A stretch of DNA of 64,000 nt from Podarcis melisellensis (lineage: Eukaryota): assembly GCA_964234715.1 (NCBI GenBank), contig OZ174275.1, one strand, 5' to 3'. The notes beneath the pieces were generated by a model. The model had not been told where the DNA came from and searched no databases. It worked only from the letters and a program-made list of their open reading frames with translations. Of this stretch, positions 1 through 64,000 are shown piece after piece. The first letter of the stretch is position 1. Each line of letters begins with the position of its first letter. A program made the translations under genes and the position numbers.

Positions 1-445
1 ATCAATCGTGTTTAAATGTAGAATGAAGGAGAGAAGGAAAATGGGAGGAGAAAATCAACCTGCATTTCTTCAACTGCATTTCATGCTGAGGGTGTTCAAA
101 CTTGTTTTGAACTGTACAAAGTATCTTGACTAGCTTTTCTGAATATGTCTTCAGAGCAAATCAAGGCAAAATAAAACAACTGCCTCTTTTCTGTGTTCTA
201 TACCCTGTTAAAGGACTCTGCTCACCTGTACATTCCATTCCTTTTAACCATGTATACAAGTGTTGCATTGAAAGAGCTGGCCCATTGAATTAAATGCAAA
301 CTAGTAAAGCTGTAAATAAGATATACATCCATCATCCATTAGAATACATGCTTTGTTCATGAACATACCTCACCAAAGCTTTGATGTCATCTCCAAGACC
401 TAGAGTTACCTGACCTCTGATCTCTGGAAACAACACAAGCAAGTA

Positions 446-660
446 CAGTGGTACCTCGGGTTACAGATGCTTCAGGTTACAGATTCCGCTAACCCAGAAA
501 TAGTACCTAGGGTTAAGAACTTTGCTTCAGGATGAGAACAGAAATTGCGTGGCAGAAGCGGGAAGCCCCATTAGCTAAAGTGGTGCTTCAGGTTAAGAAC
601 AGTTTCAGGTTAAGAACAGACCTCTGGAATGAATTAAGTTTTTAACCCGAGATACCACTG
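446..660 (+). mobile_element. Tc1/mariner (Tigger/pogo-like) MITE, family A copy 1
   Basis: TIRs CAGTGGTACCTCGGGTT / AACCCGAGATACCACTG; TA on both sides (444-445, 661-662); internal repeats of ttcaggtta; homologous copies at 16259 and 33863. Confidence 0.9.
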
Positions 661-979
661 TACTAATTTCTGACAATGTGCTTCAGGTTAAATATCCACT
701 AAAAAGTAGTCACTGGAAATAGTTGCTTCTCATGTGCACTCTTGCATGTGATGTGGGACATGAAACATATTGGGTGGAATTCAGTGTAGTGCTATGGCAA
801 TAGCACTTGCCCGATGCACTTTCTGCTTGCCCGATGGAAGAATCTCCCCTACTTTCCTTCTGTGTGCTGTTCTGGGCATTCTTCCAAAACTCTACAGCGG
901 ATTTGGGGGAGGAGAGGAGAAAAGCCGCACTGTACCACTGAGGGTCCTTTCACTCGCTTCCGCTAGTGGAATGGGTTAT

Positions 980-1310
980 TTACATCTGGACAATCAAACT
1001 AGTAGACTTCAATATAATGAGGAAATGTGTAGAGCCATTGTTAGATGCAGATGCATATCTAACACATCAACGCTTCTGTCTGGATTCAAGCCTATTTAGA
1101 AACTAGCAGATATTGCTCAGTTTTGGACCCGTGTTTAACAAAATGGCACACTACACTGATGTAGCATTCATTTTGTTCTACTAGACAGCTGTACTCTTTC
1201 TGTTCTTCAAGTATTAGGAACTATTGAAAAGACTGTACATCTAGAATACTTACTGTAATAATTACTCTGAAGTGATTGAATGCAGACACCTGATTCTATA
1301 TCAAAGGCGA
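980..1310 (+). mobile_element. Highly decayed L2/CR1-clade LINE RT fragment
   Basis: Remnants resembling QSGF(R/K)P (tctggattcaagcct), LLD and a YADDT-like segment near 1280; boundaries approximate. Confidence 0.35.
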
Positions 1311-1629
1311 ACATCCATCAACTCAGATGAGGTTCCAGCGCTCAAAGATGTCAAGTACTCTTAAGTGTTAGGCTTCATTGAGTTGAAGATACTCAAAACC
1401 TTTAAGAATCAGGTCCTTAATAGAGACAACTCTGGTTCATAATCCTGTGCTACCAGAAGACAGGGACCAAGTCTTGCATGTGATATTTCTCTCTACAAGG
1501 TATATATACACCAAAGAGCAAAGAAAAATATATATACTTTCCTCAAGGATTTGGCAGTTGAATGATTACCAGCAAGAGTGCACTCACACTTGCAATTTGA
1601 AACAACTATAGTTTTCTCCCACACTGACT

Positions 1630-1830
1630 TCTAGTGTAGCATAGTCGACTAGAAAATGAGTGATGGACTGGAAAGTACCCTGGTTCTTATTTTAAATCAG
1701 TCATGAACTTAGTTGCCTTATGTCAATTTGTAACAGGTGGATAACAATACAAGTTTGTTGTAAGGTTTACAGGGCTAATGCAAGTGAAGCATTTTGAGCA
1801 ATTTGAAAAAAATACTGTATAAATATGTAA
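1630..1830 (+). mobile_element. Old MIR/CORE-like SINE
   Basis: Degenerate tRNA-like head plus gtttgttgtaagg...gtgaagcattttg...ctgtataaata tail typical of MIR-like SINEs. Confidence 0.4.
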
Positions 1831-2164
1831 TCAGTACTAATACTGTTATTGTTCATACTGTGATGGGTAATGTTTATGCAGCCATGTCTGCTGTAAAATT
1901 TCCTTTTCCCATACAAGAGAAAATATAGTTATTATGGTATGGAAGTAGCCACGGCTGCCTTTGAAAAGAATATTCTATTAAGCTATTTGTCCTACCAAAA
2001 GGAGACCCATTGCTGCTGGCTCTTCCAGAACTTAAATAAATGCTAAAATTCTGTATGTCACATGGAAAGCTTATAAGAAGTGATGGGGAAATCCAGCAGT
2101 AATTTTAGTATTAAACTGTTAGTATTTGATCGTTTGGTCCAAGAAGGCATAATAGGCCACCTTG

Positions 2165-2262
2165 CTGATGCTAAGCTGGTTTGGGCCTAGTCAGTGGCTG
2201 GATGGGTAACTACATGTCCCCAGCTGTGCATTCTGTGATGGAGGAAAGGAAGAATCTAAACG

Positions 2263-2304
<42 letters not shown>
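2165..2304 (+). mobile_element. 5S rRNA-derived (SINE3-like) remnant with (AAT)n tail
   Basis: gctaagctggtttgggcctagtcagtggctggatggg aligns to 5S rRNA GCTAAGCAGGGTCGGGCCTGGTTAGTACTTGGATGGG; ends in an (AAT)n run. Confidence 0.55.
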
Positions 2305-2305
<1 letters not shown>

Positions 2306-2897
2306 GTAGTGAAACTAAGTCAAAATAGTGTCAAAATGCTGTGGCAACAGCAGTTGGTGAAGGATTAGCTCTGCTGTGGCATCTGTCCACTCCTCCCATT
2401 TTCAGTAAATTGTAGCAATGATTGTTTTTGGAAACAACAGTGCCCCGTCTGTGCCACCCTGTCAACCGCTACTGCACTGTGGATTTTTTAAACTGAAAAT
2501 TGAAATAAACACATCCCTCCTGAAGGTTAACTATTCTGGAATTTGCAATTTGAGTTTCCATCAAAGGTATTCATACATACCCACTGAAGATGGGAGTCTA
2601 ATCTAGACATGTGTGACAACATGGAACCTCAGTGGCTTTAAAATGGGCATGTTGCAGGCTTTATCCAACTTAGAAGGCCCTGTTTGTGAAGTACATGTCA
2701 AAGCAGACATATGTTTACTACAAGTAAATCTCTCCAATCTGAAAGGCACTTACTTGCATGAAAGTTTTTAGAATTGTAGACTTCACATATTCCTTCCCGC
2801 TCTAACGTATTTTAATATGAAATGCACACCTTATTAACATTAACTACAATGCTGTTCTTTATTTTGTGTGGTGTGTAAAGGGACAGCTTAGACAATG

Positions 2898-3234
2898 CAG
2901 ACCCTCCAAGTGTCTCTCTTTTCCAGGGACACCCATGATTAAGAGAAGCCGTCCCAGTTTCTGATTTGATCCTGGAATGTGCCACTTTTCCTTAAGGTGT
3001 CCCTATTTTCATTGGAGAAATGTTGGAGGGTTTAGAGTTATCCAGCCCCCAAGGGAATCCTGTAAAGGGAAGGTATTTTTTAAATGTTTAATGTTTTATT
3101 ACATTTTTATGTATGTTGGGAGCTGCCCAGAGTGGTTGGGGCAACCCAGTAAGATGAGTGGGGGTATAAATAGTAAAATTATCATTACGGTATGGGATGT
3201 CCCTATTGTCATTGGAGAAATGTTGGAGGGTATG
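2898..3234. mobile_element. Non-autonomous DNA transposon (hAT-like) carrying an L2-type tail
   Basis: TIR CAGACCCTCCAA / TTGGAGGGTATG; flanks gacaatg / tacaatg; right end duplicated internally (~2998-3031); LINE tail at ~3075-3185. Confidence 0.7.
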
Positions 3235-3411
3235 TACAATGGTGTAATTTCACGAACACATGCAGGACCGCATTCATGTAACTGGCTTCCTCCTTCTACC
3301 ATGCTCTAACTTTACACAAGTTTTTCATATTAATACCCCCCCCCCCATTTCCCTTAAAATATTCTTAATAATAGAATACATCTTCAACTCTGTAGCCCTT
3401 CTGAATGCCAA

Positions 3412-3605
3412 AGGACTGTAGTGCAGTGGTATAGCATCTACTTTGCATGCAGATGGTCACAGGTTCAATCCCTGGCATGTCGTGGAAGGGCTTGGGAATT
3501 TCCCTTATCTGAAACCCTAGATAACTGCAGCCAATCAGTACAGATAACACTGAGCTAGATGGACCAATGGTCTGATTCAGTATAAGGCATCTGTAATGGT
3601 TCTAT
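3412..3605 (+). mobile_element. tRNA-derived squamate SINE (Squam2-like)
   Basis: A box (tgtagtgcagtggta) and B box (ggttcaatccc); 3' part actgagctagatggaccaatggtctgattcagtataaggca; second copy at ~61125. Confidence 0.75.
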
Positions 3606-4715
3606 GAAAGTTAACACTGAAATTTTAAAATCATTTTCCTCTCCGAACCAAATAGTTTAACTCGATACTGACTACAGGGAACACACATAGTATAATATCA
3701 AAGTGAACCAATTGGGAGCTTGTAACTAGTTGCAGAACAGTTTTGAAACCTGTATACTCCACATCCCAATTATCTAATTTAAATACTGTCAAATGATTAT
3801 TCCTTTTAAATCACACTTTCACACCCCACGACTGCCAATTACAATACAATTGCAGCAAATTACTCTCATCCCCATCCTCCAACCCCTTTCTTCTAATATA
3901 CATGGCTGAAGTTCTAACAATCACAAAGGCAATTCTGCCTTAAACGTGTTTAGCACGTATTGTAGTAAGTCTCATACTGCAAAAAAATCTCTATCAAATG
4001 AAGAGAGAGATTGACATAAGAACAAAGTAACAATTGAAACAAAGTAATGGGATTAAAATGTACCTCAGGCATTGTTGATTTGTCTTATTGTAGCCAAAGT
4101 TACTGAGTTGGTATATATGGATACAGGCAGTTACTTATTAAAATGATAATTTTTATTTAAAGACGGCTATAGAAAAGGCAATGTAGTTCCCACCCAAATA
4201 AGTTCTACATGAATACAGTGGTTAAGCTGCTCATGTTTGCTACATGGAAAATTGTTTTGTGCATTTATACATTAGGACCATTTAATATGTTTATTGAAAA
4301 GTTTTTTTTGCCTTGGACATGGCCTCCTCATTTTCTCATAATCTAAACCTTTCAATTTATCCAGTATTTGTTATACATGGACCCGTGAGCCAAAAAATGG
4401 CACAGCCTGTACACTATTAAGCGCTTTTGTCCCATTGATTTTAATTGGAGTGTTAAACATGTGTTTAGCATTCTTCCATTGAAATCAATAAGAAGTGCTT
4501 AATTTTGGCTGATCATTCCCACATATAAGGCAAGCTGTAATAAATAGGATTAAAAAACAACAATGGTGTAGAGGCTAAAGACAATTAAAACCTCAAACAA
4601 AGTAATAATGTTTGGGGTACAATATCATTCAAGATAAACATTAATTTTAATATTTGTGTACCTAATCATACTGAAAGGAAATCAAATTATTCACAGTTCT
4701 GATCATTCCGTAGGC

Positions 4716-5149
4716 CAGTAGTTTTCAACCAGTGTGCTGTGGCACCCTGGGGTCCCTTAATGATGGTCGGTGGGCCGTGGGCAACACTGGCCTCTCATCT
4801 CTCGTTCCTTCCCTGCCTCCTCTGATGCTCTCATCTTTGCCTCCCAAAAGCTTGCACAGTTCCCCAGGCGGATGGTGCCTCTGGGGCTGGCCAGAAGGTG
4901 CTTCCCAGGCCTATGTAGGGCAGTGGGAGGAGGGGGCAGAGGAGGCAGCTCAGAGACCAGGGCAGGAGCTGCGGCTGCCCAGAGGACTTCCAAGGAAACA
5001 GGACAAGATAGGAGGCTGAAGGAACACTCCACAAGGGAGGGTGTTTGAAAACAGGTGATATAACTGGGGTCCTGAGCTCCACAGAGGTGCTGCAGAAAGA
5101 ATGTGGTTGGTTAAGAGAGCCATGGACCCAAGAAGGTTGAAAACCTCTG
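4716..5149. mobile_element. hAT (Charlie-like) non-autonomous element
   Basis: TIRs CAGTAGTTTTCAACC / GGTTGAAAACCTCTG; degenerate 8-bp TSD ccgtaggc / gcctagac; GC-rich interior accounts for the overlapping ORFs. Confidence 0.75.
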
Positions 5150-5159
5150 GCCTAGACTA

Positions 5160-5890
5160 TCTCATGGTATCTTTGGTGGCCTAGATTGCCTTTCACCAAC
5201 TTCATTTGGTAGGACACCTATGACCATTGATGGATTGGGATAGTTTGACCACAGTTGTACATGCTTTCGTAACCTCATGGTTGGATTACTGTAATGTGCT
5301 CAATGTGGAACCACATGTGGGGTTGGACTGGATGCTGCAGCTGCTGCAAAACATGGTGGTTAGGTTGCTTGCAGAGTCCAACTACCACCTGCACATTAAA
5401 CCTTCTTTGTGGGATATGCCAGTCTGCCAGTCTGTGACCAAGCCAAGTTAAAGGTGTTAGTACTAACATATAAGGCTCTATACAGCCCAGGAATGGGTTA
5501 TTTGTGAGACTGCCTTATCTCTTATATAGCCAGTAGATCCCTAAGGTCTGTGAGAAAGTTTCTCCTGCAAATTCCAAATATCTCATAGCCTGCTCTTCAG
5601 TACTGTAACTCAGAAGAGGGCTTTTAGTGTAGCTGCCCATGTTCTGCAGAAGGGCATTCCTGTTGAGATATGACACACACCCACTTTCTGGAAACAATTG
5701 AAGACATTTTTGTTCTGGCAGGCTTTCCCAGCTGAATAATTGATGTCTGTTTTTTATTGTTTTATTTTTGTTTTAAATGCATTGACTTTTTTTGGTTTGT
5801 TTTTAACGGTTTGGTTTTTTGCTGTTTTTATTGCACATCTCCTTGAGATGATTGTGTAGTAATAAATTAATGATAATAACAATAACAACA
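5160..5890 (+). mobile_element. L2 LINE 3' fragment (end of ORF2 plus 3' UTR)
   Basis: Translation SLTTVVHAFVTSWLDYCNVL...LQLLQNMVVRLL matches the L2 C-terminal motif (TSRLDYCN...LQLVQNAAARL); T-rich UTR and short-repeat tail. Confidence 0.85.
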
Positions 5891-6091
5891 TCTACTGGCG
5901 ACAATGAACATTAGACTGATTTAAATCATTTCTGGAAAGCATTTAGTTAGCCTTGGATTCTACTTGCAAATGTCGACAGGTTTGTGTCATGACACTTATT
6001 AATGACATTTGCAACTTGCCATGATAAATGTCAATATTTATGGGTAAATTATGGAAATGAGTATAAAAGTTGTTCTTTACCAGACACTAAG

Positions 6092-6525
6092 AGCACTGTC
6101 CTAACCCCCTGAGCAATATAGCTGGTGAGGGTTATGAACTGCTGGTCTCTACCTGCAAAGAAGCACCACCACTAGAAACCCCTACTGTGCCTTGGTGACA
6201 AGCTACTGCTGGCAGTGTTCCCACTTGTGGCAGACAGCTAGTGGTGGGCTAGGAGCGGGACAGGATGCCATGCTGAACTGTTTCCTGGGAAAGGGCTGTT
6301 GCACCAGCCTAAAGCTAGTGCATAAACTGAAAACCTCCCTTGCGTTCTTGTCCTGGCTGCCAAAGCCAGCAGGGCTGCAGAAGCAGCAGGGGATCCACTT
6401 ACTGTACCTCGCAGGCCCCTCTTAGGATTGCAGTGCTTGGCTAAATGTATACTTAGCTGGAAGTATGTCCCAATTGAACTCAACGGGGCTTACTTCTGGA
6501 GTATAAATGTATAGGACAACACTGT
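6092..6525. mobile_element. Old palindromic MITE plus adjacent short element of the same type
   Basis: Ends gcactgtcctaa / ttaggattgcagtgc, followed by an aagt..cccaattgaactcaacggggcttacttc unit; related pieces at ~8630-8710, 16083-16130, 25765-25830, 41095-41175. Confidence 0.5.
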
Positions 6526-6958
6526 TAAATAAGAACAAGAACATTCAAGGCAACATTACCTTCTGCAGAAAATAAAATAAAAGATTCACAGCCTAGTTTA
6601 CAACAGTGTTTCAAAATGTTATGAAGTTTCCTTGAGTGCATCTAGTGCAAGGATTATTTCTCTTCTATTATCTGATCTTCTATTATGGGAACTTTTTTTT
6701 CCTTTTCATTTTTAACATTAATCTGAGAGTTGATGGATTTTATCCCAAATATACATTGGGGCAATATGTTCATTAGGTTAACCAAAAACTCTCAAAATAA
6801 GAAGCAAGCTTTCAAGTTGCCCCAAACATTTTTTCAGAACTGATGGTGAGGTGAACAAAGTAGGGGGAGGGATTTGGCTGACCTTGAAGCTATGGAGTCT
6901 GCATTTAGTCACAGACTTGAAGTAGAATGTGAGAGAAGGTAGCATACATTATTGACGA

Positions 6959-7008
<50 letters not shown>
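6959..7008. repeat. (ATT)n microsatellite
   Basis: Direct read. Confidence 0.95.
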
Positions 7009-7009
<1 letters not shown>

Positions 7010-7674
7010 TCTAGTTATTTCACTTTAGCAAATATTTGGACATTTTGATTTTTTTATCAGAATATAAACAAAACAACATTAAAGAAGTTTCTGATATTTA
7101 ACATAACATATGCACACACTCTCTGTGTACATAAATTGAACATATGACAGACAGAAAAACAAGGGGGAGGTGTGACTTATGGTATGCTTACACAGAATTA
7201 AACAGGACCACTAACAAGGGATCACAGGGGCTATGCATGTGCCAGGTCCTGACCCAGAAGGGACTCCAGAGTCTTAGCTTTCTTTCCTTTTTTAAAAAAG
7301 CAAGTAATCAGACATTTCTGAAGAAAGTTAGAGCATGAAATGCAGAGGCACTTTGAAGGCTTCTGTGCCATTGCTAAGGACGCTTAATCACTTAATCACT
7401 GTTGCTAGGCTATCAGAGGAAGAAATGCAGACCACTCCCACCTGGGTATCAGTGGGGTTGCCCTTTCAGAGGAGCAGAAAAAGCAGAAGTGTATCATTGT
7501 TGCTGACGCTGGATAGAGAAGGATGTTAGGGTGTGTTTGTTTAAACAATTTCCTTGGTGTCCAAATTATTTCATTCTCTGCCCAAGTGTGCTGCCTTTAC
7601 AGAATAAAAGAACTGGGTGGTTTCCATATGTTCTACTAAAAACCCTTGACATAAATTAGGCTTTCTTCCTGTCA

Positions 7675-7703
7675 AGGAAGGAAGGAAGGAAGGAAGGAAG
7701 GAA
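7675..7703. repeat. (GGAA)n microsatellite
   Basis: Direct read. Confidence 0.95.
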
Positions 7704-8412
7704 GGGCAATTGCAACCCCTGTTCTTGGTTTTCTATGTCCCCCACCCAGCCATTACTGGTCTGCTTGCCATCATTGAGCTGTTATTTACCAGTACTGTAT
7801 ACAATAACCAGAAGCAAAAATATATAATGAATCAGCAAGCACTTTACGGCTACAGGTAGACTGTACTTTACCACAAGAATGCTTTCCTGTTCATATGAGC
7901 TTTGCTGAGAGTTCTGAAAGTGCACATATTTGTTGCATATTGTGGATTTTACTCCCAGGAGATTATATCTGTGTGTATTGTTTTCCCTCTTTTATGTTCA
8001 CAACTAGGTAGGCTGAGAGTTGGTAGTTCAGCCATCAAAGTTGTGAATCCACACATACTCAAGAGTATTTTTTGCTTGTTGATTATTTCTCAGGTTTGGC
8101 TTGCGCTCTCTCTCTCTCTCTCTCCTTGTAAATATCAGGACTATGAAATGTTGCAGCTAAAAGAAGGGGGCTGCTGTGACTGATATTATATATTTGTATC
8201 TTTGTTTTCTACTCAGGAGCTCAAGGTTGTGCACACTATCCTCCCTGCCCCCACTTTTAGAATTAGCATTAGGATCCACCCTTTTTCTGTAACTGTAATT
8301 TGTTTTTAACCTGTTTTTAATAAGGAATTTTATATTATTGTAACCCGACAAGGGACGTTATGGTAAAGGGTGAAGAAGAAATCAAGTAATTCTAACATCC
8401 CTGTGAGATAGG

Positions 8413-8506
8413 TATGTATGTATGTATGTATGTATGTATGTATGTATACATATCCCACCCATCTAGCTGGGTTTCCCCAGCCACTCTGGGCAGCTCCCAA
8501 CACATT

Positions 8507-8557
<51 letters not shown>
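8413..8557 (-). repeat. (TATG)n + L2-type tail fragment + (CAA)n
   Basis: cccacccatctagctgggtttccccagccactctgggcagctcccaaca lies between two microsatellites; same tail at ~3115, ~10856, ~41360. Confidence 0.8.
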
Positions 8558-8558
<1 letters not shown>

Positions 8559-9430
8559 TAAACAGCACTTATTGAGAATAGATTATGGGGTGGGGCGGCA
8601 ATCCACATATAACGTACCAGACCTAGGAAATCCTGTTTGCATCCCTGGAGTTAAGTCCACTGAGTTAAATTGGACTTATTTTTATGTAAAACTCTGCAAA
8701 GGATTGCAACCAGAGATTTAATCTGGATAGTAATGAAGAAACACATAATTTCTATCTGAAGTAAATTTCTAAGATTTGACTGTTATTTTTTTCTCTTGGA
8801 GTTATTGCTCTTGCAAGCAAGCATGCACAACTAAAGCACACACAGCTATAGGTGAAACACAAAATACCTTGATTTTTAACAGCTAATTAGGGAGATGGGT
8901 TTGGAAATCTATTGAAGTCCTCCCTCCTGCAGTGTACTAGACATGCAAATTTCACATTTACGCATTAATAGCATTCTGTGACTCATAAAGACCACATACC
9001 ACATGTTACAAACATTCTTGTTTGTCACCATCAACATTCTCATACTTACGTAAATAAAAGGGAGACATTTAAAGAGGGAAATAAATAAGGATAAAAACTG
9101 GTATGAATATTGAATGACCATTGTTGATTCAGATCAATGGTGTGCTCAGCTTTAAGTGACAGTGAATCTTAATATTTTCTAATCAACGGGAGGATGCATT
9201 TTCCATGAATGCAAAAAGCAGATCAGATTGCTAGCCAACATTCTCCCTGATCCTATGCTAGATCTAGCATTCATTTAGCAGGAAGCTACTCTATTTGCAC
9301 ATCCTGTATCTTCTCCCTAATAGGGGAGGGATACAAAAAATAAGCACACCCTCTACTGACAATTTATTTATTACAATTGGGAAAGCAGATATGCTCCTAT
9401 TGCTCTGTTCACAGATCTGTGGAGTATAGC

Positions 9431-9613
9431 CAGTGCTTTTTTCTAAAAAAATAAATAAAAATGTTTAGCGGTACTCGCATTTTGACTCAACCATATCACC
9501 ATTTTATTGTTCAAATCGGGAAAAATAAATACAGTAAATGGACAAAAGTACAAAGATTCACAAAATGTTTAGGGGTATGCGTACCCCTGCGTCCCTCCAG
9601 AAAAAAAGCACTG
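9431..9613. mobile_element. hAT-like MITE
   Basis: TIRs CAGTGCTTTTTTCT / AGAAAAAAAGCACTG; subterminal near-palindrome aggggtatgcgtacccct; TSD poorly preserved. Confidence 0.7.
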
Positions 9614-10886
9614 GAGAAGGCTGTGCGTTTTTGTATATATATTTTTCTGAAGAGTATAGATATAAACACAGTCGCCATTAACCTTAGTCTTAAGGTTAAA
9701 TCAGTAACATTTTTCATCTGTCAAATTGTGTTGCTTCAAGAAATAGCCTTCCTTCTTTAAAATAGCAAAACAAAATTATGAATGCCAATTGCCTACTTTT
9801 AATCCTTAAGATTCATCCTTTATGAACACGAAAATATGTATTTTACAGATACAGTTGGGTTAATCAAAGAGACCTCTCTGCACAGTCCTGTTCTTTTTAA
9901 GCATATGAAAGCAAAGATCAATTTTGGAAAGTTTGAAATAAATGCTCAATCTTGAACTAATACGGGTAACCATGCAGATTTAGTACCTTCATCTAAAATA
10001 AATGACATATTCCTCTCAATTTCCCATTCCTAATGCCATTGCATATCCCAGTTTAGCACCCACCTATCTAATCAAGTTACGCAGTTACTTTTATTGAGAT
10101 CAGAGTACCTCTGTGCTAATAAGCTAAAGGAGAGTAAATGCATTATATGTATATTTAGAAGTAATCTAATACTATCCTTGGGGAGGAAATCCTTCTTAAG
10201 TTGACTGCAAAACATAGTCAGACTTTGCGAAAAGAAAAGAAAAGAAAAAAGAAGTTAGTTTATGCATTTTACTTACTTTGGTAATCTACACATTAATTTT
10301 TAATGCAATTGTACAAGCTGTTGCATTTCAGACTTGCGGTGGGGGGGGGGGATCTATAGCCATGACTGGGTGACATGGTGCATTAATTCAATGTCCTTCA
10401 CTCCCAGGACCTTTTTAGTTCAGCTTGAAGAAAATAACTTTGATCTGAATGCCATGGAGGGAAAGAAAGCTACATATGAAATGCGTTTTGCTGGGTTTAG
10501 TGTTGTTTCTTATATACAAGACAACATATGACGATAAACTGCTTTAGCATGCTACTGATGTGGCTGAGGATTAACAGTAGACTACTCTTAGCAGCAACTG
10601 CAGTCTTACATATACATACACACGGAATTCCCAAACCACTGTCTCTTTTTCCATTGTCACACAGAAGTTGCACATAACACATCCCTTAAGAGTTTAGTCA
10701 GGCAAGAGGTAGCTTCTGATACTTGCTTCTGCTCATAGGAGCGTCAGTGGTCTCACACATTCTTTGGTTTTGTACAAAAATGAAACACAATTTTCTTGTT
10801 CATAAAATTGGTGTACCAGAGTTAGAAAATAAGTACATAATCTTGCAAATAAATGACTGGCTGGGGCAACCCAGTCATATGGGTGG

Positions 10887-10887
10887 C

Positions 10888-10926
<39 letters not shown>
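10887..10926. repeat. (CAA)n microsatellite after an L2-type tail
   Basis: Direct read; gives the poly-T and poly-L artefact ORFs. Confidence 0.95.
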
Positions 10927-10927
<1 letters not shown>

Positions 10928-11384
10928 GTGCTATTTACATCAAACATTCAGTGTTGCACCAACTAATCTGATGACAGGCCACAAACCTAATTTATGTAAG
11001 GGCAAAACACAGGCTAAAAATGGATTGATTCTCTTGATGTGGCTGTTTGCAAAGCCTGTCTCCTTTTCTTCTTGCAATGTATCCTCTCTCTACCGCAGAG
11101 AAACATGATTAGTGGCAAAACGATGACTAAACAAACTGAAACATTGGAACACCAGGGTAAGATTAACATTTTATCTGCTTACACCTCTGAGTTATGTAGT
11201 CCATCAACAAGCTTCCTTCCTTGCTCATCCAATTAAAGGTCTTGAAATAAAATATTTAAAAATGTGAAATAGCTCATTATTTGAATGCTGATGCATTAGG
11301 GCAAGTGTTGTGGCATTTAATTTATTTATTTCAACTGGAATGTTACTGTTTTGAGTTTTGAAATCTATAAAATGGCTGATTTTG

Positions 11385-11750
11385 CATATCACAGCAAACC
11401 ATGGTTTATTATGAGGGGAAGCCACAGTGAGCCTCAAATTTGTGTTGCCCCCTTCTCTCAGTGTGGAAGCTTTTGCTTCTGTTTCAGATTAACTATATTT
11501 AGTTCAAACTTGGTAGAGACTGTTTTTAATCTTATGAAATCACTTGTTCCAACAAATTATTTAAGACTAATAACATGGTTCTGATAAAGCACAGTAATGC
11601 TAAACTGTGGTTAATCAAAAATAGAAATGAAAGCTTCTGATCACCTCACAGCTGTGCTGGACAATAAGTAGGCAGGGGGAGTATATATGGTGCAAGGCAA
11701 CTTGTTCGCATCACAATAAACCCTGGCTTATTTTGACATCCAAATGCACA
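11385..11750. mobile_element. Old fold-back DNA transposon relic (aaaccatggttt / aaactgtggttaatc family)
   Basis: Internal inverted symmetry; shared motifs recur at ~14575-14850, ~32990-33110, ~38790-39140, ~40915-41070. Confidence 0.55.
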
Positions 11751-14574
11751 TAGCCATTATGCTAGTAAAATAATTAAAAAGTGAAAATGGTTAACTCTAG
11801 TCAACTGTTCCTCCAACAACCCTATTTTTAAAAGGGAGCCACTGATAGTCTATAGGTTATTCATAATGCCCTTAAAAACTAACTTCTCCTGTGTGTTCCC
11901 TGTCCCCCAATTAATAGAAGCAAATTACATTTCACAGCAGGAGCTTTCTCTGGAGGAAGGCACAGAGTGAGTGACCGACTAAAATCTGGACTATCCCTTT
12001 GAAGGGGTGGGAAATTAAGACACTTGTAAGGTTTAAAAAACCCAGCTCTACTTCAGAGAAAACTACATTTGTTTTCCAAAACTTAGCATTCATTTTTCCT
12101 TCCTCCCATTTTAGTAGCTCCAATATTCTCAAACCAAACGACAGAGATAATCAATGAATAATCATATCCAGAACTGTATATACTATGCTGATTGTATTAA
12201 AGCAAATCACTATCATAGTTTTGCTTATATGAATGATACACAATGATAAAACTGTCTAAATACGTTCTGCAAATTATAGCATTCAAGGTCGGCCAATTGC
12301 ACTCTCAAAACTAGCAGATAAATAAATGCTAGTTGATCTGTCTATGAATGACCATTAAGCAATGTGAGCAAGCATTTCTTGCATTCTGCTATCTGATTTA
12401 ATAACTTGCAGAAGTCATTATTAATAAAGGAGTATACATTTGACTTGCAAATACCATTTAATAAAATAGATAATCAAACCAAATTATTGCATTAACTCTG
12501 ATATTTTTAACAAAGAAAAATGGCCTGAAAATTGATTTTCAATATAATAAACACATGAAGGGTTGCTTTGCTAATAGTGATACCTTCCTATTCACATTAT
12601 TCTCTTCCCATGGGCATTATTTTCCTCTCATGACAGGTAAGCATTATCTAAGTAAGGTTAGCCAATCAAAATTGCTTTAAGCGTGTGTTAAACAGGACAT
12701 GATGATGTTTATTATATAGTGCTATATGGCCTTTTAAGCCGTGAGTTGTAACATTTGATGCAGTAATAGTTGGTCTTTCATGCACTTACTATCTATACTG
12801 CAGCAAATTCAACTACATTAAACTCTCATTACTGTTTGCAATAGTCTTTTAATCTTTTTATCATGCTTTTCTCCCCAGTTTTACACAAAACAGTAGTATA
12901 AAAAGCATCCACAGATCTCAGACATCATAAAAACAAGGGCTTCTATTCACTTCACATAGATTCATTAAAATCTTGCCACAGCAGCTAAACAGCAGCAGTG
13001 ACAGCTAATCACTTAAGGACTTATACATTAACCAATCCCCCCCCCCAACCCCGCCTCCCCACCCTATTTTCGGTAATAATGTTCAAGGCATGATTTAATA
13101 GAGAGACAGTCATTAAATACAGTTAACACATTTTACACCCAAGTTAAGCTTAGAAGTGAATGAATATTCACTTAAACATTATAATCAGCTTGGGCATTTT
13201 AAAATAATTTGCAAGAATGCTGGTTTTAAAAGTTGAATGCTTCCAATTGCCTTGGTAATCAGAAAACCTCAATAGCTGGATAAAAGATTTGCAGACAAAA
13301 CAATTGAGATGTGGAGTATGCTAATTAGAGGAATACATAAATTTTACAAATCATTTTAAGAGCAAAGAGCTATTATTTCATTTAGACCTTTACTTTGAAA
13401 TAAAAGATGCAGAAGAATGCTTTTAGGAACCTTATACACAAACAAGCATGTGTATGGAGGAGGCATTGCAGATTTCAAGCAAACAGCATTATATACATGT
13501 TTCTGTCCGTCTTGTTTCCAGTGTCAGTTGGACAGCTTCTTAGACAATTTTCTATTCATTACTGAACTGTGGAAAAGAAACACAGAGGTAGCATTTTCTT
13601 TTTAAACCATGTAATGTCTTATAGCCAGATTCCAAAGCCTCAAGGAAAAGAGTTTTTTTTCCCTCTGCCTGCTAGACAAGCTGTCGTAATTGAAATGAAG
13701 TCTAATCAGACTCATTACTGTTTTCAGCAATTTGCACCACCAAAGATGCTTATTAGGTAACAGTGTTTAATAAACCGCTCTTTAGAAAACTACCAGTAAT
13801 GAGCTCTTAACAGCCAATCTTTAGCAGGAATGTAATGTGAAAAGTGTTCCTAGCACTGAATAGATTTTCACATTTAGTAGTGTCATAATTAAGCTCGAGG
13901 AATTGGTGGCTGCAATGTTAGATTTACTGCAAGATAATCTACAATCTCTGCCCACCCCGCAAGTATATTTGAGAACACAATCTTTATATTTAAGCAAAAT
14001 TACAGTTAATGTTTCCCCTGCAATTTTTAGAAGTATGTCAAGCTTTCCTAGAGCATGATAAACAGCATTCACTCAAAGGATTAAGGGTGGGGGGGGGGAG
14101 AATGAGAAAAGGCATTCAGAAGGCAAGTTTGAGACATTCAGGTTTCACACATGTATTTCTTAATATTTATGTATATTTAAACCAGCTCTGCATAGCCCTG
14201 TTACATGCTGAAAAGAAATCCCAGAAATACAAATAATTAAGAAATAGTCATGGCATTGTACTGAATGAATAAAACTTAAAATTTACTTAAAATTTTAATT
14301 AACTGAGCAATACCTCAAGTGCTATCAACCTCTAGCGGTTATTAAGCACCTAATAGCCACACTTGTAATACTTCAAAAGTAACATGCCAGCATATATTAT
14401 TCATAAAAATATAGCTATTAGTGAGATGGAGGGTTTTTAATCACCAGAAACGCCATGCAGACACAATGCTAAGCCCATAGGAGAAAAAAAAGCTTAAAAA
14501 GAGAGAGAATGACTGTGTTTGGCTAATTAGAAACAAGAGAAGGGATCCCAAACAAGATCCAGTACTTTCATTTA

Positions 14575-14850
14575 TCTGTTTGGATGCAATGCTAACCCAT
14601 AGTTTTGTATTATTAAAATGACCCTAAGTGAACGTTGATCCCCTTTCCTCTCACAGAGCAATGAGAAGTTTGGAAGCTTTCACTTCTGTTTTTGATTAAC
14701 CATAGATTGCTGCACTGTCCAAACCTAACAAACTGTGGTTAATCTAAAGTGGAAGTTTCTGATCATACCGTAGGAGCAGAGGGGAAGGGAAATATGTGAG
14801 CCCAAGGCTTGCTGTGGCTTATCCCCATAGCCCTAAAACATGGTTTAGCA
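14575..14850. mobile_element. Second copy of the fold-back relic family
   Basis: ggaagctttcacttctgtttttgattaacc ... aaactgtggttaatc ... aaaacatggtttagca. Confidence 0.55.
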
Positions 14851-15153
14851 TAGGGTTGCCATACATGCCGGAAATTCCCGACATGTCCTCATTTGGGGGG
14901 CCAACAGGCCCATCCGGGGGGATTTTCACATTTTAAAGGAAATCTCTGGGATTCGGGAGTATTTATTCAATTGTTTTTTTTCGGGGGGGGGGGCTTGGGC
15001 ATGAGTGCAGGCAGCCCGGGCACTCTGCAGGTCGTGGCCACTGCCAGCCCGAGCCAGGGAAAGAGAAGTGTGGGCGCAGCCAATGCCACCCGTGTGCCTT
15101 TTCCCCCGGCTCGGGCTGTCTGCTTTTTTGCTTTTCAAAATGTGGAAAGCATA
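14851..15153. mobile_element. hAT (Blackjack-like) non-autonomous element nested in the fold-back relic
   Basis: Left TIR TAGGGTTGCCA; decayed right TIR tgtggaaagcata; 8-bp TSD gtttagca / gtttaaca. Confidence 0.75.
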
Positions 15154-16258
15154 GTTTAACATTATGGAGAAATTCTCCTGGACCCTCATTAGACCAATTT
15201 GTTCTTGGCAAAGTATGTTTATGCTGGTGGATAATAATGTGGAAACACAGAATAGACTGATTCTAGAATCTTTTAAGATCACCGTTTGGAGAGCAGGTTC
15301 TCATAAAGATGTAGATATTTTGTTTCCTTAAAATAGAAAGAATATGCTTGAGAGAGCTTTGGAGCTGGATTCTGTTTTATAAAGAGGGCTATATATAAAT
15401 ACTGGAATCACTGGAATGAAGAAGACTACAATAGACTTTTAAATTCCCTTGAAACAGAACTCCATAATACGATGTTAAGGAGAATTCCACTACTGAGCAA
15501 TTCTTGGAACACTTTTTGAAAATTCATCTTAGTCTCTAAATTTGAGTAATCCTAAATTTATTGGCGCCAATAAACTTCCATATCTGTTTACAGCTTTCAG
15601 AATCAATATGGCTATGAGAACTGAAGCGGCTAGAATAATGCCAGTTCTGTCTGATTTTTTGCAGTACATATGATTTTCACCTAAGAAGCTGCAAAATCAG
15701 AAACCCTACTCCCATGTATGGGTTTGTATAACTATCAAATCAAACTTTCTTCCAGCTTCTTAAATCTGGACTGAATTTATACACAAACCCAAAAAAGATT
15801 TCTTATCAAATTGTTGCATAATCTCAATTACCACAAGGCTCACTTCTTAAGATTCATTTTGCAGACAACCATTCAAACATTCTGCAGTGGCTTTGGAGGG
15901 CATAACCTTGCACTTTTTAATGTGTGAAAGTGTTGAGCTTTACATCATGTATGAATGATAGCCTAAATTGCATTACAAATGGTTTATATAAAGGATTTAT
16001 CCAAAATAAAACAGATGCTTTCCGGTATCAATTGCTTATTGATAACAAAACCACTCAAAATGTAGTTCACTTGAATTGCAAGGCTGCAATCCTACACTCA
16101 GTTACCTGAGAGTAAGACCCATTGACCCATTTATCGGCTGCCTTTCCTCCTAGGCTAAAAGGTGGTGACTGGCCCAAAGTCACCAAGTGAACAGGTCACT
16201 TAACTGATGAATGGAGGAAAGTCCCAGTGTACCATTACCTGTGTTGATTTTTAAAATA

Positions 16259-16481
16259 TAGTACTACCTCGGGTAAAGTACTTAATTCATTCAGGAGGTC
16301 CGTACTTAACCTGAAACTGTTCTTAACCTGAAGCACCACTTTAGCTAATGGGGCCTCCTGCTGCTGCCGTGCTGCTGAAGCACGATTTCTGTTCTCATCC
16401 TGAAGCAATATTTCTGGGTTAGCGGAGTCTGTAACCTGAAGTTTATGTAACCTGAAGCATATGTAACCCGAGGTACCACTG
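16259..16481 (-). mobile_element. Tc1/mariner MITE, family A copy 2
   Basis: Reverse complement of the 446-660 element; right TIR aacccgaggtaccactg followed by TA. Confidence 0.9.
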
Positions 16482-17008
16482 TACATGTGATCTTTTCAAA
16501 ATAAAAGTTATTGTAGGGTTCAAGTTTCTTCATTTTGGCTCTTCTCAAAGATCACCATAATATGCCTCCTCAAGTTGACCAAATATTACCTATTGCTGAG
16601 AACTCACCCATGTTTCTGACATGGAAGCATTATGAGAGGAAAAGAAATCAGAATCTGTGAAATGGTTTATAATTTCAAGGAGAGGAGTATCAAGTATGAA
16701 AAACATATCACTATAAAATACTGACAATTGCTCCACTGAGTTCCTGCATAAAACACCACAAGCAGTATGAATACACATGTTCTTTTCTGTTTTTATATGT
16801 TGTCATGTTTGTTTATATCATCAAAATATTTTTGTGAGGCCTAATTGCACACAATACAAATCATGTTAAAGGCTTTCAGTAACTACTAGCCCTGATCACT
16901 ATGTTCTGCTTCCACTGTCAGAGGCACTATGCCTCTGAATGCCAATTGACTGGAATCACAAATGATTACTCCTCATTTGTTATATAGTCATCTGTGTATC
17001 TTCCTCTT

Positions 17009-17036
17009 AAAAAGGTAAAGGACCCCTGACAGTTAA
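17009..17036 (-). mobile_element. Extremely 5'-truncated Sauria SINE tail
   Basis: aaaggtaaaggacccctgacagttaa corresponds to the 3' end of the Sauria SINEs at 22657 and 46493. Confidence 0.6.
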
Positions 17037-17746
17037 ATTTCCCTCAATGATATCATTACACGTAAAAATTTGGCTAGACATCCTATTCAATGCAACACAA
17101 TCTCTGACTGAATAGGACCAACAATATGACTAGTACAAGAAAGCAGAAACAGGCAAAGACCAAAAATGGTGCTGAAGTAGCAGCAAGCGGGGAAAGCAAT
17201 AGGATCAAACAGTTAAATATTTCTATTTTGGGAAAATATTTCTACCCCACTGAAATTGCTTGGTTTTGAGATGAAACCTGGCTCAGTCCTAGTTCTAACT
17301 AGCAGATGGGGGAGGGATATGCTAAATGTGATGCAGTTGCTGTTGGCATCTATTTGTGCCTCAGGAAACAACGGAGTGCATCTCCGGGAGTGAAGTCAAA
17401 CCTCTGGAGAATCACAATGTCTGGTATGTAAGTCATAACTGCCTTCCCTGCCCCCCACACAGCTATTTTGTGTCTGGTACCCCCAGCACCCTCAACATTC
17501 GAAATGTTTCTACTGGTCCAGAAAGGCTGGTGATCCCTGCATTAGAATGATCAAAAGGAACCTGCAATTTAACTGTTGCAGTGTTAGGTGCTTCTCTTCA
17601 GTGTTCTTCAGTCATGTTTTCATTGAGGATATTCCATTCCATTTCCTTTCCTCACCTTGATTTTCTGACTTCCTCCTGACTCACAGCATTCTGTGGCCAC
17701 TAAACATGCACCATCATGTTTTTTGAGGGGAGTTCCCATACATATT

Positions 17747-17766
17747 TCTCTCTGTCTCTGTCTCTG

Positions 17767-17815
<49 letters not shown>
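17747..17815. repeat. Compound (TCTCTG)n(TC)n(TG)n microsatellite
   Basis: Direct read. Confidence 0.95.
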
Positions 17816-20800
17816 AATGAAAGAAAGATAGGCTTCTTAGTTATCTGCTATAAATCAGTGAAATATTTTCAATACAAAGGTAAAAAATTATTATCAAACA
17901 TGATAATAAATGCTTAGTTTGCTTTTAGGTGCTATAGAAATATGTTAATACTAAGAAAGTGAACAAATGCAATTTCTTGAACAAACTTTAGCCAATTAAA
18001 ATTCATTACACCTTCAAATAAACCTCATCCAGAAAAACTATGAATGTGTATATTACTGTGGTAGATTCAGGCTGAAAGAAATTTATTTATAATACATTTC
18101 TTTGCTAAGCGAAGATGAAACCAGAGAAAGGTACAAAGCTGGGCTTTCCATGATACGAACCCTACCATCCAATTCACTAAAGGAATTGGAGTAGGCCATG
18201 GGATTCCCTCAAACAGCATCACATAATCTACCAGATGCAGCTGTCCTCTATATCTGTATTATAGGATCTTTTTTCCTTTCTTTCTATTTGTATCACCTTG
18301 ATTGCCCTCTATCTCAAAGTTGCACCAAAGCAGAGAAAGCGAGATTGGAGAGAAAAGAAAAAAGGAACTACTACAAAATTGAATGGAAAAGAAGCAGTGG
18401 GTGGGGAGTGGGGGAGAAGGACACAAGCAAGAACAAATTTCTGTTTTATATATAATATATAAAATACACAAGGATTACAGTATCTAACTCATAACACACA
18501 TTCCTACACACGCACTCACACATACACATATATATTCATTCAGAGTCAGAGCGTGTTGTACACTTACATCAAAGTTCTGTAATTCCAAGCATAAGTTGTA
18601 GGAGGAACTTTGTGGAACTTGGGAAATCAAAGACCAAGAAGGCGTTATATTTAATGTATGGCATTTTATTCATTTGCATTTTGCAGGGTTTTACCTGAAT
18701 TGATTTAGAGCAGAGTGAATTAGCTGGAATCTATGTAGGCACCCAGTATCTATTTTCTAACAAATACTGTAAGCATTTTGGAAGTCTCTTGTCTACAGAA
18801 TTTAATGCAAAGAGTAACAAGCATGAACCTATCTGAGTTCACATATCTAGATGTGAATTTACAGTCCGTTGTACTTCAGCTGATCATCCTAGCTTTAAAT
18901 TAAAGAGTGGTGCTACTCTATGCCTCAAATTTCACCAAGTGCATATGAGTTTTCTTCGGAATATTAAATTTTTGTTAAGAGTGACTGCTGCCAGGCTAAC
19001 CATCACTCATTATGCCTTGGGAAAAGCTGCTTATTTGCCCCCTCCCTCCTTTTTTTACTTAGGAAGGCTCATTATACTTTAAATTTAGAACAGCTTCTGT
19101 AAGTGACAATTTATCCCCAAACCACTTTTTAAAAGGTACATGATTTTTTTGCATCTCTATATGTATGCATTCCTTGCTTATTGAAGGGGATGAATTCTAA
19201 AATTCAAAATTTGCATCATGCAAATCCTATGAATTTATTATTAAGTTGTCTTTTGACAGTTCTGCCATTTGAACTATTATTCTCTAACATTTATAAAGTT
19301 GTTGATTGTGTATAAACAAAAGTCCTAACGGAGCAGTTATTTGCAGATAGGATTAAAACACAAAGCTAGCCTTGAATGAACAGAAAGGTACGTGATATAA
19401 CAAATGGTTGGAGGGTATGGGCTGATATTTAAAGAGGTAAGGTTGTACAAAGGTACCTTTGATGGGCTATTTTATGTTGAGGATAACCAGCTATGACATT
19501 TCTTTTAAAAGGTCTGGATTGCTAAAGAGGGAATGCCCTAAATTCATGGATGAGAACTACTGCTGAGCATGAATGCTTCTTTAATATTTTGACTATTTTT
19601 GAGGGAAAGACATTCATGCTAGAAATGTTTTTTCACTAAATCTCCATTGAATGCTGAGCACTTCCAAGATCATTTACAAAGCATACTCTTCTTAAAATGA
19701 TTAAACTGCCTTTCGCCATGCTTTCAGTGATATAAGGCTCAGCAAGGCTCTAGTGCCCCACAAGCTAAGAATTTTAAATGACAAATAAGAGAACAGCATC
19801 AGCTCCGGGTAATTACAAACTATGACTTCACCTAACCTTACAAGGTTGGCTGTTATTGGGCACCCTCTTTCCTAGTGAAAGTCCAATTATACATTCCCTT
19901 TGAACTTTACAGACCTATCTAGCCTTGGTTTCCAATATGCTATCAAGTTGAGGCCAGAGTTATAAATCCATTTCCTATCAATCATTTTATTTTACGGAGA
20001 CCGATCTGCCTGACCTCATATTGTATCTTGAGTGCTCAAATTAGGGAAGCCATTTCTCCCAAAGTAGAGAGCTGCCCATTATTTGTATATGTGCTAATTC
20101 TTTTAAATAGATGTAAATGAGGCTGGCATGACAATTCCTAGTACTTTGTTTGGGAAGGAGATAAAAACAACTAGGAATTTGATCCAGAATTTGCAGCTTG
20201 AGTATATACTATGGATTTATATCATGTTTGGTCTCTAGGGCTTAGATTAGTTGACACTGATATTTTACAATGTGTAATTTTTAAAGAAGCAAATAAACAT
20301 TCCATAAATAGTCCTCTTCATAAGTTTTTGAACTCTTCCCAGGCAGCAGATGCAATGGGCTAGTAGCTGAAAGGATCAGCTGGTTCCTAGCAGGCATTAC
20401 TTTTCTGGCTTCTGTATGAGTACAGGCTGTCCTTTTTTTCTACAAACCTCTCCCCAACCTCTCCTCTCCTTGTATCAGGATAGCAGCAGTTTTCTTCTGC
20501 TCCTTAAATAAACTTGCAGCTCAGTCACACATACAAGAAAAATGGAAGCAATGTTCACTGTGTTTTGGACTAGGGTATCAAGGTGCACTCCTAAGCTTTC
20601 TTGTTTGACAATAAATTGTGTTAAAGTAAGTGGGATTCAATTCTCAATGAGTGTGGTGTTAGCATCAGGAGGTATCTTAATTTTAGTCAGAGTTCAGTGT
20701 CATTATAAAGGTTTGGGCTGAATGTATGTGCTGGTCTCTAAAGTAGGAGTACAACCTTTGTGCTAACAAACTGATGCTTTCTTGTTCACATTCTTTAAGC

Positions 20801-22656
20801 CTTTCTTACAAAAGACTCCATTGACAATTTTCAAACTTCCCAAAACAGATTTGCCTAGATAGTCTCCTGTAACAAAGGAAATCAAATTGAAATAAAGAAT
20901 CGTTCTCGGTGTTGACTGCAGGCATTTCAGATTTAATGGCAGCCCACGTCTTCTCAGTGCCTCTCACAGAGAAGAGATAATGCATGTGAAGAGAGGCAAA
21001 ATTGCAGGTTTAGTCATGTCAAAACTTGATATATGCCAAAATAGAGATCTGAGATGTCAGCAATAGCAAAATAAGTGACAAGTGTTAAACTACCCAACAG
21101 AAGTAAATTCTGTAATTATTTACCTCTGTAGCTATATCAATGTGTGCTAATCTGTTGTGCACACCCATAGTTAAAGCATGCCAGACACCAAAATAAGATC
21201 TCTTTGCTCTCTCTCAATATCCAGGGATATGCTAATAGTGACTTGTCATTCATCGAGATCTGACTTTTGTCAAGGGGAAAAAAAAGAGTAATAAAACTGA
21301 GGTGCCACAATACTGTATTGCAAGTAAACACAGCACCAGCAGAGAGGGCATTGGCTCAATATGCTGGGAGCGCCAATACACCATCATCTGCAAATGGACA
21401 ACTTTAATTCGATTCCTGGCACTGTTGGCCATGCTGAGAACTCTCTCTCTTCCCAATAGGGGTTTGCTCTTTTAAGCATTGCTCCCTGAAGGGAAGGAAA
21501 AACCAGAGAAAGGATTTCCAATGACCCAGCACAGATGAATGGATGTGTCAATGGTGAATATTGGTTAAGCTTTGAAATAGGGAATCCTGCAGTGGTCTTT
21601 CAGCTTCATTCCCCCACTAGTGACTGCCACTGTGGACTTCAAATGTTGTAGGAGCCTTTAGGGGACAGGCCATAAATGAAAAACATCAATAAAATTGTTT
21701 CATTAAAAAAGAAGAAAGAAATAATAATAAGGGCATTTTTCTGACTCCATACTTTTGAACATTTTTCTGGATAATTTAATAAGAGATGTTCATCTTAAGA
21801 ATAGTCTAGGTATTCTTACAATTTACAGGAGATACAGTCTAGATACCTAGACTGTCTGCATTAAATTGCTTCATTAGTAATTAGTGTATTCTACTTTTTT
21901 TGTAGCCTGGATGTAATTCTAGTCATGCAGTTGCCTGGTCACATTCTCTGCCAATATTTTATTAATTTCTCTTTTTATTAGCTTCTCAGAAATACACAAA
22001 ATAAAGTAAGCAGTAGCGATTTTCATTTTTCCAGACTAGATCATCTTGCAATTGGTTTAAGCACACAAAATATACTTCCTTTTCAGCATGCTTTATGGTT
22101 CGCTTTCCTCCAGTTATCAATCAATCAATCACTCAGTGGCATGATATAATTTCCTAATCATACTAATATTCATGCTTTTATCACTATTAAACCCAGAGCA
22201 CATGCAATTCAATAAGACAGAAGTCTAATTATTTAAATATGGTGTAGTACAGCATTTCTCTTAAGGCCATTTATTTTATGAGTTTTTATTCCTTTTAAAA
22301 AATTTATTCTGCAAAGTGAAATAAATAAACAAATATTATCATAACCCTCCAAGTAAATAGTGCTTGCTCTTTCAGTTTCCCGTAATGACAGCATTTTGTA
22401 TATTTTCATACCAAATTAAGAGTTCCCCCAATGGTTAACGAGAAGAATTCTATTAAATAAGTAGTCAGAACCTAAACTGGCATTTTATTTGTAAATAAAC
22501 TAAGGTAAAATCCTGTGCTTTCTGGAGTCTTTATGTGATATAGAACTAAGAGCTTGCTAAGCACTAAGAGGATCACCTGCATTTCTTCTTTCCACACTTC
22601 CATTATAATGTGTGTAGTGAGTTCTGTGTATCTCATTTGTTATTATACTTATGCAA

Positions 22657-23035
22657 GGGAGCAGGTGGCACTGTGGTCTAAACCACTGAGCCTCTTGGGT
22701 TTGCTGATCTGAAGGGCAGCGGTTCAAATCCCCACGACGGGGTGAGCTCCCGTTGCTCTGTCCCAGCTCCTGCCAACCTAGCAGTTTGAAAGCACACCAG
22801 TGCAAGTAGATAAATAGGTACCGCTGTGGCAGAAAGGTAAATGACGTTTCCGTGTGGTCTGGCTTCTGTCACGGTGTTCCATTGGGGCAGAAGCGGTTTA
22901 GTCATACTGGCCACATGACCTGGAAAGCTGTCTGTGGACAAACGCTGGCTCCCTCGGCCTGAAAGCGAGATGAGCGCCGCACCCCATAGTCACCTTTGAC
23001 TGGACTTAACTGTTCAGGGGTCCTTTACCTTTGCC
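22657..23035 (+). mobile_element. Sauria SINE, full length
   Basis: tRNA-like head (ggtggcactgtgg...ggttcaaatcc); core gtagataaataggtacc; tail ggggtcctttacctttgcc; TSD ttatacttatg (22643-22653 / 23036-23046). Confidence 0.92.
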
Positions 23036-23140
23036 TTATACTTATGTATTTTAGATCATAATGAGTGTTTTAATAGCTTTCATGGAATTGCTAAAATACT
23101 TATGTGAGACCCCAAAGTTCTGTAAATGCTTCCTAATGTA

Positions 23141-23286
23141 CAGTGGCGTAGCGTGGGGGGTGCAGGGGGGCCGGCTGCACCGGGCGCAACATCTGGGGGT
23201 TAGGGTTAGGGGGCGCAAATCCACGGGTTAGGGGGCGCAAATTACTTGCCTTGCCCTGGGTGCTGACAACCCACGCTACGCCACTG
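23141..23286. mobile_element. Young hAT MITE
   Basis: Perfect 17-bp TIR CAGTGGCGTAGCGTGGG; perfect 8-bp TSD ctaatgta; CpGs intact. Confidence 0.95.
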
Positions 23287-24149
23287 CTAATGTATAATTA
23301 CACCATGCAGTGGCAAAGATGGCAAGAAGTACTATTTATTTGGGGTTCAATCAATTTGTGCCACTGTTAAGATGCTATTTCTCAATCCTCTATGCTGTTG
23401 TGCCTGCATTATATTTATGGAATATAAAAATCTTTATAATTTCCCAGAAAAAAATAGTTTACTATACCAAATAATGAGCTGCATAAAACAATTTTAAAAT
23501 CAAACAATTAAACATATTTGTAAATATTTAGAAATGGTAAAGAGCTTATTGTCTAGGCCTGAGCCATACTAAATTCTAGCACAACAAAACTTTATACCAA
23601 TATAAACTTACTTTGCTGGCATACACCAATTTTCAGTTCTTTTAAGGGTTGGTGCTATAAGAATATCAAAATACTGATGCACTTAAATGCATAACTGCAC
23701 CTGCTGAGCTCCCCTGCTTCTTTGAGAATAAGAAAGGGAGCATGCATGGAAGGGGTAGGGGTTAGATTATGCTAATCTGCAAAATGGATCTCCTTGGAGA
23801 AGAGATCACATAGTGGTTCACAGGGCTACAGTGAACTAGTAAAGGGAGACCTTATTTAAGAAATACTAGGGAATCAGGCCAAGATCCAATTAAGCAGTTT
23901 TGGTAAGCCCAAGAGTTTGGGCATGCCCTGTGACATTTTAATTCCCCACCCTTTAACATAAGACTTCAATTCCATATCACAAACTGAAGTCCATTTCAAT
24001 CTAGCTTCAAGCCTTATTTCAGCACCAGGACAATCAGGCACCCTGACTGATAACCTTTATCTCAGGAGAGAGAAGGGTGTGCAACCCTCTTATTTTTCCT
24101 TTATCTCTCTGCATCTTTTGATACTATGGGGTCCTTTTGGAGTGGTTCT

Positions 24150-24730
24150 GGAGGTCTGGAGCACCATGTTATGACGATTTTGTGATCAATATCAGAAAGC
24201 AGCACTGGATGACTTCTGCTCAGCCGCCTGACTGTGGGGTCCTTTAAGGTTCCATTCTTCCTCTGATGCTATTTAATGTATATATATAAAACCACTGGAA
24301 TATGTCAACCAGGTATATGGAGCATAGGGTCATCAGTATGTAGATGACACCCAAGTTCTTCTTTCCATTCCATATGAATTGGGAGAGACTTTGCCCAGAA
24401 GCTGGTCCAACAACTAGAGGAAGTAATGGACTGGATAAGAGTCAGTAAATGGAGACTAAAGCCTGGTATGATGGAGGCACTGATGGTCATAAGATGGAGG
24501 CACAGATTGTGGCTTCTGGGTCCAGGAGTTGACCTGTCGGGGATTGTCTTGAACTTGCAAACATGAAGTAGCAGCCTGGGGATTTTCCTTGAGTAAACAT
24601 TGTAATTTGAAGCTCAGGTAATGAGAAGTGCCTATTTCCAGCTTCAACTGGTTCATCTGCTACAGCCATCCTTGCTGTTTCTTACTGTTTCCAAACTATA
24701 ATGCAAGTAAGCTGTGGGGCATCTTTTTGA
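24150..24730 (+). mobile_element. L2 LINE RT fragment
   Basis: tgtggggtcctttaaggttccattctt...ctatttaatgtatatata (GVPQGSIL..LFNIY-like) and catcagtatgtagatgacacccaa (HQY.DDTQ). Confidence 0.8.
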
Positions 24731-25362
24731 TGTATTGTCCCTGGATTTCTGGGTGCCAAAGTGGGTGCCACAGTATCCAGAGATCCTAGTTGTGCATTTC
24801 TTTAGTTCAAGATCATGGGTTTCCTTCCTTTTTGAACATCATGCAATGCACTAAAGAAATGTTAATTTTCAGTACATACACATTATTGTTTTGCAATTTA
24901 TTATTAGAAGAAGCTCCATGGGTAACCACCAGCACTTAGGTGAAGTGTTATTACTCACAGAAAATATTTGAAGTGTTGCAGAGCCTCAATATTTTTAGAA
25001 CACAAAGATACATTATTGGGCCTGACTGATTATCCTCTAACAATACTCAAACAACATAAAACCCTTAGGGTGCACTGATGCCAACAGAACCCAAACTGCA
25101 TTCTTAGAGGAAGATTCTTCAATACTGAATTAACATTTATAAATGTAATATGCAGGTTTCTTGATATTAATTGAAGCAATTCATGCATTGGAATGGCCAT
25201 GGGCACATTTTAAAAAGGACAGTCAAGCTCTGTTAATACTATTTATTGAGAACAATAAACAGAAATTATTTGAGCCAGGAAACATGTACTTGAGCTAGCA
25301 AATATTTATTTTTATTTATGTGTTTATCTATAACATGATTTCAGTTGAATATCTTAAAAATA

Positions 25363-25615
25363 CAGTGGTGCCTCGCAAGGCGAAATTAATTCGTTCCGCG
25401 AGTTGTGTCATCTTGAGATTTTTTCGTCTTGCGGAGCGTGGATTCGCTGGGTATTAATGGCTTTAAGAAAAAGGAAACAAACTCGCAAGACGTTTTTGTC
25501 TTGCGAAGCAAGCCCATAGGGAAAATCGTCTTGCAAAGCAACACAAAAAACGAAAAACCCTTTCGTCTTGCGCGTTTTTTGTCTTGCGAGGCATTCGTCT
25601 TGCGAGGTACCACTG
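25363..25615. mobile_element. Tc1/mariner MITE, family B
   Basis: TIRs CAGTGGTGCCTCGCAAG / CTTGCGAGGTACCACTG; TA TSD; repeated tcgtcttgc motifs. Confidence 0.9.
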
Positions 25616-27750
25616 TAACCTGCAATATCTTAAATGACAACGTATACACTTGTTAAATTCATTATTCAACTGAGCTGTAGTCCAATCCCAATGACTGACT
25701 TTGAAATCTTATTTCAGTGAACACAATTCCAATAAAATTCATGGTTCTAAAATAGTAACATAAGGCTGCATTTACCTAGGAGTAAATCCCATTAAATGCA
25801 ATTTCTGAGTAGACATATATAGGGTTGCACAGGATACAACTGCTGCTCAGACACAGATATAAAATTTCTAGAAATCTTGAAGCCATGGAATAATTTGTTT
25901 CTGACAAAAATTCAATTTGGGGAGAATCAGTTTCTGAGGCATACCTACCATGAAGGAACAATGCCACCTAAAAACAGTGTCTCCCAATTCCAAAGATACT
26001 GTGGCAGAAGGAAATGAAAGCCACCAATGTTCCAGGAAAATCAATAGGACTTTTCTCCCCTGCCCATTGCCCAGCACAGGTAATCTACCCTTGCAACTAA
26101 GGCTACTTAGTCACAAAACAGAATTGGAATTTGATGGGAAAGGAGATAACTAGTGGCTGAAGAACTAAAGAGCAGCTAACCAAATATTATAATATCTTAC
26201 CTCAAAAAGTGATGTACTCACTAATTTAAAAGATAAACTCTTTCATAGGCGGAGTTATTCAAATTTCCCTTGAAAATATTGAAAAGGAAAGGTCTCAGAA
26301 CAAAAACATGAGGGGAAAGAGAATTCCCTCCTCTCCACCACCCCAGGCCTTCACATCTCTACTCTGTCATTGAATCAGCAGGTGACTTTAGACCATTCGC
26401 ACACTCTACAAAAAACAGGAAAGCCAAGCACCTCAGAAAAATATATAAATTAGAATAATTAATAAATCATTACCTTGAAGCACACTCTATAAAAATCAAA
26501 TCATGGAAATTTCAAGTAGGCAAAAATAGTTACTGCATTGTTTCTTCATCCTACACCAGAAACCATTCAGTGGACATCTCTGTCCATGCATACTTGCATA
26601 CCTCTCCACTTCTCCTTATTGCACATAGTTTGTAAAGCTCAAATCAGGAGCTCCTCCATTCATTTGAATGCAGCAGAAACCTGCCTGATCCTGTAAAGCC
26701 CCTTCCTGAAAACAGGGCCCAAAAGATCTCATTCAAACAAACACTGAAATCCCAAGACTGAGTGTTGTTGTTGTTTTATAATAATTCCACAATTAGGCAC
26801 TCAAGTAGAGTTAAGAACTCTTGTTAGAATTATTGCCAAGGCTAGGTTTCTTCTAGGGCCTAAGCTTAACTACCAAACAAAACAGCATAAAGGAAAATGA
26901 AACTACAGTAACAGCTCTCCCAAAGGGCCATCTCAAAATTGCTAAACTGAATAGTTAGAGAACCTCCCCAAATATCAACATGTGCGTATCACAATATAAA
27001 ATGATGTATGTACTTTGAGAGAGTGGAGAAGGAAAACATAGATACCCAGGATCTGCCTTAAATCTCAAAGAGCATAGGAGTGCCATGTGGGTGGGGGAGC
27101 ACCATCCTAACAGCCTTTTGGTGCCATTCCTTTGCTGTGTGCCACCTTTAAAAAGAAATGCCTTCACATGGCAGGAAAGGTGATTTGCTGTGCTTTGGAT
27201 AGATACAGGGGCTAAAAGGTTCTTCTCCCACAGTTCCTTTCTGCAGAGTGAATAATTCAGGAAAATTCAAATGAGATGGCTTCCATTTGTCTCCTACTTC
27301 CTCTTCAGACTGCTTGACAGCCACTGCTTAAGTGTCACAAACCCTCAGTCATTAGCTATAACAGTGCACAGATGGAACAATATTTGCTCTGTCATTGGCA
27401 TTCAATTAGGATGATGCCAGCTCTAAACATTAAGCCAGTTAAACTACGCTTTAGGCAAAGCACAGCCCATAATTTGAGCTTGTAAATTATCGCTTGGAAT
27501 CCTGATTTATCTGGGGTTTGATGTAAGGTACATATTATGTTTGTATATATAATTACATATATAAAAAAGAACTGCAGTCGAGTTTTTGGTTTTTCTACCA
27601 ATAAAAGTGACACTGTGCTGCCTTTACCATCATGTAGGTATAGTCCAAATTCAAATAACAAGCTACAAACTACATAACAACATTTTTATTTGCAAAAGTA
27701 AATAAAAGAGATGTGCCCACATATATGCCTCTGACTAGCAGTAAGGACTA

Positions 27751-27913
27751 CCGTATTTTTCGTCTATAAGACACCCCCATGTATAAGACACCCCTATTTT
27801 GGGGGACTCCAAGAAAAAAATTGTGTATTTTACTATCCGTGTATAAGACGCCTCCAAATTTTTAACATTATTTTAAAGGGAAAAAACCTAGTCTTATACA
27901 CAGAAAAATATGG
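27751..27913. mobile_element. Tc2/pogo-like MITE
   Basis: TIRs CCGTATTTTTCGTCTATAAGAC / GTCTTATACACAGAAAAATATGG; TA flanks; internal tataagac repeats. Confidence 0.85.
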
Positions 27914-28147
27914 TAATTCCTCAAGTGGCAATGAGTGATTTTATTCACATTACTACAAAATATGTAGGTTAAATTTCTATACCACCCTTCATTTGAGGAT
28001 AGGACAGTTTACAGTATACAAACACAAAAATACATACCATAGTAATAAACAAATCAATACCCCCTCCCCACAATTTCTCAGTTTCTGGTTATACATTCTC
28101 AGCCTAGCACCTATCTTGGAACCATTCCTAAAAGCACAGGCCTAGAG

Positions 28148-28621
28148 CAAGGACGGGGAACTTTTTTGGCTCCACAGGCCAGATCCTTATCAGCCAGTGC
28201 TCACCTGTCGAAATCCCTTTCCCCCTGATTTTAAATTAGAAGCGGGGGCGGGGGAGACCCGCAAAAGCCTTTGTGAATCTCCTTGCCCCTTTATGATTAC
28301 AGTGAGATCAGAGATGTGAAAGGAAACACAGGAGACTCACCCAGGCTTTTGCAAGCCTCCTTTCTCTTCCCTTTTAACTACCCAATCTCAGGGATTTAAA
28401 GGGGAAGAGGGAGGAGGCTTGCAAAAAGTATGAGTCTCCTGCCCTACCCAATCTTCTGTCCCAACTCTGCTCATCAGCTGAGTGAAAATTAAATCCTTCT
28501 GCCTAGGCTGCACAATCCTGTTCCATCCTGAGAACAGGGTGGCACAGGCAACAGAGCTTTACACTCATTGGCTGATGGGCACGCCAAGACTGGATTATGG
28601 ACCAAAGGTTCCCCACCCCTG
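28148..28621. mobile_element. hAT non-autonomous element with internal fold-back
   Basis: TIRs CAAGGACGGGGAAC / GTTCCCCACCCCTG; TSD gcctagag / gcttaaag. Confidence 0.8.
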
Positions 28622-28671
28622 GCTTAAAGCATGCTCAGTTCAAACTTTTCTAAAGAAACATTTTTGCCTTT

Positions 28672-28690
28672 TGACCACTAGGTGGCAACC
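28672..28690 (+). promoter_or_regulatory. Candidate CTCF site
   Basis: TGACCACTAGGTGGCAACC closely matches the CTCF core CCACYAGRKGGCR. Confidence 0.45.
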
Positions 28691-30065
28691 ACATAAACAT
28701 AGCTTACAGTTACCACTAGCAGTACCTTTGTGCACACACGGGAAACCTGAATTCTCCTTTTCTCAAAGCCTCATCATTTGGCGAAATGAATGATAGATTA
28801 GAAGCATCTCAAACTATGGAAAATCCAACATTCATTTCTTTAATTAGAAGCCAAATCATCTCTGGATTGTAAGCAGGTCTACTGGTCACCAATTTAGCTT
28901 CATTTGTTAAAACTATTAATATTCAAATATGTATTCATGCCACAGCAAGGAATACACACAATAAGCATTTAGGACTTGAGTTCATAGATAAGCACCAGAC
29001 TTCATAGATGAACACTAACAGACTCCACCCTGAAAATTGTTTAATGCATCAGACCTGGAGCAAGTTAATGAAACTTTTATCACCTGAAGGAATGAACAGT
29101 CTGAGAAGCTGTTGGTCTCCAGTACTCCTGCCCATCTATTTTCCCCACTTATGTGGGCAATAGGCCCAAGAGAAGGTTGTGGTTTGGGAAACACTGTTCT
29201 TTTTCTCCCTCCTTTGAGTCCTGCTAAGCACTGTTGCAGAAAGTGGCTAACATTTATTTTTGTACAACCAGGAGCATTTCTTCTAAACAACAGTTTTCTT
29301 ACAGTCTGCAAGTATATGAGAAATCATGATCTGCCTTCACACTAGGTTTGAGTAGGTTGTCAGAATAGTGCTGCCAACTGACCCACTGTGGCCTTCCTAG
29401 GGGAACTGAGCAGCTGCTTGGCTCTGGTGGGAGCCATTTAATGATTTCCCACAATGCAATGCCCTTGAGCAACTGATGGAGTGCTGCTACACTGTACACA
29501 TGCATCACTACTTTTCAATACTTGTTATCAAATTAGCCATATAATCATCTCCCACATGGAACCAGTGTTTCACACACAATTTTATTGTCATACTTCTGTA
29601 CCACTTTTCATCACACTGTGAGCAAAAGAGGTTCCAACATCACTTCAGATTTGTAAAACAGTTAAAAGTGCAACAATAATTTCAGAACAGAAACAAGAAG
29701 GAGCTCCAAAGTAAAAACAGTTCAAAAACCCAGAGCAACTTGCATCAATACTCAGGACCCCGATTATTCAGGGCTTTATACCAACACCATGAATACCAAC
29801 ACCATGAATATAGCCCGGTAACATGCATGTAGGTTAGGTCCCTCATTCATAATCAAATCATGGAATCATGGGACATTCATGAGTACAAACTGACATGGCT
29901 ACCTAGGGGGATAGGGACAGATAGAGAATGGTCCAACAGAGGGGATAGCTTTGAAATACCATATGTGCCACGTCTTCTCGATTCTTGAATGCCATATCTT
30001 GTTTAGTTTATTGAATTTAATTTTTAAATTATATTTATATCACTCACTCATGATATATCAAAGCA

Positions 30066-30118
30066 GTGTGTGTGTGTGTGTGTGTGTGCGCGCGGGCGCG
30101 CACACACACACACACACA
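30066..30118. repeat. (TG)n-(CG)n-(CA)n self-complementary microsatellite
   Basis: Direct read. Confidence 0.95.
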
Positions 30119-30540
30119 TTTTTCCTTAAAAGAATACAAAATAATCACGTCTGGTTCATCTTGGGGGGAAAACAACAACTACTGAATAGGTCTGTCAATA
30201 TCAAAAGTCTTCCAAAGATATTAGCACCAAAGATGCCTGCCAAATCTTCTGGAAGGGAATTCCACCACATTGGCCTAGCAACACTAAGTGCTCAACTTCA
30301 AACTGAAGACAGCTGAGCTTCTAAGATGCAGGAGACAACTAAGAGCACTCATTTGGATGATCTGAATAATTGAGTTGGGATATATACACTCAGGCAGTCC
30401 TTAAGATATTTAGCACTGTTGTTCCAGGCACTGTATATATAAGAAACGTGAACCTGGCTCAGTAGCATATGTGCATATGTTTTAGCAGAGGTATCACGTG
30501 CTGCTGGCCATCTGTACCCATCTAGCCATTGCATTCATCA

Positions 30541-31140
30541 CTAGCTGAAGCTTCCAGACCAGGCCCAAGGGCAGCTGCACGTAAAGCACACTGCAGTACA
30601 GTAATCCAGTCTTGAAGTTACCAATGTGTTAATAACAGCAGCCAGACTATTCTCATTCAGATACAACATAGCTAGCGTACTAAACAAAGGTGGTAAAAGG
30701 CACTCCACATAATGGGCTTGAAATGACATGCTATGCACCTGCTCCTTCAAGGTGAGCACAACTCTGTCCAGAAGTGGCAACTGGCCTATCTTCCAGATAT
30801 GGAAACAACCTACCCACAGAGTCTCCATCTTCTCAATGTTCAAACCCAATTTATTGGCCATCATCCAGTCCACCACTGCATTCAGAGCCAATGAGAGAGG
30901 GAGACAACTACCTCTAGTTCTGTCCCCATCCTCTCTGCTGAGTTCTACAAGGACAACACCAAGGAGGAGGAAGCTGACAGGAAGTCCATCCTCTGGACTA
31001 GATGTAAGAAAGAAGGCAGGCAGGTTGAAGGGTGGGGCAGAATGAGTTTGGTGGGACAGTGCAATATTTGCAGCCTTCACTGCACTGGGGCAAAAACAGT
31101 GCCCTGCTGAACCTCATAGCACAAGTGTCATAGGGCCAAA
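30541..31140 (-). mobile_element. L2 LINE ORF2 fragment
   Basis: ORF 30541-31080(-): LNAVVDWMMANKLGLNIEKMETLWV ... LAAVINTLVTSRLDYC. Confidence 0.85.
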
Positions 31141-32187
31141 GAGCACTCTCCCAATACTACTCTGTTGATTCAACCGTACAGCTAGGAACAAAATCACAGT
31201 AATACAGTGTGTCTAGCACCCATCCTGAATGGTCAGTCCAGTTTTAAAGACCATTAGGATGACCAGGCCTTATCCCATGTTAAAATTGTTAAGAAACTAT
31301 CAGGATGTCCTGGTCCTCCCTTCTTCCATATTTGTATGAGCCCAGCTATGATGGTATGAGCTCCTAAAGCATGTACTATATGTGGTAGCTGTGGGCAAAT
31401 ATTAACCAGCCTAAACATTTATTACCCCCACCACACATTTTACAGGTGCATGACAGGGATGTATGAGGATTTTTAGAATAGTTGTAATATTTTTATTTAT
31501 TTTTAAAATTAAGTTTATATGCTGCCCTTCACCCGCAGATCTCAGGGCAGTTAACAAAATAATAAAAGGTTGTTTTCGAAACTGTTAAAATACCATCGAG
31601 TTGCATCTTACACGCATGTAACTTGCGCAACTGCAGTTTTTCCTGCTTGGTGGCTGGTCAGCTGACATCGCACAAATTAAATGCATACAAGGCAGACAGC
31701 TTAAAAGCTATTTCCGTGGCAGGATAACCCAGTGCAGAAAGAGGTTTTAAGCTCTCAGGCTTGCTTACTGGGCTCTGGAAGGCTCTTGTGAAATCTCGGA
31801 TGGCCCCATGAGATATTGTAGGTGGTAAGGCCCATTTGGCATGCTGGCTTCACAAAGGTAAGGGTGCTCATGTGGAGGAAGTTCCAGGGTTGTTTTGACT
31901 ATACATGGTTTTGGCTTTACACACAATCCCCAGAACACAGCCCCAACCAAAGCTGCAAGTTGATTGTATTTAGTTTACTTTATATTAAGTGTAATTTTAA
32001 TTAAAAAGTGTAATTTTAATGTTATTTCTAGTTTATGCACATAGGTACTCTTCCATCCTTATTAGAAGCGATACTTCTTTATTTCTCTTTGAGTTGCAAC
32101 ATACAAATAAGAACTGGATAAAACATATAATAAATAATCAAGTGTAGCATTTTTGTTACTTTTACCTAAATTCTGGCTTGCTGTCAT

Positions 32188-32189
<2 letters not shown>

Positions 32190-32232
<43 letters not shown>
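32190..32232. repeat. (TG)n microsatellite
   Basis: Direct read. Confidence 0.95.
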
Positions 32233-32233
<1 letters not shown>

Positions 32234-33862
32234 CTAATCTATTAAAATCACATTATGCCTGATAAGAAAGCAGTAAGCCACTCTGATTGCTGAGTGACAG
32301 ACTTAAGAACAGTCTCAACACATTCTTTATGGCATTCAGCCAATCTCTCTAGGAACACAATGACCCCAACTTTATTCATAAATTTTAGTTTGAAAAATAC
32401 TCTATTCCCTAAAGCAATTCTCAGCACTCCTTTAAAAGCTTTGGTGGGGCGGGAGGGGGGGGGGAGATCAGATTAGAGTTAAACAGGTTATGCAGATGTT
32501 ATGAGAATGTAACTTCTAAAAATAACTTCATAGATCAATTTAAGTAAACTTCAAATAGAAATCTCACCTTCTGCACAGCACACCACTTGTGTGTTATATA
32601 ATTCTGCTCTCAAATTATCAGATTGATATAGTAACTGTGAAAGAAAGCCTTAGACACAAAAGGACGCTTGTGCTTTAAATGGATTTCTGTCTTGAAAGTT
32701 TTATGCCAATACATTATGTACAGTATCTGATGGAGCTATTATGCTTGACATTGTTTTTTTAGAATGCCTCCAGGTGGACAAGAAGAGAATAAATCCTTTT
32801 AATATATATGCTCACCAAATGCATTCATAAAAGCTATATTGGGGAGGAAGATTTTGGTATTATCTCCTAACTCTTATTGCAATTTTCTATAGGAAAAAAT
32901 AAAGTACAACTTAGACATATTTGATGAAAGAACATACAAAATAAAAATAAATAAATACCAGGTACATTGGGTTGGATCCAAACCTAGACCCAATCCATGC
33001 AGTGTGTCTCCTCTTATTCTGCAGTTGCCACATTATCTGAGACCAAGGCATGGTTTGGCTTAGTGTTATGTTTGAACCAACCTGTTTTATCTGACCACAA
33101 ACCATTATTGACAAAAAGCAGTAAGGATTGTGTCACATTTTTGTCTGATGTGCATAAAAAACAAGTTGCAAAACTTTGAAATGTCAATGAAAGAAAGAAA
33201 CCTCAAATATATAAATCTGAGGCCCCCTTTGCATTTAAGGACCTGGGACTAATAGCCCTCCTGAATACTCCTCTCCCATACGGCCCACCTATCTATATCC
33301 CATACTCCTTCCACTGCCATGAAGCTGACCCTCACTGACACACATCTACTGAAAGCCAAACATAATCACAGAAATAGCACTTAGGTAATGCCTAAGAGAA
33401 AGTGCCATAAACTAACAGCTGTGACATATAATCAATGGCGCTCCTGGTAAAACAATATTCAAAATAACCTTGCTTATTTAAAACAACATCCAATATGTAC
33501 ACAGAATGTTCTAACCAAGCCATTTAAAAAATGATCACAGGTATCCAAAGAAGGTGGGTGAATCCTTATGTACTTCAAAGAGAGTTTCATGCTTTTACTT
33601 CAAATGATTAGTCTTGAAAGCAATGTAACTGCAATATATATTAATCCACTAGAGTACACATTGAACACATTGCTTCCAAGCACCACTGACTAAGTGTCTC
33701 AACAGAATTGCTTCCATGTTATAACAGTAAACTGCTCTGTATATTTAAAGGGAATGAAAGTTACTCCTTTGCTGAAATAACATTTGCAATAGGAAACAGA
33801 ACTATACGGGACTAAACAAATATCCAAACTGGTTTGTTGGTACAGATCAGTGCAGGTGAACA

Positions 33863-34104
33863 CAGTGGTACCTCAGATTATATATGCTTCAGGATACATA
33901 CGCTTCAGGTTACAGACTCCGCTAACCCAGAAATAGTGCTTCAGGTTAAGAACTTTGCTTCAGGATGAGAACAGAAATCGTGTTTCGGCAGCGCGGCGGC
34001 AGCAGGAGGCCCCATTAGGTAAAGTGGTGCTTCAGGTTAAGTACAGTTTCAGGTTAAGAACGGACCTCCGGAACGAATTAAGTACTTAACCCGAGGTACC
34101 ACTG
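33863..34104 (+). mobile_element. Tc1/mariner MITE, family A copy 3
   Basis: Colinear with 446-660; TIRs cagtggtacctc / gaggtaccactg; flanks CA / TA. Confidence 0.9.
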
Positions 34105-34994
34105 TACTTGCAAAACATTCACTTGTTGAAGCACTTTGAGATGAGTTTGTTCACAATCAGAGTCCAAAACAGAGACATTCTTAAGCTTTGCAGGGATAGA
34201 GCAAGGGTTCAGATCTTGAACAAAGGACTTGCTCTGTTTGTAATTTTCATATGGGTATTGAGATATTTGCATTTTCCACAACAGATTCTCTCCCCGCAAC
34301 TAGCATGTGTCAAATTTGAGTGAATGTATACTTAAAGAAATACAGTAGCTCAAAGGCTATCCAATATTGAGCTAAAGTAACTACTAACACATACCAAAAT
34401 TGTTAACAGATGTTGCAAGCATTTATTGTCTCCCTCAGTTTGACATACAGGGAACGCCGTGTTTGCATGGGAGTTGCGCTCTGGGTCAGTTTGTGAGTCA
34501 GTGGCCATGCATAAGCCTGTTCCGTTCCTGCTCTGCCCCCTTCCAGAGCCAAAAAGCAGTGCACATGTTGGCACGCACAAAATGGTTGCCACCTGTATGT
34601 TTGCCACTAGGAACTCTGAAAATATTGCTGCTCTGCCACCTAAATCTAGAAAATTGATGGACACCCACCAACCTTTGAAAAGGAAGGTAGGTACGGCTGC
34701 TATAGCCACTTGGCCAGATATGCTTCAGGGTTGAAAAGAAGGCTCCCCACAATGCTTGGTGTTCATTTAAGAAAGCACTAAGGGAAAACTGTTTTCAATT
34801 AATAGAGTCCTTTCTACAGATCAGTTACATTTGATGCAAGACACTACTGTTATAGGCAGTATGAGGTATGGGGAGAAGAGAGGTGGGAAAAGATAGTGGA
34901 GAAGAAAAAAGGGGGATAGTAAACTTTCATTCTTTTACATAATGTGCAAGGTTTTTATGTCAGCATCATGTGGCTGGGTTCTTCAATTATTCAT

Positions 34995-35515
34995 TTGTTT
35001 GTTTTCATCGGCAGTGAAAGTGATTGGGGAGCCCAGGGCATGGTTGGTCGCATTTGGTTGATTGCAGTGAGTTTTGTTTGTGTGTGAGAGGAATTTTTTT
35101 TTGGGGGGGTTGTTGTTGGGTCAAATTAGCCATATTGATTTGTATACTGTTGGGGTGGGGGTTATGTTGTCTTGTTGAACTGTGTATGTAATAAAGGGGA
35201 GCCACATTGGGGTGAAGGCATCCTCTTTTGTTTGTCCCCGTGCTAATTTCAGTTTGTTGGTTAGCTTTCCTAGATGGGCTGTTTCCCATGCAGTTTGGTA
35301 CCTGACAGGTCCCTCCAGTGTCTAGTTATGACACTCCTAGCTGCTGAGAGTAGGTGTCTTATTTGTGCTTTGTTTAAAAAGTGTGCGCCATTGTCTTGGA
35401 AAATATTTAATAGGGCCAGATCTGGAGTTGCTTTTCATATCTGTTTCGTTATTTTGCAGATTTCTTGTGGGACTGATGTCCAAAAGTGTTTGATTTAGGG
35501 GATGCTGGAGTGTTG
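34995..35515 (-). mobile_element. L1-clade LINE 3' end (ORF2 C-terminus plus UTR)
   Basis: Minus-strand translation IKHFWTSVPQEICKITKQI*KATPDLALLNIFQDN...HLLSAARSVITRHWRD resembles the L1 ORF2 terminal region (FW..I...I...LLSAAR..I...W). Confidence 0.7.
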
Positions 35516-36959
35516 TTATAAAATTCAATGAGAGACAGTCTATTCCCCTCCACCCCCGTTGTGTAATAATTCTTTGTCATACTGTGTCTATGTAAAGAAA
35601 GGCACTTTTCTCAGTGTGATCCTTAATGCTGTGTTAATGATCAAAATGGTTGACTCTGTCCTATAAGGACACTGACAATTACTGTCATCATACCTTGTGT
35701 GCAGCAGTTCAAGTTGTTTAAAACTTTGATAATGACTACTTTACTGCATTTAAATGAAGGTCATTTATCCTTCCATTCCTTACTTATATAGTGCCTCTCC
35801 AAGCAACTTGCCTCAAGGCCCTTTTCAAAGAACGCTAATCAGTACACAAAATTATATTGGAGAAAACAACCTTGTCACAAATGCCATAGTACTAATACAT
35901 AGTAAAAGCTAAATAAAAAAATAGTAGCTTTCCTCTCTATATTTAAAAATGTCAAACATTTCAAGTAAATAGAAATGCAGGAGATGAGAAGAGATTTCAC
36001 AGTACGTATTAGGAGAAAAACTGTTAGGAGATCAGAACATTCACATGGCCAATAAAAGAAAATTGGAGACATTTGAAAAAGCACAACATTTGATGGGCAA
36101 AGCAGTGCCAAAAAATGTCATAATTGCAAACTGTTTCTGGACTTTACATCCTATCAACCTGACCAGCCAACTGGGAAGTCTAGCCATATGATAATAAAAA
36201 ACATCTGTGACTATTTTAAGGTTTGATTGTGACAGCAATGCCATCAACGTGACAGCATTACTTACTGAAAACTGGAACCACTTCATTCAGCTTGCCAGTC
36301 CAAAAAGGTAAGAAGCATTTCTTACCATGAATAAGGGTAATGCCTTATCAGTACACACATACAACCATCCTAGACTAGCTCAGACAAATGAATTTACTTC
36401 CACTACCAGTCTGTGAAGACTTCACAAAAGATGCCTGATAATGTCACTCCTATTGTGTGAGGGTTTGCTGGCTACTTACCAGTAGCCATGCTATTGGCTG
36501 CAAATGAAATAAATGTCCCTGCTCCTACAAAAGGGGAGGGGGAAGCAATCAGGTGCTATCTCCTGGTGGTTTAGAGGAACATAGATAGTACATGATAAAT
36601 AGGTTTGAAAACAGCTTTCTTCCACAAATCAGACTCTCACGGCAGTGCCAAAAGTACATTCTTACAATGTTTTGATTACAAATTCCTTAATCTGATAGAG
36701 GCAACAGCTCCACCTTTCTTCTATCTTAATGATTATTGGATCTCCCAGAGAAGCAAAACACCATCAAGCACTGAATTATCTGAAGATGATATCAAAAGTG
36801 AGGATTAAGAGGGTGCAGAAGATCTTCATTGAGATCAGAGGGTTGAATCTGGTGAGCTTGTGAGCTCTTTGCAGGGCAACGATGGCTCATTCCTGTTTAT
36901 TAACCATATGATTAATTATTATTATTATAGTGTAGCTAATTTAGTTTAATCATTTGGAG

Positions 36960-37115
36960 AATGGAGCTGTGAGTACAGAAATCCTTGTCTGAATTAAGCA
37001 CTCAGGGTTAAGTTTAAGATGTTACCCTCAGTTTCTATTTGCAATATGGCATTTATAATACTGGACTCCCTTACAGTGTTGTTGTGGTTGCAGAGACTGT
37101 TTATGTGAAACCCAC
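36960..37115 (+). mobile_element. Old MIR/CORE-like SINE
   Basis: ctcagtttc..tttgcaatatgg..ataatactg..cttacagtgttgttgtg CORE-like segment. Confidence 0.5.
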
Positions 37116-50559: not shown

Positions 50560-51140
50560 TCAAGGATATACATTACAAAGTGTCTTAAAAATGTAAAAAT
50601 ATGCAATGAAACAAAACACACAGTATGTGTCTTAAATATTAACAATATAATAATTGGAATTACTAAAGTCAAATGGAAGATTAGAAACATAGCTGTCAAC
50701 GTTTCCCTTTTTTAAAGGGAAATTCCCTTATTCCGAATGGGATTCCTCGCAAGAAAAGGGAAAAGTTGACAGCTATGCCAAAATAAAAAAGGTCTTCTAC
50801 AAATGCCTTAAGACTAAAAAGAAAGGTGTGCATCATATGTCCACAGGCATGGCATTCCACACTCGAGGTACCACCACTGGAAAGGCTCTGTCTCAGAGAC
50901 CCAGCCAGCCAATTTAATCTCATTTAGGGAAGATCCTCTGTTGCTGACCTTTCGAGGCTTATGAGGGAGCAGATGCTCCCTGAGGTACAGTAACTTGCCC
51001 TAAAGTCATTTGCCACTTAAAAGGCTAAAGCCAGCATTTTAGAGGCTAAAACTGCACTTTAAATACAGTTCAGTGACCACTGAATTGAGCAATCTGATCT
51101 GGGGTTCCTAAATACCAATCTGGAAACTGCATTTTGAACT
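50560..51140 (-). mobile_element. Old L2 3' region, interrupted by a mini-MITE
   Basis: ggcattccacac...gaaaggctctgtctc reads RAFSSG..VWNA-like on the minus strand. Confidence 0.45.
50688..50777. mobile_element. 90-bp mini-MITE
   Basis: TIR CATAGCTGTCAAC.TTTCCCTTTT / AAAAGGGAAA.GTTGACAGCTATG; no clear TSD. Confidence 0.75.
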
Positions 51141-51146
51141 GAACAG

Positions 51147-51335
51147 CAAAGAATCTTGTAGCAACTTAAAGAAGAACACTTTATTGAGACAGAATTGTTA
51201 ATAGACTACATCTGAAGAAGTGGACTGTAGTCCACAAAAACTTATGCCATAATAAATGTGTTTCTCTTTAAGGTGCCCCAAGACTCTTAGCTGTTTTTAA
51301 TGCAAAAGACTAACATGGCTACCCCTCTGGAACTA
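51147..51335. mobile_element. Penelope-like element terminal remnant with inverted ends
   Basis: aagaatcttgtagcaacttaaaga ... tctttaaggtgccccaagactctt, ctgaagaagtggactgtagtccac, gactaacatggctacccctctg; pieces of similar type at ~59960-60033 and ~62110-62190. Confidence 0.6.
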
Positions 51336-51872
51336 AGTGAAGTTTCCAGACTGTCTTGAAAGGCAGTCCCACAAAGAGATGGTTGGCTGCATTGGGGGTC
51401 ATGGTCAGCTGCACTCTCAAAGCAATCTGACTCTGTATAAGGCAGCAGCTTCTGTTCCTTATGCATTCTAGTGAATGACCCACCTACTTCTTTATCTCCA
51501 TAAACTCCATCCCTAAAACTATTACGCTTCACATAATGCTGCCTCTCCCAGCACACTAAGACAGCTATCTCACTTTAGCCACATAAAAAAGGCCCACAAA
51601 CCCAAGCCAGAACTTCATAAGCCATATTATCTCCCAAAACTCTATTAGTTGCAAGGCCCAAGAACCTACTGTTATTTTGTTTATTTTTTAAAAATGTATT
51701 ATTAAGGTTCATTTATTATTCATTATTAGGGGTTCTGAGGTCTAATTCACATCTGTAACAGTGACTGCTTGATATCGAACCGGGCACAAGCTCTTTCATT
51801 AGGTATGGCAACACACTCCAACATTTTTTTGGCATAGCAGCACACCACCACAAAGAAACATTTGTGGTAACA

Positions 51873-52132
51873 TAGGCTTGCCATATGTCACGAAAGCGTC
51901 CTAACACGTCCTGGTTTCAGGTGAAAAAAATGGCCTAAGGGGAGAATTTTACTGAATGGACAAAATGTCAGGGGAAACCCATACGTATGGCAATGCAATG
52001 GAAAAAGCAGCGGAAACAGCTCCAAAAGCTTAAAATCACTATTTGGGCTGTGGGGGGGGGGGAGAGATTTCTCCCAAAAAGCTCAACAATCTGGGTGTCA
52101 GGAACTTTACTTTTTGAAATGTGGCAACCCTA
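51873..52132. mobile_element. hAT (Blackjack-like) non-autonomous element
   Basis: TIRs TAGGCTTGCCA / TGGCAACCCTA; TSD tggtaaca / tggcagca. Confidence 0.8.
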
Positions 52133-54215
52133 TGGCAGCATGACGAAAGGTGTCTGAATTGTCATAGCAGCCTACCTGACACAAATGTTTCAGCACTCAG
52201 TTCTGTTTCAAGCACCTACCACACCACAGTCTGCATATGTGAATGAGGTTTAAGGACTGCGGTGATCTCCAAAGGCAAAGCCTCACAGCTGGGATTTCAC
52301 AAGCCTTCTCTAAAGCATGAAATTAAAGGAGATGGCAAACAAAGCAGCATGTAATGATTTATTTTTACACTGTGTGAATTAAATGTAAAAGCTCAATTTA
52401 AACATGAAGCTACAATTTGATAAACGAGCTAAAAATACCAGCTTGTAAATATACAGTGACATGTTAATTTCATTTCTGGCGAAAAATAGCACCCAGTTGT
52501 TTTCAACAGACATACTATGCTAACAGGAATGTGTGTGCCATAAAGAAATAGCAACTATAGTTTCCTCTAGGCATGCTGCAGCTCTCTCTTTCCCCAGAGG
52601 TCCTAGAAATATGAACTGTAGCTCTTGTATAGCAGTCCAGGAAATAATTGATCATTTGCCAGTGTCCTGTTGGCAAGTTACCACTCTTGGGACCCACTTT
52701 CAATTTCACACTATTTTGACTTTCTGGACACTGTGGGTTAATTTCTAGGAGAAAAGATGATTACATACTTGAGCTGTTGTTACAATAGCTGTTCTACGTA
52801 CATCGTGCATGTGGCATTTGTCTGTGTCATCTAAAATGCAAGAACAAAACCATACAAGAGGGTTTTTGTTTTGCTAGAACAGCAGAAGTCTTAAAATTTT
52901 AAAATTACATCAATTTCTTACAGCATGGAACAAAAGGGCCCTGCCACCCCTTCACCTATCAGATGCAGCATTGGGGGGGGGGGGTTGTTCCAAACCTACA
53001 GCTGTATACAAAAAGGGAAAGGATAGAAGACACAAAGCTCTAGAACTTTGAAGAATCCAGAGAAGAATAGCTGTTTTGTGGTAGCTTGAAATTCAGAGAT
53101 GACAGGTGTATTTCTGTTAACACTTCATGGATAAAAGGAATCCAGAGCTACACAGAATTGCAGCCTCACAGCACAATGCAACTGCTACTGAAGCGAGACC
53201 CAAATTGGTCTCCTCAAAAAGAAGTTTTGCATCTCTATACCAATGTGCCCTCAAGCAGTAAGACACAAATCTTTGTTCTAAGTTGGAGAAAGTTTCCATG
53301 TTGTGCTGCAAATGTCTCACAATTCAATGCACGGCCGCATTCCCCATTTACAGTAAAAACCTGAATAGGGGAAGGGAAAGAATGCCCAATTCACTATCAC
53401 TGTGAGAAGGTAGGGCAGGCAGGAGTGGTAAGTCTCCAAACAATCTATACTCACAATACAGGGTTTTCATTAACAAAGATACAGGTTCAATAGACAACAA
53501 GCTGAATAATCACAAACAGAGGGGGAAAAACCTGATCCAAGCATTAATAATTCAATTAGTATTCATTGAAATAACATTGATTTTAATGAATTTATTTCAC
53601 AGCATTGTTGCTGCCCTATGTACTTTTTAAACTTTCCATTACAGTTTAACATTCATTAAGGCTTGGGCCTTAAATATATCCTTTTCAAATGAAAATAAAA
53701 GGAGGAAGAGAAAAATCACTATAGGAGAACATTATAATGTTTAAAAACTGTTTAGCAAAATTAAAACAAAGGAAGCATAATCAATAATGGAAAAAGCACA
53801 AACCTCCAAAGTTATGTAATACATGCATTTTCATTAGAATTTAAATTTGTAATAATTTATCTATAGGCAAATTCCATGAATGTGATGCAGTAAATTAATC
53901 CTGCTATAAGATTACAAATATTGCTAGAAGATAGTGATCTTTTATATGAGCTGTAGTCTGCAACCTATATAAACAAATGAGACACTCTTCCGCCCAGCAC
54001 GTCTAAAAGGTGCCCATATATTGCTTTACAAAGTTTTTGCTGATGTGCAAATGCTTTTCCCACAAATTGTGAATGCTTTTTCCACATACCAGAATAACTT
54101 CACTTAGAATGGTATAGGCATCACTCCAGCATCCCATAAACTGCAAAAAAATCTCACGTTTATCTTGTTACCCATCATTAGAGGGCAACTAGATGCTAGA
54201 TACTAGATACTAGAA

Positions 54216-54456
54216 CTGCCAACCTAGCAGTTCGAAAGCATGTCAAAGTGTAAGTAGATAAATAGGTACTGCTCCAGCGGGAAGGTAAACGGCGTTTCCG
54301 TGCGCTGCTCTGGTTGGCCAGAAGCAGCTTCGTCATGCTGGCCACATGACCCGGAAGCTGTACGCCGGCTCCCTTGGCCAATAAAGCGAGATGAGCGCCT
54401 CAACCCTAGAGTTGTCCACGACGGGACCTAATGGTCAGGCAGGGGTCCCTTTACCC
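54216..54456 (+). mobile_element. 5'-truncated Sauria SINE
   Basis: Body from ctgccaacctagcag to ggggtccctttacc; TSD agatactag. Confidence 0.9.
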
Positions 54457-54659
54457 AGATACTAGTATATGTCTACTTTGTGGTGTCATATGCAAGCTAA
54501 ATGAACTAAGTACAAGGTATGTGAGCAAACTGCAATTTAAAAAGCAGGGAAACCCAACATGCAAACAAATCCAAAATGCACATACAGCGTATTGAAACTG
54601 TATGGGTATGAATTTTTCCAAAAAAATGTGTTCACCTGTGCTTTCACTTTCCAGTAGTT

Positions 54660-54775
54660 CACAGAATTGTAGAGTTGGAAGGGACCCTAAGAGTCATCTA
54701 AGTCCAATCCCCTGCAATGCAGGAATCTCAACTAGATCATACATGACAGATGGTCATCCAACCTCTGCTTAAAAA
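54660..54775 (-). mobile_element. CR1 LINE 3' end
   Basis: tagagttggaagggaccc...cccctgcaatgcagga...catccaacctctgcttaaa. Confidence 0.8.
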
Positions 54776-56640
54776 GGAGACAGGAGGTAGAAATCTCTAT
54801 AAAGACTGCATTATGAGGCACATATTTTAAAGATGACTTTGGATTACTGTTCTCATTCGATAGCCTGAGACATATGGCCTGGCATTAAAACATTGCTTCA
54901 TTCTCCTGGCAATTAATTTTTTGGCTGGGAGCTAGCATAGCATAGTGCCAACAAGATCTTGCGTAAATAGGATTTTCCAGTACTCTGTAAACCTGCTATG
55001 AGGGATCAGTGACACTTCATAAAAACTACTTCAGTTGCAAGATTGGTTGCAAGACTGAAACACACACTAAGTAAACAAAAAATTCAATAGCTCTTCTCCA
55101 GTACATGCTCAAGAACACTTAGCCTCTCAGAACTCTGGGGAGCCTGTCTGCCAAGCCATCCATGGAGAGGCTAAAGCAGCTGCTCTACTCTGAACTTGGA
55201 TATGGTCTTCACTTTTCCTCTCTTTCTAGAGATTCAAGCATTGGCCCCTTGTGCTTTGTCCTCTCCTATAACAGGGAGCACCCACAATGGGGCATGTTGC
55301 AAATATGGCCCTCTAGGATACAACAGAGTTGTACACAGCTAGGTACTTTTGATGGACAGCAAATCTTGGCATCAGCAAAGCCTACTGAATTCACTTTGGT
55401 GCACTGCAATAATTTTATAATGATCTAAATATAAATATGATCCCCTTTACATTATTGCTGTCACACTAAATCGTGTCAAATATTTAAAAAGTGATGCAGA
55501 ACTACACTGCTGTTTTCACCATTTATTTTAAAAACAAACAATAGAAATGGTTATTGTTAGCAGCAGGGTTAGAGCCAATCCCAATGTTCTTGTAGCCTGC
55601 CTTTCAGTTACAATTCTGCATTGTGAAAATTTGTCAGATGGTTTGTATTTCCCTATTAGAAGCATATTTTTCCCTTTCAGTGCTCTTATTAAATTAGTAG
55701 CTTCCTTAGGTTTAGATTTATGTTCAGAGAGTCAAATTATCTTCCTTTTTAAAAAGCCTCCCTGAGCCGCTTTCCCAGCTTAGTTCAGCTGCAGGAAACT
55801 ATAGCACTCCAAATTCTTACTTTCTTCATAAACCACACCTGTTATATTTGATATTGCTTTCAAATGAACAAAAACTGTTAATTCCGTATCTATGCAGAGT
55901 AAGGGAGAATTTAGATGGTTAAGCAAAAACTTCTCAATTTGTTTAACAGTTGCCTGTTATACAATCGGATTTGAATTGTTCCACACTAGTTTCTTAGATA
56001 CATAAACGTAAATGTACACAAATCTCAGGAACATGCAGCAACAACTAATATACATCATCCACTAATATACATAATCCTTTCAGACATTCTGGTCCTTATC
56101 TGAAATTCAGCTTATCTGGAATATAAATGCAAATTCTGCCATTAAAGGAAACTATGGAGGGGGCAGTTTAACTGTCCTCCCCACCCTGTGTCTCAGGCCA
56201 CATTTGATCATGCCTCAGGAATGCCTAGATCTCTGACTGACTCACAATTTCTACAATTGTGCAAGGCTTTTATTATTATTTCAGCAGTTCTGCGCACAAA
56301 CTGCTTTGCTTAAAACAAATGTAAGAGATTTAATTATATTTCTATAGTTATGAGACATAGTATTGTTATTATTTAAATTCATATACCACCCTTCATCTGA
56401 AGATCTCAGGGTTTCACAGCATAAAGTACAAGACAAAAACACAAAATACATACTAAAACTAAAATAAAAGAAAACAATAACACCCCCAACACATTTAAAA
56501 GGATATATAGGATGTTAATCAGCCAAAAGCATGGTTGAAGAGGAAAATATAAAAAGATGCACAAACCCAGTTATAAAACTGCCAAGTTTGAAAAGACAGC
56601 TATAGAGATTCAAATATTTTGACTGGTGAAACTTGCATTC

Positions 56641-57464
56641 TTACTGCTTACTGGTGCAATAAGATATATAAAATTTGCATGCCATGTCATGCCAGCTGGG
56701 AAGATAATGCATCCAATCACGAGACCATGGGCAAATTCACACAACTTCACACAAGAACAGGCAACACTGATAAGATAGTTTTACCAGGCTGCACCAAAGC
56801 CAAGCACACACACACACAACCCCTCCACCATTTCTGGTAAGAGACATCACAGTCTCTCTAGCCATTGGCTGAGCTGCTGTGATGTCAGCCAAATTAGCTG
56901 ATCCAGTAATTGTCATTGAATGCTCATGAACATTAAATTTTAAATGAATAAATTTGCAGCATAAAGGGCATTAGGACAGATGGAGCTGTAAGCTGTTGGA
57001 GGGAAACGCTGCAGAGAATGTGTTACGAGCCCACCAATAAGTAATGGCACTGCAAACAAAAAATATGCCCAAATTTTTTTGGGGGGGGGCAAGTCCCCAC
57101 TTTTAATATATTGTTATTTCTAGCCTTGCAATTTGAAAATGTTATTTCTAGAGGATCTCAGCAGTAGCCGTGGTCTTTAAATCAAGAGGATGTGCCACAC
57201 AAGCTGTACTTGAGTACCTATTAGAAGATACTGAGGAGGGACAACTTCTCAAGGGTTGAATATATTGGCTCAGTATGATACAATAGCAGAGTTTACAGTC
57301 TTTTCTTTAAAATGCTGTAATTGGCTTCTCAAAGGTACTGGAAAAGTCGTAATAGAAAAGGTCAATGGCAATATATATTTGTACAATAGTGAGATGCATT
57401 ATCTTCCCAGCTGGCATGACATGGCATGTAATTTTACACACCATGCTGCACCAGCATGTGGTAA
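56641..57464. repeat. Long-range inverted repeat in unique sequence (perfect 36-bp core)
   Basis: 56678-56713 catgccatgtcatgccagctgggaagataatgcatc is the exact reverse complement of 57393-57428; imperfect extension to 56641 and 57464. Confidence 0.92.
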
Positions 57465-58424
57465 CTAAGAGAGACACTGATCTCTGCTTGCTAAAATCCC
57501 AAGAACAATTGCATGCCATCATTGTAAATGACCTGTGGATGCACAGCAGTTTACATTCACATAGGTTTGCTAATCTTTCTAACAGTATATGCAAACAAAA
57601 CGACTAATGGCGCTACAGAAGTCTGGAGACAGAAAATGGCATTCTGTTTATATAGAAGTTTACTTTTCTTGCTGTTTCCCTCAGTTCAGACACATGGTTC
57701 TGGCGTGTAACTAAATCCCCATGTATTTCCATGAATTCACACTGTCTTGCTTCTTCTCGTTTTATTAATCTGGACCTGTGCATATTACCGTAACTTCCTG
57801 AGTCAAATACTCACAGCAGAAAAACAAAACAAAACAAAAGCTACATACATGATAATATATTTTCTGTATAAGAAAAGAACATTGTAAGAATTTGTAACTA
57901 TGATGGAGTCCTGTGAAATCAAGCACAAGATATTCTAGGACAGAAAAGGCACTGGTAAGAATGGCCACAAGGGCCTGTGAAAGGTCCCAGGTTCAATCCT
58001 TGGGACTGCATGTTTAAAACATTGGGTAGCTAGTGATGAGAATGACCTGATGAACCCTAGATGCTGGAAAGCCGCTGCCCATCACAGAAACAGCAAATTG
58101 GGTATAAAGAAAATGAGATTAAGCTAGAGATAATGGTGCAAACTGCCATGCCTGATCCAACAGTTTTAAAAATAAGATTAGGCTACAGATTGTTCTAGAC
58201 TTGGATCTGATCCAAAATATATCAAGAATTTTGAGCTTCCCACACCTGACAAAGAGCATAGGCCCCTAATCTTAGATCATTGCCCTTTGACCCTTCTTCA
58301 CATGTATTTGAAAGGAAGGGGCAGTTGGAAGGGCTTCATACTTGGCAAAAGAAAGGTTTTACATCTTAGATCTTGCTATGGATATACAATATATGTAGGA
58401 ATACTAGGAAGCAAGGGATTTGAA

Positions 58425-58474
<50 letters not shown>
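58425..58474. repeat. (ATT)n microsatellite
   Basis: Direct read. Confidence 0.95.
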
Positions 58475-58475
<1 letters not shown>

Positions 58476-59652
58476 TAACAAACAGTTATTTACCAATGCT
58501 GAGAAAAGGCCCAATCTCATGTGACTATTTACATGGTAAAGGTTTGTTGGTTCACATGTTTACCTAGCCAAATGGACTTTTCACTATCACCTTCTGGTGC
58601 TCACATATCTGCTAAAATATGCCACATCTTATAGCTTCTCATAGCTCTACCAAAACTAAAGTATCCTAAGAGATGATAAATTTCACATTGGCTTGCCTAC
58701 TGAAGGCTTTCTTGGTGTATATTTTTTTCTTAATTCATTCCAGATCCCTTGTAAATTGTAAAACTGTCATCACATTCTGGTGAATTTGCCCCCCCCCCCA
58801 ATTTAGGAATTGTAATATCACTTCCATCTAATCCTGGAGAAACACCACATATTAATGAAGTACTATAGTGAAGATGGTCTGTTGTGGCTTTCAGAGCCCT
58901 TCAGTCTAGTGGAGCCTTTTAGCAATAGAACAGAAGTTCATAGTTTGCCTCATCCATTTGGCCTTGTAGAGCTCATCTGTGGTATTTCAGCTTCTCAGGT
59001 TCCTACACACGTAGGTTAGAGGAAATGTTGCTGATGATCAGCAAAACAGTGAAAGTGCCTATACATAAAATGTTAAGGTAGAGTAATTTCTCATCGCCAT
59101 AGTAAGTGAAAACATTTTCAAACTGACAGTGTCCTTTTAAAAAACAGGCTGCACAAGGATTTTGCCCAAGACTGTGAAAAATTGGTTTTCAAACCAGGAT
59201 AGTTATTTTAATGCTTTAGTGTGCATTGGTAAGTACTGCATAATCTGTCTCTAAACAATAATAATATGTTAAACAGTAATCATGTAAAAAGTAAAAAAAA
59301 AAGTGACTTAAAATAGATCTTCCAGTCTCTCTGAAACAAAGCAAATTGTAAATAACTTGACATCCACATTCAGTGTTAATACCCCCATAAAACACAAGCC
59401 AATGCCACCCCAGGTGTGTGAGTGGCACCAGAGATGAAATTTTGTTCACTGTCTAAACACACCAGCATTGTTCCTAGAGTAATATTTTGTGGTTTCAAAC
59501 AAGTCAAAAGCAATAGTATTAGCTGAGAGTTTTTTTTATGTGGCTTTTTTCAATGTGGCTTTTTTTGAGAATCCCCCTTTCCCTTTTTGCAAAAATCTTC
59601 CCCTGCTGCCACCACTTTGGCATCAGAAGCACATATGAAGGTAGGATGTTCT

Positions 59653-59856
59653 GGGGTTGTATCCAATGAAGTAATCCCATTCATGCAAGGGCTTACTCAA
59701 TGGAACTTCTCCGCCTCTCCTCTCCCTGTATCACCCAAACTGCTCTGAAGGTTTGGAGATAATCCCAGAACATGGAGTGAAGGACAGGGAGAAGCAGCTC
59801 CATTATGCTAGTAGAAGACCTTGCGCAAACAGGACAACTTCGTTGGGTACAACCCC
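59653..59856. mobile_element. MITE with GGG-starting TIRs (Harbinger-like)
   Basis: GGGGTTGTATCCAATGAAGT / ACTTCGTTGGGTACAACCCC (18/20); a possibly related decayed copy at ~771-980. Confidence 0.7.
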
Positions 59857-61124
59857 CTATATTTTCATTTGGATGCAAATAGAAGCAAAGACCATCACAA
59901 AATTCATAAAGAACAGTTTTATTTCTCTAACATTTTGTTTTAAAATCTGTATTAGGGCAATACCTTTACTAGGCCAACCAAAATGTCACAAAATAGTGTG
60001 GAAGCTTACAAATTCCCTGGAACTCTTCATCAGGGTAGGTGATAAACAAAGCACAGGGCAAGAGACTGGCTGCAGGTGAAGCCATAAAGATAGAATTTGA
60101 GCAAACACTCAAATGAGGCATTTTCAATTGTTTTCTGTCGTAGCACAGTAGTACATTAAATTTCTTCATACCATGCACATTCTGATATTCTGGACAATTT
60201 TCACTCATACTTCAAACCACCAAAATGTTTTAGCAAATGTCCTAGTAGAATTTTACATTGTATTTTTAATTTCTATTCTCCCCCCCCCCAATAAAAAAGT
60301 CACCAAATGGCTACAGCTATTTCTAAAGGAAAGGTTATTAAAATCCCTCATGATATCTGAAAGCAACAGGTTTTATATTTCACTAAAACTCCCTTCAATA
60401 ATGCTTTAATTGCTACAATGCCGGAATTCACAGGCATCATGTACCGAATCCTTTAACATTTACTTAACAGGATGTCGAGCACCCTGACCTCAACGGGAGC
60501 TCTCAGATCTAAAATGTGTTTGTCAGAACATATTAAAATTGCAATGTAGACAGGGCATTTAGTATTTAACATAATGCTAGTCAAGATGGACTTTAGCATT
60601 CACAATATCACACACTGAGTGCAATTAATCTGAGGTGCAGCAGGGATAGGAACTATTACCACCCCTTCAGCATGTCTTCACAGTCACTATTACAAAATAT
60701 GCACAAGCTGTTCCCACCTCCCCCTATAAAAACAAGACCAAGAGGGTGGAAAAATCCACTGCTTTTTAGCCACACAAGACTGATCAGAGATTGTTACACT
60801 GTAAATTATAAAATGTAGCTCACATTTGTTACCTTCACACATACAATGTTATATTGCAGTAACTTCCAAAGTAAATTATGTTCATTACTTAATTTCTTTA
60901 CCAGCCTTAAATTTCCAAGCCAGGTGGGATGGGGTTAACAAAACAATGTTATACCCCAGAAAAGAAAAAGAAGCACAAGCTCACTCTCCACTTGGAGAGT
61001 GGAACTTCCTGGAACTTCCCACAGCACTGTACTACATTTTCTCTGCTTTGGAAATGCAATGCCGCCCTGGGCTCTTTTTCCAGGAAGGGGCAGGATGTAA
61101 TAATCAATAATAAATAAACATGGA

Positions 61125-61300
61125 ATGGCCATAGATCACTAGTGAGGTGCATATTTTGCATACAGAAGTTCCCATGTTCAATCTTTGGCATCTCCTGGTA
61201 GGCCGGGGGAGACATGCAACTCTGGAGTGCTGCCAACAGACAGCATAGACCACACTGAGTTAAATGGATCTAACTCACTATAAAGCAGTTTCCCATGTTA
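61125..61300 (+). mobile_element. tRNA-derived SINE, same family as 3412
   Basis: ttttgcatacagaagttcccatgttcaatctttggcatctcc ... cactgagttaaatgga ... tataaagcagtttcccatgtt. Confidence 0.7.
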
Positions 61301-63966
61301 CTAACATGGGTCTCTGGCTGAGATTTCTGTTTTTCTCACATCTACTGGCTATATAGAAAGGTATTTCATTTCCATGGAGAATTAGGAGTGATTTTCCTCT
61401 ATCTATTATAGTATCATTACTCTGATCACCACGTCACCATGGAGGAGAACCCTGTTGACTTTCTTTTCCCAAGATCAAACACATCAATTTCCCCTATTTT
61501 TGCTCAAGTTGATGGAGTGGTGAAATTAACTGAGCCTTACCAAATGAACTTGGCCTAGTCAATTTCAGGAAACTTTTAAAAGTATGTCAGATGGTGGGGC
61601 TGTGCAAAGAGGGGAGTGGTTTTCTTATGAATATTTCAAACTCTTAAAATCAAAGCAGCAAACAGCAACACGAAAAGAAAAGAAAAGAAAAGAAAAACTG
61701 GCAGTATGACACAGAAGGATTTCTTGCACATGCATTGCAGTTATTTCCTGTAGTAAATAACAACGCATGTGAAAAAACAGATATCACAGATTTATCACTC
61801 AATACTGAGCTTTCATTTGACCCAGCAGCAACTGAAATGTCCTCAATGGATAAAGTTCACATATTTATTTCAGAATGATCAAATAGAATGATCATGACTG
61901 CATAAACAAGTTTTAAATTTATTTTTATTATATTTTGTTTTCATATTCACCAACAGCCAGTGCAAAATGGCAAGGAGGCTTAGAAGAGTGAATATCACAT
62001 TACAACCACTAGTACACAGCCTTGCACAGCCTTGGGGAATGAATTTGCTTTTAATTTGTAGAGGCATGCTCTAAGGGTTGTTCAAGTATTATCAATGATT
62101 AACATTCATCCTGAAGAGCAGCTCTGGAAAACTCAAAAGCTTGCTGGCTTGTAACTGTTTAACGGGTCCCAATAAAGGTGTTACCTTTCTATAGATTTTG
62201 GATTTTATCTAAACTTTTTGCATGATAAAAGTAGATGCCTTTCTGGCAATTATATTTATATTTTGTCACACTATTTATTTATGACCCCCACCAGATGAAA
62301 ATAATCATTTTCCCTTTCTTTAACCTAATAACACCAACCCAAATTCCTCCCAAGGCCCCAAACCTTCCATGTTCTAAACATTAATTCCTAACCCAATGTA
62401 CTGTCTTGCCTCTCAGATAGAAAACTCAGACCTCAAATTCCCCATATTCTTTCTCTACCTCTCGCAAAGGAGGTACACCCACCCACACCCTCAACATATA
62501 CACACAGGTCATGACATTTCCCCAGTTCATATTATATTATTTCACATCCCACTAGTCCACACTGACAATCTTTCCACATCAAAGGACCAAACATATAAAA
62601 TGCAGACTGTGTTCTAGAAGCCTATAATATGCATAGAAGTTCTACATAAATGAGCACAATCCAGCCAAAGTTAACAGTGATTGCAATGGGAGAGATATAA
62701 GTATGTACCTCTTTCGCTGCCCCATAACCCGCTCTGTAAGAGATAGATTTCTTCCAGAGTTGCTGAAAGGACAAGAGCACTGGTCAAATTTACAGAAAAA
62801 TTGACTTCCTATTTGCAAATAACAATGACAAGATCATTCAAAAATTGGCAGTGTTCACAGTAGCTTTGGCCTAAGCTAAACAAATGTATATAGATCCCCA
62901 TGTCTTTTATCTGCAGTACTGTACAGGCAATTTTTAGTATTTGTGCAGGTCAATGAACTCGTGAAATAATTTCATGATGTTTATTTCAGTCATGTTTTCA
63001 CGTTCTTTCCAACCATATCCTTCATTTAATTCCTGAAGTTGGTTTTATGTTTTTGTAAAAAATTACTTGGGTGCAAATTTGTCTTGCGTGTTTACCAATA
63101 CCCTGCTCAAAACCCCCACAACTTTATAACACATTGCATAATATTTGCAACAGCTCATAATAGGACAAATAAATATTTATTCTTCACTTTTCCACTGAAA
63201 TCAGTGAAACAAAGTGTTTAGCTGTGGCTGGATATGCTCAATACATATAATTATTCGTATAAAATATTGGCACTGTACAACTGGAAAACCAAACAGCATA
63301 TAAGAGACAACACTATAAACATAATATTGTGGGCTGCTTGACTGGAAGATATAAGTAAAAAAGCCAAAATGTTTTTTTTTGGGGGGGGGCGGGGAATTAC
63401 CTTGCAAATATGCAGAGCTAAAAAGGAATAAAAATGTTACCAGCCAATTCATAACTAGTATCCTAACTAACCCATGAGCTTTTAGGTTAATCATTTTTAT
63501 GCATCTAAAGCCAAAATCCAACTTTCTGCAGAAGGCCTACCCTCCTCCTCATGCCAGAAGAAACCTGCAAACAGGGTTTTTAAATAGCGCAATGTGAAGG
63601 AGAAAAAGGTTCAGTGAAGCAGCAGCGTCATGACACTCAGAATATGGTGAAAACAGCTTCCAAGAAGTCTACTATCTAATGGCCTTTGATGTTTACTGTA
63701 CACTTGCAGCTTCATTACAACACTTAGCAAGCATCTGCCAAGATGGTAGGACTGAAAGGAAAGGGATAAAAACCCACCTTTGCCTCAAAATGGGAGCAGG
63801 GGAGATCAGATATGCCCATTCTTTTGTCAGAAAGACAAAAGTTGTTGACAAGGACAAAAGGAGATTTAGAAGCATAGCTATAATTAAAACTATTACTGAT
63901 CCCCAGGGGGAAAAATCCTGGCAAATCCAAAAGCAAATGGAGGCATGACAAATATATACACACATA

Positions 63967-64000
63967 AAGTGGTACCTCTGGTTACGAACTTAATTCATTC
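63967..64000. mobile_element. Start of another Tc1/mariner MITE, cut by the window edge
   Basis: TA followed by aagtggtacctctggttacgaacttaattcattc. Confidence 0.7.

Follow-up and report, generated by a model that had tools for sequence, protein, structure and literature searches.

A perfect core inside a decayed inverted repeat with one arm in a conserved non-coding element in Podarcis melisellensis

Long-range RNA duplexes within introns are known from the RBFOX RNA bridges and from the editing-complementary sequences of ADAR. A different process acts on the DNA itself. Template switching turns near-perfect inverted repeats into perfect ones and homogenises their arms (PMC5453318, PMC8604942). 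In the documented corrections the spacer ranges from a few to about 70 nt, and the searches covered spacers up to 70 nt or 'nearby' sequence (PMC5453318, PMC8604942). Here we describe an inverted repeat in a 64,000-nt stretch of Podarcis melisellensis DNA (assembly GCA_964234715.1, contig OZ174275.1), referred to below as the window. The repeat is single-copy and has two age layers; its right arm is ancestral and is the only one under constraint, and its left arm evolves neutrally. An initial annotation, made from the letters of the window, had read it as a conserved RNA duplex.

Geometry, decay and copy number of the repeat

An inverted-repeat search returned two 36-nt cores (Table 1) which are exact reverse complements of each other and are separated by 679 nt; shuffling the window never yielded a match. 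Gapped alignment extends the arms to 56641-56720 against 57464-57389. The 11 substitutions of the outer part comprise 9 transitions and 2 transversions and come with an indel of 1 nt, and at the inner end the 3-nt bulge is followed by TCAC, paired with GTGA. The description given in the initial annotation was thus accurate for the perfect 36-bp repeat with arms about 680 nt apart, for the outer 37 nt with 11 substitutions, 9 of them transitions (to which the indel is added), and for the pairing that resumes inward of the bulge. Its faint further inward similarity did not hold up: beyond TCAC/GTGA the local score is 9, against a shuffle mean of 10.4. Extension in the outward direction likewise gave nothing over chance.

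Table 1. Coordinates of the repeat and of the conserved features around it (positions in the window)
Feature	Position	Strand	Description
Left arm, outer decayed part	56641-56677		37 nt; 11 substitutions and 1 indel relative to the right arm, all assigned to the left lineage
Left arm, perfect core	56678-56713		36 nt; proposed recipient of the re-copying
Left arm, inner end	56714-56720		3-nt bulge CAA, then TCAC as the last 4 matching bases
Spacer	56721-57388		Left two thirds fast-evolving except for an island at 56950-56999; conserved block from about 57150
Right arm	57389-57464		Core at 57393-57428; ancestral copy, proposed donor
Conserved non-coding block	57150-57550		Holds the right arm; 80-94% identical to L001 and about 80% to L003, unchanged in close relatives
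Local hairpin inside the right arm	57406-57461	-	About 56 nt; conserved in three lizard lineages

The perfect tract sits within older, diverged homology, marked by the 11 substitutions and the indel on its outer side and by the 3-nt indel on its inner side. The core has 0 differences in 36 nt and the outer part 11 in 37 (Fisher p 1.5e-4), and under even decay a perfect run of at least 36 nt has a chance of 0.001-0.005 for a single repeat. These p values are per repeat, as the uneven decay is a post hoc pick out of a very large scan. The outer parts of the arms have diverged by a K2P distance of 0.43 +/- 0.15. This perfect core in a decayed surround supports the idea, already put forward in the initial annotation, of an old inverted duplication in two age layers. 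The share of transitions (9/11) is an ordinary neutral bias (p 0.24 against an expectation of 67%). In RNA from the plus strand the outer transitions would give 4 G.U and 5 A.C oppositions, and in RNA from the minus strand 5 and 4. Pairing-compatible transitions therefore amount to 4/9 or 5/9, as chance predicts, which argues that pairing was not preferentially kept.

Contigs from public runs were placed on 56200-57900 at 80% likeness, among them those of a sister species (species B), which is about 2% different. At this likeness both arms are single-copy in their own genome and in species B. The interval 56599-57800 has single-copy depth (about 48) in the own-species run and in species B, and the 64-kb window holds no further copies of the arms. 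The own-species contigs end exactly inside the arms (56383-56707, 56684-57422 and 57399-57810), as expected from 31-mers that are common to just these two places. One species-B contig of 1931 nt covers 56516-57810. Since it spans the whole repeat, the structure is no assembly artefact and is older than the split of the two species.

No target-site duplication of at least 5 nt was found at any boundary within +/-10 nt, where the matches are chance ones of 3-4 nt; a possible TA duplication at the arms is palindromic and so uninformative. The single copy in two genomes refutes a young or middle-aged transposon family. The initial annotation had judged that this is not a young transposon and that no target-site duplication is present, and both judgements agree with our results: no direct repeat of at least 5 nt flanks the arms, and at 80% likeness neither genome has the many copies that would carry these arms as terminal inverted repeats.

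Several neighbouring features of the window were recorded as well. Just upstream of the left arm, 56361-56545 is a very high-copy SINE-like repeat, the mean word depth of which in two genomes runs from the thousands into the tens of thousands; RNA reads from its many copies are present in the RNA run described below. Within the spacer, 56842-56885 contains a local palindrome, CATCACAG ... CTGTGATG, around CCATTGGCT; a 3-4-fold depth bump in both genomes indicates a few related copies elsewhere. ARAGORN and Rfam (53.8 bits) both place a tRNA-Lys (CTT) on the minus strand at 49970-50044, which may be a genuine gene, or else the head region of a SINE that derives from a tRNA. Two open reading frames, 30541-31080 (minus strand) and 44611-44916 (plus strand), resemble C-terminal parts of a LINE reverse-transcriptase frame with its 3' tail (for example SRLDYC and APNLCNALP); the former has no Pfam match at E 0.01. 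Finally, hairpin-type inverted repeats with arms of 42 and 36 nt and loops of 6-8 nt lie at 50688-50777 and 28347-28426, and are typical of small foldback or MITE-like elements unrelated to the main repeat.

The conserved block around the right arm

Distant orthologues were reached by using spurious open reading frames across the right arm as search handles. A 95-aa frame of this kind (57310-57594, minus strand) matched P0001 on the Logan contig L001 (2347 nt, SRR32623559), and a scan that took in all cluster representatives returned P0002 on L002 (1666 nt, ERR14042001) and P0003 on L003 (950 nt, SRR22184594); the clusters of all three are singletons. Protein-word searches with P0001 and with the plus-strand frame gave no new matches, exact look-ups of three window frames in the contig collection returned no record, and a scan of the core sequence against JGI metagenome contigs gave no match. 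The run SRR32623559 is a DNA library for which an agamid lizard, Japalura splendida, was swabbed orally (PMC12336156), and L001 is most likely host DNA of this species. We call it the Japalura contig below.

The Japalura contig is collinear with the window, with a main block at 57106-57744 and weak matches in the same order at 56947-57018, 57989-58076 and 58502-58563. This collinearity agrees with an orthologue rather than with a copy of a repeat, as does the single-copy depth. In 50-nt bins across 57150-57549 the identity is 0.80, 0.88, 0.94, 0.88, 0.92, 0.92, 0.90 and 0.84. Outside the block it is 0.51-0.66 at the edges and 0.24-0.40 in most other bins. A small conserved island at 56950-56999 is 72% identical to the Japalura contig, amid an otherwise unalignable spacer. 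The third reptile contig, L003, carries the block at about 80% identity. The right arm is identical at 70 of 74 positions in the Japalura contig and is also present in L003, and its core is kept at 35/36 and 33/36 positions, respectively. Within the block the core is no better conserved than the neighbouring sequence.

Close relatives show the same block from another side. In species B no difference falls at 57194-57603 among those listed, the four runs having 44 further places beyond the listed ones, which by our own count include 6 of the 31 differences of the contig that spans the repeat; the surrounding DNA is 2-3% different. L002 has 0 differences in the stretches of the block that it covers, 57194-57286 and 57393-57600, and its spacer part and flank differ by 3.8% and 1.6%. 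As L002 is an independent case of an unchanged block, we argue that the repeat region holds the 6 unlisted differences of species B. Up to 57193 in the spacer, the differences from the relatives are 3-4%.

L002 itself has an unusual order: it reads as the reverse complement of 58443-57393 (right flank and right outer arm), then the core, then 56714-57286 forward, and it has most of the differences of species B. Both orientations of the spacer give identical k-mer sets, because the perfect core is 36 nt long and k is 31. The contig ends at 57286, which leaves a stub of 106 nt. A graph stub of that length is probably clipped as a tip. That the spacer is truly inverted in this sample is an unlikely reading; the other is a graph artefact. 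Under either reading, the junction of the core with the left inner sequence places the left arm in a third close species, with its core unchanged.

A coding exon at the block was considered and rejected: in either species each of the six frames contains stops, and a 1-nt indel breaks the only long frame, where dN/dS is 1.15 (L001) and 0.59 (L003). Neither the long open reading frames of the window nor all the frames across the locus had a Pfam match. Rfam at gathering thresholds returned one tRNA only in the whole window, and a cut-off relaxed to E 10 yielded no match near the locus. To judge from this pattern of conservation, the block at 57150-57550 is a strongly constrained non-coding element under purifying selection. 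Since this block of about 400 nt reaches well past the arm, the conservation of the right arm is explained by its position there and not by pairing with the left arm.

The right arm also contains a local hairpin (Table 1). On the minus strand it folds at -29.5 kcal/mol (z -3.0) in the window and at -34.0 kcal/mol (z -4.8) in the Japalura contig. Among the changes between the three species, 4 transitions keep G.U pairs on the minus strand and 2 transversions break pairs; double compensatory changes were not seen in these three species. The apex of the hairpin (57431-57434) lies 2-3 nt off the outer edge of the perfect core. The hairpin resembles a microRNA precursor, but it has no Rfam match up to E 10 and the conservation spans 400 nt, far more than the hairpin.

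Origin and history of the left arm

At 11/11 outer sites the right arms of the window and of the Japalura contig agree, and that of L003 mostly agrees too. This assigns the changes to the left arm. Seven of the 11 are GC-to-AT changes, and the left outer part has gone down from about 44% to about 29% G+C, the core being at 50%. Such a drop is expected for unconstrained DNA in a genome of 38% G+C.

The left arm lies in DNA that cannot be aligned to the Japalura contig. An inverted counterpart of the arm was sought in the 1.3 kb upstream of the right arm of that contig, and the best score was 10, against a shuffle mean of 9.8. As a control, the decayed outer part of the window alone was detectable by the same test (score 15, 0/500 shuffles). 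The Japalura lineage therefore either lacks the left arm or has it decayed beyond about 60% identity. Two lineage-derived states are common to both arms: A at 57419 (G in L001 and L003) with T at 56687, and C at 57449 (T in L001 and L003) with G at 56656. The first pair is in the core and so dates the last copying only. The second is one outer site, and hints that the whole left arm may be younger than the split from the L001 and L003 lineages.

In the left arm, species B departs from the window at 3 sites in 80 nt (56648, 56693 and 56720), which is the neutral rate. The C>T at 56720 occurs in species B and in L002. At 56693, inside the core, species B has a C>G change, and with the right arm as outgroup the G is the derived state in that species. 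The single G>C place in the run is 56470, so the partner position 57413 is unchanged in species B and the C>G is uncompensated. This one substitution (likelihood ratio about 3) weakly suggests that the left core currently behaves as neutral DNA. From these comparisons, the right arm is evidently the original, and the left arm an inverted copy that is specific to this lineage and mutates freely.

We consider it probable, with considerable room for doubt, that the repeat is an old inverted 80-nt partial copy of the conserved element, the inner 36-44 nt of which were later re-copied from the constrained arm. According to this scheme, the element, with the right arm in its middle, would be under purifying selection unrelated to the left arm. 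An 80-nt piece of the element would have been copied in inverted orientation about 680 nt upstream in this lizard lineage, giving rise to the left arm. Free of constraint, the left outer 37 nt would have diverged as neutral DNA does, with the ordinary GC-to-AT bias. Later, but ahead of the radiation of the present genus and of the split of the sister species, the right arm would have been re-copied over 36-44 nt onto the left arm, either by a replication template switch between the imperfect arms (quasipalindrome correction) or by short-tract ectopic gene conversion of the non-crossover type, as candidate mechanisms. Such copying would have removed the differences built up until then, so that a perfect core remained within decayed flanks. 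The left core would have been decaying again since that event, as seen in the C>G of the sister species. Neutral divergence per lineage since then would be at least about 0.015 and probably less than about 0.08.

In this history, it is the re-copying event and its mechanism that we infer rather than observe. A neutral copy would carry about 11 changes in the core, with a chance of none of about 2e-5, so the core must be either young or constrained. The position of the core edge next to the hairpin apex makes the latter a plausible point for a template switch. The right arm, the proposed donor, matches the outgroup state, and none of the species recovered has a left arm in its state before the event. 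Ectopic conversion is expected to be rare when the arms are 80 nt long and only about 70% alike. A K2P distance of 0.43 is large for a copy that postdates the agamid split, and the dating is accordingly loose.

Alternative explanations and comparison with known systems

If the core is not young it must be constrained, and selection acting on it, whether through RNA or DNA, is in our opinion unlikely. At the DNA level, the 36-nt core could be a protein-binding module kept in both copies, its complementarity being a by-product. Read by eye, the core holds CAGCTG, AGATAA and repeated CATG motifs; it stands at 50% G+C, compared with about 29% in the left outer part after its drift, and conservation of the right core is strong in both L001 and L003. 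However, the original core varies between lineages, and more than 4 mismatches would roughly be expected between two such modules while the outer part reached K = 0.43. The C>G of species B abolishes the CAGCTG motif, and the core is not conserved above its neighbours in the block. We therefore regard such a module as improbable.

We give equally little credence to a single recent inverted duplication of 80 nt with an error-prone or mutation-clustered outer part, or to an extreme draw among the many repeats scanned. The repeat was chosen post hoc from very many windows, with a per-repeat chance of 0.001-0.005. Five of the outer changes are G-to-A within 19 nt, three of them in a run of TG/TA dinucleotides, so they are perhaps not independent. 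Against a single event, the error rates of break-induced and template-switch synthesis are far below 30% divergence. A cytidine-deaminase signature was also considered for the outer part and rejected, since the sequence contexts do not match (WRC 1/5, TC 0/5). With all changes in one lineage, neutral decay predicts the roughly 11 core changes given above, with the same very small chance of seeing none.

The claim of the initial annotation was that the cores pair in a transcript and that selection keeps them complementary. Folding is compatible with such a role, whether as RNA bridge, ADAR substrate or hairpin-RNA precursor: the minimum-energy folds of either strand contain the 36-bp duplex (-275 and -283 kcal/mol, z -7.4 and -9.2). 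The uneven decay of the arms demands some explanation, and the conserved hairpin of the right arm, with its G.U-keeping changes on the minus strand, means that the block may have an RNA role. A small 2017 run of a relative, the RNA or DNA kind of which is a guess, contains a contig of 165 nt with a depth of 2 and one difference, which covers the right arm (57357-57521). This contig inside the block may derive from pre-mRNA, from carried-over genomic DNA or from a target of capture; it is a weak sign of transcription, and may be DNA. By contrast, one RNA run of a close relative (tissue unspecified) gave zero reads on 56599-57800 in 1.9 Gb, and no gene or exon was recognised around the repeat in the window.

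The comparison of the arms also goes against this duplex. The annotation had proposed a test of whether both arms are syntenic, single-copy and covarying. Single-copy status holds for both of them, and deep conservation holds for the right arm but not for the left: distant lizards conserve one arm only, and between sister species the left arm accumulates changes as fast as neutral DNA. As to covariation, species B supplies the one core substitution seen, 56693 C>G, a transversion that disrupts the pair and has no partner change at 57413. The outer transitions preserve pairing as often as chance would, and Rfam offers no matching family. With one arm conserved and a core change uncompensated, the claim of a core held by selection as an RNA duplex is not supported, and we find pairing in a transcript quite improbable as the reason for the perfect core.

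It is very improbable, too, that the left arm is a lineage-specific regulatory addition to the ancient conserved element, selected in the genus for its core, the perfect 36-nt complement of which competes with the conserved hairpin in a minus-strand transcript or in unwound DNA and so makes the element switch between two structures. Least probable of all, and to our mind barely tenable, is that a very old, decayed non-autonomous DNA transposon of about 824 bp left the arms as its terminal inverted repeats and was partly co-opted as a conserved element: the size and the inverted ends are compatible and a TA duplication is possible, but further copies are lacking, both in the window and, at 80% likeness or more, in two genomes, there is no target-site duplication of at least 5 nt and no transposase remnant (Pfam, frames across the locus), the conserved block continues about 90-140 nt past the outer end of the right arm, and the perfect core would stay unexplained.

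Perfect complementarity within decayed arms is thus, on its own, no evidence of selection for RNA pairing. At this locus one arm is held by the unrelated constraint of an element, and the other looks like a refreshed neutral copy. If the re-copying is true, arms unusually far apart (about 680 nt) were homogenised in the germ line of a vertebrate, which is relevant to the frequency with which long perfect stems arise by template switching or short ectopic conversion. New hairpin RNAs can be built from such stems. In addition, our analysis marks a previously unmarked, strongly constrained element of about 400 nt with an internal conserved hairpin.

Compared with known systems, the locus resembles MITEs and other non-autonomous DNA transposons in having inverted ends of about 80 nt around about 700 nt, and differs from them in its single copy, in the lack of a target-site duplication and in that one end lies inside an orthologous conserved block. 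With RBFOX bridges and ADAR duplexes it shares complementary tracts hundreds of nucleotides apart in non-repetitive DNA, which would form a long duplex if transcribed; here, however, one arm is conserved, covariation is absent and no transcript was seen in one RNA run. The block itself is like vertebrate conserved non-coding elements, with sharp-edged conservation across distant lizards, no coding signal and reduced divergence between close relatives, although an inverted partial copy beside such a block is unusual. The last comparison is with quasipalindrome template-switch correction (Ripley's model; PMC5453318, PMC8604942, PMC8794818). The spacer of 679 nt is about 10 times the documented ones, the tract is long (36-44 nt), and the prior state is unseen, so that we infer membership of the locus in this class. 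As in that model, a perfect tract lies in a pre-existing imperfect repeat, the right arm is unchanged relative to the outgroups, and the left arm carries a tract that ends by a hairpin apex, a configuration for which selection is unnecessary.
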